A stretch of DNA of 54,367 nt from the IMG/VR virus record IMGVR_UViG_3300020591_000121, positions 1 through 54,367 of that record. One strand, written 5' to 3'. The notes under the pieces are model-generated. The model did not search any database. It was not told where the DNA came from and was given only the letters and a program-made list of their open reading frames with translations. Made by a program: the position numbers and the translations under genes. Positions 1 through 54,367 of the stretch are shown here, piece by piece; positions within the stretch are counted from its first letter, which is position 1; each line of letters starts with the position of its first letter. The DNA is from a virus. Taxonomy: Duplodnaviria; Caudoviricetes.

Positions 1-186
1 TCACGCCGCCTCCATCTGCTCGTCGCTGTAGGCTTTGCACCCGTCGAGATAGGGCTTCACCTCGCACCATAGGCGGTGCCATTCGTTGGCGAATGCGCGC
101 TCTTCGGCGACGCTCTCTGCCTCCAGCCCCCGAAGCCGCGCGACTTTCATCGCTTGGATTTTTTGCTGCACCTCTGCCCGCGTCAT
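1..186 (-). CDS. Hypothetical phage protein (61 aa)
   Basis: ORF co-oriented with the early-left operon; purine-rich RBS-like sequence upstream. Confidence 0.6.
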   Translation of the reverse strand: MTRAEVQQKIQAMKVARLRGLEAESVAEERAFANEWHRLWCEVKPYLDGCKAYSDEQMEAA

Positions 187-203
187 GGCTTTCCCCGCTC
201 GCT

Positions 204-950
204 CTAAAACCGTTCCTTGCGCGGCGATGTCACCGCATCCTCCAGCGCCCTCAGCCTGGTTTCGATGTCCGACACCTGCCGCTTGAGGGCGGCTATCGCT
301 GGCCCCGTGCCGCGGCCATCGGATGCGCCGGACTGGCGCTCATCGGCTATTTGCCCGAAGTTCTCGATGCGGAATTTGAGGATGGTCTCGAGCTTCAGGT
401 GATCCCGGCCCGGTGCGGCGCGCAGCATGTCCAGCAACCGCTGGTCGCTCCATCCCTCGGAATACTCGACTGTGCGGCCTGTGAAATCGACCGTGGCGTG
501 CTGCCCGATCAGCAGCGTGAGCTGGACGATTTCCGCCTGGGTGAGCTTCGAGTATTCTCTCTTGGGGATAGGGGGGGGTGCAGCCTTCGCTGCGCCGTTC
601 GTGTGCCCGTTCGTTTGGGTCGTTGACATCTGCTCTTCCTCCTGGGGCTGGTTCTCGTCGCCCGATGCGTCGAGCAACGCCGCGCCGAGCGAGCCGACGC
701 GGACGCTCTCTCGCTCTTCCGGCCAGGGTTGCGCGCCGATCTCCCGAAGGGCGCGGCGGATCTGTGCTCGCGTGTTGAGGATGCCGCGCACGTCGCTCGG
801 CGTGCCGGGGTAGGCGATCCGTCGACACTGCCCGCTCTGACCGGTGATGCTTACAAACGGGTGCGCGCTGCCTTCACCGAAGGCATAGACGACTTGATGG
901 CGGTCGAGTTCGGCGCGGATCATGTCTTCGGTTTCGGCTCGGCGGTTCAT
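204..950 (-). CDS. Hypothetical phage protein with a possible HicA-like N-terminal domain and coiled-coil C-terminus
   Basis: Start MNRRAE overlaps the upstream stop (ATGA); H...TPSDxRxxxNxRAxIRR pattern. Confidence 0.6.
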   Translation of the reverse strand: MNRRAETEDMIRAELDRHQVVYAFGEGSAHPFVSITGQSGQCRRIAYPGTPSDVRGILNTRAQIRRALREIGAQPWPEERESVRVGSLGAALLDASGDENQPQEEEQMSTTQTNGHTNGAAKAAPPPIPKREYSKLTQAEIVQLTLLIGQHATVDFTGRTVEYSEGWSDQRLLDMLRAAPGRDHLKLETILKFRIENFGQIADERQSGASDGRGTGPAIAALKRQVSDIETRLRALEDAVTSPRKERF

Positions 951-1396
951 CTGGACCTCCGTCCGCGGCCGACATGCGCCTGCACGATGCGCCTCATGCG
1001 CTCCAGGTCGCCCGTCTCGCGCCATAGTGCTGCTGCTAGTTCATACGGATCATCGACGCCGTGCTCTCTGAACCAGGCGTGTTCCCGGCGGGAGCCTACC
1101 GTCTCGACACCGAGGATGTGCGCTTCGTAACTGAGCGGCAATGCCCAGCGGTCTGTTGCGCGCATCTGCACGCCACGCTCGTGGCGAGCCGGGCCAGCCT
1201 TCAGGTGATGTATCGTCCGCGCTGGTTCGCGCCCGGTGACGCAGCACGGCAGCAGCCGGAGCAAAGCGGCGTGGTCTTCGCTGTTCCCCTCGCGCTTCTC
1301 GGCTGCTGACTTGCGCGTGCGCTTCTCTCGCTCGCGTTCGGTGACTGAGGGGCGGAAATTCGCCAGCACGGTCTCGCGTCTGATCTGGGAGGCCAT
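947..1396 (-). CDS. DUF968-like / HNH-like phage nuclease
   Basis: LPCCVTG...HHLK...ATDRWALPL..EAH motif. Confidence 0.65.
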   Translation of the reverse strand: MASQIRRETVLANFRPSVTEREREKRTRKSAAEKREGNSEDHAALLRLLPCCVTGREPARTIHHLKAGPARHERGVQMRATDRWALPLSYEAHILGVETVGSRREHAWFREHGVDDPYELAAALWRETGDLERMRRIVQAHVGRGRRSR

Positions 1397-2680
1397 CTAT
1401 GCAGCCTCCTGTTGGCAGAGCACCGCGTTGACGAGATCGATCCGCTCGCCAATCCAGCGCACAACGGGAACCGCAAAGCTATTGCCAAGCGCCTTGTAGC
1501 GTGGGCCGTCCGCGGCGGGCTTGCGGCGATAAGGAACGAGCGTCCAATCGTCCGGGAAGCCCTGCAAGCGCTCGCATTCGCGCGGCGTCAGCCTCCGAAC
1601 ACATGAGGCCTGCATCAAGACCTGCTGATTAGGGTCTGATGCTGTATTGAGAGCTCCAAACCTATCGCCTGTCTCGTAGCAACCATCGTTGCCGGTGGTG
1701 CGGAAGGCCACGGCTGGCGGGTGTGCTTGCGACGCCAATGGGTGGCGGGGCGCACCATCCTCCGGCCGGCAACGGTTCGCTTTCGATGTGATCTGCGTCG
1801 TGTCGAATGCGATCAGTGTCTGGCTTTCCGCATCAAAACGGTTTGGATGCGCGTTGAGGCACATCGCTATCAAGCCCTTCTCATCGCGAAATCCGCTGTG
1901 CGCGTCGTCGTTGCTCGTAAGCGTGTCTGAAATCAGCCCGCCGTCTAGATCGAAGTCAGTTCCGAGCCCGCCGCCACCTGTAGGGCGGCTGCTAATTGTC
2001 GGGGCAATTCCTTCCCCCGCTTGGCGGCGCGGCGCAGAATGCCCTTGCAGGCAGTGGCGCTCAAAAAGTACCGCTGCGGCAGGTCGCCAGTCTCCAAGAT
2101 ATCCGACAACGAAGACGCGACGGCGGCACTGTGGAACTCCAAAGTGCTGAGCGTCAAGAACTCGGTATGCGTACCCATACCCGAGTTCTGAAAATCCGGC
2201 CAAGATGCAGTTGAAGGCGTGTAGCTCTTCTGCGCTGTACTCGTCTTCAGTTTCCACCTCTGCTCCGTCGCATCCCATGTCCACTGGTGGCGGCGGCGGA
2301 CATGGATCGGGCGCGACGTGAGAGGCGCTTGATAGAACGCCGGGCACGTTCTCCCATACCAGCCAGCGGGGGCGAAGCCGGTCAGCAAGCCTAAGATACT
2401 CAAGCGCGAGGTTGCCACGTTCGTCAGCCAGTCCGCCTCGGAGGCCTGCAATCGAGAAGGATTGGCAGGGGGTGCCTCCAACAAGAAGGTCGATGTCATC
2501 TGCGATGTGCTCGCGCGTGATCTGCGTGAAGTCGCCAAGGTTCGGAACCTCTGGGTAGCGATACGCAAGCACTGCACTCGGGAACGCCGCGATTTCCGCG
2601 AAGAAGACGGGTTGCCATCCGAGTGGATGCCAAGCGGACGTGGCCGCCTCTATCCCGCTGCAAACGGAGCCGTAACGCAT
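1397..2680 (-). CDS. DNA (cytosine-5) methyltransferase
   Basis: Motifs CSGIEA, GGTPCQSFS (catalytic PC), ENV, QxRRRVF, RRLTPRECERLQGFP, ALGNS; start set to MRYGSV. Confidence 0.95.
   Translation of the reverse strand: MRYGSVCSGIEAATSAWHPLGWQPVFFAEIAAFPSAVLAYRYPEVPNLGDFTQITREHIADDIDLLVGGTPCQSFSIAGLRGGLADERGNLALEYLRLADRLRPRWLVWENVPGVLSSASHVAPDPCPPPPPVDMGCDGAEVETEDEYSAEELHAFNCILAGFSELGYGYAYRVLDAQHFGVPQCRRRVFVVGYLGDWRPAAAVLFERHCLQGHSAPRRQAGEGIAPTISSRPTGGGGLGTDFDLDGGLISDTLTSNDDAHSGFRDEKGLIAMCLNAHPNRFDAESQTLIAFDTTQITSKANRCRPEDGAPRHPLASQAHPPAVAFRTTGNDGCYETGDRFGALNTASDPNQQVLMQASCVRRLTPRECERLQGFPDDWTLVPYRRKPAADGPRYKALGNSFAVPVVRWIGERIDLVNAVLCQQEAA
1945..2499 (-). CDS. Alternative-frame ORF nested inside the C5-MTase gene (184 aa), possible beta-subunit-like polypeptide
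   Basis: Same strand, shifted frame, open for at least 184 codons including across an insertion; protein-like C-terminus SSLSDILETGDLPQRYFLSATACKGILRRAAKRGKELP. Confidence 0.6.
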   Translation of the reverse strand: MTSTFLLEAPPANPSRLQASEADWLTNVATSRLSILGLLTGFAPAGWYGRTCPAFYQAPLTSRPIHVRRRHQWTWDATEQRWKLKTSTAQKSYTPSTASWPDFQNSGMGTHTEFLTLSTLEFHSAAVASSLSDILETGDLPQRYFLSATACKGILRRAAKRGKELPRQLAAALQVAAGSELTSI

Positions 2681-2919
2681 CACCGCACCCCCGCGATCTG
2701 AAGCCCTGGCCACTCCACGAGTGCTGCTGCTAGCTCTGGGGCTTCACGCTCGATGCGAGCTAGCTCACGGACAAGGTTTTCCTTGCGCTCCAGCCATGCC
2801 AGCGTGAGCACGGCTTGCTTCGCAGCCTCGATGACGCCGGGGCGTATATCGTTGTCGATGCCGAGGTTGATCAGCGCCTCTACGGCTTCTCTCTGTTCTG
2901 TGAGGGTCGGTTTGGTCAT
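2680..2919 (-). CDS. Hypothetical phage protein
   Basis: Translationally coupled to both neighbours. Confidence 0.65.
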   Translation of the reverse strand: MTKPTLTEQREAVEALINLGIDNDIRPGVIEAAKQAVLTLAWLERKENLVRELARIEREAPELAAALVEWPGLQIAGVR

Positions 2920-3227
2920 TGGTGCCCATCCGTCTCAGAGGGGCCGGAAGCGTAGCGATGCAAGAATATCGAGGCGTCGCAGTTAAAGGTCTTCAGCATC
3001 GCCATCCCCAGTGAGTCGAAGTTCCCATGGGCGTTCGCAGCAAACTGCGTCATCCGCATCTGCACGCTCGCGCCATCCGGGACGTACTGCGTTATGCCTG
3101 TCTCTCCGGGGAACCACTCGACGTGCGCGACAACATGGAACCCAAGCTCCTTGCAACGTCGCACGACCGCGAGAAGCGCGGGGGCGATCTCTGTGTCATA
3201 GATCGCTTCTGCTTCACCCTGGTGCAT
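2916..3227 (-). CDS. Hypothetical phage protein
   Basis: Tightly packed ORF with globular composition. Confidence 0.65.
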   Translation of the reverse strand: MHQGEAEAIYDTEIAPALLAVVRRCKELGFHVVAHVEWFPGETGITQYVPDGASVQMRMTQFAANAHGNFDSLGMAMLKTFNCDASIFLHRYASGPSETDGHQ

Positions 3228-3230
3228 CCC

Positions 3231-3581
3231 CTAGCCCTCCCTCTTGTCGTCTGAAGGATCTAGGTTGACGGCCTTCGATGCGCTGGAGACTGGGCCCTTG
3301 ATGACATAGCCATGATGCCGCAGAGCGGCTGCTGCTGCCTCTAGGACGTCCTTCGGCGCCTCGCATTCAAAGCCCAGACGCCACCCGGTATTGCCGTGGA
3401 TGACGCAAACTTGATAGCCGCTGGAATGGTCCCAGGAGATGACCTGCCCGAAACCGAAGTTTGACGTTCGCTCGCCGTTATTGGCGTGGTCACTCATCGC
3501 CTCCCACATACGTGGGTGCGCCTCGCAAATCTGGTCCCACATATCGAAATGCAAGACGGCGGTTGCTGTGTTCCCCATCAC
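3231..3581 (-). CDS. Hypothetical phage protein
   Basis: Coupled ORF in the operon. Confidence 0.6.
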   Translation of the reverse strand: MMGNTATAVLHFDMWDQICEAHPRMWEAMSDHANNGERTSNFGFGQVISWDHSSGYQVCVIHGNTGWRLGFECEAPKDVLEAAAAALRHHGYVIKGPVSSASKAVNLDPSDDKREG

Positions 3582-3982
3582 GCGTCTCCTGCATCATCGT
3601 TGACGGCCGAAGACGGACTGTCGGAAGATGGGGAGGCGTTGGCATGTTGACCGCATGCCTTGAGCGCTTTGCTGCGTGCTGGCCACCAGCGGTCCCCGTG
3701 ATAATCTTGCCAACGTCTTGGCCTACCGTCGCGATAGGTGGCAGTGACTGACGAGCCGGTATCAACCACCCTGTACTCGTTCCAGCGCCACTCGACGGCT
3801 TTGCCGAATGCGCTTAGCGGCGTCGGACGCGGTCCGTACGGCGCCGCCATGTTCGTGTATGTCGCCAGATAGAGGGCATGCCATATTCCTTTCCGGTCGT
3901 CGTAGCGCGTCAGAACAGCCACCAAGCGCGCTTCTGGCGCGTCGCAGTCGTTCATGATCACGTAGGTGCCACGGGTGAGCAT
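3578..3982 (-). CDS. Hypothetical phage protein
   Basis: Start MLTRGTY overlaps the upstream stop (TGATG). Confidence 0.55.
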   Translation of the reverse strand: MLTRGTYVIMNDCDAPEARLVAVLTRYDDRKGIWHALYLATYTNMAAPYGPRPTPLSAFGKAVEWRWNEYRVVDTGSSVTATYRDGRPRRWQDYHGDRWWPARSKALKACGQHANASPSSDSPSSAVNDDAGDA

Positions 3983-4482
3983 CACGCACCCCCGTTTGGG
4001 TTGGTGCACAAGAACTGCCCATCATGCGCAGCTGCCGCTGCGATGTACGCCGCGGACGCTTGCTCCTTGGTGGGGTGTGTTCCGAGACTTATGAAGCGGC
4101 CGTTGCGCCGGATTTGTGCGCGCCAGCCTCCGTCGCGCGCCACAACGCCCTTGAAGCCTGATTTATTCCTTGCTGACCGCCGACGATTGGCGGCGTTTTG
4201 CATGCTGCTCGCCAGCCTAAGGTTCGCTATTGCGTTGTTGTCGCGGTTTCCGTCGATGTGATCGATATCGCCCATAGGCCATTCTCCGTAGGCGATTAGC
4301 CACGCCAACCGGTGGGCTCTACAGTTGTGTCCATCAACCTGCATGCGCCGATAGCCTTTTATGGCATCCACATGACCGACGATGGCGCCAGCGCGCTTCC
4401 CTCTCAGGGCGATACGCCTACGAAAGACCCCTGTCTCAGGATCATAATCAACCATCTCTCTCGCTCGCTCAGCGGTCAGCAT
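3982..4482 (-). CDS. HNH homing endonuclease with C-terminal AP2 domain
   Basis: YDPETG, HRLAW, IDHIDGNRDNN (HNH), SGFKGV..WRAQI...LG (AP2). Confidence 0.9.
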   Translation of the reverse strand: MLTAERAREMVDYDPETGVFRRRIALRGKRAGAIVGHVDAIKGYRRMQVDGHNCRAHRLAWLIAYGEWPMGDIDHIDGNRDNNAIANLRLASSMQNAANRRRSARNKSGFKGVVARDGGWRAQIRRNGRFISLGTHPTKEQASAAYIAAAAAHDGQFLCTNPNGGA

Positions 4483-5659
4483 TCTTGCCTCCCCTGGCGT
4501 CAACATCATCACCGCCTACGCTCTGGAAGCGGGAGAGGATGGAGCGGGCGAACGCTCGATCTTCATGGGTGGCGCTGATTTCTGAGAGCATCTGCAGCGC
4601 CTCTGTCATCTCCAGCACCGGTGGGCTGGAGAGGACGGCACGGGCGATGAACTCGTCATGATCATCTATCCCTGCCGTGAGGCGGTATTCACGCTCTGCC
4701 GCCTCGATAACCCTCGCCACTTCCTTCACCACATCGCTTGCGGTGGATGCAGCGGTGGGGGTTTCCTGCAAAGTTTGCAGGTTTCCTTGATCGGAGACGG
4801 CGATCTGCTCGTGAACCATTTCACTTTCTGAAAGGGTTGCAGCGGGGCCGGTTCCCTTAAGAGCGCAGTCTTGCATCGTGCCGTCTTGACCGGCGACGGC
4901 CCCACGCTCTCGCTGCAATTCTTCACCCGCATGTAGCCATCCGCTCGTGCCGATTGAAGGAATGGACTGCATCAACACGTCGCCAGGGATCGACATGAGC
5001 CACCCTAGGGTGCTCTCAGCCTCTTTCGCGGCCTTAGGCGAAAGGATGTCCCAACCGGTTTCCCCGTCCGCAGATGCCCGCCACACCACGAGCGCAAAGC
5101 CCTCATTTGCATTCCGCAGTGCCCGCAGATGGTCATTCAGGCCGGTGGGATCGACACTGTCAGGGGCGACCGTAGCGCCCGTCTCGGCTCTTACCTGTGC
5201 TTGTGGCCCCGTGTCGGTGTTGCTGCGGACTGCGTCTAGGGCGTCGTAAGCGTCGGTGAGGCATTGCCGGTCCGCTGCATGCAGGCACTCAGGCCAGTCA
5301 TCGTTCCCGACGCATCGAGGATTCGGCACGAGCGCTGCTAATTCTATGATGGCTGTATGCACGCTGTTGCGCAGTCCACGGATCGTTGCCGCCTGACGCT
5401 CGCTCTGCCCCTTCCACATGTCGCGGTTGCGCAGCGCTCTGTCCCGCTCCGCCTCTAGCTCTGAGACGCGTGTCTGCTGTGCGCGGAGGGCGGTGGCTGC
5501 TTCGCCGTTTAGTGTTTGGTCTGGCCGTGCGTGCATGTACGTGCCCGGAGTTTCACCGTTTCGGGTGGATTTGTCGTCCGCCATCATTCGGCTGACGTCG
5601 GATGCAATTACTGCCGCCGCATCCAGCCGCTCGATCAGCTTGTCGATGTCCTCAGCCAT
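4469..5659 (-). CDS. Hypothetical mosaic phage early protein
   Basis: Long ORF from MAEDIDKL with coiled-coil segments. Confidence 0.6.
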   Translation of the reverse strand: MAEDIDKLIERLDAAAVIASDVSRMMADDKSTRNGETPGTYMHARPDQTLNGEAATALRAQQTRVSELEAERDRALRNRDMWKGQSERQAATIRGLRNSVHTAIIELAALVPNPRCVGNDDWPECLHAADRQCLTDAYDALDAVRSNTDTGPQAQVRAETGATVAPDSVDPTGLNDHLRALRNANEGFALVVWRASADGETGWDILSPKAAKEAESTLGWLMSIPGDVLMQSIPSIGTSGWLHAGEELQRERGAVAGQDGTMQDCALKGTGPAATLSESEMVHEQIAVSDQGNLQTLQETPTAASTASDVVKEVARVIEAAEREYRLTAGIDDHDEFIARAVLSSPPVLEMTEALQMLSEISATHEDRAFARSILSRFQSVGGDDVDARGGKNADR

Positions 5660-5963
5660 TGGCGGTGTCCTTGTTGAGCGCGGCGCGGGCCACCCGCTCG
5701 TATTCGCGGATGCGCTTCTGCAGCCAGACTTCTTCGGGCGCATTCATCGCCGCGGGCTGATTGAGCATCCCGCAGCCGTATACAGCGATGTCAGTCAGCG
5801 CCTCTCGCGCCTCATCCCGTTCTTTGGTGAGGCGGTCGAGTTCGTCGGCCGCGCGTTCGATCATCGCCACGTCTTCTGGCGTCACAGCGCCAAACGTCGC
5901 GATCAGTCTCAGTATCGTGGGCAGCCGCTCCGCGATGCTCTGCTCAGCCATGATCGTCACCAT
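5652..5963 (-). CDS. Hypothetical phage protein
   Basis: Coupled start MVTIMAEQ. Confidence 0.6.
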   Translation of the reverse strand: MVTIMAEQSIAERLPTILRLIATFGAVTPEDVAMIERAADELDRLTKERDEAREALTDIAVYGCGMLNQPAAMNAPEEVWLQKRIREYERVARAALNKDTANG

Positions 5964-6274
5964 CAACGATGTCCTTTCTGACCATATTGCGCGCGACGCG
6001 TTGTCCATGCACGGGAGCGGATTTCCCGCATTTCAGCGGAGCTTTTCGGCTTAGGCTTCTTGCGCGGAGCGCACCCTGGAAGAGGCGGGCCGTCATCAAG
6101 TCCAGACTGGTCTGGCTGATGATCGTGCGTCCACGTCAGCGGTTGCCAGCAGATCGGGCATAGCGGCGGATCAGCCATGATCTCTAGGATCGCTGCATCC
6201 AATTCCCGATCCGGCCCCGTAGCCGCCTCCACTCTCTCCAAGAGTGCTTTGATCGTTGAGATGTCAGGTTTCAT
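5963..6274 (-). CDS. Hypothetical phage protein
   Basis: LLERVEAATGPDRELDAAI N-terminus typical of phage early proteins; CPIC motif. Confidence 0.6.
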   Translation of the reverse strand: MKPDISTIKALLERVEAATGPDRELDAAILEIMADPPLCPICWQPLTWTHDHQPDQSGLDDGPPLPGCAPRKKPKPKSSAEMREIRSRAWTTRRAQYGQKGHR

Positions 6275-7182
6275 GCCGCCACCCGCTGTGCGAGGAAGGC
6301 GTCGACATTCATCAGGTGCGGGCGGTAGGTGACGGCGACCACCCAGGGGTTGGCGTCCCACGCGCCGGCGCCGTTGATGTGGTCCCACAGCTTGGCGTAG
6401 CTGCGCTGCGCGTGCTTGCCGCCTGGTTCCTCAACGCCGACGGCCGTCAGCGAATGCGGCCAGATGCCAGGCACGTAGTAGAACGGCGGGTCGGCCGACT
6501 CGTGAACAACGCCCTCCGCCTCCGCATCGCTTGCGCTGATGTCCTGCAGGCGCTCGACGCGGACGTCAGTCACCTCCAGAGTCAGCCGCGACGCCCAGCG
6601 AGGCATGTGGATGGAAGGTGTCCAGCCCGGCATCTCGCTGCAGATATCAGGATATCGCGCGTTTATCTCGTCACGCGGCCCGGCGGCCGTCCGGTATGGA
6701 AATCCATCGCAATGCCAAACCCGAATGGGGTCGCCATCCGCCTTGTAAATTACGCGGTAGCTGACCGGTGGCGGTCCTGGAATGCCCGCTTCCCCCTGAA
6801 GCGAAAACCTGCCTTCTTGTACGCCAGCCGGATGATGCTGGGTCCACGTCTCCCGCACCCACAGCACGTCGCCAACGGCGTAAGGCAGCTCTTGCTTGGT
6901 GATTACGCGACCGAGCCGAATGCGCGGACGCGGATCATTGCGGTTCTGCTCGACAGCTACCTCGCATTCCAATCCGGTGTCGGAGCAGATGAACAGTTCC
7001 GGCTGCGGCTTTAGCACCCGCCGCGTCTGCGTCTTGCCGGTGCCCGGCTGCTGCACTTCGCGGATGTTCGCGCGGACCATCGGGGCTGAGAACAGGATGG
7101 GTTTAACCTGCATCTGTCCCTCCTGTGGCTCGGGAGAGGGCGGTGCGGGCGGTCCACCATCATCAATCTTTGACATCTTCAT
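6271..7182 (-). CDS. ASCH/PUA-like phage protein
   Basis: PILFSAPMVRA..GKTQTRR, GDVLWVRET, PSIHMPRWASRLTLEVTDVRVERLQDIS, WDANPWV; true start may be at MQVKP. Confidence 0.8.
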   Translation of the reverse strand: MKMSKIDDGGPPAPPSPEPQEGQMQVKPILFSAPMVRANIREVQQPGTGKTQTRRVLKPQPELFICSDTGLECEVAVEQNRNDPRPRIRLGRVITKQELPYAVGDVLWVRETWTQHHPAGVQEGRFSLQGEAGIPGPPPVSYRVIYKADGDPIRVWHCDGFPYRTAAGPRDEINARYPDICSEMPGWTPSIHMPRWASRLTLEVTDVRVERLQDISASDAEAEGVVHESADPPFYYVPGIWPHSLTAVGVEEPGGKHAQRSYAKLWDHINGAGAWDANPWVVAVTYRPHLMNVDAFLAQRVAA

Positions 7183-7205
7183 TCCCCGTTAGGTGATGGG
7201 TGCAT

Positions 7206-7436
7206 TCAGGCGGCTTCGGAATTGTCGGCGTCAGATGGAGCACGCCCCTTAACTGGCTTTGTCGCGTACGGCGGGGCATCGGTGATGATCTGCGCGACGG
7301 TGACCGTCTTCTCGCCGTGCTGCGTTTCGACGGTGACCCTCTCGCCGACGACAAGTGCCTCGCCGTCGTGGTCGAAGTGGTAGGTGTAAGGTCTGCCGCC
7401 GTCGGTGAACGTGCAGGCCACGAATTGCCTAGTCAT
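7206..7436 (-). CDS. Small hypothetical beta-rich protein
   Basis: Coupled ORF. Confidence 0.6.
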   Translation of the reverse strand: MTRQFVACTFTDGGRPYTYHFDHDGEALVVGERVTVETQHGEKTVTVAQIITDAPPYATKPVKGRAPSDADNSEAA

Positions 7437-7677
7437 GTGCAGTCTCCGCGAGGTCAGGCCGCTTCTTCGCCGGCCATGCGTCCATCAGGTCAGCGTGCTC
7501 AAGCGCCAGCAGTATCATCTGCGGGTCGCCGCCAGCGCCGGCGGCCGCGTTAGCCCATGCGCGTACAGTCGCCGCGGCGTGCTTGTCCTGACCGCGCAAC
7601 AGGAACACGGGCTCGTCGGCCGGGATGAGGCCCGCCGGATCTTGGATGCGGTTGTAGTCCTCGCGTGCGTGTTTCAT
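7429..7677 (-). CDS. Conserved-type hypothetical phage protein
   Basis: DEPVFLLRGQD..A...VRAWA motif; ATGA-coupled start. Confidence 0.7.
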   Translation of the reverse strand: MKHAREDYNRIQDPAGLIPADEPVFLLRGQDKHAAATVRAWANAAAGAGGDPQMILLALEHADLMDAWPAKKRPDLAETAHD

Positions 7678-8231
7678 GCTGCTGCCCTTCTCGTTTTGTG
7701 CTCGATAATGAGGTCGCTGACATCGATGCCGGTAAGCGCGTAGATCTCGGCGTAAACGCGGTCTGCGACCGGTCGAAACTCGGTCTCGTCCATGACCTCG
7801 TGGGAGATCGACTTGGCGAGGAACAGGCGGATAGCGGGTTCGCCGTCTACGACGCCTTCGCGCCAGAACGGATATTCGCCCTTGATGCGAAATCGCTGGA
7901 TCATCCCGTCGATCGACGCCATCAGGCGCTGCTGTGCCTTCGCGTCGCTCAGCATCGGGAAGTCGAGCTTTAAGCAGTGATCGACCCGGCATAGGAGCCA
8001 CGAGCGAAGCAATTCAGCATCGCCCTCGGGATTCGGCTCGGCGCCGTGCGGCCAGTGCTGGCAAACATCCGAGAGCACGCCGAAGAAAGTAGAATGCGTC
8101 TTGCTCAGACGTGGCACCGTCACCTTGCTCTTATGGGCGACACGCTCGGGGATCTTGAGCATCCGAGCCTCGGAATCCTCGTCGGCAGGAAGAAGGGCGC
8201 GGCCAATACGGATCAGGGACATTTCAGGCAC
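7674..8231 (-). CDS. DUF1367-like phage protein
   Basis: R...HxxFFxxL and KSIS...MDExEF motifs. Confidence 0.55.
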   Translation of the reverse strand: MPEMSLIRIGRALLPADEDSEARMLKIPERVAHKSKVTVPRLSKTHSTFFGVLSDVCQHWPHGAEPNPEGDAELLRSWLLCRVDHCLKLDFPMLSDAKAQQRLMASIDGMIQRFRIKGEYPFWREGVVDGEPAIRLFLAKSISHEVMDETEFRPVADRVYAEIYALTGIDVSDLIIEHKTRRAAA

Positions 8232-8388
8232 CGGCTTGCCCTCCGTCTTTCTTGCCCCGCTGCGCCACCTGCGTCGGCATCTGAGGCGCAGCCGCAGATG
8301 CGCCGGCCACAGCAGCCACGGCGGCCGACTGCCCGCCTACGAGCTTCCCGGCGGCGCTGCGGATGATGTTTGTGAGGGATGGCATCAT
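8224..8388 (-). CDS. Small Ala/Gly-rich protein (54 aa, not in ORF track)
   Basis: MMPSLTNIIRSAAGK...GGQAGA; overlaps both neighbours in coupled fashion and fills the gap exactly. Confidence 0.5.
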   Translation of the reverse strand: MMPSLTNIIRSAAGKLVGGQSAAVAAVAGASAAAPQMPTQVAQRGKKDGGQAGA

Positions 8389-8714
8389 GCGCCTCCCGTT
8401 GCCGCGCGAAGCTCTGCTTCGATGAACTGGCGCGCCCTTGCGTTCGCGAAGTGCACCGGTTCGGTATCTCTCCGTCGCGAGTAGGACAGCAGCACCGCCA
8501 GCACGTTTGCCAAACCGATCTCGCGATCGGCATCGCGCCGCTTCTGAGGCTCGGGCTTGACCACCGGAGGCAGGAGACGCTCCACGCGTGTGCGCAATTG
8601 CGCCTCGGCCCCGTGCTCCAAAAGGAGAGAAACCTGCGCTTCGAAAAGATCGAGCATCCCATTCAGCGGGTTCTCGCGCTCTTCCGGCTCATAGCGGATT
8701 GCAGCGGCGGTCAT
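8385..8714 (-). CDS. Hypothetical phage protein
   Basis: ATGA-coupled ORF. Confidence 0.6.
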   Translation of the reverse strand: MTAAAIRYEPEERENPLNGMLDLFEAQVSLLLEHGAEAQLRTRVERLLPPVVKPEPQKRRDADREIGLANVLAVLLSYSRRRDTEPVHFANARARQFIEAELRAATGGA

Positions 8715-9631
8715 GCCGTGGCCCTCTCGGTGATTGGATGGTCGAAAAGAGTGCCCATGGAGCGCTCAGCTTCCGCCTCGAAGAGGTATTTCGCGGCCTG
8801 CTCGTAGTAGGATCGCTTGAGCTCGATGCCGACGTAGCGGCGGCCCGCTTTCAGCGCGACCACGCCTTCAGAGCCGATACCCATGAATGGGGAGAGCACC
8901 ACGTCGCCGGGGTTCGACCACATCACGATCGCGCGCTCGATCAGATCGAGCTGTAGCGGGCACATGTGGCGCTCATCGGATTCTTCGCGCGCTAGGCGCA
9001 CGTTGAGGACATTGCCCTGCTTGATGTCCATCCAGACGGGCGAAGCCCACTGCTGCCATTGCGAGACCGGGAAGGTTTCGTCGGTGTGCCCGACGCGCTC
9101 TGCGTTTTCACCGGGCTTGCGGAACACCAGCAGATAGTCGGGCAACCCGGTGCGCGACATGCAGCTATCCTTCTTGAGCTGCTTGTGCAGGAGGCCGAGC
9201 GCTTTGGTGCGCGTCATTTCAACGACAGGATCGCGCCAGATCGTCACCCGGCAATGAAAGATGAAGCCGGCGGCGATGTGCTCCGCGACGATGCCATCGG
9301 AGAATGGCTTGATGCCGATGTAACCGTCCCGCATCTTGCGGCTCGGCAGGTCGGTGCAATGCACCGCCGTCAGTCGGCCCGGCTTGAGGACGCGGAGCTT
9401 CTCGGCGATGACGTGGCGGTACTGCTCGAAAAACTCAGCATCATTGCTCACGTTGCCCATGTCCCGTTCGGATGGTCCGTATACGAATAAGTCTCCGAAC
9501 GGGGGAGAATACAGGGCGAACCCGACGCTCTCGTCTGGCATCTGCGCCAGCACCTCGACGCAGTCGCCATTGAAGGCTTGGAAACCCTCACCGGTAACAC
9601 CGTCCATGCAGAGTATGGCCGTCATGCCCAC
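8711..9631 (-). CDS. N6-adenine/N4-cytosine DNA methyltransferase (beta-class order)
   Basis: YSPPF catalytic motif precedes the VLSPFMGIGSEG SAM-binding motif. Confidence 0.9.
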   Translation of the reverse strand: MGMTAILCMDGVTGEGFQAFNGDCVEVLAQMPDESVGFALYSPPFGDLFVYGPSERDMGNVSNDAEFFEQYRHVIAEKLRVLKPGRLTAVHCTDLPSRKMRDGYIGIKPFSDGIVAEHIAAGFIFHCRVTIWRDPVVEMTRTKALGLLHKQLKKDSCMSRTGLPDYLLVFRKPGENAERVGHTDETFPVSQWQQWASPVWMDIKQGNVLNVRLAREESDERHMCPLQLDLIERAIVMWSNPGDVVLSPFMGIGSEGVVALKAGRRYVGIELKRSYYEQAAKYLFEAEAERSMGTLFDHPITERATA

Positions 9632-9668
9632 CTGCTCCCTTTCACTATCCGACAGACCTGCGCCGGGC

Positions 9669-10091
9669 TTAGCCCGTACTCCGAAGCCAATGCGCGCTGA
9701 ACCTCGCCCGCCGTGGCGCGGGCACGGATTGCCGCCACGTCTGCGGCCGATACCTTGTTCTTGCCGCTGCGCTCGCCTCGCGCGATGCGCTCAGGCTTGT
9801 GGCGGATCCAATGCGCTGGTGCTGCGGCCCGACCGCGAGTGGCGCCAGCATCAGCACTGAGCGGTTAGTGTGCTCAAGGATGACTCGGCCCCATTCGAGT
9901 GCGACGAAGCTTTTCCCGAGCCCCGTATCGAGGAACGCGGCCCCACAGCCCGCCCGCAGCAGGAACTCCGTTGTGTGCGCCTGATGCGGGAACATCGCAT
10001 CGTTCAGCGCAGGCACCCTCGACAAGCCACGCGGCTCGAAGGCAACCCGCTTGCGGGCGAGCAGTTCTTGATAGGAGGCGAGAGAAGTCAC
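9669..10091 (-). pseudogene. Internally deleted SF2 (SNF2-like) helicase remnant
   Basis: FPHQ (Q motif), DTGLGKS (Walker A), APLAV (motif Ia), then similarity ends; only 140 aa with no DExx motif. Confidence 0.75.
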
Positions 10092-10510
10092 AGCATCGCT
10101 CCCTGTCCGACGACAGTGGCGGCGCGGGTGCGCCAGCAGGTGTCGAGCCCGTCCAGAAGCCGCTCCAGTCCATCGCGGGCGCGATCAATCTCGCCGCGCT
10201 TGAGCAGAGCACGGACGCAGGCAAGGCTTTCGACTTCGGCATCGCCGACGGGATGCGCTTCGAGTTCTTCGATTTGATCCTTGAGTTCGCCGACCTTGGT
10301 TTCGAGACGGTCGGCCTTCGCCTCTAACTGTCCGATCTCGTTCTGAGCCTTGCTCAGGTCTTCTTCGCTCTCTTTCAGGGCGCGCTCGGTCAGGTCGAGT
10401 TCGCTGCGCAGCGTCTCGACGAGCTTCTCGGTATTCGCCAACATCGCGCGCAGATCGGCGACGCTATCGGTCGTCTCGGCGTTCAGAAGTTGTGCTGCAT
10501 TCCCCGACAT
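10088..10510 (-). CDS. Hypothetical coiled-coil protein
   Basis: Heptad-rich sequence from MSGNAAQ; RBS GAGGGG. Confidence 0.7.
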   Translation of the reverse strand: MSGNAAQLLNAETTDSVADLRAMLANTEKLVETLRSELDLTERALKESEEDLSKAQNEIGQLEAKADRLETKVGELKDQIEELEAHPVGDAEVESLACVRALLKRGEIDRARDGLERLLDGLDTCWRTRAATVVGQGAML

Positions 10511-10565
10511 AGAACGTCCCCCTCGGGTCAGATACGCAGGCACGCGGTAGTGGATGGCGCAGGCG

Positions 10566-11669
10566 TCAGCCGCCGATGCGCATCGGCATGACGACCATGA
10601 GCTGCTGCGGGACCGCCTCAGACGTGAAGACGACGGCTGTGACTTCATTCGCGATGTGGAGCTCTAGCGGGACATCGCCGAACACCTTCGTCACTGTGCC
10701 GACGTACGAGGCGTTCATGCCTACGAATTTGCTGGCATCACGAACGTCAGCATCGAGGATCTCATGTGCCGCATCGAAACCGTTGCCCGACGCTGAGATC
10801 GACAGCCCGCCATCGCCGGCCGCGAATTTGATGGACACGGCCGATTTGCCGTCGTCACCGGCGCGATGCGCGCGCTCGACAGCAGCGGCCAACGGAGCAG
10901 CCTCAACGACGATGGATGCGCCATTGTAGCGGGGGATGACGCGCTGATAATCTGGATAGGTGCCATCGACCAAGCGCGACATGATCTCTGCGTCTGCGGT
11001 GGTGACGGCGATCCGCTCATCGGAAACGCGGACCTCGACCGTTCCCTTCTTGAGCAAGCCCGCGATAAGGCTGGCGGTCTTGGTCGGGACGATGATGGCG
11101 GGCATACGTTCGGCCCCGGCGGGCAGGGGCAGGGTGCGTTTACTGAGGCGATGACCATCCGTCGACACCGCCACGAGGTCGCCGCCATTGGCATGCAGAT
11201 AGACGCCGTTGAGGTAATAGCGGGTTTCTTCTGTGCTTACCGATGGCAGTGTGGCTACCAGCATGGCGCGGAAGTCGGCTGCATCGATCGGAAATGCCAC
11301 GCCATCGAATGGCGCCATGGCTGGAAAGTCGTCAGCCGGCAGCGTCTGCAGGCGATAGCGCGCGCGTCCGGATTTGACTGCCAGCAGGTTGTCATCGTGC
11401 TCGATCGAGACCGTCGAGCCTTTCGGCAGGCCATTGACGAGACCGTGCAGCATCCGGCCATTCACGGTCGTGAGGCCGGGATGATAAATCTCCGCCGCCG
11501 CGCTTGCTGAGCACTCGGCGTCCATTGACGACGCGCGCACCGATACCCGGCCGTCTTCGGCCCGCAGCAACACGTGGCGCAGCACCGGGATGGTGGTCCG
11601 ATCGAGGGAGCAGTCCTTTACCGCCGCGAGTATGTCGACGAGAGCCGACGTTTCCATCGTGAGTTTCAT
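10566..11669 (-). CDS. dnaN: DNA polymerase III beta sliding clamp homologue (phage-encoded)
   Basis: 367 aa; TIPVL, STEETRYYLNGVY, VSTDGHRL, SRLVDGTYPDYQRVIP, C-terminal VVMPMR. Confidence 0.93.
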   Translation of the reverse strand: MKLTMETSALVDILAAVKDCSLDRTTIPVLRHVLLRAEDGRVSVRASSMDAECSASAAAEIYHPGLTTVNGRMLHGLVNGLPKGSTVSIEHDDNLLAVKSGRARYRLQTLPADDFPAMAPFDGVAFPIDAADFRAMLVATLPSVSTEETRYYLNGVYLHANGGDLVAVSTDGHRLSKRTLPLPAGAERMPAIIVPTKTASLIAGLLKKGTVEVRVSDERIAVTTADAEIMSRLVDGTYPDYQRVIPRYNGASIVVEAAPLAAAVERAHRAGDDGKSAVSIKFAAGDGGLSISASGNGFDAAHEILDADVRDASKFVGMNASYVGTVTKVFGDVPLELHIANEVTAVVFTSEAVPQQLMVVMPMRIGG

Positions 11670-12586
11670 TATTCGACCTCGAGGATTTCAGCGGCTCGCT
11701 TCTGCCCGGGGGGCGAGCATCGTGCGATCATTTCTGCGTTGGCCTCGCGCAACTCTTCGAGTTCGGCTTCGCTTTCGCAGTAGCGCCGATCCTCTTCGAG
11801 CTTGGCGAGGAAGCCTGCCTCGTCGGCGAGTGGCGGATCGGCATCGAGGTCTAGATCGGGAACTTCGAGGGTGGTTTCGGCCGTTTCTGCCGGTGCATGT
11901 TCCTGAACGGGAGCGGTGAGGTCGGGGATTTCGAGCTCGGCGCGTGGGGTGATGTCACGCGGCGCGCGGCGTGCATCCTCGATATCACGTTGCTCTTCGA
12001 ATATCGGGATGCCCTTGAGAACGTCAGAGGCGCCATCGCGCGCGGTCCATCCGCGGCAGCGCATTCTGAGCATCCGCTTGCGGTAGCGGAACCAAGGCGC
12101 CGTGTTCGGCACCGTGTCGCCAGAGTTGTCCTTCGCCGGGACCGTAGCGCGGTCGTCCCAGAGCTGGTTGTCCTTGGCGTCCTGAACCGAATATTCGCCA
12201 TCGATGGTCGCGCCGTCGGGCCGCGTGATGGTGCACTTGGCTGTGAGCTTATCGCCGTCGCCCTCGTACCACTCCTTAATCTTGAAGCCGTGCGACCAGA
12301 GCAGCGCTGGAATGGCATCGCCGTAGAGGCAGGCTTTGCCATTGACGACGCCGATCGTCTCCAAGGCCGTCATGGGCGGCAAGCCCAGCTCGAGCCCCTT
12401 CAGAAGCACGACAGTTACCGCCTCGGGGGTTTTCAGCTGGTAGGGAGCAAGCCTCGACGAGTGCACGAGTTGAGCGAGGCGGAAAACCTCATCGATGGTC
12501 GTCGGCACGATGCCGACGATCGGAGCGCCAGCCGACAGTCTCGAAACGGCGCGATGGCCGATACCGGATGGAGCGAGATCGTTCAT
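11669..12586 (-). CDS. RecT/Bet-like single-strand annealing protein
   Basis: GLELGLPPMTAL..I.VVNGK, PW..Y..RML..R.R....RD...DVL.G; acidic tail. Confidence 0.7.
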   Translation of the reverse strand: MNDLAPSGIGHRAVSRLSAGAPIVGIVPTTIDEVFRLAQLVHSSRLAPYQLKTPEAVTVVLLKGLELGLPPMTALETIGVVNGKACLYGDAIPALLWSHGFKIKEWYEGDGDKLTAKCTITRPDGATIDGEYSVQDAKDNQLWDDRATVPAKDNSGDTVPNTAPWFRYRKRMLRMRCRGWTARDGASDVLKGIPIFEEQRDIEDARRAPRDITPRAELEIPDLTAPVQEHAPAETAETTLEVPDLDLDADPPLADEAGFLAKLEEDRRYCESEAELEELREANAEMIARCSPPGQKRAAEILEVE

Positions 12587-13566
12587 TAGGCGGCCACCTT
12601 CTCGCTGTAGCTCTCGACGCCGGGCACGCTGGTGCCGGCCTTCGCCTGGGCGAAGCAAACCTTCTCGACGGCCTCACGGATTGTCGGATGGTCTTTGCAA
12701 TGGGCGAGCGCAGCGGCGTAGTCCGTGACGCGGAACTTCGTGATCTCGCGAAGGCCCGTTTTCCGCCCGCGCTGGCCACCCGCCTGCACACGAACCGGCT
12801 CGACGGGAGGAAGCGTCATCGGTTCGGGTTCGGGCGAGGACAGAGCCAGCGCGGGGTCGGTATCCATGAGCTTGGCGCGTTCCGCAGCCATGCGAGCGTT
12901 TTCCGCTGCGATGCGCTCTTCCTCGGCTTTGCGCTTGGCGGCGGCCTCTGCGCGCAACTTCGCGTCTTCCTCGCGCATGTATACGGTGAGGGCATCGCGC
13001 AGCTCGTTCGCTGCGGCGTCCGCTTCTTCGATCAGCGGCTTGAATTTGGCGTCAACCGCGCGAGAGGCGTCGAGGTGCGGCTGCTTCTCAGTCACGCGGT
13101 CGGCGTCTGCGCGCTTCTTGAGATCAAGCAACTTGGCGCGCATGTTGGCCACGGTATCTTTGCCGGTGCCGTCCTTGATGCCGTGCTTGCGCAGCCAGCC
13201 GAGCGCCATCGTGGCGTACTCTCTGATCTGCTCGGCCAGCGAAAGATCGCCGCTGTTGTCGCCAATGCCGGGAACCTCCGGCGCGTCACCTTCCCAGGCA
13301 TTGCCGTTGGAGAAGGCGCGCATCGCCGCTTCTTTCGTCACCGGTTTGTCGGCGCAGTAGGTCCAGACCTCGGTGGCGGGCCGGTACGTCTTAGTGGCGC
13401 CGATCAGCGCCACGAGCGCGCCATCCTTCACGTAGATACAGACGGGGAGGAACGGCCCATCCTTGTGCTGACGCATGCGGTAGTAGCCTGCATGCGGCTG
13501 GTCGGCATGGATCGGCGGCATCTTGCCGGCGAGCGCGTCATTCCAATAGGTCAAGTCGTTGCTCAT
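12586..13566 (-). CDS. Hypothetical recombination-module protein (coiled coil)
   Basis: 326-aa ORF coupled to the annealase gene. Confidence 0.75.
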   Translation of the reverse strand: MSNDLTYWNDALAGKMPPIHADQPHAGYYRMRQHKDGPFLPVCIYVKDGALVALIGATKTYRPATEVWTYCADKPVTKEAAMRAFSNGNAWEGDAPEVPGIGDNSGDLSLAEQIREYATMALGWLRKHGIKDGTGKDTVANMRAKLLDLKKRADADRVTEKQPHLDASRAVDAKFKPLIEEADAAANELRDALTVYMREEDAKLRAEAAAKRKAEEERIAAENARMAAERAKLMDTDPALALSSPEPEPMTLPPVEPVRVQAGGQRGRKTGLREITKFRVTDYAAALAHCKDHPTIREAVEKVCFAQAKAGTSVPGVESYSEKVAA

Positions 13567-13574
13567 TGCCCATG

Positions 13575-13752
13575 TCCCCGCAAATCCATTGCCGTCTCTC
13601 CGGCTGTCACGCTGCCAAACTCAGTTGGCCGCCGCGTTTGCGAGAGGTATCCGCCTCCAGGTAGCTGCCGCATCAGCCGCGGGCTGAATCACCCTTACGG
13701 GCCGCCCTGTGCTCCACGCTCTCGGACAATCGCGGTGTTCCGCATGCGTGGA
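13575..13752 (-). ncRNA. Candidate structured intergenic RNA
   Basis: Dense nested hairpins: UCCACGC/GCGUGGA, CCC-GUAA-GGG, CCGCG/CGCGG with inner stems, GCCAA/UUGGC, GCCG-GAGAGA-CGGC. Confidence 0.4.
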
Positions 13753-13754
13753 TC

Positions 13755-14003
13755 TCACTCGCCCAAGGCAGCGCGTTGCCGCGACTGCTCAAGAGCGAAT
13801 TTCAAAAGCTCGATCGTCGTCTTGATGCCGTGCTTCTCGGTCGTCACTTCCGCCCAATGGCGGAGCGACAGGGCCGGTTGAGCGCTCTGCGCAGCAGCAC
13901 GAGCTGGGTCCGTGAACGACTGGACGAAGCGGCGGATGCCAGGAAAGCGCAGCACCGTTGCCGGTGACGAGCGGCGTGTGCGGATGTCGACGACGTTGCT
14001 CAT
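13755..14003 (-). CDS. Hypothetical phage protein
   Basis: ATGA-coupled; MSNVVDI start. Confidence 0.6.
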   Translation of the reverse strand: MSNVVDIRTRRSSPATVLRFPGIRRFVQSFTDPARAAAQSAQPALSLRHWAEVTTEKHGIKTTIELLKFALEQSRQRAALGE

Positions 14004-14203
14004 TTGACCCACGCCTTCGCCAGCTTCCCGGCGGCGTCGAGCTTATGGGCGGCGATCTGCTGCTCTTCGGCCGCGGCTTCGAATGCGATGGCGTGCCGAA
14101 TGCCGCCCTGTTTGAGGTAGCGCTCGATGTGGCGTTCGGCGGTGCGTTTGGCGGCGGCGTAGCGCGTCGCGAAGCCGGCCTCGATGGTGGCGATCCCGCT
14201 CAT
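14000..14203 (-). CDS. Hypothetical phage protein
   Basis: ATGA-coupled. Confidence 0.6.
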   Translation of the reverse strand: MSGIATIEAGFATRYAAAKRTAERHIERYLKQGGIRHAIAFEAAAEEQQIAAHKLDAAGKLAKAWVK

Positions 14204-14586
14204 AGCGAAGCCTCGTGGAAAAATGCGCGGTGATGGTCGGCGCGTGATGCCGCGCGATCTTCACTCTCGCCATCGAGAGCTTCGCGCGCCTCGATCAGCG
14301 CCACGGTGGTGGCGGGCTTGCGGGCTTCGGCCCACAGTGCTTGCGCGATCACCCAGGCGGCGGGGTCGCTCTTGTCGGTTTCGTCGAGCTCCGGCCCAAT
14401 GCTTTCATGTAGGGAGGCGTCGACCTCCTCGCCCACAAGGAACACGCGGTCGAGTTGCAAACCCCCGGGGATCGATGCCGCCCAGCCGTGCCACATGCCG
14501 GCGTAGCAGCCCTTCACGGCAATCTCGGCGTGGATGCGAACGAGAACGCAGTCGTCGAGGTCATGCTTGTGTGGGTTCAATGGCAT
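14200..14586 (-). CDS. Hypothetical phage protein
   Basis: AGGAG RBS; coupled. Confidence 0.65.
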   Translation of the reverse strand: MPLNPHKHDLDDCVLVRIHAEIAVKGCYAGMWHGWAASIPGGLQLDRVFLVGEEVDASLHESIGPELDETDKSDPAAWVIAQALWAEARKPATTVALIEAREALDGESEDRAASRADHHRAFFHEASL

Positions 14587-14747
14587 TCGCTCTTCTCCTT
14601 CTGCTCACTCATTTGCTGCACCCAGTACCGGTAGCCATCGGCCCACGGATCGATGCGCGTTTCATCGAAGGGCTCGCCATCCCGGGCGGCGTGATAGCCG
14701 CGAAGCCAGAGTGAAAGGTCGATCCCGCGTAATTCTGCGAAGTCCAT
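14577..14747 (-). CDS. Small protein resembling the Rmf/CrpP fold (56 aa, not in ORF track)
   Basis: MDFAELRGIDLSLWLRGYHAARDGEPFDETRIDPWADGYRYWVQQMSEQKEKSECH; RGYxA..G...W..GY pattern. Confidence 0.5.
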   Translation of the reverse strand: MDFAELRGIDLSLWLRGYHAARDGEPFDETRIDPWADGYRYWVQQMSEQKEKSECH

Positions 14748-14811
14748 GGTCGGCGCCCTTGCCGTGTGAGTTGGGACGCCACTTGAAAATCGGTTGCGGT
14801 GCCCGTCGCCC

Positions 14812-15603
14812 CTATGGGGCGGAGAACCGGTAGTTGATGCCGACGCGCACGGACTGCAGCGTCATCTCGCTATCGAAGCTGTCGGACTGGTAGCGATAGA
14901 CACCCGATCCCGGGCTCGTTTCATCGGCCGGCGCGCCGCTCAATGCGGTGCCGACGAACTGATGGTTCTGCCGTCCGAGATCGACGTAGAGATATTCGCC
15001 CTTGAGGCTCCACCCGCCGCCCAACGCCCACTCGGCGCCGGCGCCGGCCGACCAACCGAAATGGCTCTCGGTCGCTTCGCCCGTGGCCCATGGGGTCACC
15101 GGGCAGCCGACACATGCGACGCTGTTCTCCGATGTCGAGCGCGCCCATGCCGGCCCTGCTGTTCCGTAGATCAGGAGAGGGCCAGCAACGAAGCCGAGCC
15201 GCCCGCGCAAGGTGGCGAGCGAGTGAATGTCGCTGGTGATGTTCCAGGTGGTGAAACCGTCGGCAGTGGTGAAAGCGCCGCTGGCGTCTCCATCGATGTG
15301 GGCGATGTCCGCTTCGATCCCGAGGACGATGGCGCCGACCTGATGGCTGTATCCGATCTGGACACCGCCGAGCCAACCGTCCGCATCGCTCAGATCGCGA
15401 TCGACCGAGCCAAAGACGTCGACGGCGGTGATGTTGGGGAATGCTGCATCGTTGTAGCCGAGGGCGCCGCTCGTCGAACTCGAGGCCCATCCACCATGCA
15501 GGCCGATGTAGAGGCCAGACCAATCGGCAGGGGCATCCTGAGCGGCGGCTGGCAAAGTGAGTGCCATTGCCGCGACGAAAACCGATGACGCCATCTTGCC
15601 CAT
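14812..15603 (-). CDS. Omp25/RopB-type outer-membrane beta-barrel protein
   Basis: Signal peptide; DWSGLYIGLHGGW, LRGRLG, GWSAGAGAEW, EYLYVDLG, VRVGINYRF. Confidence 0.9.
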   Translation of the reverse strand: MGKMASSVFVAAMALTLPAAAQDAPADWSGLYIGLHGGWASSSTSGALGYNDAAFPNITAVDVFGSVDRDLSDADGWLGGVQIGYSHQVGAIVLGIEADIAHIDGDASGAFTTADGFTTWNITSDIHSLATLRGRLGFVAGPLLIYGTAGPAWARSTSENSVACVGCPVTPWATGEATESHFGWSAGAGAEWALGGGWSLKGEYLYVDLGRQNHQFVGTALSGAPADETSPGSGVYRYQSDSFDSEMTLQSVRVGINYRFSAP

Positions 15604-15704
15604 GAAATCCCCCTGGTTGGCCGGGGTAGCGGCGGCGGACTGCCCTCTAGGTCGTCCGCCGCCTCCCCGCTTGCGCCGCTGCCGAAGCAGTGAGGCGATG
15701 GAGG

Positions 15705-15756
15705 AGTTAAAGCGCAGCTTGAATTATCAGTCAAGCACATTTCAAGCTGCGCTTAA
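15705..15756 (-). promoter_or_regulatory. pL promoter with OL operators
   Basis: Minus-strand TTGACT-N17-TTTAAC; operators TAAAG-N5-CTTGA (15708-15722) and TCAAG-N5-CTTAA (15742-15756). Confidence 0.7.
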
Positions 15757-15784
15757 AACTTTTTTAGGGGCCTAGGGGGGGCGC

Positions 15785-16423
15785 TTACCGGCGCCGAGGC
15801 TGGGTGTGCTCGCTGACGACGCCCTCGATTGCATCCTGACCAACGGTATACGTCGGCCATGGCGCATTTAACGGGCGCAGTTCGTAGAGCGGGTCCACGC
15901 CCGATCGCAATACATTGAGCTGACGGATTACCGGTAAATCTTCGCTCGGCACTACCGCAAGCACCATGTCCCCTGGTTCCGGTCGAATATCCGGATCGAT
16001 GATGAGGCTGTCCCCGGGCAGGTATTTTGGTTCGTTGGCGCGGTCGTGCACCAGCAATGAAAAGCTCTCCTCCGAGCACGGAAAATGAGACCTGACCCTT
16101 TCAACAAACATGCTCGTTATTGCACGGTTTTTGACTAACTCAATATTATATCTCGGCACGATCCGACCCCCGATTTCCCCGGTTTCAGTGATCGTACTGT
16201 TCTCGTTGTGTTCTGACAATTCGCCCGAGAGCAGCATGTGGATGTCGACGTCAAAGATCGATGCCAATTGGAACGCGCGCTTGTGATTTAGATCGACGCC
16301 CTTTTCCCAATTAGAGACCGCCTGAACGCTTACACCCGTGCGCTCAGCCACGACGCTCTGAGACCAGTCACGGTCCTTCCGAAGCGTCCTGATCAGCTTT
16401 CCAACACGCTTCCAGTCGACCAC
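15785..16423 (-). CDS. CI-like repressor (XRE HTH plus degenerate S24 domain)
   Basis: WSQSVVAERTGVSVQAVSNWE HTH; S24-like C-terminal domain; divergent from cro. Confidence 0.9.
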   Translation of the reverse strand: MVDWKRVGKLIRTLRKDRDWSQSVVAERTGVSVQAVSNWEKGVDLNHKRAFQLASIFDVDIHMLLSGELSEHNENSTITETGEIGGRIVPRYNIELVKNRAITSMFVERVRSHFPCSEESFSLLVHDRANEPKYLPGDSLIIDPDIRPEPGDMVLAVVPSEDLPVIRQLNVLRSGVDPLYELRPLNAPWPTYTVGQDAIEGVVSEHTQPRRR

Positions 16424-16439
16424 GGTTGCGGCACCATCT

Positions 16440-16503
16440 TATATTGGAAGGACGTCGCTATTCAAGTGCGGCTTGACAAAGTTCTAGTCGAGCCTGAATA
16501 TGA
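16440..16503. promoter_or_regulatory. OR region with pR/pRM
   Basis: Perfect TCAAG-N5-CTTGA at 16462-16476 overlapping TTGACA (16473-16478); degenerate TCTAG-N5-CCTGA at 16483-16497. Confidence 0.7.
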
Positions 16504-16507
16504 CCAC

Positions 16508-16732
16508 ATGAAGCGCAAGAGACATCGGGACGATGGACTAGCCAAGGCGATTAGCGCTGCGGGTTCAATATCCGCGCTGGCCAGTCACATCAAGGTCACG
16601 GTTCAGGCCGTTTCGCAATGGGAGCGGGTTCCTGTGGAGCGCTGCCCCGCCGTGGAAAAGGCTACGGGCATACCGCGCGCTGAACTTCGTCCTGATTTTT
16701 TCGCTGACGATCGAGAAGTGAGGGCCGCATGA
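16508..16732 (+). CDS. Cro/YdaS-like regulator
   Basis: SALASHIKVTVQAVSQWERVP...LRPD; recognition helix VQAVSxWE shared with CI. Confidence 0.85.
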   Translation: MKRKRHRDDGLAKAISAAGSISALASHIKVTVQAVSQWERVPVERCPAVEKATGIPRAELRPDFFADDREVRAA

Positions 16733-17154
16733 CCGACACACCTCACATCAGCGCTATCAATGCAAACCTCGGCACCGTGCGCGCGGGACTCCTGCGGGAC
16801 GACGATGCGCGCGCTCGCATGCATCGCGCGCGCTGCGGGCGCTATCGCAAAGCCGTCTACAGCACGCGCACGGAGACGCTTCCCGACGGCAGCAAGCGCA
16901 TCGCCGAAATCTTCACCGACCTGATGGACGCCGACGGCAACGGCATTCGTGTCTATTGGGCCGAAGTCGTCAGTGCTCCCGGCGAGCCATTGCGCACCGT
17001 TATCTTGATCGACCGGAGGGACGAATTCTCTGAGGTGCCGGGCGCTCAAACGCCGCTCTTAGATGACGGCAGTCCGTCCACATCCGCGCCGGTGCCGCCT
17101 CGCAGTCCGCAGGCAGCGCCTGATGCGTCGAGTGCCGCGACCCGTAAACCGTAA
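16729..17154 (+). CDS. Hypothetical protein (cII position)
   Basis: ATGA-coupled to cro. Confidence 0.55.
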   Translation: MTDTPHISAINANLGTVRAGLLRDDDARARMHRARCGRYRKAVYSTRTETLPDGSKRIAEIFTDLMDADGNGIRVYWAEVVSAPGEPLRTVILIDRRDEFSEVPGAQTPLLDDGSPSTSAPVPPRSPQAAPDASSAATRKP

Positions 17155-17203
17155 GCGTCAGCTCAAACCCGCAATGCGGGCACACGTAGGTTTCAGTCGC
17201 CAT
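17000..17203 (-). CDS. Possible antisense small Cys-rich (Zn-ribbon-like) protein
   Basis: MATETYVCPHCGFELTL...C...DCRHL; GGAGA RBS upstream. Confidence 0.35.
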   Translation of the reverse strand: MATETYVCPHCGFELTLTVYGSRHSTHQALPADCEAAPARMWTDCRHLRAAFERPAPQRIRPSGRSR

Positions 17204-17362
17204 GCGTCTCTCCGGTTGACCGAGCCGGAGACAGTATGCCGCTCAGTGATTCGCGTCTGCGTCCCTTCCGGAGTTGACGGAAAGCCCATGCCCTGACGCG
17301 CGTGTGCCTCCCGACGTCTCCGGATGTCTCTTTCGGCAGCGGTCTCCCTAGGCCGTCTCACT

Positions 17363-17397
17363 GGCGGGCTGCGGTGTTAGTCGCAGTCCGCCCTTTT
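17363..17397 (+). terminator. Intrinsic terminator-like hairpin (tR1 position)
   Basis: GGCGGGCTGCG/CGCAGTCCGCC stem followed by CTTTT. Confidence 0.55.
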
Positions 17398-17413
17398 ACC
17401 CTCGGGGGAGGGC

Positions 17414-18037
17414 ATGATTATTGGGGGCTTTCATTCTCGTCTGTTTGGTCCGTCGCGCTCTGAAACGCGGGCGGCGGTAGAGGGTTATCGCGATCTTCTG
17501 CGCGAGAGCATCCCCGGGGAGACGTTCCCCGTCACCGATCTGGCGCGGGACTACGAGGACGCCCGGCAGAAGCACGGCTGGCCGCCGCTCGATGCGACGA
17601 CGCTGCTGCGTGAGCTGGAGGCCCTCGGCATTCGCCAGTTCATGGCCATCAAGGTGCCGTGGGCGGTGAACGGTTCGCCACCGCCCGTTGCCCTGCCGAA
17701 GCCGGCCGAACCGGAAGGCCGCTTCGAATTCGCCGAACCCGCAGCCGAACCGTTCGAACCCGAACCGGTCATGGCTTCGGTTCGCCCTCTGCGAACGGTT
17801 CGGATCGTCAATTCGGGAAAGGTCTCGAAGGCCGAAGCGCTCGCCGACCTGCAGGCGCGCCTGGCGCGCGGCGAGACCATCCCCTCACAGCAGGCGCTCG
17901 CGGAGAGCTGGGGCCGCGCCGAGGGCACGGTGAGCGACTGGATGTCGGCATGGCGCCGCGCGGGGCTCATCCCGCAGCCGGTGCGGGACTGGCGCTCGAA
18001 CAGCTATCGCCTGCCGAACAGCGCGAGGGCCGCATAG
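17414..18037 (+). CDS. Soluble DNA-binding protein with C-terminal HTH (paralogous domain to 24635-25699)
   Basis: C-terminal SQQALAESWGRAEGTVSDWMSAW HTH; Pro/Glu linker encoded by a DNA palindrome cluster. Confidence 0.75.
   Translation: MIIGGFHSRLFGPSRSETRAAVEGYRDLLRESIPGETFPVTDLARDYEDARQKHGWPPLDATTLLRELEALGIRQFMAIKVPWAVNGSPPPVALPKPAEPEGRFEFAEPAAEPFEPEPVMASVRPLRTVRIVNSGKVSKAEALADLQARLARGETIPSQQALAESWGRAEGTVSDWMSAWRRAGLIPQPVRDWRSNSYRLPNSARAA
17668..17802. repeat. Intragenic GAAC-N-GTTC palindrome cluster A
   Basis: GAACGGTTC 17668-17676, CGAACCGTTCG 17746-17756, CGAACGGTTCG 17792-17802, plus several CGAAC/GTTCG half sites. Confidence 0.85.
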
Positions 18038-18340
18038 ATGCTCACGCACCAGCAGCGCGAAGTGATGCTGTTCGTTGAAGCCCATCAGGCGCGCACGGGC
18101 GGGGTCTCGCCGTCGCTTGCAGAGATCGCAGAGCATTTGCATCAGCGCAGCCGGTCGAATGTCGAGCGTCTGCTGGTGGGCTTGGAGCAGCGCGGGTTCA
18201 TTCGCCGGCTGCCCCGCGCTGCGCGGGCCATTGAGGTGTTGAGGCCAGTGAGCAGGTTCGCGTTTCACCGCTTTGATGCGGAGACGAAGCAGTTGCGTCC
18301 GTTTGCGTCCCCAAAAACGAAGGAAGCCTCGGAGGGCTAA
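18038..18340 (+). CDS. LexA DNA-binding-domain-only protein
   Basis: MLT..Q...FV......G.SPS..EI...L...S.S.V.RL...LE.RGFIRRLP..ARAIEV resembles the alphaproteobacterial LexA N-domain; no peptidase domain. Confidence 0.8.
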   Translation: MLTHQQREVMLFVEAHQARTGGVSPSLAEIAEHLHQRSRSNVERLLVGLEQRGFIRRLPRAARAIEVLRPVSRFAFHRFDAETKQLRPFASPKTKEASEG

Positions 18341-18478
18341 TCCGAGGCTTCGATACGGTTTCAAATCGGGTGCTTCGGGTCGGTTGGCGCCGACGTGGAA
18401 GCTGAAAGGATGCGAAGTGTTTATACGCCTTACGCAGCGCGCCTGCAATAGCTTGCAAGTAACTTTTCGGGGGCTGGC

Positions 18479-19918
18479 ATGCTGAACAGCCTCACGAAGC
18501 AGGAGATTGGCGTACCCGACGCCGAGATGCGTCAGCCGCCGTTCAATCTCGAGCTCGAGCAAGCCCTGCTGGGTGCGCTGCTGATCAACAACGCCACCTA
18601 TGAGCGTGTGGCAGGCATCATCGACGGGCAGCACTTCTTCGACAGCCTGCACGCGCAGATCTTCGATGTGATCGCCGACCTCGCCGGAAAGGGGCGCGCA
18701 GCGACGCCTCTCACGCTGCGGACCTATTTCGAGGATGCGCCGGACATATCTGCTGGCCTCACCGTGCCCCAGTACCTCGGCACGCTCGCCAGCAAGGCGA
18801 CGACGGTCATCAACGCGGTCGACTACGCCCGCGCCATCGTCGATCTCTCCACCCGCCGCGCGCTGATCGTCATCGGCGAAGACGTCGTCAACAGCGCCTA
18901 TGACGCCTCCGCGACCATCGCCCCGCAATCCCTCATCGAGGATGCCGAGGCGCGGCTATTCGAGATCGCGGAGAAGGGTCGCAACATCCGCGACGAGATC
19001 ATGTTCGCGGACGCCTCGCTGCAGGCGGTGAAAAGCGCGAACGATGCATACCGGAGCGGCGGGCGCATGCGCGGGCTGTCAACGGGGTTTGAAGACCTCG
19101 ACAACAAGCTCGGCGGGCTCCAGCAGTCCGATCTCATCATCCTCGCCGGCCGCCCCTCGATGGGCAAAACGGCGCTCGCCACCAACATCGCCTATAACGT
19201 TGCGCGCCAAGGCCTTGCCGTCGATTTTCGCTCGCTGGAAATGAGCGCCGAGCAATTGGCGTTGCGCATCCTCTCCAGCGTCTCGGGCATCCCCAGCGAG
19301 AGGCTGCGCCGGGGGGATTGCAGCGAAGACGACATGCGCAGGCTCATCGAGGCACAGCGCAAGATCGCCGACACGCCCCTGATCACCGACGAGAGCGGCG
19401 GCCTTTCCATCGCCCAGCTAGCAGCGCGGGCCAGGCGCACCAAGCGCAAGCACGGAACGGAACTAATCGTCGTCGACTACCTGCAGCTCATGGCGGGCAA
19501 CAAGCGCGCGCGCGACGGGCGGGTGCAGGAGGTTACGGAGATCACCACCGGCCTCAAGGCGCTCGCCAAAGAGCTGCAGGTACCGATCATCGCGCTGTCG
19601 CAGCTCAACCGCTCCGTCGAGGGGAGGACGGAGAAGCGACCGCAGCTTTCCGACCTCCGCGAGTCGGGATCGATCGAGCAGGACGCCGATATCGTGCTCT
19701 TCGTCTACCGCGAGGAGTACTACGTCGAGCGCCAGCAGCCCGATCCGTCGGACATGGAGAAGACTGCCGAGTGGATGCGGAACATGGAGCGCGTCGCCGG
19801 CAAGGCCGAGGTCATCCTCGGCAAGCAGCGCCACGGCCCCACGGGCGTCGTGCAGATGGCTTTCGACGGCAAGCTGACGCGGTTCTCCGATCTGGCGCGG
19901 GAGTATGCCTCGCCATGA
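18479..19918 (+). CDS. dnaB: Replicative DNA helicase (phage-encoded)
   Basis: PPFNLELEQALLG, AGRPSMGKT, SLEMS, VDYLQL, LSQLNR, DLRESGSIEQDAD, KQRHGPTG. Confidence 0.96.
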   Translation: MLNSLTKQEIGVPDAEMRQPPFNLELEQALLGALLINNATYERVAGIIDGQHFFDSLHAQIFDVIADLAGKGRAATPLTLRTYFEDAPDISAGLTVPQYLGTLASKATTVINAVDYARAIVDLSTRRALIVIGEDVVNSAYDASATIAPQSLIEDAEARLFEIAEKGRNIRDEIMFADASLQAVKSANDAYRSGGRMRGLSTGFEDLDNKLGGLQQSDLIILAGRPSMGKTALATNIAYNVARQGLAVDFRSLEMSAEQLALRILSSVSGIPSERLRRGDCSEDDMRRLIEAQRKIADTPLITDESGGLSIAQLAARARRTKRKHGTELIVVDYLQLMAGNKRARDGRVQEVTEITTGLKALAKELQVPIIALSQLNRSVEGRTEKRPQLSDLRESGSIEQDADIVLFVYREEYYVERQQPDPSDMEKTAEWMRNMERVAGKAEVILGKQRHGPTGVVQMAFDGKLTRFSDLAREYASP

Positions 19919-21120
19919 GCAACTTCGGGCACAATAGCGGCGATACGCTGGATGACGATTTGGATACGCGCCCTGGTGACTGGATCGCACTGTCTCGCAA
20001 GGTGCGTGAGCATCCCGTCGTAGGGCTCGGAAACCCCGTGAAACCGGCCGACCCAAAGCGGGGATCGTGTAGCCGTTTCGAGGCGTGGTTCGACCTGCTT
20101 TGTCTCGCGCAATGGAAGCCGTCGCGCATCAACAACAAGGGCCAAGTTATCACCCTCGACGTGGGGCAGCTGATGGGTGCTCTGCCGTTTTTGGCCGATC
20201 GGTGGAATTGGACCGTTGCGGCGGTGCGCTGGTTTTTATCCACACTGGAGCGCGAAGAGATGATCTCTCGCGCATCACCAAACACAGTGGATCACGACAG
20301 CCGCAACAGCAGGCAACCAACAAACAAGTGCAACGTCATAACCATAAGGAATTACAGCAGATATCAGCTTCTTGCCGAGGCTGTTGACGCCTACGTACAG
20401 CAGGCAAAGCAGCAGGCGAACGACAGCCGCACAGCAGCCGAGCAGCAGGCCAACAGCAGCAACTTAACACTTAAACACTTAAACACAGACTCTCCCCCCT
20501 TCCCCCCTCCGGGGGGCGACGACGTGAAGACGCGCCGCAAGGCAGAGAAGGCGGCAGAGACGCGCAAGCGCAAGGCCGAGCGTGCGCAAGTCTGCGACGA
20601 GGCCTTCGATGTCTACAACAAGGCCGCCGCGCATTTCGGCTTCTACGCATGCGAGAGCCGCACCGACGAGCGGCGAGCAAGGATGCTCAAGCGCCTCGAC
20701 GCGATCGGCGGCATCGAACGTTTCCGCGTTGCGCTTCGGCAAGTCGGCAAGGACGAGTTCCTGTCGGGTCGCGCCCCTGGCCGCGACGGCAAGCCGTTCC
20801 GTCTCGACATCGACCGGCTGCTCTCGACTGGTAGCGGATTGGGCGATGTCCTGGCGCGGTTGCTTGACCTGGCCACCGATGTGGACATGACGGGCCCCAA
20901 CGGTAAACGCTGGGGATGGTGGCGCGGCAAGGAGGCCGAGTTCCGGTCGCTCCCGCTAGACTACTGGCGCCGCCTCGACGCCGATCAAAAGCCAAACGGC
21001 ACATGGCCATGGTGGGTCATGGGTGCACCTCCCGGTCATGAGGAATGCATGATGCCGGCGGAGCTGGTCGCGGAGCGGGGCTACACCGAAATCTACCAAG
21101 GGAAAATCACCCATGACTGA
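19915..21120 (+). CDS. Phage replication initiator (O-like)
   Basis: W..L.R, EAW.DL, GQ......LA.RW.W....V..FL..L, ITI.NY..YQ wHTH pattern; internal repeats. Confidence 0.75.
   Translation: MSNFGHNSGDTLDDDLDTRPGDWIALSRKVREHPVVGLGNPVKPADPKRGSCSRFEAWFDLLCLAQWKPSRINNKGQVITLDVGQLMGALPFLADRWNWTVAAVRWFLSTLEREEMISRASPNTVDHDSRNSRQPTNKCNVITIRNYSRYQLLAEAVDAYVQQAKQQANDSRTAAEQQANSSNLTLKHLNTDSPPFPPPGGDDVKTRRKAEKAAETRKRKAERAQVCDEAFDVYNKAAAHFGFYACESRTDERRARMLKRLDAIGGIERFRVALRQVGKDEFLSGRAPGRDGKPFRLDIDRLLSTGSGLGDVLARLLDLATDVDMTGPNGKRWGWWRGKEAEFRSLPLDYWRRLDADQKPNGTWPWWVMGAPPGHEECMMPAELVAERGYTEIYQGKITHD
20293..20488. repeat. Probable replication origin (iteron-like repeats plus AT-rich tandem)
   Basis: Repeated CAGCAGGC and ACGACAGCCGCA, followed by ACTTAAC-ACTTAAAC-ACTTAAAC, inside the initiator gene. 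Confidence 0.55.
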
Positions 21121-21706
21121 GTTGTTCGACCGGCTTCTCTCGAGCGGCAACGCGCTCCTCATCGACATCCTGGAGTGTGCATTCGATGCGATTGGCCCCA
21201 AGGACAAGTACGGATCTCCCATAGAGGTGGCCTTTGCAGCGGCCACGCATGCCCTTTGCACTACGCGTTTTCAGGATGAAGTCGGATACGTCGCTGAGTT
21301 TGGCCTCACGCACCGGCAGTTGTGTGAGCGCCCTATGGAGGGGCGTCAATTCGCTGCCGTCGCGCCGCAGGTTCAGATTGGACTCTCCCGCGTCGATTTT
21401 CTGATCGTTCATCCTCGCGGCTTGAGCGGGCTTGGTGGTGTGGTCATCGAAGTCGACGGCCACGACTTCCACGAGCGAACGAAAGAACAGGCTCAGCGTG
21501 ACAAGGCTCGCGATAGAGAGCTTCAGGATCGGGGATTTCGCGTCTTCCGCTTCACGGGCAGCGAGGTTTGGCGCGATCCGTTCTCATGCGCGCAAGACGC
21601 GATAATGCACGCTCATTCTGTGTCGATTGATGCCTTGCATGCCCGCCACCTAATGAGCGTCGGCGATATCAATGGCGCGAAGAGAGCACTGAGTTGGATG
21701 CACTAA
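21113..21706 (+). CDS. DUF559-like PD-(D/E)xK endonuclease
   Basis: RVDF, IEVDGHDFH, RDKARDRELQ..G..VFRFTGSEV. Confidence 0.85.
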   Translation: MTELFDRLLSSGNALLIDILECAFDAIGPKDKYGSPIEVAFAAATHALCTTRFQDEVGYVAEFGLTHRQLCERPMEGRQFAAVAPQVQIGLSRVDFLIVHPRGLSGLGGVVIEVDGHDFHERTKEQAQRDKARDRELQDRGFRVFRFTGSEVWRDPFSCAQDAIMHAHSVSIDALHARHLMSVGDINGAKRALSWMH

Positions 21707-21724
21707 TAGCTTACGGGAAACGAA

Positions 21725-21889
21725 ATGCAGCAGACCAAGGCAAAAATCACCGACCGCGAGCGCGATGAAATGCGCAAGTTGCGCAAGCTGGGCTGGTCGG
21801 TGAACGGCCTTGCGCGGCGCTACGGGGTCGACGTCGAGCAGGTCTATCGCGAATTGGGCGAGCAATCACCGCGCTCGGCCGCGGCTTAA
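21725..21889 (+). CDS. Small HTH protein (54 aa, not in ORF track)
   Basis: GWSVNGLARRYGVDVEQVYREL. Confidence 0.6.
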   Translation: MQQTKAKITDRERDEMRKLRKLGWSVNGLARRYGVDVEQVYRELGEQSPRSAAA

Positions 21890-21898
21890 GGGGGAACC

Positions 21899-22897
21899 AT
21901 GGGGGCGAAGCGCAAACTCACGACGGAAGAACGCCAGGCACAGCGCCTGCGCGTCATCCGCAACCGGACGTACAAAACGCTGCGGGACGAACTGGGGATC
22001 GACGTCGATGTGCTCGTCGCCGATGACAAGGCGGCCTTGGCGCAAGCCGAACGCAACGTCGCGAAGCTGCGACAGGTCGGGCAGCGGATGCGAATGGGGC
22101 AATCCCCCACAGCGCCGACACCGGAACGGCGGCGGCATGCCACGGCTGCGCCGCGCACGATCGAGATCAGTCCGGCGCAGCCGGTGGCGCACCGGTTCGA
22201 GTGGCCATTGGAGACGATCCGCGACCGGCTCACGAGCTATCAGTTCGAGGCAGCCGAACGGCTGCGCGCCGCCTACCTCGACATGCAGCCACGCTCAGCG
22301 GTCGCGGACACGACGGGAGCGGGCGGAGCCTCCGATCCGTCGGGGCGACTGGCGATCACCGAGCAGATGGAATTTGCCTCGCGCGAGTTCCACTGGATCG
22401 TTGGCCGGCTGGATCGCTCGATGCGCCGCATCGTGGAGAACTTCATCCTCGAAAGTGTACCCCACGGCCGCGAGCGGTGCCTCACCATTGCCGAGTACGG
22501 CAACAAGCTCTCCGGCATGGGCGGGCAGAACCAGGGTCGCGCGGCGGGCCTCACCGCCATCATGCTCACATGCGACCGGCTCGGCTATCTCTGGCACGAC
22601 TACGATGGCTGGAAGCGCGAGCAGTGCCTCAGGACCGATCGCATGATGCACAGCGAGATCGGACAACGGGCGGGACGGCAGGGGTGGATCGTTGCGCTGT
22701 GGGCGTTCTGCCATCGCCACCATCGGCTTCCGAACCTTCAGGGTGAAATCGACGAAATCCGCAACTGTCACGACCGGGAAGCATTGCGCCTGCGCAACGC
22801 GCCGCCGATGGAGCTCGAGCGCTACCACCGTCGCCGGGACCGTCTGACGGGCATTGCTTTCCGTGACAGCGACGAGCGCGTGAGGGTGGTGGCATGA
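21899..22897 (+). CDS. Hypothetical protein, possible late-gene regulator (DUF6456-like)
   Basis: LTSYQFEAAERLR motif; position downstream of the replication genes. Confidence 0.5.
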   Translation: MGAKRKLTTEERQAQRLRVIRNRTYKTLRDELGIDVDVLVADDKAALAQAERNVAKLRQVGQRMRMGQSPTAPTPERRRHATAAPRTIEISPAQPVAHRFEWPLETIRDRLTSYQFEAAERLRAAYLDMQPRSAVADTTGAGGASDPSGRLAITEQMEFASREFHWIVGRLDRSMRRIVENFILESVPHGRERCLTIAEYGNKLSGMGGQNQGRAAGLTAIMLTCDRLGYLWHDYDGWKREQCLRTDRMMHSEIGQRAGRQGWIVALWAFCHRHHRLPNLQGEIDEIRNCHDREALRLRNAPPMELERYHRRRDRLTGIAFRDSDERVRVVA

Positions 22898-23133
22898 CAA
22901 CGGTTGCCGAGCATCCGCGGCTTGACGATCACCAGCTTCCGGCTCCGCTTGTGGACGCATTCGCACAACTGCTCTGGATCCGGCTCCGGCCGTACCTTGC
23001 ACTCGGCCCGAGCGGCCGTGCGGGTATCTGGCGGTGCGACTTCGACGATTTACCTGACATGGCCAAGGCACCGCTGCAGCTCGCCGCACGCGATGTGCTG
23101 AAGGCAACCATCGTAGGGAGCGGTGTGCAATGA
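22894..23133 (+). CDS. Hypothetical protein
   Basis: ATGA-coupled. Confidence 0.55.
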   Translation: MTTVAEHPRLDDHQLPAPLVDAFAQLLWIRLRPYLALGPSGRAGIWRCDFDDLPDMAKAPLQLAARDVLKATIVGSGVQ

Positions 23134-23366
23134 GAAACGACCGAGACTGGCGCGCCATCGACCGGCAGCGGCGCGCGGATGATTGGCGCTACGCTGGCGA
23201 GTTCTTTCTGTGGCCGCTCTGGGCGATAGGAGCGGTTATCACCATGGCGATGGTTGGCGCCGTCGTCATCCTTATCGCAGCCTGCGCTGTGTTGGTGCGG
23301 ATGCTGCCGTGGATCGTTGCCATGTTCGCGGCGATCATCCTCGCTCGATGCGCGGGGGTGCTGTAA
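23130..23366 (+). CDS. Small membrane protein
   Basis: Two hydrophobic segments; coupled. Confidence 0.6.
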   Translation: MRNDRDWRAIDRQRRADDWRYAGEFFLWPLWAIGAVITMAMVGAVVILIAACAVLVRMLPWIVAMFAAIILARCAGVL

Positions 23367-23752
23367 TGCGAGTGCTCGTCTGCGGCGGTCGAAACTACGC
23401 CGACAAGGCCAAGGTCTATGCCACGCTCAATGCGCTTTGTCTCGATCGCGGCATGAAGGGTGACGAGGACGCCTACGGCAATTGGATGCCGAAAGACATG
23501 CGGATCATTCACGGCGGCGCCCCCGGCGCCGACGCTCTGGCCGACGATTGGGCCGTCGTGAATTGGGTCCCGGTCGACGAGTTCAAGGCCGACTGGACCA
23601 TGCATGGCCCTGCTGCTGGCCCCATTCGAAATCAACACATGCTTGACGAGGGTAAGCCCGACCTCGTTGTGGCGTTTCCGGGCGGGCGCGGAACGGCCGA
23701 CATGGTGCGCCGAGCGCGCGATGCTGGCGTCGAGGTGATCGAGATAGGATAA
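23366..23752 (+). CDS. SLOG-family (YspA/DUF2493-like) protein
   Basis: VLVCGGRNY, IIHGGAPGAD, AAGPIRNQHML, AFPGGRGTADM. Confidence 0.85.
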   Translation: MRVLVCGGRNYADKAKVYATLNALCLDRGMKGDEDAYGNWMPKDMRIIHGGAPGADALADDWAVVNWVPVDEFKADWTMHGPAAGPIRNQHMLDEGKPDLVVAFPGGRGTADMVRRARDAGVEVIEIG

Positions 23753-23764
23753 CGGAGAGATTCA

Positions 23765-24019
23765 ATGACCAAGCTCTCTTACGCGTGGGATGCGTTTCTA
23801 GTGGCGTTGATCATCGGCGGGTGGTTTGCCCTCTGCACGGCGCTCGTTGGCGCTCTGCGGGCCGCTGGCTTCGATCTAGAGGGGTGGCAGGGCACAGCGG
23901 TGATCCTTGCTGCGCTCGGAGCCATTCTCGGTGCCGCGCTGCGCATGGTGCGCGTGCGGGCGTACGATGCCGGTTTCGACCGCGGCCGTGATGGCGAGGC
24001 GGACGAGGCGCCGTTCTGA
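23765..24019 (+). CDS. Small 2-TM membrane protein
   Basis: GGAGA RBS; two hydrophobic helices. Confidence 0.6.
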   Translation: MTKLSYAWDAFLVALIIGGWFALCTALVGALRAAGFDLEGWQGTAVILAALGAILGAALRMVRVRAYDAGFDRGRDGEADEAPF

Positions 24020-24060
24020 GTTTCGTTCTTGAAAACAGGAAACGCAAGCTAGGAGGCCCC

Positions 24061-24555
24061 ATGCGCACCATCATCATCCTTGCCGCTCTCGCGGTGCTGT
24101 TTCCAACCGTCAGCCATGCCGAAGACTGGTCGCTGAGCACCTGGCAGCAGGGCCCGCGCTCGCCGTCTGCCTACGGGCACGCCAACAGAGCCAAGCCGAA
24201 GTGGCGCGCAACCGTACACCGCAGGAAACACCGGGAAGCACAGCCGCAAGAGAAGCAAGAGGTTCGGCTCTACCGGGCAGAGGATAAACCGCTTCCCGAG
24301 GGCGTAACATGCCAGCCCCAGGTGAGAGGGCTGGGAACCCAGTGGGTGGGGGAGCAGGGCGCACTCGATGCCGCCAAGAAAGATTGGATGGAAAGAGTGC
24401 GCTATGACCTGGGGGAATCCTACCTCGACATGGCGAATGCCCGCGATTTCGTCTCCCGTTGCGGGCGCGTGTCCATCGGTGAGGCGTTGGGGCAGGTGAT
24501 GTATCGCTGCGAGATCAAAGCACAGCCTTGCAAGGGCGTGTTCGCGGCGAAGTAG
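24061..24555 (+). CDS. Exported hypothetical protein
   Basis: AGGAGG RBS; signal peptide ending SHA; four Cys. Confidence 0.7.
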   Translation: MRTIIILAALAVLFPTVSHAEDWSLSTWQQGPRSPSAYGHANRAKPKWRATVHRRKHREAQPQEKQEVRLYRAEDKPLPEGVTCQPQVRGLGTQWVGEQGALDAAKKDWMERVRYDLGESYLDMANARDFVSRCGRVSIGEALGQVMYRCEIKAQPCKGVFAAK

Positions 24556-24576
24556 GACACCTAACGGGGTAGCAGG

Positions 24577-24609
24577 AAAAAGCCCCGGCAGCCGTGAGGC
24601 CACCGGGGC
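24577..24609 (-). terminator. Intrinsic terminator for the antisense cassette
   Basis: GCCCCGG/CCGGGGC stem with an A5 tract on + (U5 on -). Confidence 0.6.
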
Positions 24610-24634
24610 AGATGAAACATGCAGAACTTGCAGG

Positions 24635-25699
24635 TTACGCGGTCGCGAGCGCTTTGCATCGGCCTTGCTGGGTTCGGGCAGGGACCAGGCCCGACCGTTC
24701 CCACTCGCGGATCCACTCCGACATCGTCGATTTGGCGACGCCGTACCGTTCGCGCAGCTCGTCCTGGGAGCCGAACCGTTCGCCGAGGGCAAGGCGCGTC
24801 ACCAGATCGGCGGCGGCCTCGTCCTTCGTGTAGCCGCCACGGCCAGGGCGGTTCGGACGTTTAGGCGAACCGTTCGGCTGGCGAACCGTCTCTCCACCCC
24901 CGTTATCCGAACCGTTCGGCTGCGGGGCCGGCGAGGCGAACCGTTCGCGAAGCTCCGTCAGTTCGGCATCCGAAACCGAATTCAGTTCGGATGTCGGCTT
25001 CAGTTCGGCTTTCGCTTGCCGCTTCGGGCTGAACGCGAACCCGAACGAGACGATGGTGCCGAACTCGAGGAACAGGGTGGTGAAGAATGGGGCCAGCAGA
25101 ATGGCCAGCGCCCGAACCTGATCCTTGTCGTAACCGAGCGCCGCCGCGACATTGGCGAACTGTTCGGCCTCGGCTGAGACCGGCTTGGCCGGTTCGAGAA
25201 CCTGCAGCCGGGCTTCGAGGCCCTTCAGCGAGTTCTCATAGAAGGCGGCTGTCGCCTTCTTCGCCTTGCACTTCGGCCCGTCACCGCCGGCACACTCAGT
25301 ATCGCGGGCTTCGCGCTTGGCCCTGACGGCTTCGCGCTCGGCGGCGATCTGCGCTTCCAGATCGAGACGCTGGGCCACGAGCTGGTCGTGCTCGACGCCG
25401 GAGACGAGGGTCTTCTCTGCCTGGCGGCCGACACTGGAATAAACAACAAGCCCGGTGCCGGCGAGGAAGAGGGCCGTAAAGCCGAGGACCGACAACCAGT
25501 GGCGTTGACGGCGGGCCATATCGGCAAGGTGGCCGACCATCAGCGTGCCGGAGACGGTGACGAGGGTGAGCCAGTGCTTGAGCGTGATTTCCGCCCCGTG
25601 CATGAGGACGTCCTCGAAGAGGATCGCCAGCGTGCCTGAGGCGAGAACGACGCCCGCCGCGATTGCAAGGCCGCGGCCGGCCGTGTTAGAGTTCGTCAT
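24635..25699 (-). CDS. Membrane-anchored DNA-binding protein: 3 TM, coiled coil with Cys pair, TM, linker, HTH
   Basis: Four hydrophobic helices; ECAGGDGPKC hairpin; C-terminal SQDELRERYGVAKSTMSEWIREW HTH; AGGAAGGA RBS. Confidence 0.85.
   Translation of the reverse strand: MTNSNTAGRGLAIAAGVVLASGTLAILFEDVLMHGAEITLKHWLTLVTVSGTLMVGHLADMARRQRHWLSVLGFTALFLAGTGLVVYSSVGRQAEKTLVSGVEHDQLVAQRLDLEAQIAAEREAVRAKREARDTECAGGDGPKCKAKKATAAFYENSLKGLEARLQVLEPAKPVSAEAEQFANVAAALGYDKDQVRALAILLAPFFTTLFLEFGTIVSFGFAFSPKRQAKAELKPTSELNSVSDAELTELRERFASPAPQPNGSDNGGGETVRQPNGSPKRPNRPGRGGYTKDEAAADLVTRLALGERFGSQDELRERYGVAKSTMSEWIREWERSGLVPARTQQGRCKALATA
24742..25166. repeat. Intragenic CGAAC-N-GTTCG palindrome cluster B
   Basis: CGAACCGTTCG at 24772, 24866, 24908 and 24937; CGAACTGTTCG at 25156; one-mismatch copy at 24742; many half sites. 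Confidence 0.9.
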
Positions 25700-25780
25700 A
25701 GCAATGTTCCTTCCTAGGGTTCGTTGCGGTTTCAGAGCCCGGAGCGGTTGCCGCCTCTCCGGGCTTTTGCGTTTCTGATG

Positions 25781-25847
25781 GGCCTCATCAGCGAGGGCTT
25801 GACCCTCGGACCATCGCCGCCCCGTGTGAGGCGGCGAGGTTTCGGCC
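25781..25847 (-). ncRNA. Type II hammerhead ribozyme
   Basis: GGCC-GAAA-CC[UCGCCGC..GCGGCGA]UG-GUC^-CGAGGG(UCAAG)CCCUCG-CUGAUGA-GGCC: full core and three stems; predicted cut between 25809 and 25808. Confidence 0.88.
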
Positions 25848-25848
25848 T

Positions 25849-25974
25849 TTAGTTCGGGCGCTTCCGCTTCAGTTCTTCACGGATCGCGCTGACAACCATC
25901 CAGGTGATGCCGATGGCGGTGGTGACGAGGAGTACAATCCCGAAGATGTTGCCGGCCAGTTCTGCGTTAGACAT
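25849..25974 (-). CDS. 41-aa single-TM peptide (not in ORF track)
   Basis: MSNAELAGNIFGIVLLVTTAIGITWMVVSAIREELKRKRPN; GGAGA RBS; basic C-tail. Confidence 0.7.
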   Translation of the reverse strand: MSNAELAGNIFGIVLLVTTAIGITWMVVSAIREELKRKRPN

Positions 25975-26015
25975 TTGCTTTCTCCATGTGTTTCCAGCAC
26001 TTGGCTGATGGAGTT

Positions 26016-26119
26016 AATATGGCATATGCGTATATACGCGGCAATACTCGACGCAACTTATCCCCTGTAACAATCTTCAAATGTTCGTGAATTGACGTGT
26101 TGGCCCGTGTATATACGTT
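26016..26119. promoter_or_regulatory. Divergent promoters, each containing a GTATATAC palindrome
   Basis: Minus TTGCCG-N17-CATATT with GCGTATATACGC (26028-26039) in the spacer; plus TTGACG (26092) with GTATATAC (26109-26116). Confidence 0.6.
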
Positions 26120-26126
26120 GGAGTTC

Positions 26127-26279
26127 ATGGAAAAGCGCAAGGCGATCTCGCTGAAACTACCGCCAGAGCTGCTCGACAAGCTCGACGACTACCGCAAGCG
26201 CCAGCCGCACGAGCCCACGCGAACGCAGGTGATCGAGGATGCGATCCGGGCTATCGTCGAGAAGGGGAAGCGCAAATGA
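26127..26279 (+). CDS. Ribbon-helix-helix (CopG/Arc-like) regulator
   Basis: KAISLKLPPELLDKLD...TRTQVIEDAIRAIV. Confidence 0.8.
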   Translation: MEKRKAISLKLPPELLDKLDDYRKRQPHEPTRTQVIEDAIRAIVEKGKRK

Positions 26280-26755
26280 GATGGCTGGTCGCGCTCGCTG
26301 TGTTGATCGGCGCCATCGGTCTGATCGCCACCACCGACCCTCATCGGCCGTCGTCGAGGCCCACCCCGTCAGTGGACGAGAACGCCAAACTCGATGCGGA
26401 AATAGCGCACGCCCTCAAGACGACTGGCGTATATGTGCCGAAGAACGCACGGAAGGCGCCGCCACCCTCTGAAGTGGATCGTGTCAAGATCACCGATTTC
26501 ACTTGGGGCAAAACGGGCTTCGGCAGTGTGATGGAGGCGAGTTTCACCGTGCGCAATTCGTTGCCCTATGCGGTCAAAGACATTGCGGTGAAGTGCAGTC
26601 TGCACGGCGAGAGCGGCACCGAAATTGGTAGGGCGGCCAGGACCATTTACAGGCGCTTCCCACCCGGCGCTACGCGCGTAAAGGACTTCAGCATGGGGTT
26701 CATCAATGATCAGGCCCGGGGCGCGTGGTGCGAGGTTGTTGGGGTACAGAAGTGA
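26276..26755 (+). CDS. Membrane-anchored/exported protein with Ig-like beta domain
   Basis: N-terminal hydrophobic anchor; FTVRN...VKDI.V.C...G.SGT.IG pattern; ATGA-coupled to the RHH gene. Confidence 0.7.
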   Translation: MRWLVALAVLIGAIGLIATTDPHRPSSRPTPSVDENAKLDAEIAHALKTTGVYVPKNARKAPPPSEVDRVKITDFTWGKTGFGSVMEASFTVRNSLPYAVKDIAVKCSLHGESGTEIGRAARTIYRRFPPGATRVKDFSMGFINDQARGAWCEVVGVQK

Positions 26756-26782
26756 CGTAGCCAAGGATGGATCGGAGCAGCG

Positions 26783-27085
26783 ATGAGCGGCGTTGATGCC
26801 TTAGCTGAGGGCTTTTACTGGGTTCTGATGCGAACCGGGGAATGGTCGGTCGCGCAGGTCGACTTTATTGGCGATAGCGATGACGAAAAAGGCGATGCGT
26901 CTGCGTGGAGTTGGTCTGCCATCGGCAGCGAGGAGCCATGGGCGCTTGAGGACTTCGCGGAAATCGGCCCACGCATTGAGCCGCCCGACGACAGGTCACC
27001 CCTGTTGCCCGAGGACGGACTTTTGAACGTGCTCGAAGAGAAGCCGCCATCTACGGATCCTATCATTTGGGGCAAGAAGAAGTAG
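26783..27085 (+). CDS. Acidic Trp-rich hypothetical protein
   Basis: GGAG RBS; EGFYWV...W..IG......EIGPRIEPP. Confidence 0.6.
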   Translation: MSGVDALAEGFYWVLMRTGEWSVAQVDFIGDSDDEKGDASAWSWSAIGSEEPWALEDFAEIGPRIEPPDDRSPLLPEDGLLNVLEEKPPSTDPIIWGKKK

Positions 27086-27117
27086 GCGTGGCGAAGGATA
27101 AGCTGGAGGGGAGATAG

Positions 27118-27323
27118 ATGTCGGACGGCCCAGATAAATACGCATCCGCGATCGCGGCAAATGTAGCCTTGGAGTGCTGGTGAAGACGCTAGTCGCAAGC
27201 AAAGCGGTTGATAAATTCAAGTTCGATCAGGCGCTTGCTGACGCTCTGCGGCGACTGAATGCGTCAGACGATGCCGCGCAGCACGAGGCAGCTAAGGCAC
27301 TCCAAGCTATCTATTGGCGGTGA
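27118..27323 (+). pseudogene. Possible frameshifted small gene
   Basis: Strong RBS and ATG but stop after 21 codons; the -1 frame continues about 50 helical codons to TGA 27323. Confidence 0.35.
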
Positions 27324-27367
27324 GTTGTTTCACGCGTGAAACAGGATAGAGCCTAGGAGACCGGGAA

Positions 27368-27604
27368 ATGCCGCGAGACGACCAAAGCCGCCTAGGCGGA
27401 CTGCAATCGACCCTGGACGATGTGTTCGCCGTGGTGCGCAGCGTCGCCGAGTTGCAGCCCGCGTATGCGAGCGAAACGGACGGCTCGCTGTTTTGCTTCT
27501 TCTGCGACAAGCACATTGCTGGGGCGCCAGACGAGCAGCTTCTCGCGCACAATCACGAGCTGACGTGCCCATGGGTGCAGGCGCAGCGCTTGGCCCGGAA
27601 GTGA
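27368..27604 (+). CDS. Small putative Zn-binding protein
   Basis: AGGAG RBS; CFFC...H...CPW. Confidence 0.55.
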   Translation: MPRDDQSRLGGLQSTLDDVFAVVRSVAELQPAYASETDGSLFCFFCDKHIAGAPDEQLLAHNHELTCPWVQAQRLARK

Positions 27605-27702
27605 TCACGGCGATAGATTGTCCGAACTGTGGCCGAATTGCACTAGACCCGCTGGCCGAACAGAAGCATCTATTTTGTCAGCGTCGAGAGTTGCGAAGAG
27701 GC

Positions 27703-27725
27703 GGCCCCAAATCAGGGGCCTTTTT
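27703..27725 (+). terminator. Intrinsic terminator
   Basis: GGCCCC/GGGGCC followed by T5. Confidence 0.65.
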
Positions 27726-27961
27726 CATGCCCGCCGCGCTCTCAACGCGCTCTGATCACACCGAAATTCTCGAATGCTGCCCCGCCCGCTCGCAAGACGG
27801 CGCGCCGAGCCTCACATGACCTGATGCTTGAACGTAGCGGCGCCTAGCCAGATCGGCGGCGGTGGCGGCTCTATTCTTCGGCCCTGCTTGTTACGCCTCA
27901 CTGAGGTGCTGCTCCCCGCAAGGATGCGGTCCAGGGCCGATCCCTTTCCCTGGTGATCCTC

Positions 27962-28177
27962 ATGCCCGAAGTGAAGAACTACGTGGCAGAGCAGGACTAC
28001 GCCAACGGCAAACCGGGACGCTACGTGCTCCGCATCTCCTTCGAATACGAGGGCAGGCCGTACGTCTTGAGCCACGAGTGCAACAACCCGGAAGTCGGCC
28101 GGCGCATCCTCTACGAGCGCGAGGCCGACATCATCGACCCGCCGGCACGGCCGGTAAAGCGAAAGAGGGCCGCATGA
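27962..28177 (+). CDS. Hypothetical protein
   Basis: First ORF of the coupled late operon. Confidence 0.55.
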   Translation: MPEVKNYVAEQDYANGKPGRYVLRISFEYEGRPYVLSHECNNPEVGRRILYEREADIIDPPARPVKRKRAA

Positions 28178-28413
28178 GCCTGAAACTCACGAAATCCCGC
28201 CATGCCCAACTGGTGCACGCTTTCGGCGCCCGCAAGCGGGAAGGCTATCCGTTTACGGTTGATGTGACGGACCGCGAGAGGCGTGCATTCTTGCAGGCCG
28301 GCATCGGTGAGCCATCCCCCTCCGACACCGCCAGCATGGACCGCGCCAAGGCCAAGCGTGAGCGCAAGGCTGCGAAGGTGGCGAGGATCAACCCGGTGTG
28401 CTTCGGCGCATGA
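28174..28413 (+). CDS. Hypothetical basic protein
   Basis: ATGA-coupled at both ends. Confidence 0.55.
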   Translation: MSLKLTKSRHAQLVHAFGARKREGYPFTVDVTDRERRAFLQAGIGEPSPSDTASMDRAKAKRERKAAKVARINPVCFGA

Positions 28414-29030
28414 CCAAGGGCGAAAAGAAAGCCACCGACTGGGAGGCCATTGAGCGCGAGTACCGCGCTGGCCAACTCTCAGAGGCGCAGATCGCCCGCG
28501 AGTATGGCATCAGCCGGGCCGCAATCCAGAAGCGCGCCAAGAAACACGGCTGGTCTCGCGACCTCACAGAGAAGGTTCAGCAGGAGATCCGCGCCCGTCT
28601 GGTAGCAGAGGGGTTGCAGGTTGCACGAGGGGCTGCAACCATTGACGGTGCGGCCGATCGCGGCGTCCAAATCATCCTCAGTCACCGCACCGACATTCAC
28701 GAGGCCCGAGAGGCCGTGAGGGAGATGATCGCCGAGCTTCGGCGGACGTTAGCGAAGATCGATGAGATCGAAGAGGACATCATCGATGAGACGGCGGGCG
28801 ACAAGAACGGCAAGCGCCGGGCGCAAATGTTGGCTTCGGTGGCGTTGCCGAGCCGTGCTCAAGTGGCCGCCACCCTTGCGACTGCCCTCAAGACGCTGGT
28901 TTCCCTGGAGCGCCAGGCCTTCAATCTCGACGAAAAGGGCAGCTCCGACCCCGAGGCGCCAACCGGTGGCGTAGTGGTGCACAAGATTGACCCTGCCTCA
29001 GCAGAGCTTCTCAAGCGTCTCGTGGAGTGA
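28410..29030 (+). CDS. Terminase small subunit
   Basis: DWEAIEREYRAG..S...IA..YGIS...I.KRAKK.GW.RDL HTH; directly upstream of TerL. Confidence 0.8.
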   Translation: MTKGEKKATDWEAIEREYRAGQLSEAQIAREYGISRAAIQKRAKKHGWSRDLTEKVQQEIRARLVAEGLQVARGAATIDGAADRGVQIILSHRTDIHEAREAVREMIAELRRTLAKIDEIEEDIIDETAGDKNGKRRAQMLASVALPSRAQVAATLATALKTLVSLERQAFNLDEKGSSDPEAPTGGVVVHKIDPASAELLKRLVE

Positions 29031-30498
29031 TCTGCCGCCGGCCTTGAAGGTCGGCGCGCGAGAGCTTTGCGGTGCTTCGCACCTCTACTTCACGCGGCTG
29101 TTCTTCAAGGAGCTGCAAGGAGCCCCCTTCCGGGTTGGTCCGCATCATTCGGTCATCGCCAAGACCCTGGATCGGGTGATCGAGGGGGGAATCGACCGGC
29201 TGATCATCAACGTGCCGCCGGGCTATACAAAAACCGAAGAGGCGGTGATCGCTTTCATCGCCCGTGGGATCGCGAAGAACCCGCGGGCCCGCTTCATCCA
29301 CGCATCGTTCTCAGGCGAGCTCGTCAACGAGAACTCGGTGCGCATCAAGGACGTGATGTCGAGTGAGCCCTACCGAGATATGTGGGGCGTCACCTTCAAG
29401 GACGATCAAGACGCCAAGGGCCTTTGGCGCACATCCGCCGGCGGCGGGCTACTTGCTAAGCCCGCAGGTGGTCCGATCACCGGGTTTCGTGCCGGCCTCA
29501 TGGAGGACGGCTTCACCGGGGCATTGGTCATCGACGACCCGCTCAAGCCCGACGACGCCTTCTCTGAGAAGAAACGGACCAATATCAACCAGCGCTGGCA
29601 CTCGACGTTTAAGAGCCGCCTCGCCCACGAGGGCGTGCCGGTGATCGTCATCATGCAGCGCCTGCACGTGGATGATTTCTCAGGGTATCTGCTGAAAGGC
29701 GGCGCGGGCTGCAAGTGGCACCACCTGATGCTTCCGATGCGCATCGACAATTCGCAACCCTATCCTTCAGAGTTCACGCACGGCATTCCCATCGAGCACG
29801 GCCTGCCGGATGGCCCGCTGTGGGAGGCGAAGCACAACGCCGAGCAGATCAAGGTGCTCGAGTTCGATGCCTACACCTTCGCCAGCCAGGCGCAGCAGGT
29901 GCCGACCATCCTCGGCGGCAACCTGTTCAAGGATGAATGGCTGATCGAGTGCGACCCGAGCGAGGTGCCATCATTGCGGTTCCGGTCGATCTACGCCGAC
30001 ACCGCGCAAAAGGTGGGGGCGAAGAACGACTACACCGTGATGGCTGAATGGGGGCTCGGTGTGGATGGTAAGGCCTACTATCTCGACAAGGTGCGGGGGA
30101 AGTTCGAGGCGCCCGAGCTGCTCGCTACTGCGGCGGCCTTCTGGGGCAAGGCCCGCTCCCGCCCCACGAACACCTTCGGCGTGCTGCGCTCCTTCAACGT
30201 GGAAGACAAGGTTTCCGGCACCGGCCTGATCCAGCACCTGGCTCGGCTGGCGATACCAGTGCAGCCGATCCCTCGCGGGCCGGAGAAAGACAAGTACACG
30301 CGGGCTCTCGACGCGGTGCCGAGTTTCGCCGCTGGGCTGGTGCGCATCGTCGATACCTTGCCCGGCCTCGGAGAATTCCGGCGTGAAATGCTCGCCTTCG
30401 ATGGCACCGAGGGCAACACAGACGATGAAGTTGACACAACGGTTGATGCTGTCGTCGAGATGCTCGGCGGCGGCATTCCAATGGCTGCCTGGGTCTAG
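28987..30498 (+). CDS. Terminase large subunit
   Basis: INVPPGYTKT (Walker A), IDDPLK (Walker B), IMQRLH, DTAQK and DDEVD nuclease acids. Confidence 0.93.
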   Translation: MTLPQQSFSSVSWSDLPPALKVGARELCGASHLYFTRLFFKELQGAPFRVGPHHSVIAKTLDRVIEGGIDRLIINVPPGYTKTEEAVIAFIARGIAKNPRARFIHASFSGELVNENSVRIKDVMSSEPYRDMWGVTFKDDQDAKGLWRTSAGGGLLAKPAGGPITGFRAGLMEDGFTGALVIDDPLKPDDAFSEKKRTNINQRWHSTFKSRLAHEGVPVIVIMQRLHVDDFSGYLLKGGAGCKWHHLMLPMRIDNSQPYPSEFTHGIPIEHGLPDGPLWEAKHNAEQIKVLEFDAYTFASQAQQVPTILGGNLFKDEWLIECDPSEVPSLRFRSIYADTAQKVGAKNDYTVMAEWGLGVDGKAYYLDKVRGKFEAPELLATAAAFWGKARSRPTNTFGVLRSFNVEDKVSGTGLIQHLARLAIPVQPIPRGPEKDKYTRALDAVPSFAAGLVRIVDTLPGLGEFRREMLAFDGTEGNTDDEVDTTVDAVVEMLGGGIPMAAWV

Positions 30499-30501
30499 CG
30501 C

Positions 30502-32001
30502 ATGATCACTGACACGCTGACGAACCTGGTGGCCAACCTGGCAACCGGGACGGCGAAATCCGTCCACGACAAGTTCGGCTTCCGCGCCCTCAACGATTTC
30601 GAGTTGGAGAGTATGTACCGCGGAGATTGGATGGCGCGGAAGGTCATAGATCTTCCGGTGTCCGATATGCTCCGCCCGTGGCGCTCATGGCAGGCGGACA
30701 ACCGGCAGATCGAGGTTATCGAGGACGCCGAGAGGCGGCACCAGATCCGCGCGAAGCTCAAGCAGGCCTTCGAGTGGGCGCGCCTTTACGGCGGATCGGT
30801 GATGATCATCGGCGCCGAGGTGGGAGCGCCCGACAAGCCCCTGGAATTGAGCCGTATCGGCAAGGGAGGTCTCAAATATCTCCGCGTGCTGCCCCGGCGC
30901 ATGATCACGCCGATGGATCGCAATCTCGATCCCATCTCGCCGCTCTATGGAGAGCCTGCCTACTACACCATCAGCTCCGCAGTGACGGGAAGCGTCGAGA
31001 TCCATCCCTCGCGCGTGATCCGGTTCATCGGCAAGGCACGGCCCGACTTCGACACCAACGTGGAGTGCTGGGGCGATAGCCTGCTGCAGGTCGTCTATGA
31101 CGCACTCCACGCCGCTGCCCTCTCGCACACGGGTATCGCCGAGCTCATCCACGAGGCGAAAATCGACGTCATCAAGGTCAAAAACCTGGGCACGATGCTA
31201 TCGACCGATGACGGCACTAAGATCCTGCTAAAGCGGTTCCAGAACGCCTCGATGCTCAAGAGCATCAATAACACGCTGTTGCTGGAAACCGAAGAAGAGC
31301 ACAGCCGCACGCAGACGAGCTTCACTGGGCTGCCCGATACGCTCATGGCGTTCATGCAGGTGGTGGCCGGCGCGGCCGATATGCCGGTGACGCGTTTGCT
31401 GGGCACAGCACCAAAGGGCCTCAACGCAACCGGCGAGGGCGACCTCAAAAACTACTGGGACATGCTCGACGGCCTGCGGCAGGACGAGCTCCGCCCCAAG
31501 CTGGAGCTGCTGGATCAGATCCTCTGGCGGGACGCGATGGGCGCCGTCCCGAAGGATGCCTTCTTCACGTTCAACCCGCTCGCGCAGATGACGGCCAGCG
31601 AGAAAGCCGACCTCGCGAAGAAGAAGGCAGAGACGGCTCAAATCTATGCGGGCATGGGCATCATGCCGGAAGAGGCGCTCGCCGAGGGCATCGTCAACGG
31701 CCTGATCGAAGATGAAACGTTCCCCGGGCTCGAGGCGGCCATCGAGGAAGCCGTCGGGCCCGATGGCGATCTGATCCCCGAGCACAAGACCGAGAAGCAA
31801 GAGATCGAGGTGGAGCATGCCAAGGCTGAGCTTCGATCTGCCAAGAATGGCCCTAAAGGGCAGCCGAAAGCGACAGATCGTGCTGCGCCCGGTCCTGCCG
31901 ACGGTGGCATTCGAGACCAGCTTACAGACGACGCTGAATGGCTGTGTCAGGTCTATTCTGAGCTGGACGCGCGCCAACGTGATGGAGGTGGTGCGGTCTG
32001 A
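30502..32001 (+). CDS. Portal protein (DUF1073-type)
   Basis: Y...WMARKVID.P, ARLYGG, IHPSRVI, AADMPVTRLLG..P.GLNATGEGD..NY. Confidence 0.9.
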   Translation: MITDTLTNLVANLATGTAKSVHDKFGFRALNDFELESMYRGDWMARKVIDLPVSDMLRPWRSWQADNRQIEVIEDAERRHQIRAKLKQAFEWARLYGGSVMIIGAEVGAPDKPLELSRIGKGGLKYLRVLPRRMITPMDRNLDPISPLYGEPAYYTISSAVTGSVEIHPSRVIRFIGKARPDFDTNVECWGDSLLQVVYDALHAAALSHTGIAELIHEAKIDVIKVKNLGTMLSTDDGTKILLKRFQNASMLKSINNTLLLETEEEHSRTQTSFTGLPDTLMAFMQVVAGAADMPVTRLLGTAPKGLNATGEGDLKNYWDMLDGLRQDELRPKLELLDQILWRDAMGAVPKDAFFTFNPLAQMTASEKADLAKKKAETAQIYAGMGIMPEEALAEGIVNGLIEDETFPGLEAAIEEAVGPDGDLIPEHKTEKQEIEVEHAKAELRSAKNGPKGQPKATDRAAPGPADGGIRDQLTDDAEWLCQVYSELDARQRDGGGAV

Positions 32002-32677
32002 GAAGGTCGCCTATCACGCGCCTGCCCTAGCCGAGGCAACGCTTTCCAGATTGGAAATCGTTGGGGACGACGCCGGCGAGAATGCCCGCGCCATCATCGA
32101 GCAACTGAGGAACGAATCCGCAGCCTACATCGCCATCGCCGAGGCCAAAGCCCGATCTGCGTTCCAGCGTGAAGCACAGCGGCATACGCAGGCATGGGTC
32201 GCATCCGTCAAAGCGGGAACGCAGATCGACATCGGCAGACTGCTCGCGGATGACGACCTCGTGCAACTGCTGTCGATCAAGAGCGAGGAATTCGTCGGGC
32301 TCATCCGCAGCCTGTCATCCGACACGATCCAGCGGATCGAACGGCAGGTGCTGGGCTCGATCTTCGAGGGCAGATCGAACGCCGACATCGCCAAGGCCCT
32401 GCGGGAGATCGAGGGGATCGGTCTCAACCGGGCAAAGCTGATCGCGCGGGACCAGGCGAGCAAGCTCAACGGCGAAATGAACGCTTTCAGGCAGCAGCAG
32501 GCGGGCGTTGAGAAATTCAAGTGGAAGACGATCATCGACGGCCGCGAGCGCGCTTCGCACCATGATCGCAACAACAAGATCTACCGGTGGGATGCCCCGC
32601 CGAGCGGCGAACGGCCCGGAATTCCGATAAATTGCCGGTGCCGCGCCCTAGCCGTCCTTGAGGAATACGAGGACTAA
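31817..32677 (+). CDS. Minor head morphogenesis protein (Mu gpF / SPP1 gp7-like)
   Basis: RAKLIARDQ..KLN, W.T..D.RER..H, PG.PINCRC; start uncertain. Confidence 0.88.
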   Translation: MPRLSFDLPRMALKGSRKRQIVLRPVLPTVAFETSLQTTLNGCVRSILSWTRANVMEVVRSEKVAYHAPALAEATLSRLEIVGDDAGENARAIIEQLRNESAAYIAIAEAKARSAFQREAQRHTQAWVASVKAGTQIDIGRLLADDDLVQLLSIKSEEFVGLIRSLSSDTIQRIERQVLGSIFEGRSNADIAKALREIEGIGLNRAKLIARDQASKLNGEMNAFRQQQAGVEKFKWKTIIDGRERASHHDRNNKIYRWDAPPSGERPGIPINCRCRALAVLEEYED

Positions 32678-32679
32678 CC

Positions 32680-33150
32680 ATGCCGCACTTCAATCATCGC
32701 CACGGCGAAAGCGCCTACGGGGACCGGAAGTCGACGCCCGAATATAATTCGTGGGCGAGCATGGTTCAGCGCTGCTGCAATCCGGCCGAGGCCGCATACG
32801 ACCGCTATGGTGGGCGCGGAATAACGGTCTGTGACCGCTGGCGCCACGGAGAGGACGGCCTCACCGCCTACGAGTGCTTCCTCTCCGATATGGGCCGGCG
32901 CCCCTCCGCAAAGCACTCTCTGGATCGCAAAGAGAACTCGCGCGGCTACTCGAAGGACAACTGCCGCTGGGCGACGCGTAAAGAACAGAGCCGTAACCGC
33001 CGCGGCCTCCACATGGTCGAATACGGCGGTGTGACGATGCCGCTCTCGCAGGCCTGTGAAGATGCCGGGCTGCGCTACGGCATGGTGAAGCGTCGCATCT
33101 ATCGTGGCTGGTCAGCGCACGATGCGCTGACGACGCCACCGCTCGCATAG
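32680..33150 (+). CDS. HNH-type homing endonuclease
   Basis: YNSW.SM.QRC.NP, YGGRGITVCDRW, F..DMG.RP, SLDR.....GY..DNCRWAT. Confidence 0.85.
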   Translation: MPHFNHRHGESAYGDRKSTPEYNSWASMVQRCCNPAEAAYDRYGGRGITVCDRWRHGEDGLTAYECFLSDMGRRPSAKHSLDRKENSRGYSKDNCRWATRKEQSRNRRGLHMVEYGGVTMPLSQACEDAGLRYGMVKRRIYRGWSAHDALTTPPLA

Positions 33151-33160
33151 GGGATCACCG

Positions 33161-34312
33161 ATGTTTCTGGCAACCGACGCCGTCGCCCTTTCGGGCGCGC
33201 GGATGACCCGCGATGGATACCTCGTTGCGGATGCGCGCATCGCCCGCGTCGGCGTCTATCAGTACGCCGGCGCCGAGCTCGGCCGGCCCGACCTACCAGT
33301 GGTGAACGTCTACCGCTCCGAAGACGTGGTGTTCTCGAAGCAGGCTATGGCGTCCTTCGCCAACCGTCCCATGACGCTGGATCATCCGCCTGAGAACGTC
33401 ACCGCCGACAACTGGAAGCAGTACGCCACCGGCTACACCGCAAGCGAGGTGGCGAGGGACGGTGAGTTTGTTCGGGTGCCATTGATTGTCACCGACGCCG
33501 CCGCCATCGCTGCCATTCAGGCCGGCAAGCAGGAACTCTCCTGCGGCTATAGCTGCTCCATCGAGTTCAAGGACGGTGTGGCGCCTGACGGCACGGCATA
33601 TCAGGCCGTGATGACGGCCATTGACGGGAACCACGTCGCGTCCGTCGACCGCGGCCGGGCGGGCTCGCTCTGCCGCATTGGTGATAGCTGGAAAGACTTT
33701 AACGCCGCGGACAAGGGCAAGCCCGGCGACGGTGAGCGTACGCCCCCCATCGAAGGATCAAACACCATGAACCTCCGCAAGATTGTCATCGATGGGCTCA
33801 CCATCGAAGTGACGGACCAGGGCGCCGAAGCGGTCGCCAAGCTCCAGGCTCAAATCGCCGACGGCAAGGCGGCCATCGACAAGGCCGCAAAGGACGCCGC
33901 CGAGGTGAAGACGGCGCACGACAAGGCCCTCGCCGATAAGGACAAAGAGATCACCGATCTCAAGGCGAAGATCCCCACCGTCGACCAGCTCGAAGAGATG
34001 TTCGACCGTCGCGCGGCTGTCATCGACGCGGCCAAGAAGCTGGCGCCGGACCTCGATCCCAAGGGCAAGTCGCTCGCCGATGTGCGCAAGGCCGTGGTCG
34101 CCAAGCGTCTCGGCGATGGCGCCGTGAAGGATCGCAGCGACGACTACATTGCCGCGCAGTTCGATGCGCTGGCCACCTTGGCCAAGGATGGCGCCGCCGA
34201 TCCGGACCCGGTGCGTGACGCCCTCAAGGGTGGCGTGACCACCACGGCCAACGATGCCGACAAGGCCCGCCAGAAGTATCTCGAAGATCAGGCCAAGGCC
34301 TGGGCTGCTTAA
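33161..34312 (+). CDS. DUF2213 prohead protease/scaffold
   Basis: DGYL...ARIAR.G...Y, T.DHP, ELSCGY, NHVA.V.RGRAG; coiled-coil C-terminus. Confidence 0.88.
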   Translation: MFLATDAVALSGARMTRDGYLVADARIARVGVYQYAGAELGRPDLPVVNVYRSEDVVFSKQAMASFANRPMTLDHPPENVTADNWKQYATGYTASEVARDGEFVRVPLIVTDAAAIAAIQAGKQELSCGYSCSIEFKDGVAPDGTAYQAVMTAIDGNHVASVDRGRAGSLCRIGDSWKDFNAADKGKPGDGERTPPIEGSNTMNLRKIVIDGLTIEVTDQGAEAVAKLQAQIADGKAAIDKAAKDAAEVKTAHDKALADKDKEITDLKAKIPTVDQLEEMFDRRAAVIDAAKKLAPDLDPKGKSLADVRKAVVAKRLGDGAVKDRSDDYIAAQFDALATLAKDGAADPDPVRDALKGGVTTTANDADKARQKYLEDQAKAWAA

Positions 34313-34356
34313 CGCCCGTCGCCACCTCCCCGCAATCTCTCAGGAGAACATGAGCC

Positions 34357-35076
34357 ATGGGTAACGTTCAGCCCAACTACAACGCCACGCTCGAGCGTGG
34401 TTACGAAGGCCAGATCGCCGACATGCGTCTTTCGGACGTCATCTCGCGCGTCTGCGAGCCGGCATCGGTCGGGTTCGGTCTCGCCGTCATTCGCGGGACC
34501 GCCGACAACGAGGTGAAGCTCGGCGCCGCCGGCGAGTTCATCGGCCTTTCCATCCGCGATGTGACGCTCCCCGCCGCCAACGAGGACGTCTACAAGGCCG
34601 GCAACACCATCGGTGTGATGGTCAAGGGCACGATGTTCTGCAAGGCGCTTGCCGCATGCAGCGCAGGCGATCGCGTCTATCGCACGCCGACGGGCAGCCT
34701 CACCAACGTCATCGGCTCCCGTACCGCTTCGGCTGAGGCGGCAGGTGGCAACACCGGCACCGGCACGATGGGTGCGATCACGGTGTCGGGTAGCATCCCG
34801 AACGGTGATTACACGCTCACGATCACTGCTGCATCTTCGGGTGCCGGCAGCTTCGTCATCACCGACAAGGATGGCGCGGTCATCGGCCCTGTCGGCACGG
34901 TGGCGGCCGCCTATTCGTTCGGTGGCCTTGCCTTCACGCTCGCGGATGGCACGCCCGACTTCGCGGTCGGCGACAAGTTCACCATCACCGTCACGGGCGG
35001 CAACACGCTCATCGAGAATGCGCGCTGGCTCGACACCCTGGCACAGGATGCCATCGGTCGCGTTCGCCTCGACTAA
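34357..35076 (+). CDS. Head decoration/cement protein
   Basis: Lies between scaffold and capsid genes; beta-rich with an inserted Gly/Thr domain. Confidence 0.7.
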   Translation: MGNVQPNYNATLERGYEGQIADMRLSDVISRVCEPASVGFGLAVIRGTADNEVKLGAAGEFIGLSIRDVTLPAANEDVYKAGNTIGVMVKGTMFCKALAACSAGDRVYRTPTGSLTNVIGSRTASAEAAGGNTGTGTMGAITVSGSIPNGDYTLTITAASSGAGSFVITDKDGAVIGPVGTVAAAYSFGGLAFTLADGTPDFAVGDKFTITVTGGNTLIENARWLDTLAQDAIGRVRLD

Positions 35077-35117
35077 TCCCCGCCTGGCGCTCAGCGCTGA
35101 CAGAAGGAACGCTACCC

Positions 35118-36077
35118 ATGTTGAACACGAACCTCTATGACGCGCAGGCGGCGTTGAGCTTCCTGCTTTCCCAGACCTCGCACATCGAGAGCCAGGTCTG
35201 GGCGAAGAAGTATCCGGACCTGACCTATGCCGAGGACGTGCCGATCGACAATTCGGCCTCGCCGTGGATCAAGTCGGTTACGTACTTCTCGAGCGATAAG
35301 GCCGGCAAGGCAGCGCTGATGCACGGCCGCGGTACCGACTTCCCGATGGTCGATATCGATCGCCAGAAGTTCGAGACCGAAGTCGTGATGGCCGGCATCG
35401 GCTACGACTATTCTCTCGAAGAGCTGGCGCAGGCGCTGATGGTGACGCCCCGCGTCAACCTGACGGCCGACAAGGCCTCGGCGGCGCGCCGCGCCTATGA
35501 GGAGTTCTGCGACAGCGTCGCCTACACGGGCGGCGGCGTGAACGACTGGACGGGGCTGCTCAACTACGCCGGCATCACGCCGACGGACGTTGCCGATGGC
35601 GCCGGCGCGGCCGATACGACTTGGGAAACCAAGACCGCCGACGAGATTCTCAAGGACATCAACGAGACGCTCACCGGCATCTGGACCGCCTCGAACACCA
35701 TCGAGCTGGCGGACACCATCCTACTGCCGCTCACGTCGTATGCGCACATCTCGCAGAAGCGCCTCGACAGCACGATGACCATCACCGTCCTGGAGTACGT
35801 CCAGCGCGCCAACGTCTACACGATGCAGACCGGCAAGCCGCTCCGCATCCGTGCCCGCCGTGAACTGGAAACGGCAGGCGTCGGTGCTCCGAACAGCAAG
35901 CGCATGATCGCCTACAAGCGCGATCCGGAGGTTCTGAAGATGCACATCCCGATGCCGTTCCGGTTCCTGCCGGCATTCCAGGCCTCTCCGATGGTGTTCC
36001 AGGTGCCGGGCATCTTCCGGTTGGGTGGCCTCGACATCCGTCGCCCGGGCGCGGTCCGCTATCGGGATAAGATCTAA
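35118..36077 (+). CDS. Major capsid protein (DUF2184-type)
   Basis: Position; GYDYSLEEL, GLLN, MHIPMP, GG..IRRP..V.Y.D. Confidence 0.88.
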   Translation: MLNTNLYDAQAALSFLLSQTSHIESQVWAKKYPDLTYAEDVPIDNSASPWIKSVTYFSSDKAGKAALMHGRGTDFPMVDIDRQKFETEVVMAGIGYDYSLEELAQALMVTPRVNLTADKASAARRAYEEFCDSVAYTGGGVNDWTGLLNYAGITPTDVADGAGAADTTWETKTADEILKDINETLTGIWTASNTIELADTILLPLTSYAHISQKRLDSTMTITVLEYVQRANVYTMQTGKPLRIRARRELETAGVGAPNSKRMIAYKRDPEVLKMHIPMPFRFLPAFQASPMVFQVPGIFRLGGLDIRRPGAVRYRDKI

Positions 36078-36141
36078 GGCAGGCGAGTGAGCCGGCGGGT
36101 TTCGATCCGCCGGCATCCACCAACGGGACACGGAGAACGAG

Positions 36142-36465
36142 ATGCAGGTCATGAACACCTCGCCGGGCACGATCACGATCGCCGGCATTCATCACATCCC
36201 CGCACAGAGCGTGGCGACTTTCGAAGACGATCTGTGGGCAGCGCTGCGCAAGCGGCCCGCGGTTGTGCAGTGGATGAAGGAAGGCAAGCTCAAGGAGATC
36301 CTGCCCGAGCCGGCAACTAAAGAGCCGACCGCCGCCGAGAAGAAGGCTGCGGAGAAGGCCGCCAAGGAGGCCGAGAAGAAGGCTGCAGACGAAGCCGCAG
36401 CGAAGAAGAAGGCCGAGGATGATGCCGCCGCCAAAGCCAAGGTTGCCGCCGAGAAGAAGGCCTAA
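36142..36465 (+). CDS. Hypothetical head-associated protein with Lys/Ala/Glu-rich tail
   Basis: GGAG RBS; AEKKAA repeats. Confidence 0.65.
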   Translation: MQVMNTSPGTITIAGIHHIPAQSVATFEDDLWAALRKRPAVVQWMKEGKLKEILPEPATKEPTAAEKKAAEKAAKEAEKKAADEAAAKKKAEDDAAAKAKVAAEKKA

Positions 36466-36468
36466 CCC

Positions 36469-36843
36469 ATGAGCTATACCGTCCCGTCTGCCGCCGAGTT
36501 CAAAGAGCGTCACCCGGCGTTCGCCTCGGTGGCGGACGCGACGGTGAACGCCATGCTCGGCGAGGCTTCGCGCTCGGTCTCCACATGCTGGGCCGAGGGC
36601 GACTATCAGCCCGCCATCATGTACCTCGCCGCACACCTGATCGCAGAAGAACAGTCCGGGGGCGGTCCCACGGCAGCCTCGAAGCAGGGCGCCATCCGTC
36701 GCGTGAAGGCGGACACCGTCGAGATCGAATATGCCGGCCGCATGTCCTGGGGCCAGATCGATGCGATCTATGGCGGCACGGTCTACGGTCGCCGGTTTGT
36801 CGCGCTGATGCAGCGCAATTCCCCCGGGGTCGCTGTCGTATGA
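36469..36843 (+). CDS. Head-tail adaptor (DUF4054-like)
   Basis: F...HPAF, YLAAHL, T.YGRRF. Confidence 0.8.
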   Translation: MSYTVPSAAEFKERHPAFASVADATVNAMLGEASRSVSTCWAEGDYQPAIMYLAAHLIAEEQSGGGPTAASKQGAIRRVKADTVEIEYAGRMSWGQIDAIYGGTVYGRRFVALMQRNSPGVAVV

Positions 36844-37208
36844 CACTGCTCGCTGAGATCGGAGAAGCGCTCCGCGGCGCGATCTCTGATGACGTCTTCC
36901 CTTCCGCCACACTGCATGTGGCAACGGAAGCGGAAGGCACTGACCTCGTGGTGACGCGCACGTTCGTCGATCACGGAACACAGGGTTTCGTCTCGGACTG
37001 GAAAGCGGAAATTCGCCTCGCCCGGGGCTACGACGCAAATGTCGCCAAGATCGTGCTGGTGCAGAGCCCATCGCTTCCGAAGCCCAAGGTTGGCGATGAG
37101 GTGAGCGCGCAGCGGCCGATCAACGGCAACACGGAACGCTACCGGGTGACGGACGTGACGTCCGACCCGGCCGATGCGACGTATCAGGTCGCGGGAGTGA
37201 AGGTCTGA
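36840..37208 (+). CDS. Head closure / head-tail joining protein
   Basis: Position; DPADATY C-terminus; ATGA-coupled. Confidence 0.65.
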   Translation: MTLLAEIGEALRGAISDDVFPSATLHVATEAEGTDLVVTRTFVDHGTQGFVSDWKAEIRLARGYDANVAKIVLVQSPSLPKPKVGDEVSAQRPINGNTERYRVTDVTSDPADATYQVAGVKV

Positions 37209-37651
37209 TGGCCAAGATCCGCGGGTTGAAGCAGTGGAACGCGAAGATCGGCAAGATCGGCGCGAAGACGAAGGCGGAGGTGCGTCGGGCTTTGCAGCGT
37301 GGCGCGCTGGCGATCGAGAACCGCGCCGTCGAGGGCATCATCGACCCGCCGAAGACAGGTCGCATCTATCGCTCCAAACACCGCAAGGGCGCCCTGCATC
37401 AAGCCTCGGCACCCGGTGAGTTCCCGGCTGCTGACAGTGGCCGTCTGCATCAGTCGATCACCAGCGTGGAGGCCTCTTCGGAGACCACCATCCGGTTCGA
37501 AACCGGCGGCAACGTGGACTATGCGACCTATCTCGAACTCGGCACCTCTCGCATGGCGCCCCGCCCGTTCCTGACGCCCGCCTATAACGAGAACATCGAA
37601 AAGGTGAAGGCGAACGTCCGGGCTGCTGTGAAGCGCGGGACACGCACCTGA
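37208..37651 (+). CDS. HK97 gp10-like tail completion protein
   Basis: ASAPGE.PA.DSG.L..SI, YA.YLE.GT..MAPRPFL.PA. Confidence 0.85.
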   Translation: MAKIRGLKQWNAKIGKIGAKTKAEVRRALQRGALAIENRAVEGIIDPPKTGRIYRSKHRKGALHQASAPGEFPAADSGRLHQSITSVEASSETTIRFETGGNVDYATYLELGTSRMAPRPFLTPAYNENIEKVKANVRAAVKRGTRT

Positions 37652-37827
37652 TGGTCACCTTCCGCTTCGACAAGGAATACCGGCACTGGGCACTGCGGGC
37701 GCGCAAGCACTGCATACTGTGCAAGGCGCTATCGCTCATCGTGCACAAAATCGGCATTCGCGAAGTGTCCGAAGACGTGGCACGCGAGGCCGAGCAGGCC
37801 GGTGCTGGAGAGCGTATCCAGAAATGA
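37651..37827 (+). CDS. Small hypothetical protein (58 aa, not in ORF track)
   Basis: MVTFRFDKEY...GAGERIQK; coupled on both sides. Confidence 0.55.
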   Translation: MVTFRFDKEYRHWALRARKHCILCKALSLIVHKIGIREVSEDVAREAEQAGAGERIQK

Positions 37828-38228
37828 GCCGCGATGCCTCGAAGGCATTGATGGTGGCCGTCAAGGCGGCCCTCATCGCTACGCCTGCGATCTCGACAAA
37901 GGTCGGCACCCGCATCGAGGCCAACTGGAGCACGGTGCTGGATGCGCCGTTCATTCGCCTCAGCGTGCCCAACGTGCGCCCGTGGGAGGACGACTGCGGC
38001 GAAGGTTCCGAGCACACGCTGCGGGTTCATGTTTTTGCGGACCTCGTGACCGCCACGGATCTCGCCGCCGCGGTTCGTGAGGCCCTGCAGGATGCCGATC
38101 TGACGATCGCCGGCACTGATCTGCGCTGGCTCGACTACGACCAGACGATCAAGCAGCCCGACCCCGACAATCCGAACCTCTACATGGCCATCGTCGCGTT
38201 CAAGGCCGTCACAACTGCCAGCGAATAG
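37824..38228 (+). CDS. Tail terminator (DUF3168-like)
   Basis: Position before the tube gene; start MSRDAS. Confidence 0.75.
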   Translation: MSRDASKALMVAVKAALIATPAISTKVGTRIEANWSTVLDAPFIRLSVPNVRPWEDDCGEGSEHTLRVHVFADLVTATDLAAAVREALQDADLTIAGTDLRWLDYDQTIKQPDPDNPNLYMAIVAFKAVTTASE

Positions 38229-38239
38229 GAGACATCGCG

Positions 38240-38965
38240 ATGGCTAAACCGATCACTGGGAAGTTTTCCGAGCTACAGATCCTCATCGGCGACGGCGGTT
38301 CGCCGGAGGAATTCGCTGTGGTCTGCGGCATGACCACGAAAGGCGTGCAGCGCTCGGCGCAGACGAATTCCACCGTCGTTCCCGATTGCGAGGACGAGGA
38401 TGCTCCGGCCTGGGAAGAGAAGGCCGTCAACAGCCTTTCAGTGACGATCTCGGGCTCTGGCGTTTGGGCCGCCGAGAACCACGGCGTCTTCATGGACTGG
38501 TTCTATTCGGGCCAGTCGAAGAACATCAAGGTGCGCCACATGCGCGCCGCCGCAGGCACCCCTGAGTACGAGGAAGGCCCTGCGCTCCTGACCGCCCTCA
38601 ACAACACCGTAGAGCGCGGCAACAAGGTGCAGGCAGAGGTCACGATCGAGATGGATGGCCAGCCGTCCCGCATGTCGAAGCCCGGCGGCGTCGCCCCGGC
38701 GAATACGGTGCTCCCATCGATCGCGGGTATCGCCATCGAGGGCGGCACGCTTACGGCGCTCACCGGCACGTGGTCGAACAACCCGACCTCCTATTCATAC
38801 GCATGGAACCGGGACGGCACGCCCATCAGCGGCGCAACGGCAGCGACCTACACGCTGGTGAGCGATGACGTGGGCAAGGCCATCACGGTTACCGTCACGG
38901 CCACCAACGCCACGGGCAGCACGCCCGCCACCTCGGCGCCCACCGCTGATGTCGTCGCGGCGTAA
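38240..38965 (+). CDS. Tail tube protein with C-terminal Ig-like domain
   Basis: IGDG.SPE.F...CG, PDC.D.D.P.W; P.I.G....G.TLT...GTW...P.SY.Y.W.RDG. Confidence 0.85.
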   Translation: MAKPITGKFSELQILIGDGGSPEEFAVVCGMTTKGVQRSAQTNSTVVPDCEDEDAPAWEEKAVNSLSVTISGSGVWAAENHGVFMDWFYSGQSKNIKVRHMRAAAGTPEYEEGPALLTALNNTVERGNKVQAEVTIEMDGQPSRMSKPGGVAPANTVLPSIAGIAIEGGTLTALTGTWSNNPTSYSYAWNRDGTPISGATAATYTLVSDDVGKAITVTVTATNATGSTPATSAPTADVVAA

Positions 38966-38970
38966 GCACC

Positions 38971-39456
38971 ATGAGCAACCTCAAGGCTGAGGTGACGGCG
39001 CCCTTCGGGGATGGTGAGCATACGTTTCGTCTCACCGTCCCCTGCCTCATCGAGTTGGAGCAGAAGTGCGATGCGCCGTTTACGGTCATTCTGCACCGGC
39101 TTAGCTCCGGCACCTACAAGATCGAGGATGTGCGCCAAACCGTGCGCTTGGCGCTGATTGGTGGCGGCATGAAGCCGACCGAGGCCCAGATCCTCGTAAG
39201 GCGGTATGTCGACGAGACGCCGCCGATCGAAGAAGGCCTCAAGGTTGCCCGTCTCGCGCTGATGGGCGTGCTGTTCGGCTTCGAGGCTGCGCCCTTGGAA
39301 ACGGGGACTGCTGCTGAGGGAAAAGTGCAGGCGGCGCCGGAAGCGAGCCCGAGCGCCTCGACGCCGCCGCCATCTACGGCAACGCCGCCATCATCCCAGG
39401 GCTCTCGGTTGCGGCCCTTGGTGAACTCTCGCTTTGGCAGTACGCGGCAGCAGTGA
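38971..39456 (+). CDS. Tail assembly chaperone (G; GTA-gp10-like)
   Basis: FGDGEHTFRL, ELE.KCD, RLALIGGGM. Confidence 0.8.
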   Translation: MSNLKAEVTAPFGDGEHTFRLTVPCLIELEQKCDAPFTVILHRLSSGTYKIEDVRQTVRLALIGGGMKPTEAQILVRRYVDETPPIEEGLKVARLALMGVLFGFEAAPLETGTAAEGKVQAAPEASPSASTPPPSTATPPSSQGSRLRPLVNSRFGSTRQQ

Positions 39457-39545
39457 CCGGCTGGAACCAGGCTCACAAATCGGAAGACGAGGCTCCGCCC
39501 CCGTTGTCCGACGAGCGTGCCGATGAAATCCTGGGCTTGAGGTAG
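39318..39545 (+). CDS. -1 frameshift extension of the tail chaperone (GT)
   Basis: In-frame slippery G GGA AAA at 39318-39324; -1 frame open to TAG 39545 (...SLWQYAAAVTGWNQAH...). Confidence 0.75.
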   Translation, partial: GKSAGGAGSEPERLDAAAIYGNAAIIPGLSVAALGELSLWQYAAAVTGWNQAHKSEDEAPPPLSDERADEILGLR

Positions 39546-39548
39546 GCG

Positions 39549-42146
39549 ATGGCTGTCGAAGTCGAGAGGCTCATCACCGTGCTCGAAGCGCGGCTCGATG
39601 GGTACAATCGCAACCTGACCCAGGCCCAAGCGATGACGAACCGTCAGCTCGGGCAGATCGAACGCCGGTTCGACCAGATGGCCGCGCGTCTGCGCGCGTC
39701 ATCATCGAGCGCCGCGATGGGTATTCGCGGCATGTTGGGGGGGCTCGGTGCATACCTCGGCGCGCACCAGATCCGCGAATACGCCGATAGCTGGAACCAA
39801 GTCACCCGCTCCCTTGAAGCGAGCGAAGAAATCTTCGGCATCCGACTGCGGTCGGCCAGCGCCCTCAACAAGCTGGCCAACGAATCGCGGATCGATAACG
39901 ATGCGCTCTCGAAGCTCTACATCCGCACCGCTGCTGCCACGCGCGAGCTCGGCGTCTCGGAAGAGGACGTGGCCAAGGCGACGACGACCGTCGCCAAGGC
40001 GCTGAAGCTCGGTTCGGCATCAGCCTCCGAGCAGACATCGACCATGCTACAGCTTTCCCAGGCCTTGCAGAAGGGCAAGCTGGACGGTGACGAATTCCGC
40101 ACCGTCATGGAGAACGCCGGCGTCATTCAGGAATTGCTTGCCGACCGGCTAAAGGTCTCGAAGGGCGAGATTGTCCGCATGGCGGCCGAGGGTAAATTGA
40201 GTGTGCAGGCGCTGTTTGGCGCACTAACCGATGGCGCCGACAAGGTGGACCGCATCTTCCGGCAGATGCCGTCGACGATCTCGGAAGGCTTCCTCGTCCT
40301 CGACAACAACATCGAGGAATACATCGGCAACCTCGATCGCGCCTACGGTTCGACCGAGGCCATGGTCGCCGGTCTCAAGATGCTCTCCGACAATGTCGAG
40401 CCGCTTGGGGATAGCATGCTTGTGCTCTCCGGTGCGCTACTCGCCGCTTTTGCGCCTCGTATCATAGGGGGCATCGCGACGATGACTTTGGGGATTGCCG
40501 CCGCGGCTGGGCCAATTGGCCTTATCGCCGGCGGTCTGGCGGGGGCCTCCGTCTACGCCGAGCGCTTCGGCGATACGATGAACTTCAATGTCGGTCTGAT
40601 GCGAGATGCGATCGACAGCGGCGCAGATTTTGGAGCCGCATGGGAGGCGGCGTTCTCTGACGCCGACAAGAGCGGCGTTACCCTGCAGGATACGTTCCGC
40701 GCCTTGACGTCCGTAATGCTCGAGGAGGTCAACGAGCTTTTCGCCCGCATGGGCAGCATGCTCGACGATGATGCCGAACTGCTCACGGCGCTGCGCGACA
40801 TCTTCAACAAGCTGATCGGCGCAGCGGTGTTTGCCTATGACGCTATCGTCGCGACGTTCACGAAGCTGCCGCAGGCGATCGGCGAGAAGGTGATCGACGC
40901 GATCAATAGCATTCTCCGGGGGCTCCAGTCGCTCATTGACGGTGCCACGGATGGTCTCAACAGCCTGATCGCGGGGGTGAACAAGATCCCGGGCGTCGAT
41001 GTCGGGTTCCTCACGGCGCCGGATCTCGGACAGATCGAGAACAAGTTCGCTGGCGCTGGCGAGACAGCCGGCAAGGCATTCTCCGACGCAGCCGGAAACT
41101 TCTCGCGGGATTGGGTTGGCGAGGCGGCGGAAGCGGCTCGCAACATGGCTCGCGGCATTGCCGCAGACCTGAGCGACGTGATGGACCGCGTTGACCAGAA
41201 AGCCCGTGCCAATGCGGTCAATCGCCAGTGGCGCATGGGCACGACGACCCAGCGTGAGATCCCGAACAAGCCGATCATCCCCACGCAAGAGGTGGATAAG
41301 GCGGCAGAAAAAGCCCGCAAGAACTTCGAAAAGGACATCCTCCGCGCCGAGCAGCGCATCACCATGGCCAAGCTCGAAGGCGAAGCCATCGGCCGCAGCG
41401 CCGAGGAAGTCGAGTACATGCGTACCCGGCAGGAGCTGCTCAATGAGGCGCGCAAGGCCGGCATCGAATTGACCGATGGGGACATGATCCGTGTCGAAGC
41501 CCTCTCCCAGGCAATGGCGCGGGCGGTGACAGAGACGGAAAATCTGCGACGTGCTTTCGAGGCGGCCTCGCAGGAAAGCAAGGAGATGATCTCCGGCTTC
41601 ATCAAGGACATGAAGAACGGGGTATCCGCTTCCGAGGCGCTTGCGAACGCCCTCAACAAGATCGCCGATAAGCTCATCGACATGGCGGTGAACGATCTCG
41701 TTGAAATGGCCCTCGGTGGTCTCACGGGCCGTGGTGGGAACGCATCCCAGGCCGGGCTGGCATCGGGACTGTTGAGCCTCTTCGGCTTCAAGGATGGCGG
41801 CATCGCCGCGAACGGCCGACCGCAGCCGTTGCCAAGGTTCGCAGGCGGTGGCGTCTCGCGCACGGCCGCGATCTTCGGCGAGGCTGGACCCGAGGCGGCC
41901 GTGCCGCTGCCGGACGGAAGACGCATCCCGGTGGACCTGCGTATGCCCGAAATCCCGCGCGCCAACGCATCGGGGGGAGGCAACGTGTCGATCACCGTCG
42001 CCCCGGTGTTCAACGTCGAGAACGGCAGCCCGGAGGGTATCGACAAGATGCAGTCCGAAGTCCTGCCCAAGATCCGCGATATGGTCGATCAGCGCGTAGG
42101 CCAGTTGTTCGACCGAAAAGCCCGCTTCGCCCGGTCGGGAATTTAA
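39549..42146 (+). CDS. Tape measure protein
   Basis: 865 aa, helical; QLSQAL..G.L.GDEF, GEAGPEA.VPL. Confidence 0.92.
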   Translation: MAVEVERLITVLEARLDGYNRNLTQAQAMTNRQLGQIERRFDQMAARLRASSSSAAMGIRGMLGGLGAYLGAHQIREYADSWNQVTRSLEASEEIFGIRLRSASALNKLANESRIDNDALSKLYIRTAAATRELGVSEEDVAKATTTVAKALKLGSASASEQTSTMLQLSQALQKGKLDGDEFRTVMENAGVIQELLADRLKVSKGEIVRMAAEGKLSVQALFGALTDGADKVDRIFRQMPSTISEGFLVLDNNIEEYIGNLDRAYGSTEAMVAGLKMLSDNVEPLGDSMLVLSGALLAAFAPRIIGGIATMTLGIAAAAGPIGLIAGGLAGASVYAERFGDTMNFNVGLMRDAIDSGADFGAAWEAAFSDADKSGVTLQDTFRALTSVMLEEVNELFARMGSMLDDDAELLTALRDIFNKLIGAAVFAYDAIVATFTKLPQAIGEKVIDAINSILRGLQSLIDGATDGLNSLIAGVNKIPGVDVGFLTAPDLGQIENKFAGAGETAGKAFSDAAGNFSRDWVGEAAEAARNMARGIAADLSDVMDRVDQKARANAVNRQWRMGTTTQREIPNKPIIPTQEVDKAAEKARKNFEKDILRAEQRITMAKLEGEAIGRSAEEVEYMRTRQELLNEARKAGIELTDGDMIRVEALSQAMARAVTETENLRRAFEAASQESKEMISGFIKDMKNGVSASEALANALNKIADKLIDMAVNDLVEMALGGLTGRGGNASQAGLASGLLSLFGFKDGGIAANGRPQPLPRFAGGGVSRTAAIFGEAGPEAAVPLPDGRRIPVDLRMPEIPRANASGGGNVSITVAPVFNVENGSPEGIDKMQSEVLPKIRDMVDQRVGQLFDRKARFARSGI

Positions 42147-42149
42147 CCC

Positions 42150-42809
42150 ATGGCGATAGTTTACCCCCGCTCCCTACCCATCTGCGCCTTCAACGGCGAA
42201 TGCTCGTTTCAGCTCAAGCGCAACCAGTCCCGTTCCCTGACCGGCGCTGGATCGCCCAATGCCGCGGAAGTCGCCCCTGCCATGTGGGAGGCGAAGTACC
42301 GGACCAAGATCCTCGGCCGCGCGGCCTTTGCAGAGGTGGGTGCATGGCTGGAAAGCCTCCGGGGCGGCCTCAGGACGTTCAGGGCGACCGTTCCGCGGCA
42401 TCGCTGGCCGCTGGCCTATCCACGAGGGTTTAGCGGCCTCACGGTCAGCGGCAGCCCGTTTTCAGGTAGTGGCACGCTGACGAGCATCGGATCGGGCCGC
42501 GATACGATCACGGTCGGCTCGCTGCCGGCCGGCTTTGTCCTTTCCCCAGGTGATTGGCTGTCGATCCCCGTGGGTTCTCGCCAGCGGCTCCACCGCATCC
42601 TCGAAGGCGGCAGCGCTTCCGGTTTGGGCGCCGTCAATCTCACCGTCGAGCCGGTCATCGACCCGGCGGTGGTGACGAGCGGCGATCCGGTGCCGGTGCT
42701 GTTCGATGCCCCCTGGTGCGACATGGTTCTGTCTGCACCCTTCGAGATGCCCCGCGATCCGGTCCGGGGCGGCTCGGTGTCGTTCGAAGGCCTGCAGGTC
42801 CTCATCTGA
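42150..42809 (+). CDS. Distal tail protein (Dit-like)
   Basis: Position after TMP; beta-rich. Confidence 0.65.
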   Translation: MAIVYPRSLPICAFNGECSFQLKRNQSRSLTGAGSPNAAEVAPAMWEAKYRTKILGRAAFAEVGAWLESLRGGLRTFRATVPRHRWPLAYPRGFSGLTVSGSPFSGSGTLTSIGSGRDTITVGSLPAGFVLSPGDWLSIPVGSRQRLHRILEGGSASGLGAVNLTVEPVIDPAVVTSGDPVPVLFDAPWCDMVLSAPFEMPRDPVRGGSVSFEGLQVLI

Positions 42810-43397
42810 ATGCTCACCATTCCGTCCGACATCGCGACCCTGCTCAATGCGGGGCGCTGTTCCCTGCGCTGGATGCTGCGCGTCGACCTCGACGCAGGTC
42901 CGGAAGGGCTATGGACCGGCACATATCGCGTGACACTGGACGGCGTGAGCTATGCGCCAACCGCGGGCAACATGCTGATCGAGCCCATCGAGGCATCCTC
43001 TCAACTCGATGCCGACCAGCTCAAGGTGACACTGACCGGGCTGCAATCGGAGGTGACATCCGTCCTGCAAGGGGTGGCCTGGCACCAGCGGCCGGCGACC
43101 GTCTATCTGGCGTTCCTCAACGATGCCGAGGCCGTGGTGCACGCCATGCCTTCGTTTTCGGGTTTCATCGACGTGCTATCGGTGCAAGACGCGGCCGACG
43201 CCAGCGCGACGATCGAGGCTGTCTTGGAAAGCAACAACCGGGAACTGTCGCGCTCCTATGGGCGGGTCCGGTCGGACGCGGACCAGCGTGCCGTGTCCAC
43301 CGGAGACGGGTTCTTCAAGTACGTGACGGCGGCAAACACCGATGTCGAGATCAACTGGGGCCGCAAGGGTGCACAGTATCCTGTCCGCCCCAAGTAG
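42810..43397 (+). CDS. Tail tip / hub protein
   Basis: Position; RS.ADQ.....GD.FF.YV...WG. Confidence 0.65.
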   Translation: MLTIPSDIATLLNAGRCSLRWMLRVDLDAGPEGLWTGTYRVTLDGVSYAPTAGNMLIEPIEASSQLDADQLKVTLTGLQSEVTSVLQGVAWHQRPATVYLAFLNDAEAVVHAMPSFSGFIDVLSVQDAADASATIEAVLESNNRELSRSYGRVRSDADQRAVSTGDGFFKYVTAANTDVEINWGRKGAQYPVRPK

Positions 43398-43800
43398 GCG
43401 CCCGCGCGTCGACAACTGGCCGCGCATGATGCGCGAGGCCATCGCCATGCACCAGGCGATGCCGTTCGCCTGGGGTGTCAGCGATTGCACCATGTTTGCA
43501 GACGTGGTGCGGGCGATGACCGGCTTCGACCCGATCGCAGACTATCGCTCGTACACCACCGAGATCGGTGCCATGCGCATGCTGAAAAAGGCCGGCGTCA
43601 CGAGCATGCTCGAATACGTCGAACAGCTATTCCCCGAGATCCCGCCGGCGATGGCGGGGCGCGGAGACCTTGGCTTTGCCGCTGAGATCGGCCCGCTCGT
43701 GAGCCCGGCGGTCTTTGATGGTGCCGTGGCGCTCTCGAAGAACGAGCGCGGGCCGCTTTTCAAATCGCGTGCCCACATCGTGCGCGCCTTCGCGGTCTAG
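43342..43800 (+). CDS. NlpC/P60-like tail-tip protein (DUF6950-like)
   Basis: PFAWGVSDC..FA...V.AMTG.D, A.RGD; start uncertain. Confidence 0.7.
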   Translation: MSRSTGAARVHSILSAPSRRPRVDNWPRMMREAIAMHQAMPFAWGVSDCTMFADVVRAMTGFDPIADYRSYTTEIGAMRMLKKAGVTSMLEYVEQLFPEIPPAMAGRGDLGFAAEIGPLVSPAVFDGAVALSKNERGPLFKSRAHIVRAFAV

Positions 43801-43803
43801 CCC

Positions 43804-46323
43804 ATGGGATTTATCGCCGCCCTTCTGGTCCCGGTTATCGGGACGATCGGCGCTGCAATCGTCGAGATCGGCATTGCCGTCGGTCTCGGGTTCGCCGCCC
43901 GGAAGCTTGCACCGAAGCCGAAGTCGAGCGGCGCCGCCACGGACCGGGGCCGCGTTCTCCAGCTTGCGATCGACACCAATGCCGCGAGGCAGGTCATCTT
44001 CGGGCGCAGCGCAACCGCGGGCAGCCTCGTCTACTGGCAGACCACCGGCACGGACAACGCGGTGCTGCAGATGGTGGTGGCCCTGGCCGATCACGAGTGC
44101 ACCGGCCTTGCCGGCCTCTGGATCGACGGCAAAGAGCGGGCCTGGAATTCCGGCACGGGTGTTGTCGACGGCTTCGGCGGCAAGCTCGTGGTGCGCTTTC
44201 ACAATGGCGCCTCCGATCAAGCCGTTGATACGGCGGTCAAGGCGGCCTCTGAGGGCCGCTGGACCGATGACGAGCGCGGCGCCCACGTCTGCTATGCAGT
44301 AGTTGAGGCGACCTACGATCCGGAGATTTTCTCATCCGGCAACATCCCGCAGATCGTCTACGTGATCGACGGCGCGAAGCTCTACGACCCGCGATTTGAC
44401 AGCACGGCGGGCGGCGAGGGCAACCAGCGCTGGAATGACCCCGCGACCTGGGCGTTCTCGAAGAACTGCGCGGTGGTGACCTATAACGTCCTGCGCGGCT
44501 TCTCCGCCGGCGGCCGTGCGCTGCTCGGGCTCAATGCCCCTGCCGATGCCATCCGCATGTCGGACTTCGAGGCTGCCGCGAACGTCTGCGACGAAACCGT
44601 AGGGCTGGCGGCCGGTGGGACGGAGCCGCGCTACACCTGCGGGATGGTGGTCACCCTCGATGGCCAGCCGAACCGCGATGCTTTGGAAGCACTCGCCGCG
44701 GCAATGGCCGGAGACATCATCTGCTCGGCCGGCATCTACCGCATCATGGCGGGCGTCGCACGGTCATCCGTGGCGACGATCTCCGATGCCGACCTGATCG
44801 TCACCGAACCGTTCACGGTGGAGCCGAGGCTGGGCCGGGGCGAACTGACGAACGCCGTCACCGGTTCGTTCTCCGACCCCGAGCGTTCCTACAATGCGGT
44901 CCCCCTTCCGCCGCGCACGTCGAGCGCCGATGAGATCATCGACGGCGGCATCCGGCTGACGCTGCCCATGGACCTCGTGGCGGTCACCTCGCGCACGCAG
45001 GGCCAGCGGGTGATGGAGATCGCCCGCAAGCGCGCGCGTCGCCAGCTTCGCGTCCGGTGCACCTTGAGGGGGCGGTGGTTCGGCCTGGAGCCGGGCGACT
45101 GGATCACCTTCAATTCGACCCGGCGCGGGTTCGTCGGCAAAGTCTTCGAGATCGACCACATCAAGCGCAACCCGGACCTCACCTCCGTGGTCTCGCTCCG
45201 GGAAATGGACGATGGCGTAGATGACTGGTCGGCGCTGACGGACGAGCTTGCCGACGATACCGAAAGCGACCTTGCCGGAGGCGGCCCGACCCTCAACGCA
45301 GTAACGGGATTGGCCGTCGCACCGGTCGTCATCGCTGGCAACGGCGGGGCGCAGATGCCCGGCATCCGTGCGACATGGACCGCCATCACCGATCCCACGG
45401 TCATTGCGGTGCGGTTCGAGTTCCGCAAGGTGGGCGACACGACGGCGCTCGAGCGGAGATCGGAGACGCCCGGCGCAGGACAATACACATGGGTTGATGG
45501 CGTGCAGGGTGGCATTGCCTACGAGATCCGCGCTCTGCCCGTCACGGCCCCGGAACGGGGCGTTGAATGGACGTCCTGGGTGGCGTTCTCGGGCGCGGCC
45601 GTCACAGACCCCTTGAAGGTCGACGCGGCCGTGGATGCAGAAGTCGGCCCCGGCAGTATCGGCTTCGAAGAGCTGGACGCCCAAACCCGCTTCGAGCTCT
45701 CGCTTGCGAGCGCGAAAGCGGAGATCCAGGGGTCCGTTGCAGCGCAGCTCGCCGAGGCTTTCGAGTGGGCACAGAAAACTGGCGAGGCAGCACTGGCATC
45801 GCTGGCAAACGGGCACGAGAACGGCGCGCAGCTGCTCACCGAGCGGGTGGAGCGCGTCAATGGGCAGAATGCGCTCGCGCAGCAGATCACCACGGCGGTC
45901 ACGCGCATAGGCGACAACGAGACGGCGATATCGGAGGTCATCGAGAGCGTCGACGGCCTCAGGGGCGCTTGGGGCGTTGCGATCAACATCAATGGCCAAG
46001 TTGTCGGCCTCGTCCGGCTCGATGGCGCGGTGGACGAGAGCCAGTTCACGGTCGTGGCCGACAAGTTCGTCATTGCTCACCCCGACATCACGGGCGGGTT
46101 GCCGGTTCCGGTGTTCACCCTCAGCGAGATCAGCGGCGAAACCAAGGTGCATATCGCGGGAGAGTTGATCGCGGATGCCATTCGCGCGGGAGAGGTTAGC
46201 GTGAACGAGCTTTCCGCCATCTCGGCGGACCTCGGGACGATCACCGCGGGCCTCCTGCGCTCGTCGGACAACCTCTTCCGCATCGACCTCGACAACAAAG
46301 AGATCGTGATCGAGACCGCCTGA
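43804..46323 (+). CDS. Tail tip host-specificity protein (J-like)
   Basis: G.KLYDPR, F.AAAN.CDE, LEPGD, C-terminal F.V.ADKF. Confidence 0.85.
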   Translation: MGFIAALLVPVIGTIGAAIVEIGIAVGLGFAARKLAPKPKSSGAATDRGRVLQLAIDTNAARQVIFGRSATAGSLVYWQTTGTDNAVLQMVVALADHECTGLAGLWIDGKERAWNSGTGVVDGFGGKLVVRFHNGASDQAVDTAVKAASEGRWTDDERGAHVCYAVVEATYDPEIFSSGNIPQIVYVIDGAKLYDPRFDSTAGGEGNQRWNDPATWAFSKNCAVVTYNVLRGFSAGGRALLGLNAPADAIRMSDFEAAANVCDETVGLAAGGTEPRYTCGMVVTLDGQPNRDALEALAAAMAGDIICSAGIYRIMAGVARSSVATISDADLIVTEPFTVEPRLGRGELTNAVTGSFSDPERSYNAVPLPPRTSSADEIIDGGIRLTLPMDLVAVTSRTQGQRVMEIARKRARRQLRVRCTLRGRWFGLEPGDWITFNSTRRGFVGKVFEIDHIKRNPDLTSVVSLREMDDGVDDWSALTDELADDTESDLAGGGPTLNAVTGLAVAPVVIAGNGGAQMPGIRATWTAITDPTVIAVRFEFRKVGDTTALERRSETPGAGQYTWVDGVQGGIAYEIRALPVTAPERGVEWTSWVAFSGAAVTDPLKVDAAVDAEVGPGSIGFEELDAQTRFELSLASAKAEIQGSVAAQLAEAFEWAQKTGEAALASLANGHENGAQLLTERVERVNGQNALAQQITTAVTRIGDNETAISEVIESVDGLRGAWGVAININGQVVGLVRLDGAVDESQFTVVADKFVIAHPDITGGLPVPVFTLSEISGETKVHIAGELIADAIRAGEVSVNELSAISADLGTITAGLLRSSDNLFRIDLDNKEIVIETA

Positions 46324-46778
46324 TGGCTGTACGCTTCAAGGCCCGAGGATCGGATGGCCGGGTGGCGATCTACACCGGCACGGACGATGACCCGTTCGAT
46401 GCGCCGCTCTCGAATATGTCGCGGGTGCTGTTCCACTCGGACCTTCACTACCCGAAGATCGTGCGTGAATGGTCTGGCTCGCTGTCGCTGCCGGGGCGCT
46501 CTGCTGCAAGCACCGGCAAGGCCAGCCACACGCTCTTTGCCCATGGCCTCTCAGGCACGCCGCTGGTGTTCGGCTCCATCGTCGCCAGCGGCAAGAACCT
46601 TCCGTTGTGCGGATCGTTCCCGGTGCAAATGACATCCCGCGGGTGGGCGCGGTGGATCGCCTTGGGCGCGACGGCGACGAACGTTGTCATCGGCGAATTG
46701 TGGTTTGCCCAGAACAGCGGCGGCTTCGGTGCCGCGAGCGTATCGCTAACCGTTTATGTGACTGACACGGTGATCTGA
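46323..46778 (+). CDS. Minor tail-tip protein
   Basis: Coupled to the J-like gene; beta-rich. Confidence 0.6.
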   Translation: MAVRFKARGSDGRVAIYTGTDDDPFDAPLSNMSRVLFHSDLHYPKIVREWSGSLSLPGRSAASTGKASHTLFAHGLSGTPLVFGSIVASGKNLPLCGSFPVQMTSRGWARWIALGATATNVVIGELWFAQNSGGFGAASVSLTVYVTDTVI

Positions 46779-47074
46779 TGCCGACGGAAGCACTCTACAT
46801 CAGCGGCAGCGAGTTCCGCGCCGCAGCTGGGAAGTTCGACGCCCGTAAGCGCTACCTGCGCGCCGGTAACACCCTATCGAGCTTTCCACTGTGCCCGAGC
46901 CTCACGGTCGCCTTCGGGCGCGGCTCTGGCGCCCTGGGGCTACAATACTCCACGCTGCGCTACAGCGTCGACGGCGTGGTGATCCAGACGACGCAGTACG
47001 GCAACTATGGCGGCGACGTGGGCAGCATCTCGGCCGGATCGTACAATGCGGCGTTCACGAAGGTGACCACGTAG
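46778..47074 (+). CDS. Minor tail-tip protein
   Basis: Coupled ORF. Confidence 0.55.
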   Translation: MPTEALYISGSEFRAAAGKFDARKRYLRAGNTLSSFPLCPSLTVAFGRGSGALGLQYSTLRYSVDGVVIQTTQYGNYGGDVGSISAGSYNAAFTKVTT

Positions 47075-47601
47075 TGGGGCTTACGATTGCCGATGGGGCA
47101 ATGGTTGTCATCGATGAGACCGTCGATCCGCCGGTCATCGTCTTCGACAGCACAGAGAAGCTGTTCAACTGCACGGACCTACTATCGGGGACGGTTTCCC
47201 TTCCGGCGCGGCAGGCGTTCTTCTTCGAAAGCAATAGCTCGAACGTCAACGCCAATATCAACGCCAACCACTTCCTGGCGAACGTGAACGCCGACGCCAC
47301 CCACGTACTCGGGTCGTTCAGCGTCTCGACATCGGGCGGCCTGCAGGGGGTCGCCGGCATGGGCACCTTCGCCGCCGGCGGCACCTACGTGCACTATCAG
47401 GACTACAAGAACGCGCCCAACGGGAACACGTTCTTTCACCCCGACAATTACGCCGGATACACCTTCTTCGCCTCCGCTGGCGGGCTCTATCTCAACGAGC
47501 GGGTGTTCCTCGATGCCGGCACGCACTTCTCGCTCAATCTGACGCTGACGCTGCTGCCGGTGACGTTCGCGTACAAGCTCTTTGTCGGCACCCTCACCTA
47601 A
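47074..47601 (+). CDS. Minor tail-tip protein
   Basis: GTG start overlapping the previous stop; beta-rich. Confidence 0.55.
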   Translation: MGLTIADGAMVVIDETVDPPVIVFDSTEKLFNCTDLLSGTVSLPARQAFFFESNSSNVNANINANHFLANVNADATHVLGSFSVSTSGGLQGVAGMGTFAAGGTYVHYQDYKNAPNGNTFFHPDNYAGYTFFASAGGLYLNERVFLDAGTHFSLNLTLTLLPVTFAYKLFVGTLT

Positions 47602-47616
47602 CATCGGAACATCAGC

Positions 47617-49731
47617 ATGACCATCTGGTATCGCCAGGGCACCGTCTCGGTCGAGAACGGCTCGACAGCCGTCAACGGCACGCTCACGGGCTGGCTCAAC
47701 CAGGTGAAGGCTGGCGACGGCATCACCTTCGACGACGGCGGTTCGTGGCACGAGGTGGCCTCGGTCGAAAGCAACACCGCGCTGACGCTGGCGACGGAAT
47801 ATCCCGGCGAGGCGGTTTCCGGCGCGGCCTACGCCATCGACCGGCGCAGCCCGCAGTGGTCGCTCGCCTCCGACCTGGCGGTGAAGGTAGCGGCGCTGCT
47901 GGGCAGGATCACGACAGTCTTGCTCACCGACGGCAAACCGAACGACGGCATCGGCAACGACGGTGCGATCGCGTTCGATCCAGATGCGCAACTGTTCTAT
48001 TTCAAGAGCGGTGGCGCGTGGGATGAGGGGACGAGCTTCAAGGGTGATAAGGGTGACAAGGGGGACGACGGGTTAAGCGGCTGGGCGCCAGTCCTCGCGG
48101 TCGTTCTGCACGGACAGCGTGCGGTGCTGGCCGTCACATCTTGGATTGGGGGCAGCGGCGAGGCGCCGGGCACAGGATACCTCAGTGCCGAGGGCATAAC
48201 GGCAAACATCGATGAGGCCATCGACGTGCGCGGCGTGGCCGGACAATCGTTCCAGCCTGATGCGGTTGTCGAGGTCATCGCGGAGCGTGACGCCTACGAT
48301 AACGAGGCGCGGTTTTGCAGCGTGCTCGTGCTCAAAAATGGCGATGGCGATGTGGAGCCGATGCTCTACTTTCTGCTGACGCCGAGCGAGTCATCGCCGG
48401 AATGGTCGGAGCCAGTACCCTTCGCGGATGGAGCCAACGCCGACCCCGGCGCCGCGCCGATCCTGGCGGTTGAGGAAGACAACGAGCGCCGCGTTCTGAA
48501 GGTAGTGGGTTGGACCGCTGGGGACACTGAGGAGGTGCCTGGCGTTGGCGGCGATTATCTTGCCATCGATCAGAACCTAGCCGATGTGGCAGACGCCGCT
48601 GCGGCGCGTAGCAACCTTGGCCTCGAGATCGGCGTGGATGTGCCGGCCTTGGGCGGAGGCGCGTTGGTGCTACCCGAGCTCGAGATCCCCCCGGAAACGC
48701 CGAGCGCGGGAAGGAAGCTGCTTTACGCCAAAGACGACGGCAAGGTTTACACGAAGGACAGTGCGGGCGATGTCGCAGAAGTTGGAGCGGGCGGCGGTGG
48801 TACCGAGGATAACAGCGCCTATCAGATCGTGCCCAGCGTGGGCGGTAACGCGCTCACCGTTGCGGTTAAGAACGCTGCGGGAAACGATCCCGACAGCGGC
48901 AATCCCGTCACGTTCGATTTTCGCTCGGCGACGCTCACATCGGGCGCCGTGGTCACGCGCACATTGTCGGCGGCGCTCAGCCTGACACTCTCGTCCGGAT
49001 CGACACTCGGCGCTGCCAACGCCCTCCCGTTTCGGCTTTGGATCGTGCTTTTCGATGATGGCGGTACGCTCCGCCTCGGCGCCATCAAGTGCAGCCTGTC
49101 GAACGGATTCTACGCGCTCAGCGAATGGGCTCTCGCATCGAGCACGGCGGAAGGCGGCGCGGGTGGAGCCGATAGTGCGGGTGTGTTCTACACGGGCACC
49201 GCAGTTTCCTCGAAGCCCTACAAGATTCTCGGCTTCATGGATTGGGATAGCGGCCTGACGACGGCCGGCGCGTGGGCTTCAGGGCCGAGCCGTGTGCAAG
49301 TCTATGAGCGCGGGATGCCGTTGCCGGGACAGGAAATTGGCAACTCAACGCGTGGCATCCGCACGACACAGGACAACTTCACCAGTACGAGCTACGTCGA
49401 CACAAACCTCACGGCTGGCATAAAGCTCCGATCCCCCTGCAATGCCGTGGCGGGAGTCGCCATTGGTGCGTTGGCGGTCGGCACTGTTGGAGCTGGGGCG
49501 ACGGTTGCTGTGCGGCGCGGCGGTGCCGTCGTGAACTTATCGCAGAGCTTCTACGGTGCTGTTACAAACTTCAACGCCGTCAGCGTCATTCCCATCCTGG
49601 ATTTTCCGGGGGCGACAGGGCCGCACACCTACACCGTTGCTGTGAAGTCAGAATCCGGCCCCGTGTACTATCCGGGTGCCACAACCACTGAAAGCGGTGC
49701 TACAATCTCGCTGTCTGAGGTCATGGGATGA
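47617..49731 (+). CDS. Tail fibre / receptor-binding protein
   Basis: WY..GTVSV.NGS..V.G anchor, GDKGDKGD collagen-like triplets, NLADV.D...ARSNLG fibre repeat. Confidence 0.85.
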   Translation: MTIWYRQGTVSVENGSTAVNGTLTGWLNQVKAGDGITFDDGGSWHEVASVESNTALTLATEYPGEAVSGAAYAIDRRSPQWSLASDLAVKVAALLGRITTVLLTDGKPNDGIGNDGAIAFDPDAQLFYFKSGGAWDEGTSFKGDKGDKGDDGLSGWAPVLAVVLHGQRAVLAVTSWIGGSGEAPGTGYLSAEGITANIDEAIDVRGVAGQSFQPDAVVEVIAERDAYDNEARFCSVLVLKNGDGDVEPMLYFLLTPSESSPEWSEPVPFADGANADPGAAPILAVEEDNERRVLKVVGWTAGDTEEVPGVGGDYLAIDQNLADVADAAAARSNLGLEIGVDVPALGGGALVLPELEIPPETPSAGRKLLYAKDDGKVYTKDSAGDVAEVGAGGGGTEDNSAYQIVPSVGGNALTVAVKNAAGNDPDSGNPVTFDFRSATLTSGAVVTRTLSAALSLTLSSGSTLGAANALPFRLWIVLFDDGGTLRLGAIKCSLSNGFYALSEWALASSTAEGGAGGADSAGVFYTGTAVSSKPYKILGFMDWDSGLTTAGAWASGPSRVQVYERGMPLPGQEIGNSTRGIRTTQDNFTSTSYVDTNLTAGIKLRSPCNAVAGVAIGALAVGTVGAGATVAVRRGGAVVNLSQSFYGAVTNFNAVSVIPILDFPGATGPHTYTVAVKSESGPVYYPGATTTESGATISLSEVMG

Positions 49732-49737
49732 TGGGAT

Positions 49738-50592
49738 ATGCCGCCGCTGCGATGGGGAGTGCTTAGCGTCATGTTTGCGCTAGCGACGTTCGCCCCGACT
49801 CCCGTCGATCCGTTCGCCCTCTACGAATACGCCCCCTCGGGTGCCAGCGGCATCGTGTTCCCAGGATATTCGACGACAACCGGACGCACGGCGGTCTCTG
49901 CTGAACTTGCTGACGGTGAAACGACCGGCATTTTTCTCGTCGTCGGGCAGAGCTTGCTCGCCAACCACAACGGGTCGCTGCACTCACCCAGCAGCACGAA
50001 GGTCCAGAACCTCAACCCCTACAATGGCACCGTCTATCAGATGAAAGACGAGGTGCTGGGTGCGTCGGGGAGTAGCAACGGCAGTATTCTGCCATATCTC
50101 GGCGACAAGCTGATCACGGCAGGCACCTTCGACCGCGTCATCTTTATTCCGGTTGCCATCGGCGGCTCCGCCATGCGCGACTGGGAGCCGTCGGGGATGC
50201 TGTTTCATCGTCTCGTAGTGGCACTCCTGCGGGCGCGCGAGAAGGGCTACGCGATTTCTGGTGTGATCTTCGAGCTTGGGCAATCTGATCAGATGCTCGG
50301 CACGTCCCAAGCGGCGTGGCAGTCGAGTTTTCAGCGGATGCTGGATGGGGCTCGCGGCTATGGCTTCAATGGGCCCTGGTTCGTGGCGCAGTGCTCGATG
50401 CTATCCAACGTTACGTCATCGACTGTTCGTGCCGCGCAGGCCGCGGTTGTGGATAACGTCAACGTCTTCGCCGGGCCCGATATCGACACGCTCACAAGTA
50501 GCACGAACCGCTCGGATGGCACTCATCTCACCGCGACAGGCGCGAACGGATCTGCGGCGCTCTGGGAAACGGTGTTGTCGTCCCATTTCTAA
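49738..50592 (+). CDS. SGNH hydrolase (SASA/O-acetylesterase-like)
   Basis: GQS (block I), A.GGS, GQSD, DGTH catalytic motif. Confidence 0.8.
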   Translation: MPPLRWGVLSVMFALATFAPTPVDPFALYEYAPSGASGIVFPGYSTTTGRTAVSAELADGETTGIFLVVGQSLLANHNGSLHSPSSTKVQNLNPYNGTVYQMKDEVLGASGSSNGSILPYLGDKLITAGTFDRVIFIPVAIGGSAMRDWEPSGMLFHRLVVALLRAREKGYAISGVIFELGQSDQMLGTSQAAWQSSFQRMLDGARGYGFNGPWFVAQCSMLSNVTSSTVRAAQAAVVDNVNVFAGPDIDTLTSSTNRSDGTHLTATGANGSAALWETVLSSHF

Positions 50593-50763
50593 TGGAAAGT
50601 TCATAAGTCGCTGAACGTTGGCGGCTGACATGATCGCGCGAGGTCCACGTTGCGCGTGTTCGCCTTGTAGCCGCTTGGGTGCAGACCGCGGCTGTGCCGC
50701 GCCGGGCACTACCCGCTCTTAGCGATCCATCCAATAATCAACACCAGCAGGGGGGGCACTATC

Positions 50764-51645
50764 ATGCCACCAGCGTTGCCCGTGGGCGTCTACGTCGGAC
50801 CCGATGGGTTCACGACGGATATCGAAGAAGCGATCGATATTCGTGGCGAGGCGGGGGCTGGGAACGGCGCTCGTGAATTCCTCACCGGACCGCTCACGCT
50901 CTATGTGCGCGAGGACGGCTCAGACAGCAATGATGGACGCGCCGATAGCGCCGGGGGAGCGTTCCTCACGCCCCAGGCGGCGTACAACACGATCGCAGCG
51001 ACCCTAGACCTCGGCGGGCAAACCGTCACCGTGCAACTCCGAGATGGCACCTACGGGGGCGTCGACATCAATCAGCCGTGGACCGGTGGCGGCAAAGTCA
51101 TCTTTCGCGGCAACAATTCCACGCCGTCCAACGTCAAGATCGCTGCGACGAGTGATCACTGCTTCGACATCAGCAGCCCACTTCCGGGCGTGCTGCAAAT
51201 TCTCGACCTGAAGATGAGCACGGCGACGAGCGGTTCGTGCATTTACGTGCGGGCGCCGGCCGTCGTAGAGTTCGGCAACGTGGATTTCGGTCCAGCCGCC
51301 CTTTACCACATCATCACAAATGGCTCTGGCGCCAACGCGATCAGCGTCGGTGATTATGTCATTAGCGGTGGCGCGATCTGCCATTGGGTGGCGGCGGCGC
51401 TGGGTTTCATCCTCGACCAGCTGCGAAACATCTCGCTGTCGGGCACCCCGGCGTTCCAGAACGGGTTCGCGTACGCGTCTCGCAGCGGCGTGATGACTGT
51501 CAACGCCAATACATTTTCAGGGCCCGCGACCGGGCCGCGATACGCCGTGGACACGACCGCGGTGTTGTTCACCAACGGTGGCGGGGCCAGCTATCTACCC
51601 GGCGATTCCGCTGGCAGCGAGAGTACGGGCGGCATTTATAACTAG
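50764..51645 (+). CDS. Second fibre/spike-like protein (beta-helix-like)
   Basis: LYVR.DGSDSNDG.......F.T.Q.A, V.L.DGTY; N-terminus matches a module of the main fibre. Confidence 0.7.
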   Translation: MPPALPVGVYVGPDGFTTDIEEAIDIRGEAGAGNGAREFLTGPLTLYVREDGSDSNDGRADSAGGAFLTPQAAYNTIAATLDLGGQTVTVQLRDGTYGGVDINQPWTGGGKVIFRGNNSTPSNVKIAATSDHCFDISSPLPGVLQILDLKMSTATSGSCIYVRAPAVVEFGNVDFGPAALYHIITNGSGANAISVGDYVISGGAICHWVAAALGFILDQLRNISLSGTPAFQNGFAYASRSGVMTVNANTFSGPATGPRYAVDTTAVLFTNGGGASYLPGDSAGSESTGGIYN

Positions 51646-51663
51646 CAGGCGGGGGGAGCGGGA

Positions 51664-51993
51664 ATGTCGATGGCCGACGACGTCTACAATGCGCGCAATT
51701 GGTTCTGGATCGTCTCCGGCGATGAAAGCCGCGCGTGGTCGAGCGCAGAGGGTGCGTATGTTTCCGACTATCCGGACGAGCAAACCACACGCATCGCCAA
51801 CGAGGTCGAGCTTTACGATGTGCTCGCTCGGTCGGGGCTCGCCCACAAGGCGCCGCAGCGGGCGTTCTCGGCCGAAGAAGTTCGCGCCGCGCTGCTCAAC
51901 ATAGACGCGGGCGCTACCGGCGATGCGGCGGATGCCGTGGCGCTGGGCATCGTGGCAGATGAAATCGGGATCGTGCTGCCGAGTGTCGGCTAG
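51664..51993 (+). CDS. Fibre-associated hypothetical protein (possible chaperone)
   Basis: Follows the fibre gene; NWFW.V.GD..R.WSS...YV. Confidence 0.6.
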   Translation: MSMADDVYNARNWFWIVSGDESRAWSSAEGAYVSDYPDEQTTRIANEVELYDVLARSGLAHKAPQRAFSAEEVRAALLNIDAGATGDAADAVALGIVADEIGIVLPSVG

Positions 51994-52020
51994 CCCAGCA
52001 TAAAAATTGTCGAACACTGC

Positions 52021-52043
52021 CGCCGCCTCCGGGCGGCGTTTTT
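52021..52043 (+). terminator. Intrinsic terminator
   Basis: CGCCGCC/GGCGGCG followed by T5. Confidence 0.7.
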
Positions 52044-52075
52044 CATTTCCAGAACATCAAAATCGGGGGACTTCC

Positions 52076-52993
52076 ATGGCCAAATCAGTGGCGCCATACG
52101 GGGGGCCTGTCGACGTCGTGGTCGGCTGGCTCGGCACGAAAGAGATCAAGGGGCCGAAGGCGAACCCGATCATCGCCGGCACGCCGACGAGCTGGTTCAG
52201 CCTGATCGGCCGCGATGACGTGACCAGCGACGAGGTCGCGAACTGTGCCGCTGCGGTGGGGGCAGGCATCGTCTGTTACGAACTGCAGAAGGCTGGCATC
52301 ACCTTTGAGGATGTGACCGCCGCCGCGAAGGCGAAGCCGAAGAGAACGGCCATCCAGCTTCTCGCCGAACGAGGCGTCAACGTCGTGCTCCCGCCGAAGG
52401 ATCAGCGCCTTCTGGCGCGGTCATATTCGAGCTTCGGCATCGACGCATCGGGCGATCCGCAGCGCGGCGACATCATAGTCATCCCGCGGGGCGCCGCATG
52501 GCAGGGGCACGTCATGTACATCGTCTCGGTGAACCGCCAGACGGGCGTCGCCAAGTGCATCGGCGCCAACCAGTCCGACACGACGAGCTATGCCGAGCAT
52601 CACCTGTCGGAGGCGGTCGCCATCCGCCGTTACGTGCCCGCGACCATCCAGGGTCTGCGCGTTGCCGGTAGCAACGCCATCCACCGCGGTGATCAGCAGG
52701 AAGTGGCAGGTGGCACGCTCGTGCTCGGCGGCGTCGGAGCCGCGGCCCTCCAGGCGGCCACTCAGCCGGCCGCGGACGCCGCCGTAAGCCTCGCTCCGCT
52801 CGCCGAACAGACGACGACAGTTCACACGCTGACGACGACGGGCGTTTCGCTGGGGCACATCTTTTTGCAAAGCCCGTGGATCGTCGTGCTCGTCGGCGCC
52901 GGCATCGGCGTCTGGTGGCTGGGCCGTACGGGCAAGCTCCGCCGCCTCGCACAGCACGTCGCCGGCGTGCCGCTCTCATCTCAAAGCGCATAG
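52076..52993 (+). CDS. Endolysin, TIGR02594/CHAP-like, with C-terminal hydrophobic helices
   Basis: LG.KEI.G...NP.I, DEV.NCAA.VG (Cys), ARSY, GD..V..RG...QGHV (His), GANQSD. Confidence 0.8.
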   Translation: MAKSVAPYGGPVDVVVGWLGTKEIKGPKANPIIAGTPTSWFSLIGRDDVTSDEVANCAAAVGAGIVCYELQKAGITFEDVTAAAKAKPKRTAIQLLAERGVNVVLPPKDQRLLARSYSSFGIDASGDPQRGDIIVIPRGAAWQGHVMYIVSVNRQTGVAKCIGANQSDTTSYAEHHLSEAVAIRRYVPATIQGLRVAGSNAIHRGDQQEVAGGTLVLGGVGAAALQAATQPAADAAVSLAPLAEQTTTVHTLTTTGVSLGHIFLQSPWIVVLVGAGIGVWWLGRTGKLRRLAQHVAGVPLSSQSA

Positions 52994-53002
52994 GGGGATT
53001 TC

Positions 53003-53338
53003 ATGAACTGGGGCGTCATCATCGCCATCGGCTGGGGCGTGCTCGCGCCATTGGCCACCTGGGGGCTGACCGAGGGCAAGTACCGGCTCGTCGAGATGCC
53101 GAAGGCAATCGCGGCCGCGGAGATTGCCGCTACGGAGGTGGCCACCAAAGCCTGCAACAAGCGCATCGGTGAGATCGAGCAGCAGCTCGCCGCCAAGGCC
53201 GCCGAAGCCCGCCGTCTCGCTGAGGAAGCCGAGCGGTCCATCGGGCCGACACCGGTCGAGAAAGCGGAGCTGCAGTTGCTCTGCCAGAAGTCGGCTTCGT
53301 GCCGTGAGAGAAACCAGATCGGGGGGACCGAACAGTGA
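53003..53338 (+). CDS. i-spanin (Rz-like)
   Basis: N-terminal TM, coiled coil and Cys residues; follows the lysin. Confidence 0.65.
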   Translation: MNWGVIIAIGWGVLAPLATWGLTEGKYRLVEMPKAIAAAEIAATEVATKACNKRIGEIEQQLAAKAAEARRLAEEAERSIGPTPVEKAELQLLCQKSASCRERNQIGGTEQ

Positions 53339-53568
53339 AGCAGATCATCATCGCCGCGCTCGCGGCCATGGCGCTGGCCGGCTGCTCGGCCAGCGGCAAG
53401 GATCTCGACTTGAACTTCGCGCCGATCTCGATCGAGCCCGACAACTTCTGTCAGGTCTCGAAAAAGGTGCGCTGGAGCGTGAACGACACTCCGGAGACCA
53501 TCGACCAGGCGAGGCGGCTGAATGCAAAGCATGACCGCCTCTGCCGCAAGCCCAAGCCCGTAGCCTAG
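53335..53568 (+). CDS. o-spanin (Rz1-like lipoprotein)
   Basis: Lipobox LAGC; overlaps the i-spanin stop. Confidence 0.7.
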   Translation: MKQIIIAALAAMALAGCSASGKDLDLNFAPISIEPDNFCQVSKKVRWSVNDTPETIDQARRLNAKHDRLCRKPKPVA

Positions 53569-53609
53569 AGCGTCCGTCATCAACCTGCGCCGGAGGGGAA
53601 CGATGTCCC

Positions 53610-53948
53610 ATGCGCTACGACGACCGCCCGACGAATGGGCACCATCAGCCGAGCTTCGACCTGTTCGGCATCCTGCTCGACCTCAAGCATTCGGTCGGAG
53701 GGCTGGAGGCAGGGCAGGAACTCATGCGCGAACAGACGATGGCCCGCTTCGACCGGCAGGACGAGCGGATCGACACCCTCCACGAGCGGATCGACACTCA
53801 CCTGGCCACGCCGAAGCGCGAACGCCGGTCCTGGTTCGAGGTGACCGGCCTCAGCCTCCGGGAGACGGTCGCGCTGGCGATCACGGTGGGGATGGCCGTG
53901 ACCGGCACCCTCAGCAGCGACATCCTCGTGGCGCTGCTGACCCGGTGA
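53610..53948 (+). CDS. Membrane protein, possible holin
   Basis: Coiled coil plus C-terminal hydrophobic segment in the lysis module. Confidence 0.45.
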   Translation: MRYDDRPTNGHHQPSFDLFGILLDLKHSVGGLEAGQELMREQTMARFDRQDERIDTLHERIDTHLATPKRERRSWFEVTGLSLRETVALAITVGMAVTGTLSSDILVALLTR

Positions 53949-54034
53949 TGCCGTGGCTGCTCCGTGGGATCGCCGTCGTGTCCGTGCTCTCGTTCGTGCT
54001 CACCGTCGTCGCCAAGCTGAACACGATGCCATGA
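53948..54034 (+). CDS. 28-aa TM peptide
   Basis: MPWLLRGIAVVSVLSFVLTVVAKLNTMP; TGATG-coupled. Confidence 0.4.
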   Translation: MPWLLRGIAVVSVLSFVLTVVAKLNTMP

Positions 54035-54074
54035 CCGTCTAGGGTTACCCCGCCTCAGGATGGTCGTAGTGCAG

Positions 54075-54109
54075 GCCGCCTCCGCCCTTTCGGGGGTGGG
54101 GGCGGTTTT
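54075..54109 (+). terminator. Late operon terminator
   Basis: GCCGCCTCCGCCC/GGGTGGGGGCGGT followed by a T tract. Confidence 0.65.
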
Positions 54110-54126
54110 GTTGTATCTAGATCCGT

Positions 54127-54240
54127 GGTGCCAAATTGGTGTCACCGGTGGGGACATGTTTACGACATGTTCACGCGCGTAGCTGCATGGTAGAGCGCAA
54201 GCGCCAAGTCGTAAAAGGCCGTGAAATATATGGAATTTTG
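54127..54240. other. Probable att arm next to the tRNA 3' end
   Basis: Direct repeats TGGTGCCA/TGGTGTCA and ACATGTT x2 at 11-bp spacing; AT-rich stretch abutting the tRNA CCA. Confidence 0.45.
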
Positions 54241-54315
<75 letters not shown>

Positions 54316-54367
54316 GCTTGGGTGGCCCTGGGCCCGCCGGAGCGGGATCACGCAGAGCGCTGCCGGT

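What the first reader, a model, noticed from the sequence alone, without database searches (positions are those of the whole stretch)
17414..25699. Paired soluble and membrane-anchored HTH proteins whose genes each carry an array of the same palindrome (candidate new system)
Seen: genes 17414-18037(+) and 24635-25699(-) end in a homologous 50-aa domain, SKAEALADLQARLARGETIPSQQALAESWGRAEGTVSDWMSAWRRAGLIP versus TKDEAAADLVTRLALGERFGSQDELRERYGVAKSTMSEWIREWERSGLVP (25/50 identical, ungapped, counted by hand). The rest of the two proteins looks unrelated. Both genes carry clusters of (C)GAAC-N-GTTCG in or next to the linker before the HTH: 3 copies in 17668-17802 and 5 perfect copies in 24772-25166, plus half sites. 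The motif is read in different frames (NGS, EPF, RTVR; PNGS, ERF), so selection appears to act on the DNA rather than the protein. By eye I saw only isolated near-matches elsewhere (e.g. about 44805). Inference: the HTH binds these intragenic sites. The 4-TM protein, in an antisense, probably lysogen-expressed cassette, could tether DNA bearing the array to the inner membrane (segregation, or trapping/sensing of a related superinfecting genome). The soluble paralogue in the lytic early operon could compete for the sites and release or antagonise it. I know of no described system with this layout.
Basis: partly seen in the sequence, partly recalled or inferred. Interest (0 to 1): 0.92.

Follow-up and report, generated by a model that had tools for sequence, protein, structure and literature searches.

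The report
Phage membrane protein docking on own gene
A temperate phage encodes a membrane-anchored DNA-binding protein whose probable binding sites are written into its own gene, a layout that recurs with private site variants in related phages and may hold phage DNA at the cell membrane.

Summary
GAAC-N-GTTC occurs 10 times in the window (0.75 expected). Eight copies lie in the two genes, and all seven 11-bp CGAAC-N-GTTCG copies do. Enrichment survives protein-preserving codon nulls. The two winged-helix tails are homologous (E 5e-13).

The main result is comparative. Of 17 distinct relatives of the membrane gene with this tail, 14 carry an array in the same 3' part of the gene and 3 do not. 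The half-site changes with the recognition helix: CGAAC, CGGAC, CGAAG, GAAAC, CAACC. In four 21-kb loci every GGAC-N-GTCC copy lies inside the gene.

The soluble partner is an add-on of one sub-lineage, not a general pair. Its array is probably not the replication origin, which more likely lies in the initiator gene after DnaB.

Best reading: a self-docking membrane anchor for phage DNA. Binding and function are untested.

Precedents for sites inside the binder's own gene exist: SpdA2/sps and TraB/clt of Streptomyces plasmids. This scan has noted similar arrays before, on other DNA (actinomycete elements). New variant of a known kind.

The parts
24635..25699 (-). Gene B: 354-aa inner-membrane protein. 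It has four long hydrophobic helices, a helical hairpin between helices 3 and 4, a disordered linker and a C-terminal winged helix.
   Evidence: ORF. AF2 model, mean pLDDT 83: helices 4-27, 37-64, 68-97, 100-136, 142-167 and 192-222; disordered 232-235 and 263-287; winged helix 292-351. 146 homologues found. No curated family reaches its cut-off.
24748..25196 (.). Array B: five CGAAC-N-GTTCG palindromes (24772-24782, 24866-24876, 24908-24918, 24937-24947, 25156-25166) plus about 11 further half sites. They lie in DNA coding the linker, the turn between helices 1 and 2 of the winged helix, and the segment before TM4.
   Evidence: Conservation shown.
24638..24838 (-). DNA coding the winged-helix tail of B (aa 288-354). 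It holds one palindrome at the GERFG turn.
24582..24609 (-). Intrinsic terminator directly after B: 12-pair stem with 10 G-C pairs, then a T run.
25849..25974 (-). 41-codon ORF for a single-helix peptide upstream of B on the same strand. It may share an operon with B.
Evidence: Read from the sequence. Not tested further.
17414..18037 (+). Gene A: 207-aa soluble protein. It has a four-helix N-domain (6-70), a disordered linker (77-133) and a C-terminal winged helix (139-199) paralogous to that of B.
17668..17802 (.). Array A: three GAAC-N-GTTC palindromes (17668, 17747, 17793) and further CGAAC/GTTCG half sites, 10 half sites in all in 17673-17802. They lie in the linker-coding DNA.
   Evidence: This 520-bp window ranks 4 of 203 in the window.
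18038..18340 (+). 100-aa protein consisting of a LexA DNA-binding domain only. Its start codon directly follows the stop codon of A, and it follows A in every A locus seen.
   Evidence: Pfam LexA_DNA_bind 3.3e-12. Adjacent to A in W, L001, L002, L030, L031 and L032.
20306..20490 (.). Context, not part of the system: the candidate replication origin inside the DnaD-like initiator gene (19924-21120). It has four ~17-nt repeats followed by an A+T-rich stretch with CTTAAACA-type repeats.
   Evidence: The same repeats and an A+T-rich stretch occur in the 66%-identical gene of L032. In L003 the gene at this place is a different initiator with four 33-bp iterons.

Best explanation
Gene B encodes an inner-membrane protein whose cytoplasmic winged-helix tail most probably binds the short palindromes written into the last third of its own coding sequence. 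The protein would then hold the DNA molecule that encodes it, phage or prophage, at the inner membrane. That makes it a self-docking anchor.

Placing the sites inside the gene keeps binder and sites linked when mosaic phages recombine. Each lineage has a private half-site.

In this phage lineage a soluble early protein A, with a paralogous tail, carries a second array of the same palindrome in its own linker DNA, 7 kb away on the other side of the replication genes. A would therefore act on the same sites without the membrane anchor, as a competitor or releaser or as a second docking point.

What is shown: the arrays, their selection at the DNA level, their recurrence in relatives, and the joint change of site and helix. 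What is inferred: binding, tethering and the role of A.

For the physiological role I put keeping or positioning the phage genome (stability, replication site) ahead of exclusion of related phages. Neither is tested.
For: 1. Enrichment holds against three nulls, and the sites are read in 2-3 frames.

2. Recurrence. Of 17 distinct loci with this tail on the membrane module, 14 have an array in the last 520 bp of the gene. That window ranks 1 in W, L004 and L013, 2 in L005 and 3 in L003 and L008. L032 has p 1e-9. It ranks 1 in 7 of 7 new loci, L033-L037, L039 and L056. Control windows pass the same threshold in 50 of 606 cases.

3. Specificity classes follow the recognition helix.
- KST[MA]SEW goes with CGAAC (5 loci).
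- K[RQ]R[VI]S[ED]W goes with CGGAC (5 loci; L039, with RSTMSDW, also has CGGAC).
- PSRFSEW goes with CGAAG.
- KSTVSKW goes with GAAAC.
- KGSVSKW goes with CAACC.
One copy sits at the same codons of the turn between helices 1 and 2 in three classes: GERF, GRSV or GRTV, and GETV.

4. In L034-L037 all 5, 6, 7 and 4 GGAC-N-GTCC copies of each 21-kb locus are inside the gene.

5. Synonymous-permutation nulls for 11 further genes: 0 of 1000 in 9 of them, 2 of 1000 in L039 and 6 of 1000 in L032.

6. The same membrane module with other DNA-binding tails mostly lacks arrays: rank 1 in 2 of 20 loci. So the arrays go with this tail.

7. The arrays lie in DNA coding disordered linkers, where the protein tolerates them.

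8. Precedent: SpdA2 binds a palindrome repeated inside its own gene, and recoding the sites lowers plasmid stability (PMC4170104, sections 15, 17 and 21).
Against: - No binding data exist.
- Three of 17 loci (L009, L010, L026) show no array.
- L005 has only 1 full site; the rest are half sites.
- The classes are clades, so the joint change of helix and site amounts to about five events, not 17.
- The helices of A differ from those of B although both go with CGAAC.
- In L032 A has no array, while B uses CGAAG.
- A 5-N-5 palindrome puts the half-site centres only 6 bp apart, which is unusual for a winged-helix dimer (my own knowledge).
- Linker DNA can grow repeats by duplication, and two PNGS units in B look like one.
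- Other windows in these loci also hold strong repeats (50 of 606).
- The timing of B expression is unknown.
Confidence: 0.5

Rival explanations
1. Exclusion or incompatibility device. B made by a resident prophage grips the arrays on incoming DNA of phages of the same type, holds that DNA at the membrane and blocks its growth. A, made early in the phage's own lytic growth, frees its own DNA.
For: B is a stand-alone antisense unit with its own terminator, lying between the early and late genes, like a moron. Its neighbours are not conserved and the contexts are prophages. Private specificities resemble immunity or incompatibility types. Extra copies of lambda origin iterons on a plasmid exclude rep-lambda phages (PMC3349717, abstract). 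RNA-library contigs without differences cover 24660-24895 and 25717-25926; these are contigs and do not show transcription.
Against: If the arrays only made a phage excludable, synonymous changes would remove them at no cost. Yet they are conserved. Most B genes have no A-type partner within 10 kb to free their own DNA. No PADLOC family matches.
Confidence: 0.2
2. Transmembrane transcription regulator. B senses something in the periplasm through its hairpin, which carries two conserved cysteines. It controls promoters elsewhere, in the phage or the host. The intragenic sites serve only for self-limitation, as a roadblock.
For: One polypeptide joins a membrane part to a DNA-binding domain, as in TTRs (PMC10269533, abstract only). 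C136 and C144 are invariant in 36 sequences. The hairpin is predicted with high confidence.
Against: No further full site lies within +/-10 kb in L034-L037. In the whole 54-kb window only A and two single sites, about what chance would give, lie outside B. Specificity changes fast between related phages, which fits targets on the phage itself rather than conserved host promoters. Host genomes could not be searched, because the window is a virus record.
Confidence: 0.12
3. Array A is the phage replication origin and A is a lambda-O-like initiator whose iterons lie in the middle of its own gene. Array B would be a second iteron field for copy control.
For: A lies between cro-like genes and DnaB. 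Its sites sit in the DNA coding a linker between two domains, as the lambda origin sits in the middle of O (PMC7466680, passages).
Against: No A+T-rich stretch lies next to either array: the lowest 40-bp G+C is 0.57 at A and 0.53 at B, against a 1st percentile of 0.45. The DnaD-like gene after DnaB has repeats plus an A+T-rich stretch at G+C 0.35, conserved in L032. In L003 that gene is replaced by a phrog_270 initiator with four 33-bp iterons, while A stays 91% identical. A matches no initiator family or fold.
Confidence: 0.08
4. The arrays are bound by another factor, or by none. Candidates are the LexA-domain protein encoded next to A, or host LexA, since GAAC/GTTC is the half-site I recall for alphaproteobacterial LexA. 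Alternatively the arrays are by-products of duplication in low-complexity linker DNA.
For: The LexA-domain gene follows A in 6 of 6 A loci. The lead came from note e1-6309456. Two PNGS units in B look like a duplication.
Against: GTTC-N7-GTTC (a recalled motif) occurs once in the window, at 16199, with 1.44 expected and none in the arrays. L034-L037 have arrays but no LexA-domain gene within 10 kb, apart from a partial hit in L036. The LexA-like helices differ between W, L030 and L031 although the motif stays the same. Sites in 2-3 frames and inside the conserved tail-coding DNA do not fit simple duplication.
Confidence: 0.1

Closest known systems
SpdA2 / sps of Streptomyces plasmid pIJ101, and SpdA of other Streptomyces plasmids (PMC4170104, sections 15, 17 and 21 read; PMC4447253, passages)
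   Same: A DNA-binding protein whose short palindrome is repeated inside, or at, its own coding region. The sites show up as a repeated peptide motif. The proposed role is plasmid stability or positioning.
   Different: SpdA2 is a 135-aa protein with an N-terminal DNA-binding region, and the passages I read do not describe it as membrane-anchored. It has 2-3 copies of one palindrome that is conserved across plasmids, whereas here there are 4-7 full sites plus half sites and private variants. It sits on actinomycete plasmids, not phages of Gram-negative bacteria. Homology was not tested.
TraB / clt of Streptomyces conjugative plasmids (PMC4447253, passages)
   Same: A C-terminal DNA-recognition domain reads short repeats in a cis-acting locus of the same element, and specificity is private to each plasmid.
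   Different: TraB is an FtsK-like motor, while B has no ATPase domain. The clt repeats are direct 8-bp repeats. That clt lies at the end of traB is my recollection, not something I read.
Lambda O protein and ori-lambda (PMC7466680, passages)
   Same: The binding sites of a phage protein lie in the middle of its own gene, and extra sites add residues to the protein.
   Different: O is a soluble initiator with an A+T-rich stretch beside its iterons. Neither array here has such a stretch, and the origin is more likely elsewhere.
phi29 p16.7 (PMC4974454, passages)
   Same: A phage-encoded integral membrane protein that brings phage DNA to the membrane.
   Different: In the passages read, p16.7 binds the terminal protein and displaced single strands. 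Its lack of sequence specificity and its size are recalled, not read. It has no array in its own gene.
Transmembrane transcription regulators such as ToxR and CadC (PMC10269533, abstract only)
   Same: A DNA-binding domain and a membrane part in one polypeptide, acting on DNA from the membrane.
   Different: Those regulators act on promoters of target genes. Here the only clustered sites are inside the protein's own coding sequence.
AlpA / AlpC of Corynebacterium prophage CGP3 (PMC4446434, abstract)
   Same: A prophage adaptor protein binds a site next to its own operon to position phage DNA for replication.
   Different: AlpA links DNA to an actin-like filament and its site is in the promoter region. 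No filament protein is seen here.

Membership tests
Lambda-O-type initiator with the origin inside its own gene (considered for gene A) | The gene lies in the replication module beside the helicase or loader genes. | tested here: met
   The order is cro-like gene, orf141, A, LexA-domain gene, DnaB, DnaD-like gene.
Lambda-O-type initiator with the origin inside its own gene (considered for gene A) | Several initiator-binding repeats lie in the middle of the gene. | tested here: met
   3 full sites and 10 half sites in 17668-17802, in linker-coding DNA.
Lambda-O-type initiator with the origin inside its own gene (considered for gene A) | An A+T-rich unwinding stretch lies beside the repeats. | tested here: not met
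   The lowest 40-bp G+C near array A is 0.57. The window's 1st percentile is 0.45.
Lambda-O-type initiator with the origin inside its own gene (considered for gene A) | No other initiator and origin pair is present in the module. | tested here: not met
   The DnaD-like gene has repeats plus an A+T-rich stretch. In L003 it is replaced by a phrog_270 initiator with 33-bp iterons.
SpdA / sps | A short palindrome is repeated within or at the protein's own coding region. | tested here: met
SpdA / sps | The protein binds the palindrome specifically. | not testable with these tools
   Only the joint change of site and helix is available.
SpdA / sps | Sequence similarity to the conserved N-terminal region of SpdA. 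| not tested
   No SpdA sequence was at hand. Pfam, NCBIfam and PHROGs gave no such name.
TraB / clt | An FtsK-like ATPase motor domain. | tested here: not met
   No ATPase family is found in B or in 36 relatives. The AF2 model is helices plus a winged helix.
Transmembrane transcription regulators | A DNA-binding domain and transmembrane segments in one protein. | tested here: met
   Of the 98 tail-profile hits longer than 260 aa, 84 have 3 or more hydrophobic segments by a crude scan.
Transmembrane transcription regulators | Binding sites in the promoters of regulated genes. | tested here: inconclusive
   There are no clustered sites outside the protein's own gene, and outside A, in phage DNA.
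LexA / SOS box | GTTC-N7-GTTC direct repeats (alphaproteobacterial box, recalled). | tested here: not met
   1 match in the window at 16199, with 1.44 expected and none in the arrays.
Known anti-phage defence families (PADLOC) | A match to a defence-protein model. | tested here: not met
   0 families for A, B and six neighbours.

The most novel reading that the evidence does not exclude
A widespread, undescribed class of phage genes. Each phage writes a private 'address', an array of short palindromes, into the gene for a membrane anchor that reads that address. The phage genome thereby docks itself at the inner membrane. The private addresses act as compatibility types between related phages. 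In some lineages an early soluble reader (A) undocks the genome for lytic growth.
Probability: 0.3. Interest if true: 0.85.

Novelty: new variant of a known kind. Interest (0 to 1): 0.72.

Why it matters
If the tail binds its own gene, this family would be a simple, self-contained way for a phage genome to take a fixed place at the cell membrane. The tail profile finds 677 clusters at 50% identity, most of them with the membrane architecture.

The system comes with natural pairs of protein and site that differ by one base per half-site, such as CGAAC and CGGAC. That makes three things directly testable:
- how winged-helix specificity evolves;
- whether membrane docking affects phage maintenance, replication or exclusion;
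- why binding sites are placed inside coding DNA.

It also links the Streptomyces SpdA/sps and TraB/clt layouts to phages of Gram-negative bacteria.

Tried and rejected
**A as the replication initiator.** My first reading was that array A is the origin and A a lambda-O-like initiator. I dropped it to 0.08 after finding no A+T-rich stretch beside the array and better origin candidates in the gene after DnaB.

**LexA reading.** The recalled GTTC-N7-GTTC box is not in the arrays. The LexA-like helices do not track the motif.

**Structure and family searches.**
- Foldseek against PDB gave no hit at E <= 0.001 for A or B, only generic winged-helix and coiled-coil matches.
- Pfam, PHROGs, PADLOC and NCBIfam gave nothing above cut-off for A or B. 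Weak DUF4407 hits (0.0035) are below the cut-off, and 3 papers mention DUF4407 (listing only).
- The Atlas returned only unnamed, mostly viral clusters for B. For the N-domain of A it gave low-feature leads (EutC, Pox_D5) that I do not trust.

**Searches of phage and genome collections.**
- tblastn of A and B against the 'phages' collection: no match.
- Genome-contig scans: no relative found.
- A8 scan of viral contigs: none found.

**Complex prediction.** Complex prediction with two copies of B returned no answer, score 0.00. This is not evidence either way.

**RNA libraries.** Contigs of three metatranscriptome runs (three coded studies, possibly one campaign) match without differences at 15389-17186 (in parts), 24660-24895, 25717-25926 and 25932-27594 (in parts). 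Contigs cannot show strand, level or transcription. Parts without cover mean nothing.

**Hammerhead.** Rfam found no hammerhead upstream of B, either at gathering score or at E <= 1 on 25600-26100.

**Literature.** Searches for a described equivalent gave no fitting title (listings only). I cannot exclude one in journals the library does not hold. Those of PMC7466680 and PMC4447253 could hold iteron and interaction details, but no claim here depends on them.

**Loci dropped before the counts.** Duplicates of the same contig or near-identical loci: L006, L007, L011, L012, L021, L038, L045. Short or cut loci: L015, L016, L018, L022, L028, L029, L050, L055. The 20 loci with other tails were not de-duplicated.

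Full report
**What is there.** The window is the whole record held for this sequence, 54,367 bp in one contig, and it is treated as a virus record. It reads as a temperate phage.
- A leftward early arm.
- A CI-like repressor (15785-16423, minus strand) facing a Cro-like gene (16466-16732).
- A rightward early arm with gene A (17414-18037), a protein that is only a LexA DNA-binding domain (18038-18340), DnaB (18479-19918) and a DnaD-like protein (19924-21120).
- After further small genes, large rightward ORFs in the arrangement of phage packaging and tail genes (not annotated here), and a tRNA at the right end.

Gene B (24635-25699) is antisense to its neighbours, between the early and late blocks. 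It ends in a strong intrinsic terminator (24609 to 24582).

- The two proteins share only their last ~65 residues: 27 of 63 identical, E 5e-13.
- GAAC-N-GTTC occurs 10 times against 0.75 expected (0 of 100 shuffles reach 10). Eight of the ten lie in the two genes.
- All 7 copies of the 11-bp form lie in the two genes.
- Half-site density peaks only there.
- With the proteins held fixed and codons resampled or permuted, A has 3 full sites against 0.18-0.26 (0 of 2000). B has 5 against 0.47-0.76 (0 and 1 of 2000). Half sites are 12 against 4.1-4.6 and 23 against 7.8-9.7.
- The sites are read in three frames in A and two in B.
- Across W, L003 and L004 the full sites vary less than the rest of the 3' part of the gene: 3 of 55 columns against 108 of 511, p 0.004. 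At third codon positions the result is only a trend, p 0.08.

**The proteins.** AF2 models give both tails as three helices plus a beta hairpin, that is, a winged helix.
- *B* (mean pLDDT 83) has long hydrophobic helices at 4-27, 37-64, 68-97 and 192-222. Between them lies a confident helical hairpin (100-167). Its tip carries two cysteines that are invariant in 36 relatives.
- From the distribution of positive charges I infer that both termini are cytoplasmic and the hairpin periplasmic. This is an inference, not a tool result.
- The arrays lie in DNA coding disordered linkers (A 77-133; B 232-235 and 263-287). One site in B lies at the turn between helices 1 and 2 of the tail.
- Neither protein reaches the cut-off of any Pfam, PHROG, NCBIfam or PADLOC family. 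Foldseek against PDB gives only generic winged-helix hits with E above 0.02.

**Relatives: B.**
- B has 146 homologues at E <= 0.001 among 8000 scored candidates. A few carry Hyphomicrobium names.
- A profile of the tail finds 677 clusters at 50% identity (319 at E <= 1e-10). Among the 150 listed the domain is almost always C-terminal.
- Of the 98 listed hits longer than 260 aa, 84 have three or more hydrophobic segments by a crude scan, 12 have one or two and 2 have none. Of the 52 shorter ones, 36 have none.
- The nearest Atlas clusters are unnamed and mostly viral.
- B's neighbours are not conserved. The contexts are prophages: a tape-measure protein, a P22-type portal, a large polyvalent protein. 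Some lie at prophage edges.

Of 17 distinct loci whose membrane gene has this tail, 14 carry an array in the last 520 bp of the gene.

| Loci | Array |
|---|---|
| W, L003, L004, L033 | 4-6 CGAAC-N-GTTCG-type sites |
| L005 | 1 full site plus 14 half sites |
| L008, L034-L037 | 4-7 GGAC-N-GTCC |
| L039 | 14 CGGAC half sites in the last 520 bp |
| L032 | 10-11 CGAAGC/GCTTCG, including two palindromic forms |
| L013 | GGAAAC / AACCGTT words |
| L056 | 12 GCAACC/GGTTGC |

- That 520-bp window ranks 1 of all windows in its locus in W, L004, L013 and all 7 new loci. It ranks 2 in L005 and 3 in L003 and L008.
- L009, L010 and L026 show nothing.
- The statistic is not clean: 50 of 606 control windows also pass its threshold, some of them true repeats such as origin iterons.
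- Synonymous-permutation nulls for 11 further genes give 0 of 1000 in nine, 2 of 1000 in L039 and 6 of 1000 in L032. Sites lie in 2-3 frames between residues ~230 and 336.
- In L034-L037 every GGAC-N-GTCC copy of each 21-kb locus lies inside the gene: 5 of 5, 6 of 6, 7 of 7 and 4 of 4.

**Sites and helix change together.**

| Recognition helix | Half-site | Loci |
|---|---|---|
| KST[MA]SEW | CGAAC | 5 |
| K[RQ]R[VI]S[ED]W | CGGAC | 5, plus L039 with RSTMSDW |
| PSRFSEW | CGAAG | 1 |
| KSTVSKW | GAAAC | L013; weak in L026 |
| KGSVSKW | CAACC | 1 |

- The turn between helices 1 and 2 is coded by a copy of the local motif in three classes: GERF, GRSV or GRTV, and GETV.
- The classes are clades, so this is about five events.
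- The same membrane module also occurs with three other DNA-binding tails. Among 20 such loci the 3' window ranks 1 in only 2 (L040, L052) and 2-4 in five more (L027, L048, L014, L046, and L020, which ranks 2 of only 4 windows).
- So the arrays go with this particular tail, which is what one expects if it reads them.

**Gene A is an add-on.**
- A has only 11 homologues. 16 stored proteins carry its FGPSR N-domain motif.
- It is followed by the LexA-domain gene in 6 of 6 loci (W, L001, L002, L030, L031, L032).
- A B-type gene lies 6-10 kb downstream, antisense, in all 4 contigs that reach far enough: W, L001/L003, the contig of L031 and L005, and L032. L002 and L030 end too early.
- Arrays of CGAAC in A are clear in W (rank 4 of 203), L002 (2 of 17) and L030 (3 of 17). 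They are weaker in L001 (6 of 37) and L031 (9 of 73), and absent in L032.
- No A-type gene lies within 10 kb of B in L033-L037 or L039, nor in L008, L009, L010, L013 or L026.

**Where the origin probably is.**
- I first took A for a lambda-O-like initiator, because the lambda origin lies in the middle of O (PMC7466680, passages).
- Neither array has an A+T-rich neighbour.
- The DnaD-like gene has four ~17-nt repeats (20306-20458) followed by an A+T-rich stretch with G+C 0.35.
- The 66%-identical gene of L032 keeps the same repeats and an A+T-rich stretch.
- In L003, where A is 91% and DnaB 93% identical, that gene is replaced by a phrog_270 'replication initiation protein' with four 33-bp iterons.
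- The origin therefore more likely lies there.

**How it most likely works.** The tail binds the palindromes. This is inferred from recurrence and from the joint change of helix and site. Because B is an integral membrane protein, binding would hold the DNA that encodes it at the inner membrane.
- Sites inside the gene keep binder and address linked in mosaic phages. This is the same logic as O/ori, and as SpdA2/sps, where a 12-bp palindrome repeated 2-3 times in the coding region is bound in EMSA and synonymous recoding lowers segregational stability (PMC4170104, sections 15, 17 and 21).
- TraB reads private repeats in clt (PMC4447253, passages).
- Phage proteins that bring DNA to the membrane or position it are known: p16.7 (PMC4974454, passages) and AlpA (PMC4446434, abstract).
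- If the arrays only made a phage excludable they should decay, so I rank a benefit in cis (keeping or placing the genome) above exclusion. The data do not decide between them.
- In this lineage the two arrays flank the replication genes (17.7 and 24.9 kb, with the candidate origin at 20.4 kb). A could compete with B or add a second docking point.

**Comparison and novelty.** The kind, a binder with its sites in its own gene, is known. This scan has noted similar arrays in membrane-HTH genes of actinomycete elements. Those notes led me to the SpdA2 paper, which I then read.
- New here: a 4-helix membrane module with a periplasmic hairpin, phage carriage outside the actinomycetes, 4-7 palindromes per gene, five private specificities, and a soluble paralogue with its own array.
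- I found no description of this family (listings). The library is incomplete.

**Verdict.** I class it as a new variant of a known kind, with interest 0.72.

Noticed in passing
window 20306-20490 (inside 19924-21120); L032 12837-13030; L003 10152-10311: A likely replication origin inside the initiator gene after DnaB. It has four ACAGCAGGC-type repeats plus an A+T-rich stretch, conserved in L032. In L003 the gene is replaced by a phrog_270 initiator with four 33-bp iterons, a textbook module swap.
   Followed up: partly
window 18038-18340: A 100-aa protein that is only a LexA DNA-binding domain follows gene A in all 6 A loci seen. Its recognition-helix region varies between phages. Its role is unknown.
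   Followed up: partly
Rfam gives no hammerhead match at gathering score, and none at E <= 1 on this 501-bp stretch.
   Followed up: partly
L014, L017, L019, L040-L054 and others: The same 4-helix membrane module occurs with at least three other C-terminal DNA-binding tails: a DUF7343/MarR-like type, a second winged-helix-like type and a short HTH. Most of these have no array in the gene.
   Followed up: partly
L026 8493-9239 and 10001-11017: Two B-like genes lie in tandem on a 95-kb contig. Neither has a clear array.
   Followed up: no
window 25996-26115: An A+T-rich divergent region (G+C 0.35) with repeated ATATAC words lies between the B operon and a small rightward gene with a weak YlcI/YnfO-like match. 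It is probably the control region of the cassette.
   Followed up: no
window 25932-27594: Contigs of three metatranscriptome libraries match this cassette without differences, with the highest contig depth at 26812-27594. Contigs cannot prove transcription.
   Followed up: partly
window 54244-54315 (-): A tRNA gene at the right end of the record (70.5 bits). It may mark the attachment site.
   Followed up: no
P0140 and P0132: Two proteins carry six or seven tandem copies of a related HTH unit. One of them follows an ankyrin-like region. These are unusual multi-HTH architectures found by the tail profile.
   Followed up: no

Follow-up and report, generated by a model that had tools for sequence, protein, structure and literature searches.

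The stretch of viral DNA analyzed here (54,367 nucleotides, hereafter the window) is a temperate-phage contig in which a divergent, two-armed unit, spanning 24572–27728, lies between the replication genes and the terminase genes. The account favored here, with the balance of probability slightly on its side as a whole, is that of an accessory transcription unit of the phage, controlled by a ribbon-helix-helix (RHH) repressor, carrying a ribozyme in its leader, encoding a putative membrane regulator and offering a moron slot. The parts of the unit are ordinary, except for one uncharacterized protein family and a neat natural ribozyme context.

Layout and control region of the unit

The phage context is marked by a CI-like repressor (15785–16423), a DnaB-like helicase (18479–19918) and, beyond the right arm, the small and large terminase subunits (at 28398 and 28987, respectively). 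The left arm, on the minus strand, contains in order a promoter-like pair, a gene for a transmembrane (TM) peptide, a hammerhead motif, a GC-rich hairpin, the gene of a 354-aa membrane protein and a terminator. The right arm, on the plus strand, runs from the RHH gene through an anchored beta-sandwich protein, an acidic orphan protein and small ORFs to a second terminator. The divergent unit between early and late operons proposed in the initial annotation is borne out, with a terminator on each side, and every element named there was located in the sequence, at or near its assigned place.

The intrinsic terminator of the left arm (24572–24609, minus strand) has a stem of 12 pairs at 24582–24609, ten of which are G-C, followed by a tail of five T. 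Unrelated sRNA models of Rfam also hit this terminator, through their own terminator portions. The right arm is closed by an intrinsic terminator at 27703–27728 (plus strand, stem at 27703–27720), and two related loci, L001 and L003, have terminators at the same relative place. Since the right arm continues to this point, the unit ends near 27728, and the end at 27085 assigned earlier had to be abandoned. Own terminators, here at the two stems on either side, are a mark of morons. Contigs of four soil metatranscriptome runs, from four studies, cover pieces of 25717–27594 with no differing letters, and two of these runs also cover the CI region; the runs were selected for holding this stretch, and their contigs indicate presence in RNA libraries only, not strand, level or a DNA-free origin.

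The intergenic region measures 152 bp and has a G+C content of 44%, against 63% for the window. The motif GTATATAC has its only two occurrences in the 54-kb window here, at 26030 and at 26109 (0.04 expected; 0 of 100 shuffles gave two). The first copy is the core of a 12-bp operator-like palindrome, O1 (26028–26039), assigned by sequence comparison, and the second, O2 (26109–26116), is 11 nt ahead of the RHH start codon. O1 occupies the spacer of a conserved leftward promoter-like pair (26016–26044, minus strand), with a -35-like hexamer at 26039–26044, a -10-like hexamer at 26016–26021 and a 17-nt spacer; these hexamers align across five loci. For the right arm, a single TATA-like hexamer is available, at 11 nt from the RHH start codon. 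Two putative sigma70 promoters, each with a palindrome inside, had been annotated: the leftward pair holding O1 agrees with this, whereas a consensus scan called no sigma-70-like promoter in 24300–27400 (shuffle mean 0.8).

The RHH protein announced for the right arm is present at 26127–26279 (plus strand, 50 aa). It scores 20.1 bits against Pfam RHH_1 (PF01402), 0.4 bits under the cut-off of 20.5 (E 5.8e-4), and matches phrog_876, "transcriptional repressor", at E 2.7e-6; the L004 protein, 82% identical to it, scores 22.9 bits against PF01402. Relatives at distinct loci are 98, 82 and 60% identical to it. Paired copies of GTATATAC stand within ~110 bp upstream of the RHH gene in all four distinct loci encoding this RHH or a relative (the window; L004, which is the same as L125 and L127; L126; and L128), which corresponds to the palindromic or repeated operators that CopG-family proteins have at their own promoters. 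In L128, the RHH is the one with 60% identity, and the intergenic DNA and neighbor genes are otherwise different, with no membrane protein, yet the two copies are kept. The motif occurs in none of five loci whose RHH is of another type. Because the pair recurs upstream of every relative RHH found, control of both promoters by the RHH protein is well supported by comparison, and the co-regulation of the two arms suggested in the initial annotation gains from it.

In the proposed mechanism, the RHH repressor made from the right arm would bind both palindromes, ~79 bp apart: O1 within the leftward promoter, and O2 over the promoter and start region of the RHH gene itself. Placed on both promoters, it would keep the two arms at a set level. 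For independence from CI, also claimed at the outset, the one sign is that the control region of the unit and the CI-cro intergenic region have no words of at least nine bases in common. An RHH gene with two GTATATAC sites could serve as a compact, portable control module that is reusable.

Ribozyme motif in the leader of the left arm

The left-arm transcript would consist of a variable small membrane-peptide gene, a type II hammerhead, a stable hairpin and the conserved membrane-protein gene. In the window, the first of these is a 41-aa ORF (25849–25974, minus strand; GC3 0.78; GGAG 8 nt ahead of the ATG) with one hydrophobic stretch, a single TM segment. The hammerhead motif follows at 25781–25847 (minus strand), with predicted cleavage between 25809 and 25808, and the GC-rich leader hairpin at 25737–25764 (minus strand). 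All three had been annotated, the hairpin at about 25735–25768, and all three are present.

The motif was absent from the Rfam gathering scan and from a 2.9-kb E-value scan. In a 181-nt scan, the top match was Hammerhead_II (RF02276), full-length, at 18.6 bits (E 0.13), which is under the Rfam gathering score of 37. A model made from 20 other viral hammerheads matches the 54-kb window once, at this site, with 59 bits (E 2e-11). The catalytic core is complete (CUGAUGA box, GAAA box, core-adjacent A-U pair and NUH triplet, GUC at the cut site), and it is kept in full in the related loci L001, L003 and L066. Loops close stems I and III, and stem II is open, a topology with covariation support. 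Of 94 distinct sequences that match the core pattern, 84 have a stem III that closes and 85 a stem I that does so; in shuffled segments, the corresponding counts are 40 and 9 out of 470. When 18 of these sequences were aligned, all 234 of 234 cells paired and five of the six stem I pairs changed on both sides, a result reached by 0 of 500 shuffles; the 18 were picked from sequences whose stems close and were all found with a pattern taken from the window, so only the stems count as independent evidence. In the relative L003, stem I is fully compensated.

The membrane-protein gene is preceded by hammerheads on its own strand in the window, L001, L002, L003, L005 (two), L006 and L066 (two), and in several relatives two motifs flank a small ORF. 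Two loci, L004 and L007, have no hammerhead, which shows that the unit does not require one. The hairpin at 25737–25764 is itself conserved (seven loci, with changes on both sides in five of 11 pairs).

Self-cleavage, as the motif suggests, would separate the peptide message from the membrane-protein message and leave the downstream mRNA with a structured 5'-hydroxyl end. Expression of the conserved gene would then be independent of whatever small gene is upstream. The hammerhead could instead be an inactive relic or a set of stabilizing hairpins, in a leader that acts through its hairpins, by transcription attenuation or by terminating antisense read-through that comes from the early operon. 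Such a leader would fit the Rfam score under the cut-off, the two loci lacking the motif and the lack of a tertiary pseudoknot: no complementary run of at least three bases links loop I to the 3' tail in the window's copy, and the same holds for 56 of the 94 core-pattern matches of this subclass. It would also fit an alternative hairpin (25775–25791, minus strand) that pairs the hammerhead CUGAUG with a CAUCAG just downstream and sequesters the CUGAUG in the minimum-energy fold. Furthermore, two RNA-library contigs (25717–25926 and 25769–25919) cross the predicted cut site, although such contigs cannot reveal RNA ends, and the leader hairpin is followed by a T-run on the plus strand, while the corresponding hairpin of L006 has its T-run on the sense strand. 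A relic is nevertheless rather improbable, as all the core bases are kept, stems I and III covary both in the relatives and in the 94 viral examples, and the two motifs around a small ORF in several relatives repeat the pattern of prophage hammerheads described in PMC3088659.

The locus provides a clean natural test of what hammerheads do, a question that has been open in bacteria and phages since they were found there in large numbers (PMC3088659). The ribozyme occupies a fixed position in the leader, with a variable small gene on one side and a conserved one on the other, and nature supplies the comparison: close relatives without exactly the ribozyme block, and others with two copies.

The 354-aa membrane protein and its neighbors

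The product of the conserved gene (24635–25699, minus strand) is predicted to have four TM helices, a helical hairpin (residues ~101–167) with two conserved Cys, a disordered linker and a C-terminal winged helix (~292–351). An AlphaFold2 (AF2) model (pLDDT 83.5) contains four long hydrophobic helices and the winged helix, and the C-terminal 65 residues match winged helices of the GntR/MarR/PurR type with a Foldseek probability of 0.97–0.99; 20 of 33 family members match HTH_23 and 14 match MarR_2. This is in line with the membrane-HTH protein first annotated in the left arm. Both Cys at the tip of the hairpin are kept without exception in 12 close members. Three Lys/Arg are found in loop 2 and four after TM4, and loop 1 is acidic; by these positive-inside counts, the only basis used for topology, both short loops and the C-terminal part are predicted to be on the inside. 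A match to DUF4407 (PF14362) was rejected: its 17.1 bits, which come from the coiled-coil part alone, fall below the cut-off of 31.3, and three of 33 members match at E up to 0.1.

A word-based search returned 146 relatives of this protein, and the related viral loci number 21; the family has no match in 50,697 GenBank phage records and no solved relative. It is, by sequence, a conserved phage family without a name. Transmembrane regulators unite TM segments with a DNA-binding domain in a single polypeptide, a combination predicted here by the AF2 model, Foldseek and the HTH profiles, and we read the 354-aa protein as a putative phage transmembrane transcription regulator. It would act as a membrane-tethered one-component regulator, with the Cys-pair hairpin outward and the winged helix in the cytoplasm.

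The weakest step of the mechanism is its candidate binding site, a conserved inverted-repeat element of the TCAC-N6-GTGA type in the shared control region (26077–26090, two mismatches in the window's copy). Of eight loci sharing the window's winged helix, seven have the element; the 13 loci that lack this winged helix have no copy within one mismatch, the match in L010 having three mismatches. The element is not enriched in the window (one site against 2.6 expected at three mismatches), and its recurrence may reflect no more than promoter DNA that closely related phages have in common. Binding of the repeat by another protein is also conceivable, since an early soluble protein, whose gene lies just ahead of the helicase gene, carries a paralogue of the winged helix (43% identity).

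The 21 related viral loci were fetched through relatives of the membrane protein, which is therefore constant among them by selection. Searched by tblastn, they contain the window's RHH in one case (L004) and its TM peptide, 159-aa protein and 100-aa protein in none. There is no single conserved cassette in the 21 loci; a small DNA-binding gene, of varying type, recurs beside the membrane protein. Such a gene (RHH/Arc or HTH_3/HTH_31), divergent or upstream, is recognizable in 11 of 20 loci.

These neighbors bring in another explanation, in which the winged-helix protein and the divergent small regulator form a second switch of the phage backbone, comparable to the immI region of P22, gating late or packaging genes or superinfection immunity, with the cargo merely adjacent. 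In nearly all 21 loci the membrane-protein gene is opposite to its flanking genes; the terminase large subunit is 1–3 kb away in six of them (L008, L009, L010, L011, L015 and L019), and a terminase small subunit (L003) or an HNH endonuclease (L007) is nearby in others. From one group of loci to another, the membrane protein differs in its DNA-binding end and the small regulator in its type, like immunity specificities, and the early operon holds the winged-helix paralogue. We consider a backbone switch unlikely, if still worth some weight: in the window, L001 and L003 the right arm terminates before the conserved late genes are reached, the late genes are not preceded by any site resembling the control-region elements, L128 has the same RHH and operators without the membrane protein, and in nine of 20 loci Pfam recognized no small DNA-binding ORF.

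A role other than transcription regulation is also conceivable. The p16.7 protein of phage phi29 tethers phage DNA to the inner membrane, and the 354-aa protein, whose architecture joins an anchor in the membrane to a coiled-coil hairpin and a DNA-binding domain at the C terminus, could by analogy do so for replication or packaging. Packaging genes adjoin it in many loci, and its winged helix is common to the early protein upstream of the helicase gene. A tether is still quite improbable, as the gene runs against the early and late operons from a repressor-operated promoter, which is more typical of genes expressed in the lysogen, and neither sequence nor fold relates the protein to any solved DNA-tethering protein.

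For the regulator we prefer, the fixed place of the protein at the early/late junction suggests an undescribed role in phage regulation or immunity. A bolder version, itself unlikely, would make the protein the founder of a family of phage transmembrane regulators: the Cys hairpin would sense an envelope or redox cue, a swappable winged helix would sit on phage control DNA at the membrane, envelope state or an incoming related phage would be coupled to the early/late decision or to immunity, and the hammerhead would set a dose independent of the upstream cargo.

Right-arm cargo and comparison with known systems

Behind the RHH gene, the right arm encodes a 159-aa protein (26276–26755), a 100-aa acidic, Trp-rich orphan protein (26783–27085), a small gene apparently split in two frames of 21 and 49 aa (27118–27323; one 68-aa ORF in L001) and a 78-aa Cys/His-containing ORF without a family (27368–27604), all on the plus strand. 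The first has an N-terminal hydrophobic anchor or signal and a C-terminal beta-sandwich domain of a large unnamed family (residues 70–158; single-sequence model, pLDDT 62.8; best PDB match 4gio, E 7e-4), with no Pfam or NCBIfam family. The second has six Trp, 22 Asp+Glu and eight Lys+Arg. The anchored, periplasmic Ig-like protein and the acidic Trp-rich protein expected here were thus recovered, as a modeled anchor and beta-sandwich and as residue counts.

The gene following the RHH gene is different in every related locus. A 137-aa ORF with a lipoprotein-like N-terminus (read by eye; no Pfam family) is found in L001 and a pair of HigB-like and HTH_3 genes in L002, and where the 159-aa and 100-aa proteins are missing, in all 21 related loci, other ORFs stand in the slot. 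This variation between related phages makes the unit a moron slot, its cargo probably mostly envelope-targeted, and the moron-like character assigned earlier is upheld. The superinfection-exclusion or defense function proposed with it found no support: none of 10 proteins matched the PADLOC-DB 2.0 profiles at E up to 0.01, and no cargo protein matches a known exclusion or defense family.

RHH proteins frequently serve as antitoxins, and in this unit the stop codon of the RHH gene overlaps the next start; together with a weak match of the RHH to phrog_497 (HicB-like, E 0.074) and the HigB-like toxin in the cargo of L002, this raises the idea of a toxin–antitoxin pair. Such a pair is very improbable given the exchange of the gene behind the RHH from locus to locus, an anchored beta-sandwich partner that matches no toxin family, and the fact that the HigB-like gene of L002 has its own HTH partner.

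The preferred accessory unit can be set beside several known systems. The immI region of P22 has phage repressors of the RHH (CopG/Arc/Mnt) type with palindromic operators, two RHH proteins and an antirepressor partner. The window likewise appears to pair a small RHH gene with a divergent control region in which two palindromic sites lie on promoters, but it has a single RHH, and the partner gene encodes a membrane protein instead of an antirepressor. Morons are accessory genes with their own promoter and terminator, for example, the outer-membrane or lipoprotein exclusion genes of lambdoid phages. As in these, the cargo of the window ends at a terminator, changes between related phages within a fixed slot and is mostly envelope-targeted; unlike these, the slot has a dedicated RHH and a conserved divergent partner gene.

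RiboJ is a synthetic insulator in which a hammerhead and a hairpin precede the ribosome-binding site. The same order is present here (variable upstream RNA, hammerhead, stable hairpin, ribosome-binding site, gene), in a natural arrangement with a type II ribozyme, whose insulating effect is inferred only.

Regulators of the ToxR type have an N-terminal DNA-binding domain and one TM helix. Like ToxR, CadC and TcpP, the 354-aa protein is modeled as joining TM segments, an outer domain and a predicted-cytoplasmic DNA-binding domain, but its four-TM bundle comes first, its winged helix is C-terminal, it is phage-encoded and no family is shared. These three and a wider set of transmembrane transcription regulators are surveyed in PMC10269533, and a word search of that survey gave no mention of phage regulators.

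Finally, the hammerhead shares with type II hammerheads (RF02276; Perreault et al. 2011, PMC3088659) the permuted topology, the full core and the GUC triplet. It differs in its score below the gathering threshold, its long stem III with an internal loop, its 4-bp stem II and the downstream CAUCAG able to pair with the core, as well as in the pseudoknot between loop I and the 3' tail, which is missing here and which, according to PMC3088659, most type II hammerheads have, although not all. The prophage hammerheads covered there include pairs of motifs flanking a small ORF, and some are cleaved in vivo; the motif of the window also lies between genes of a phage transcript, and its relatives have two copies around one ORF.

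Genome setting and limits of the unit

The window, a virus record originating from soil metagenomes, has the gene layout of a temperate, lambda-like phage. A gene for a CI-type repressor (HTH_3 plus Peptidase_S24; 15785-16423, - strand) is followed by a rightward early operon encoding a DnaB-like helicase and a DnaD-like loader. The two-armed unit sits between this early block and the terminase/portal block, with the genes for the small (28398) and large (28987) terminase subunits and the portal gene (30502) located downstream. Every element listed for the unit in the initial annotation was found in the sequence. The left arm is closed by a strong terminator-like site (24582-24609), the hairpin of which has no T-run on the + strand. 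The right arm is longer than first described: rather than ending at 27085, it includes three further small ORFs and is closed by a terminator on the + strand (27703-27720). Terminators are found in the same relative position in L001 and L003, two of the 21 viral loci retrieved with an alignment of 33 relatives of the 354-aa membrane protein as query.

A SLOG-family ORF (23363-24019, + strand; Pfam YAcAr, E 3e-17) directly precedes an ORF of 84 aa that has two hydrophobic helices; the two are reminiscent of pairs of a SLOG protein and a two-TM effector. The right end of the window contains a tRNA gene (54244-54315, - strand, 70.5 bits), which possibly marks the attachment-site side of the prophage.

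Four soil metatranscriptome runs, selected for holding this stretch, contain contigs identical to the window over pieces of 25717-27594. Two RNA-library contigs span the predicted hammerhead cut site, and the CI region is also covered by contigs in two of the four runs. Because the runs were preselected, and the contigs show neither strand nor level and may stem from DNA carry-over, they do no more than hint at transcription of the unit. The contig-free parts, among them 27944-28607 and the bulk of both the structural genes and the membrane-protein gene, carry no evidential weight.

The RHH protein and its operator-like sites

The intergenic region between the arms measures 152 bp and has a G+C content of 44%, vs. 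63% for the window. The motif GTATATAC occurs twice in the 54 kb (26030 and 26109), where 0.04 copies are expected, and two copies were found in none of 100 shuffles. The first operator-like site, O1 (26028-26039), occupies the 17-nt spacer of -35-like and -10-like hexamers that align in five loci; the second, O2 (26109-26116), lies 11 nt upstream of the RHH start codon. The initial annotation had placed each site inside a putative sigma70 promoter; this is corrected by a consensus scan of 24300-27400, which called no sigma-70-like promoter.

The 50-aa RHH protein (26127-26279, + strand) scores 0.4 bits below the Pfam cut-off, and a relative with 82% identity scores above it; PHROGs groups the ORF of the window with transcriptional repressors. 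An unbiased search for RHH relatives in viral and metagenome contigs yielded three more distinct loci (98, 82 and 60% identity), each with exactly two copies of GTATATAC upstream of the gene, 79-95 bp apart. In one of them, L128, both copies are kept, though the neighbors and the rest of the intergenic DNA differ. The RHH gene and its operators thus appear to travel as a module, since they are found together amid quite different genes. None of five loci with other RHH types contains GTATATAC. The suggestion that the RHH protein controls both arms is supported by the GTATATAC pairs upstream of all RHH relatives found, which constitute good comparative evidence that the protein recognizes these sites and would set the level of both arms. 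In L128 (309-1369), the RHH gene and the two GTATATAC copies lie beside a divergent 101-aa ORF, winged-helix-like in sequence, and a downstream open 125-aa ORF.

The hammerhead motif in the left-arm leader

Rfam reported no match to the hammerhead, either at the gathering score over the whole window or, for a 2.9-kb part, at E-values of 10 or less. In a scan of 181 nt, Hammerhead_II was the best match, full-length and with all core bases, at 18.6 bits where the gathering score is 37. The motif has a type II topology, in which the RNA runs from the stem II 3' strand through GAAA, the stem III hairpin, GUC, the stem I hairpin and CUGAUGA to the stem II 5' strand, with a predicted cut between 25809 and 25808. 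A search pattern consisting of the core and stem II alone matched 103 stretches in viral contigs. As the shared core derives from this pattern, only the stems count as independent evidence. Closed hairpins are present in the unconstrained segments of most of the 94 distinct matches (stem III in 84, stem I in 85), compared with 40 and 9, respectively, of 470 shuffled controls. Among 18 hammerheads chosen from those that fold, standard pairs occupy all 234 pair cells and both-sided changes affect five of the six pairs of stem I, a result that shuffles and slid registers came nowhere near. Searched with a covariance model derived from 20 further viral hammerheads, the window gave a single hit (25781-25847, 59 bits). 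At the sequence level, the hammerhead motif is genuine.

Two features count against an active ribozyme. The loop I-tail pseudoknot, found in most type II members by Perreault et al. (PMC3088659), was searched for and not found in the window hammerhead, and CUGAUG pairs with a downstream CAUCAG in the minimum-energy fold. Directly after stem II, (C)AUCAG, able to pair with the core CUGAUG, is present in 16 of the 94 hammerhead matches (loci L022-L101); this recurring alternative hairpin might delay or gate cleavage.

The hammerhead is located upstream of the membrane-protein gene, on the same strand, in the window, L001, L002, L003 and L006. In the same position, L005 has two copies, and L066, a further viral locus, has two copies around an 81-aa ORF. 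L004 and L007 are devoid of exactly the hammerhead block, while the flanks on either side still align. The GC hairpin after the hammerhead is kept in seven loci, with 5 of 11 pairs changed on both sides. The small ORF that precedes the ribozyme differs from locus to locus: its product is a 41-aa peptide with a single TM helix in the window, a 58-aa one with a pair of TM helices in L001, L002 and L004, and an acidic 69-aa protein in L003, and no such ORF is present in L007. Self-cleavage would uncouple the conserved membrane-protein gene from the variable upstream sequence, and the resulting mRNA would carry a structured 5'-hydroxyl end. Read on the + strand, the leader hairpin is followed by a T-run (25737-25775 for the two together); in this direction, it could stop early-operon read-through antisense to the membrane-protein gene.

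Type II hammerheads are described by Perreault et al. (PMC3088659) as common in bacteria, and several of them as often flanking single genes in prophages. Paired type II motifs flank one acidic 73-81-aa ORF in L066 (2502-2917, - strand) and L005 (4678-5364, + strand); the upstream motif of each pair has a 3-bp stem II and was therefore missed by the first pattern.

The membrane protein and the variable cargo

Of 8000 candidates scored, 146 qualify as relatives of the 354-aa protein (24635-25699, - strand) at an E-value no higher than 0.001; all are unnamed, and two are from Hyphomicrobium genome bins. In the AF2 model of the protein (pLDDT 83.5), three TM helices are followed by a helical hairpin (~101-167) and a fourth TM helix; a disordered linker then leads to a winged helix (292-351) resembling the DNA-binding domains of GntR, MarR and PurR. 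HTH profiles match 20 of the 33 aligned family members, and in divergent members a C-terminal wHTH gives weak matches (E under 0.01 in 4 of 11, each of them below the cut-off). From charge counts, the winged helix is predicted to be cytoplasmic and the helical hairpin external. In 12 close members, two cysteines at the tip of this hairpin do not vary.

Fold searches with the membrane part gave no specific match: generic helical bundles and alpha-hairpins were retrieved at Z 9-10.7, below the chance level for helical models. DUF2637, a viral-library row at E 0.1, was set aside. The family corresponds to none in PADLOC, Pfam or NCBIfam, and neither this protein nor the 159-aa protein of the right arm had a tblastn match in GenBank phages (50,697 records for the membrane family). 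In a one-genome-per-species collection, neither pattern set retrieved a relative of the membrane protein, a pattern-limited result that does not prove absence.

The winged helix has a second copy in the phage. The product of an early 207-aa ORF (17414-18037, + strand; directly ahead of the helicase genes) has a similar domain at its C-terminus (43% identity over 63 residues, E 5e-13), and L001 contains the same paralogue (12430-12618). A conserved inverted repeat (26077-26090) is found in the control region of seven of the eight loci sharing the winged helix of the membrane protein; the 13 loci that lack this winged helix have no copy within one mismatch. The rest of the window shows no enrichment of the repeat, which is a candidate for a binding site and nothing more.

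The features kept across the 21 loci are the membrane-protein gene, nearly always oriented opposite to its neighbors, packaging genes close by and a small DNA-binding ORF upstream or divergent (RHH/Arc in 8, HTH_3/HTH_31 in 3 and unrecognized in 9 of the 20 loci examined). By tblastn, the RHH protein of the window is present in one of the 21, and no locus matches its TM peptide or its 159-aa and 100-aa proteins. Different genes follow the RHH gene as cargo: in L001, a 137-aa ORF whose N-terminus looks lipoprotein-like by eye and which has no Pfam family; in L002 (4622-5276, - strand), a HigB-like toxin (PF05015; above the cut-off at 31.5 bits) and its HTH_3 partner; and in L006 and L007, small membrane proteins. 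In the window, the 159-aa protein has a beta-sandwich domain of a large family (1475 representatives) without a name in Pfam or NCBIfam; an identification as an 'FxLYD' domain received no support from NCBIfam. The 100-aa protein is an orphan, having no relative in a word-based search, and the Atlas offered no more than leads for it. Further along (27118-27323, + strand), a small gene is apparently split into 21-aa and 49-aa frames, where L001 has a single 68-aa ORF (4701-4907). An RNA-library contig (26812-27594) is letter-identical to the window, so the split is not a window-specific assembly slip.

As predicted from these comparisons, the unit is an accessory, terminator-bounded and RHH-operated one. 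Its right arm is a moron slot, and its left arm supplies a conserved phage membrane winged-helix protein, the leader of which carries the hammerhead motif. The component parts are of known kinds; what is new is the membrane family and the fixed leader position of the ribozyme.

What the first reader, a model, noticed from the sequence alone, without database searches (positions are those of the whole stretch)
25775..25851. Type II hammerhead ribozyme splitting a two-gene antisense operon
Seen (minus strand): GGCC GAAA CC UCGCCGC-loop-GCGGCGA UG GUC^ CGAGGG UCAAG CCCUCG CUGAUGA GGCC. All conserved core nucleotides, a GUC cleavage triplet and stems I-III are present, with stem II open (type II). 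It starts 1 nt after the stop of the 41-aa TM peptide, and the cut (25809/25808) lies about 110 nt upstream of the membrane-HTH gene. Established: hammerheads occur in bacterial prophages, mostly with unknown function. Inference: self-cleavage uncouples the stability or translation of the two cistrons. The downstream CAUCAG (25780-25775) can pair with CUGAUG of the core to form a competing 6-bp hairpin, which suggests a co-transcriptional switch or a protective 5' structure after cleavage.
Basis: partly seen in the sequence, partly recalled or inferred. Interest (0 to 1): 0.85.

Follow-up and report, generated by a model that had tools for sequence, protein, structure and literature searches.

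The report
Hammerhead ribozyme between two prophage genes
A genuine self-cutting RNA motif (a type II hammerhead ribozyme) sits between a tiny membrane-peptide gene and a larger membrane-protein gene of a soil prophage; this kind of element has been known in phages since 2011, so it is a clean but ordinary example, with one conserved tail that is still unexplained.

Summary
On the minus strand, 25847-25781 has every conserved hammerhead core base, a GUC cut site (25809/25808), hairpin-capped stems I and III and an open 4-bp stem II.

Rfam does not call it: Hammerhead_II scores 18.6 bits against a cut-off of 37. A covariance model built only from 65 hammerheads of 42 other phage loci scores it 73.7 bits, E about 1e-16; the next best place scores 15.4 bits.

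All four related loci found through the downstream protein keep the ribozyme. Stem I shows four compensatory pair changes in L004. Across 147 distinct phage hammerheads, 95.2% of pair cells are paired and 18 of 20 pairs change on both sides.

It belongs to a short-loop-I class without the usual pseudoknot, which Rfam's cut-off misses.

Cutting long phage transcripts into gene-length mRNAs was proposed in 2011 (PMC3088659) and remains unproven here. The scan has reported such phage hammerheads on other DNA before.

The CAUCAG(AAAC) tail is conserved in at least five hammerhead lineages with unrelated stems, and it tips the predicted fold away from the active one. Its role is open.

Verdict: a new member of a known kind, of modest interest.

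The parts
25849..25974 (-). First cistron: 41-aa ORF with one hydrophobic helix and a basic tail (P0002). Its stop codon TAA is at 25851-25849.
   Evidence: There is no family match above a cut-off. In related loci a different small ORF occupies this place.
25781..25847 (-). Type II hammerhead ribozyme motif. Stem II is 25847-25844 with 25784-25781. GAAA is 25843-25840. The stem III hairpin is 25840-25810. C17 is 25809 and the cut is 25809/25808. The stem I hairpin is 25808-25792. CUGAUGA is 25791-25785.
   Evidence: Sequence. Rfam Hammerhead_II is the best family but scores 18.6 bits against a cut-off of 37. The independent model R2 gives 73.7 bits, E 1.4e-16. The hammerhead fold is the MFE without the tail.
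25771..25780 (-). Conserved 3' tail CAUCAGAAAC. CAUCAG can pair with CUGAUG of the core, giving 6 bp with loop AGGCC.
   Evidence: with the tail the alternative fold is -42.5 and the hammerhead fold -40.7 kcal/mol. The tail is kept in lineages with unrelated stems. It is enriched only behind hammerhead cores.
25736..25765 (-). Conserved hairpin in the 5' leader of the 354-aa gene, with no U-run after it.
   Evidence: Of 12 predicted pairs, 3 are kept through changes on both sides among 5 loci. In L004 the hairpin stays with the 354-aa gene, not with the ribozyme.
24635..25699 (-). Second cistron: 354-aa ORF (P0001) with hydrophobic segments, a central charged stretch and a C-terminal helix-turn-helix-like end. 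A Shine-Dalgarno-like AGGAAGGA lies at about 25715-25708.
   Evidence: The only family match is a weak DUF4407 hit below the cut-off. Look-alike Atlas clusters are phage hypothetical proteins; the cluster whose members mostly carry a winged-helix family (DUF7343, 71%) scores 0.89, which is a lead only.
24582..24609 (-). Terminator-like hairpin (12 pairs) followed by a T-run. It marks the end of the two-gene unit.
26127..26279 (+). Divergently oriented ribbon-helix-helix (CopG-like) gene across the intergenic region from the two-gene unit. This is context only.
   Evidence: RHH_1, E 5.8e-4, just under the cut-off; phrog_876, transcriptional repressor, E 2.7e-6.

Best explanation
Window 25847-25781 (minus strand) encodes a real type II hammerhead self-cleaving ribozyme. 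It belongs to a class with a 6-bp stem I, a 5-nt loop I and no loop I/tail pseudoknot. It lies inside a bicistronic minus-strand transcript of a provirus, starting one base after the stop codon of a 41-aa membrane-peptide gene and 109 nt before the start of a 354-aa membrane protein gene.

The most likely mechanism runs as follows. The folded ribozyme cuts itself after C25809. The upstream message then ends in the 13-bp stem III hairpin with a 2',3'-cyclic phosphate. The downstream message starts with a 5'-OH at the foot of the stem I hairpin. Once stem II (4 bp) has come apart, the freed CUGAUG pairs with the CAUCAG tail. The new 5' end then carries two stacked hairpins, followed by a third conserved hairpin and the ribosome-binding site. 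The two cistrons thereby become separate molecules with their own stability and translation.

Shown: the motif, its conservation, its covariation and its position. Inferred: cleavage in the cell, the refolding of the tail, and any effect on expression.

My odds are 0.95 that it is a true conserved hammerhead, 0.8 that it cleaves in vivo, and 0.5 that its selected role is separate control of the two cistrons.
For: The core and all three stems are present. Without the tail, the minimum-energy fold equals the hammerhead secondary structure.

Model R2 was built from 65 hammerheads of 42 other loci, leaving out the window and its four relatives. It scores the site 73.7 bits, E 1.4e-16; the next best place in the window scores 15.4 bits.

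All 3 of 3 loci found through the downstream protein (95, 85 and 75% identity) carry the ribozyme, as does a fourth, more distant locus, L050.

In the 13-sequence alignment A2, stem I is paired in 100% of cells with 5 of 6 pairs changed on both sides, and stem II pair 4 switches G-C/A-U. In 147 distinct sequences, 95.2% of cells are paired, 18 of 20 pairs change on both sides, 0 of 500 shuffles reach the observed values, and slid controls give 32-40% paired.

In the pattern-selected set, 79 of 106 distinct hits have at least 6 consecutive stem I pairs, against 7 of 2120 shuffles.

The position is typical of the class. The stop codon of an upstream open frame ends within -3 to +2 nt of stem II in 89 of 147 hammerheads, and the next start codon lies a median 28 nt downstream.

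The predicted fold of the 3' product has the stem I hairpin, the CUGAUG/CAUCAG hairpin and the conserved hairpin in a row, with the ribosome-binding site left open.

From the literature (passages read): hammerheads flank genes in prophages, cleave in vivo when cloned in E. coli, and may process long phage transcripts (PMC3088659). Three type II hammerheads near phage-like genes cleave in Desulfovibrio vulgaris (PMC8782182).
Against: No cleavage data exist for this RNA.

The Rfam family cut-off is not reached, at 18.6 against 37 bits. The site was not listed in a 451-nt slice at E up to 10, nor by the whole-record search with RF02276.

The usual loop I/tail pseudoknot, which Perreault et al. 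found critical for fast cleavage in their constructs, is absent, so the rate at cellular Mg2+ is unknown.

With the tail present, the predicted minimum-energy fold is the inactive one, by 1.8 kcal/mol.

Two contigs from RNA libraries of two studies run across the cut site without a break: X15 covers 25769-25919 and X17 covers 25717-25926. This is uncut RNA or DNA carry-over.

No sigma-70-like promoter passed the scan in 24300-26400, so the transcript itself is inferred.

Alignment A3 was fitted to a model, which leans towards the structure. Its members were gathered with a pattern that fixes the core, 3 pairs of stem II and 2 pairs of stem III.
Confidence: 0.7

Rival explanations
1. Self-masked, conditional ribozyme. 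The CAUCAG tail pairs with CUGAUG as soon as it is transcribed and keeps most transcripts uncut. Cleavage happens only in a short co-transcriptional window, or when something frees the core: a factor bound to CAUCAGAAAC, a ribosome, temperature or Mg2+. The tail then sets the ratio of bicistronic to split mRNA.
For: With the tail, the inactive fold is the predicted minimum (-42.5 against -40.7 kcal/mol).

Among 16 hammerheads with [AG]UCAG in the tail, the hammerhead fold is the minimum in 16 of 16 without the tail but in 1 of 16 with it. For other short-loop hammerheads the with-tail figure is 39 of 55.

The tail is kept in at least five lineages with unrelated stems I and III. It occurs in 13 of 44 short-loop loci against 1 of 41 long-loop loci, and it is not enriched away from hammerheads: 7 found against 7.7 expected.

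In L014 the tail base opposite core position 7 is G where position 7 is U or C, so the pairing is kept.

RNA-library contigs bridge the cut site.

Perreault et al. raise regulated cleavage for phage hammerheads (PMC3088659, discussion passage).
Against: The energy gap is small, 0.0-3.5 kcal/mol, and the energy model ignores the tertiary contacts of the active fold.

L004, an orthologous locus, has lost the complementarity but keeps the ribozyme.

The core cannot vary, so true covariation cannot be counted.

Enrichment of at least 5 pairs to the core over shuffled tails is only 23 against 9.8 of 147, and the cases are related to each other.

Pairing does not explain why GAAAC after CAUCAG is also kept.
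Confidence: 0.25
2. Module boundary with no role in this operon's regulation. The ribozyme plus its tail is a conserved intergenic unit that travels with, or marks the edge of, exchangeable small genes in phage mosaics, and it is kept by descent or by recombination. Cleavage may happen but is not what is selected in this two-gene unit.
For: The first cistron differs completely among relatives: a 41-aa peptide here, a 58-59-aa hydrophobic peptide in L002 and L003, and a 66-aa acidic protein in L004. The ribozyme right after it stays.

The same ribozyme-plus-tail unit sits between unrelated genes in L008 and L056.

Near-identical copies repeat within one phage: five in L006.
Against: Stems keep pairing through many compensatory changes while the core stays invariant. 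That implies selection on the folded, active RNA and not only on a DNA sequence.

The stop-codon-to-ribozyme and ribozyme-to-start spacings are tight across 147 cases.
Confidence: 0.15
3. Chance look-alike or dead relic: a sequence that fits the hammerhead consensus but does not fold or cut.
For: The Rfam cut-off is not reached. The pseudoknot is absent. Uncut molecules or DNA are seen in RNA libraries.
Against: The independent model gives E 1.4e-16 with all pairs standard. The motif is conserved with compensatory changes in all related loci. The whole short-loop class is missed by Rfam's cut-off while sharing core and stems.
Confidence: 0.03

Closest known systems
Type II hammerhead ribozymes of bacteria and prophages (Perreault et al. 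2011, PMC3088659, passages read; Rfam RF02276)
   Same: It has the same invariant core, the same permutation (stems I and III capped, stem II open and short), and the same setting between phage genes. The 2011 paper proposed processing of long phage transcripts into gene-length mRNAs.
   Different: It has no loop I/3'-tail pseudoknot, which the paper reports for a majority of type II examples. Loop I is a 5-nt U...G loop on a 6-bp stem. Stem III is long, with a bulged U. It scores 18.6 bits against Rfam's 37-bit cut-off. It carries a conserved CAUCAGAAAC tail that can mask the core.
Clustered hammerheads flanking genes in prophages, for example the triple arrangement in an Agrobacterium tumefaciens prophage (PMC3088659, passage read)
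   Same: The ribozyme sits at gene junctions of a prophage, and the flanked genes are not constant from phage to phage.
   Different: There is a single copy in this provirus: the next best hits score 19.1 (R1) and 15.4 (R2) bits and lack the core. It lies in a short minus-strand two-gene unit rather than in a long operon. Relatives such as L050 have three in a row.
Three type II hammerheads of Desulfovibrio vulgaris shown to cleave in vivo by cyPhyRNA-seq (PMC8782182, abstract and passages read)
   Same: They are type II hammerheads near hypothetical and phage-like genes. That method would settle the present case.
   Different: The organism is different, and I have not compared the sequences. 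No in vivo data exist for this one.
Earlier report of this scan, e1-6014330: 'self-masking' type II hammerhead in a cyanophage operon
   Same: That hammerhead lies between two small membrane-protein genes, escapes the Rfam cut-off, and has a short tail able to fold back on the catalytic centre.
   Different: It is on other DNA and is an unchecked AI note. I did not see its sequence, so I cannot say whether the tail is the same motif.

Membership tests
Hammerhead ribozyme (class) | Conserved core C3 U4 G5 A6 N7 G8 A9, G12 A13 A14, A15.1-U16.1 and H17, as listed in the methods passage of PMC3088659. | tested here: met
   CUGAUGA is at 25791-25785, GAA at 25843-25841, A25840 pairs with U25810, and C25809 is H17. 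The site aligns to the core columns of Rfam RF02276 and of R2.
Hammerhead ribozyme (class) | Three helices around the core, with standard pairs next to the core (10.1-11.1, 1.1-2.1, 15.1-16.1) and no multiple mispairs in short stems. | tested here: met
   The pairs are G25784-C25844, C25808-G25792 and A25840-U25810. Stem I has 6 pairs, stem II 4 pairs, and stem III 13 pairs with one bulge. No non-standard pair is marked.
Hammerhead ribozyme (class) | Helices supported by compensatory changes in relatives. | tested here: met
   In A2, 10 of 20 pairs change on both sides and 91.5% of cells are paired against 72.0% in shuffles. In A3, 18 of 20 pairs change on both sides and 95.2% are paired against 62.7%. 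The caveat is that A3 was fitted to the model.
Hammerhead ribozyme (class) | Mg2+-dependent self-cleavage 3' of H17, giving 2',3'-cyclic phosphate and 5'-OH ends. | not testable with these tools
   Only contigs of RNA libraries were available; they bridge the site and cannot show ends.
Type II permutation | [quoted passage not shown] | tested here: met
   This is the order of elements on the strand. It fits the type II models only; the clan's other families lost the overlap.
Rfam RF02276 Hammerhead_II | Score at or above the curated gathering cut-off (37 bits). | tested here: not met
   The site scores 18.6 bits, E 0.068 on a 96-nt slice. It is not reported at gathering or in a 451-nt slice. 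In the same test, none of the 12 of 15 loci whose hammerheads are almost all of the short-loop kind got a hit, while L048, L065 and L020 got 11. This is a property of the model, not a defining feature of the ribozyme class.
Pseudoknot-stabilised type II hammerheads | [quoted passage not shown] | tested here: not met
   Loop UCAAG has no complement of 3 nt or more in the first 16 tail bases. It is therefore not filed under this sub-type. According to PMC3088659, a majority of type II examples, not all, have the pseudoknot.

The most novel reading that the evidence does not exclude
The conserved tail C(C)AUCAGAAAC defines a sub-class of phage type II hammerheads that lack the pseudoknot and are built to be bistable. 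The tail masks the catalytic strand, so that cleavage is gated, either co-transcriptionally or by a factor that binds the tail. After the cut, the tail locks the product into a double-hairpin 5' end. In this provirus that would set the ratio of a small membrane peptide to its 354-aa membrane partner from a single promoter.
Probability: 0.25. Interest if true: 0.55.

Novelty: new member of a known kind. Interest (0 to 1): 0.3.

Why it matters
Type II hammerheads between phage genes have been known since 2011, but what they do for the phage is still open (PMC6765202, passage read). This copy adds three things.

First, it is a clean two-gene test case: one promoter region, one ribozyme and one terminator. 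An active and a dead core could be compared directly here.

Second, it shows that a large class is missed by the Rfam cut-off. That class has a 6-bp stem I, a 5-nt U...G loop and an A before a 4-bp stem II, and it makes up 70 of 147 hammerheads in my biased sample. Phage annotation based on Rfam therefore undercounts ribozymes.

Third, it carries a conserved tail motif that competes with the catalytic strand and could be a natural on/off or product-locking device. If the tail proves to be a switch, it would be a simple natural design for regulated ribozymes.

Tried and rejected
Rfam scans: there was nothing at gathering and nothing in a 451-nt slice at E up to 10. Only a 96-nt slice gave Hammerhead_II, at 18.6 bits. 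The whole-record search with RF02276 listed another place (35550-35621, 11.4 bits) and not this one.

A blastn of 24600-26300 against the phage records found no match.

The sigma-70 promoter scan of 24300-26400 found 0 sites. By eye, a TTGCCG-17-CATATT pair lies upstream of the peptide gene, but it fails the scan's rule, so I do not claim a promoter.

Protein families for the 354-aa protein: there was none above any cut-off in Pfam, PHROGs or NCBIfam. The Atlas gave only unnamed phage clusters, plus one 0.89 lead to a winged-helix family. PADLOC was not searched.

Idea: the tail extends stem II by pairing with the 5' flank. It works only for L002 and not for the window or the L008 group (reading). 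Rejected.

Idea: the GAAAC of the tail forms a second, overlapping hammerhead. The 8-9 nt between CUGAUGA and that GAAAC cannot make a stem II (reading). Rejected.

Idea: CAUCAG...GAAAC in the 5' leader of the peptide gene (26010) shows a general leader motif. CATCAG occurs 45 times in the window, and ATCAGAAAC occurs outside hammerheads 7 times against 7.7 expected. Rejected as chance.

Idea: this is the phage's immunity region. The CI-like repressor (HTH_3 plus a weak S24 match) is at 15785-16423, so the cassette is a separate unit.

The tail pattern scan of viral contigs also returned coding-sequence matches without any hammerhead (the L106 group and L107). I left these out of all tail counts.

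The genome-contig scan with the tail pattern gave 1 hit, an uncultured Hyphomicrobium MAG carrying the same locus as L050. I did not pursue host range further.

Literature searches for the tail were (hammerhead + CAUCAG, 7 papers, none on phage hammerheads by title or abstract). I saw listings only.

Full report
WHAT IS THERE

The window is a 54,367-base provirus record. It carries a large terminase subunit and a portal gene on the + strand, a CI-like repressor at 15785-16423, and a tRNA gene at its right end.

On the minus strand, between + strand early and late genes, lies a short unit. In order it holds:
- a 41-aa ORF with one hydrophobic helix (25974-25849);
- one spacer base;
- the flagged element (25847-25781);
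- a tail, CAUCAGAAAC (25780-25771);
- a hairpin (25765-25736);
- a Shine-Dalgarno-like AGGAAGGA;
- a 354-aa ORF (25699-24635);
- a 12-bp hairpin with a T-run (24609-24582).

A ribbon-helix-helix gene faces the other way at 26127.

THE OBSERVATION

- GGCC / GAAA;
- a 13-bp stem III with one bulged U;
- GUC, with the cut at 25809/25808;
- stem I, CGAGGG-UCAAG-CCCUCG;
- CUGAUGA;
- GGCC.

The 70-nt element without its tail folds, as its minimum-energy structure, into exactly the hammerhead three-way junction (-39.9 kcal/mol). An 86-nt slice (25855-25770) that includes the tail folds much better than shuffles (z -4.6, 0 of 200 shuffles as good), but into the alternative fold described below.

IS IT MORE THAN CHANCE, AND IS IT A HAMMERHEAD?

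Rfam alone would say no. Nothing was reported at the gathering cut-off or in a 451-nt slice. Only 18.6 bits against a 37-bit cut-off appeared when a 96-nt slice was given, although Hammerhead_II was the best family there.

Comparative evidence says yes.
- The downstream protein found three related viral contigs (95, 85 and 75% identity), and all three carry the element. A fourth, more distant locus, L050, does too.
- In L004, stem I reads UCCCGG/CCGGGA instead of CGAGGG/CCCUCG: four pairs changed on both sides with the core untouched.
- In L003, stem I gained a 22-nt insert that itself pairs, and stem III is two pairs longer.
- A pattern holding only core bases and a few adjoining pairs found 100 stretches in the viral collection. 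Of the 106 distinct sequences, 79 have at least 6 consecutive stem I pairs, against 7 of 2120 shuffles.
- A model built from 13 sequences (R1) found 156 matches in 966 kb of these loci.
- On the 147 distinct aligned sequences, 95.2% of pair cells are standard pairs (shuffles 62.7%, slid controls 32-40%), and 18 of 20 pairs show changes on both sides. That alignment is fitted to the model, and its members were gathered with a fixed core, so the figures lean towards the structure.
- The MAFFT alignment A2 of 13 sequences gives the same picture: 91.5% paired, and stem I has 5 of 6 pairs changed on both sides.

As an independent test, I rebuilt a model from 65 hammerheads of 42 other loci, leaving out the window and its four relatives. 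It scores the window's site 73.7 bits, E about 1.4e-16, with no non-standard pair. The next best place scores 15.4 bits and lacks the core. This provirus therefore has one hammerhead.

WHICH KIND

The 147 hammerheads fall into two classes.

In 77, loop I is 7 nt or more, and in many of those I read it is complementary to the bases right after stem II. This is the pseudoknot that Perreault et al. described for a majority of type II examples and showed to be needed for fast cleavage in their constructs (PMC3088659, passages read).

In 70, including the window's, the features are:
- stem I has 6 pairs;
- loop I has 5 nt (53 of 70);
- loop I starts with U (63 of 70) and often ends with G (47 of 70);
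- an A precedes stem II (67 of 70).

Rfam's cut-off found 11 hammerheads in three pseudoknot-type loci. It found none in the other 12 of the 15 loci given, whose hammerheads are almost all of the short-loop kind. The low Rfam score is thus a property of the model.

What holds stems I and II together in this class is unknown. From memory, a U in loop I and an A at the end of stem II make a Hoogsteen pair in other natural hammerheads. That is a lead I could not test.

WHERE SUCH RIBOZYMES SIT

In 131 of 147 cases an open frame of at least 40 codons ends within 40 nt upstream. In 89 of 147 its stop codon ends between 3 nt inside and 2 nt before stem II. The next start codon with a Shine-Dalgarno-like word lies a median 28 nt after stem II.

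The window's copy fits on the upstream side, with a gap of 1 nt. Its downstream leader is longer, at 81 nt, because of the extra hairpin.

A ribosome ending the peptide gene would cover the first bases of the ribozyme, so translation of the first cistron and folding of the ribozyme must interfere. This is an inference.

THE TAIL

CAUCAG can pair with CUGAUG of the core. With the tail included, the predicted minimum is an inactive set of three hairpins (-42.5 kcal/mol), against -40.7 for the hammerhead fold.

The tail is not peculiar to this phage. C(C)AUCAGAAAC follows stem II in several groups whose stems I and III share no sequence and whose flanking genes differ:
- the window group;
- the L008/L024/L056/L078 group;
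- L105/L124;
- L114;
- L009, as CAUCAGUA.

[AG]UCAG occurs in 15 of 70 short-loop hammerheads (13 of 44 loci) against 1 of 77 long-loop ones. ATCAG is the second most widespread 5-mer of 1024 in short-loop tails. ATCAGAAAC is found 12 times behind a hammerhead core and 7 times elsewhere, against 7.7 expected.

Among the 16 tail-bearing hammerheads, the hammerhead fold is the predicted minimum in 16 of 16 without the tail and in 1 of 16 with it (146 of 147 could be evaluated). Other short-loop hammerheads keep it in 39 of 55 with their tails.

In L014, three copies have CGUCAG or CGUCGG tails with core position 7 as U or C, which keeps the pairing.

Several points weigh against a strong claim:
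- the excess over shuffled tails is modest, 23 against 9.8 of 147 with at least 5 pairs;
- the cases are related to each other;
- the energy gaps are 0.0-3.5 kcal/mol;
- the orthologue L004 has lost the complementarity;
- pairing does not explain the conserved GAAAC.

HOW IT MOST LIKELY WORKS

The ribozyme cuts the bicistronic RNA after C25809. The peptide message keeps the long stem III hairpin at its 3' end. The 354-aa message starts with a 5'-OH under the stem I hairpin.

Once the four pairs of stem II part, CUGAUG and CAUCAG can close a second hairpin directly stacked on the first, followed by the third conserved hairpin and an open ribosome-binding site. That would make the cut irreversible and shield the new 5' end.

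This is the long-standing idea of transcript processing into separately stable or separately translated mRNAs (PMC3088659 and PMC6765202, passages read). Nothing here proves it.

The rival reading is that the tail keeps the ribozyme off until something frees it. It fits the same data, and I give it about one chance in four.

A third reading treats the ribozyme as a conserved module edge beside exchangeable small genes. The first cistron is a different gene in the window, in L002/L003 and in L004, but the compensatory changes argue for selection on the folded RNA.

EXPRESSION

Of 21 runs listed, five are on record as RNA. I laid four of those five. In two of the four, from two studies, identical contigs cover 25769-25919 and 25717-25926. 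Both bridge the cut site.

This may be uncut transcript or DNA carried into the library. Contigs cannot show ends, so it neither proves transcription nor disproves cleavage.

HOST

The only hit for the tail pattern in 185,579 species genomes is an uncultured Hyphomicrobium MAG. It carries the L050 version of the locus, with three hammerheads in a row. The window's own host is not known.

NOVELTY

This is a new member of a known kind. The scan has already reported many phage hammerheads on other DNA, including one with a self-masking tail (unchecked notes).

The points worth keeping are the short-loop class that Rfam misses, the stop-codon abutment, and the conserved tail.

I found no paper on such a tail in searches. 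For these I saw listings only, apart from the three papers whose passages I read. The supplements of the 2011 paper, which I could not open, may cover it.

Noticed in passing
window 25736-25765 (-): A second conserved hairpin lies in the leader of the 354-aa gene, with no U-run after it. It is kept with compensatory changes in L002, L003, L004 and L050. In L004 it stays with the gene although an extra ORF separates it from the ribozyme. Its role is unknown.
   Followed up: partly
window 25849-25974 (-); L002 2671-2847; L003 2653-2829; L004 2444-2640: The first cistron before the ribozyme is a different small gene in each lineage: a 41-aa TM peptide, a 58-59-aa hydrophobic peptide, and a 66-aa acidic protein. 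The leader with its ribosome-binding site (window and L004) and the ribozyme are kept. It looks like an exchangeable slot.
   Followed up: partly
loci L002-L006, L008, L009, L014, L031, L050, L073: The Rfam Hammerhead_II gathering cut-off reports none of the short-loop type II hammerheads in these loci, while it reports 11 pseudoknot-type ones in L048, L065 and L020. Phage annotation by Rfam undercounts this class.
   Followed up: yes
147 hammerheads of alignment A3: The stop codon of the upstream gene ends within -3 to +2 nt of stem II in 89 of 147. The conserved A before stem II (67 of 70 short-loop cases) is often the last A of UAA/UGA or the A of UAG.
   Followed up: partly
L006 10784-13102; L050 3140-3772; L031 1206-1740; L103; L037; L046; L070: Several phages carry arrays of three to six or more hammerheads at successive gene junctions. 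In L031 a small TM-peptide gene is flanked by two of them.
   Followed up: no
window 43807-43876 (-): This is the next best match to both hammerhead models (19.1 and 15.4 bits). It has hairpins but no CUGAUGA or GAAA core and lies inside a long + strand ORF, so it is not a ribozyme.
   Followed up: yes
window 15785-16423 (-), 18038-18340 (+), 14812-15603 (-): There is a CI-like repressor (HTH_3 plus a weak Peptidase_S24 match below the cut-off), a 100-aa protein that is only a LexA DNA-binding domain, and an outer-membrane beta-barrel gene.
   Followed up: partly
window 24660-24895, 25932-26086, 26153-26300: Contigs from four soil RNA libraries also cover the 3' end of the 354-aa gene, the divergent intergenic region and the RHH gene. 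The cassette may be expressed in lysogens, but DNA carry-over is not excluded.
   Followed up: no
L106, L109, L111, L115, L118, L120 and L107: The tail pattern also matched a conserved coding sequence of a family of related phages with no hammerhead upstream. This shows that the pattern alone is not diagnostic.
   Followed up: yes
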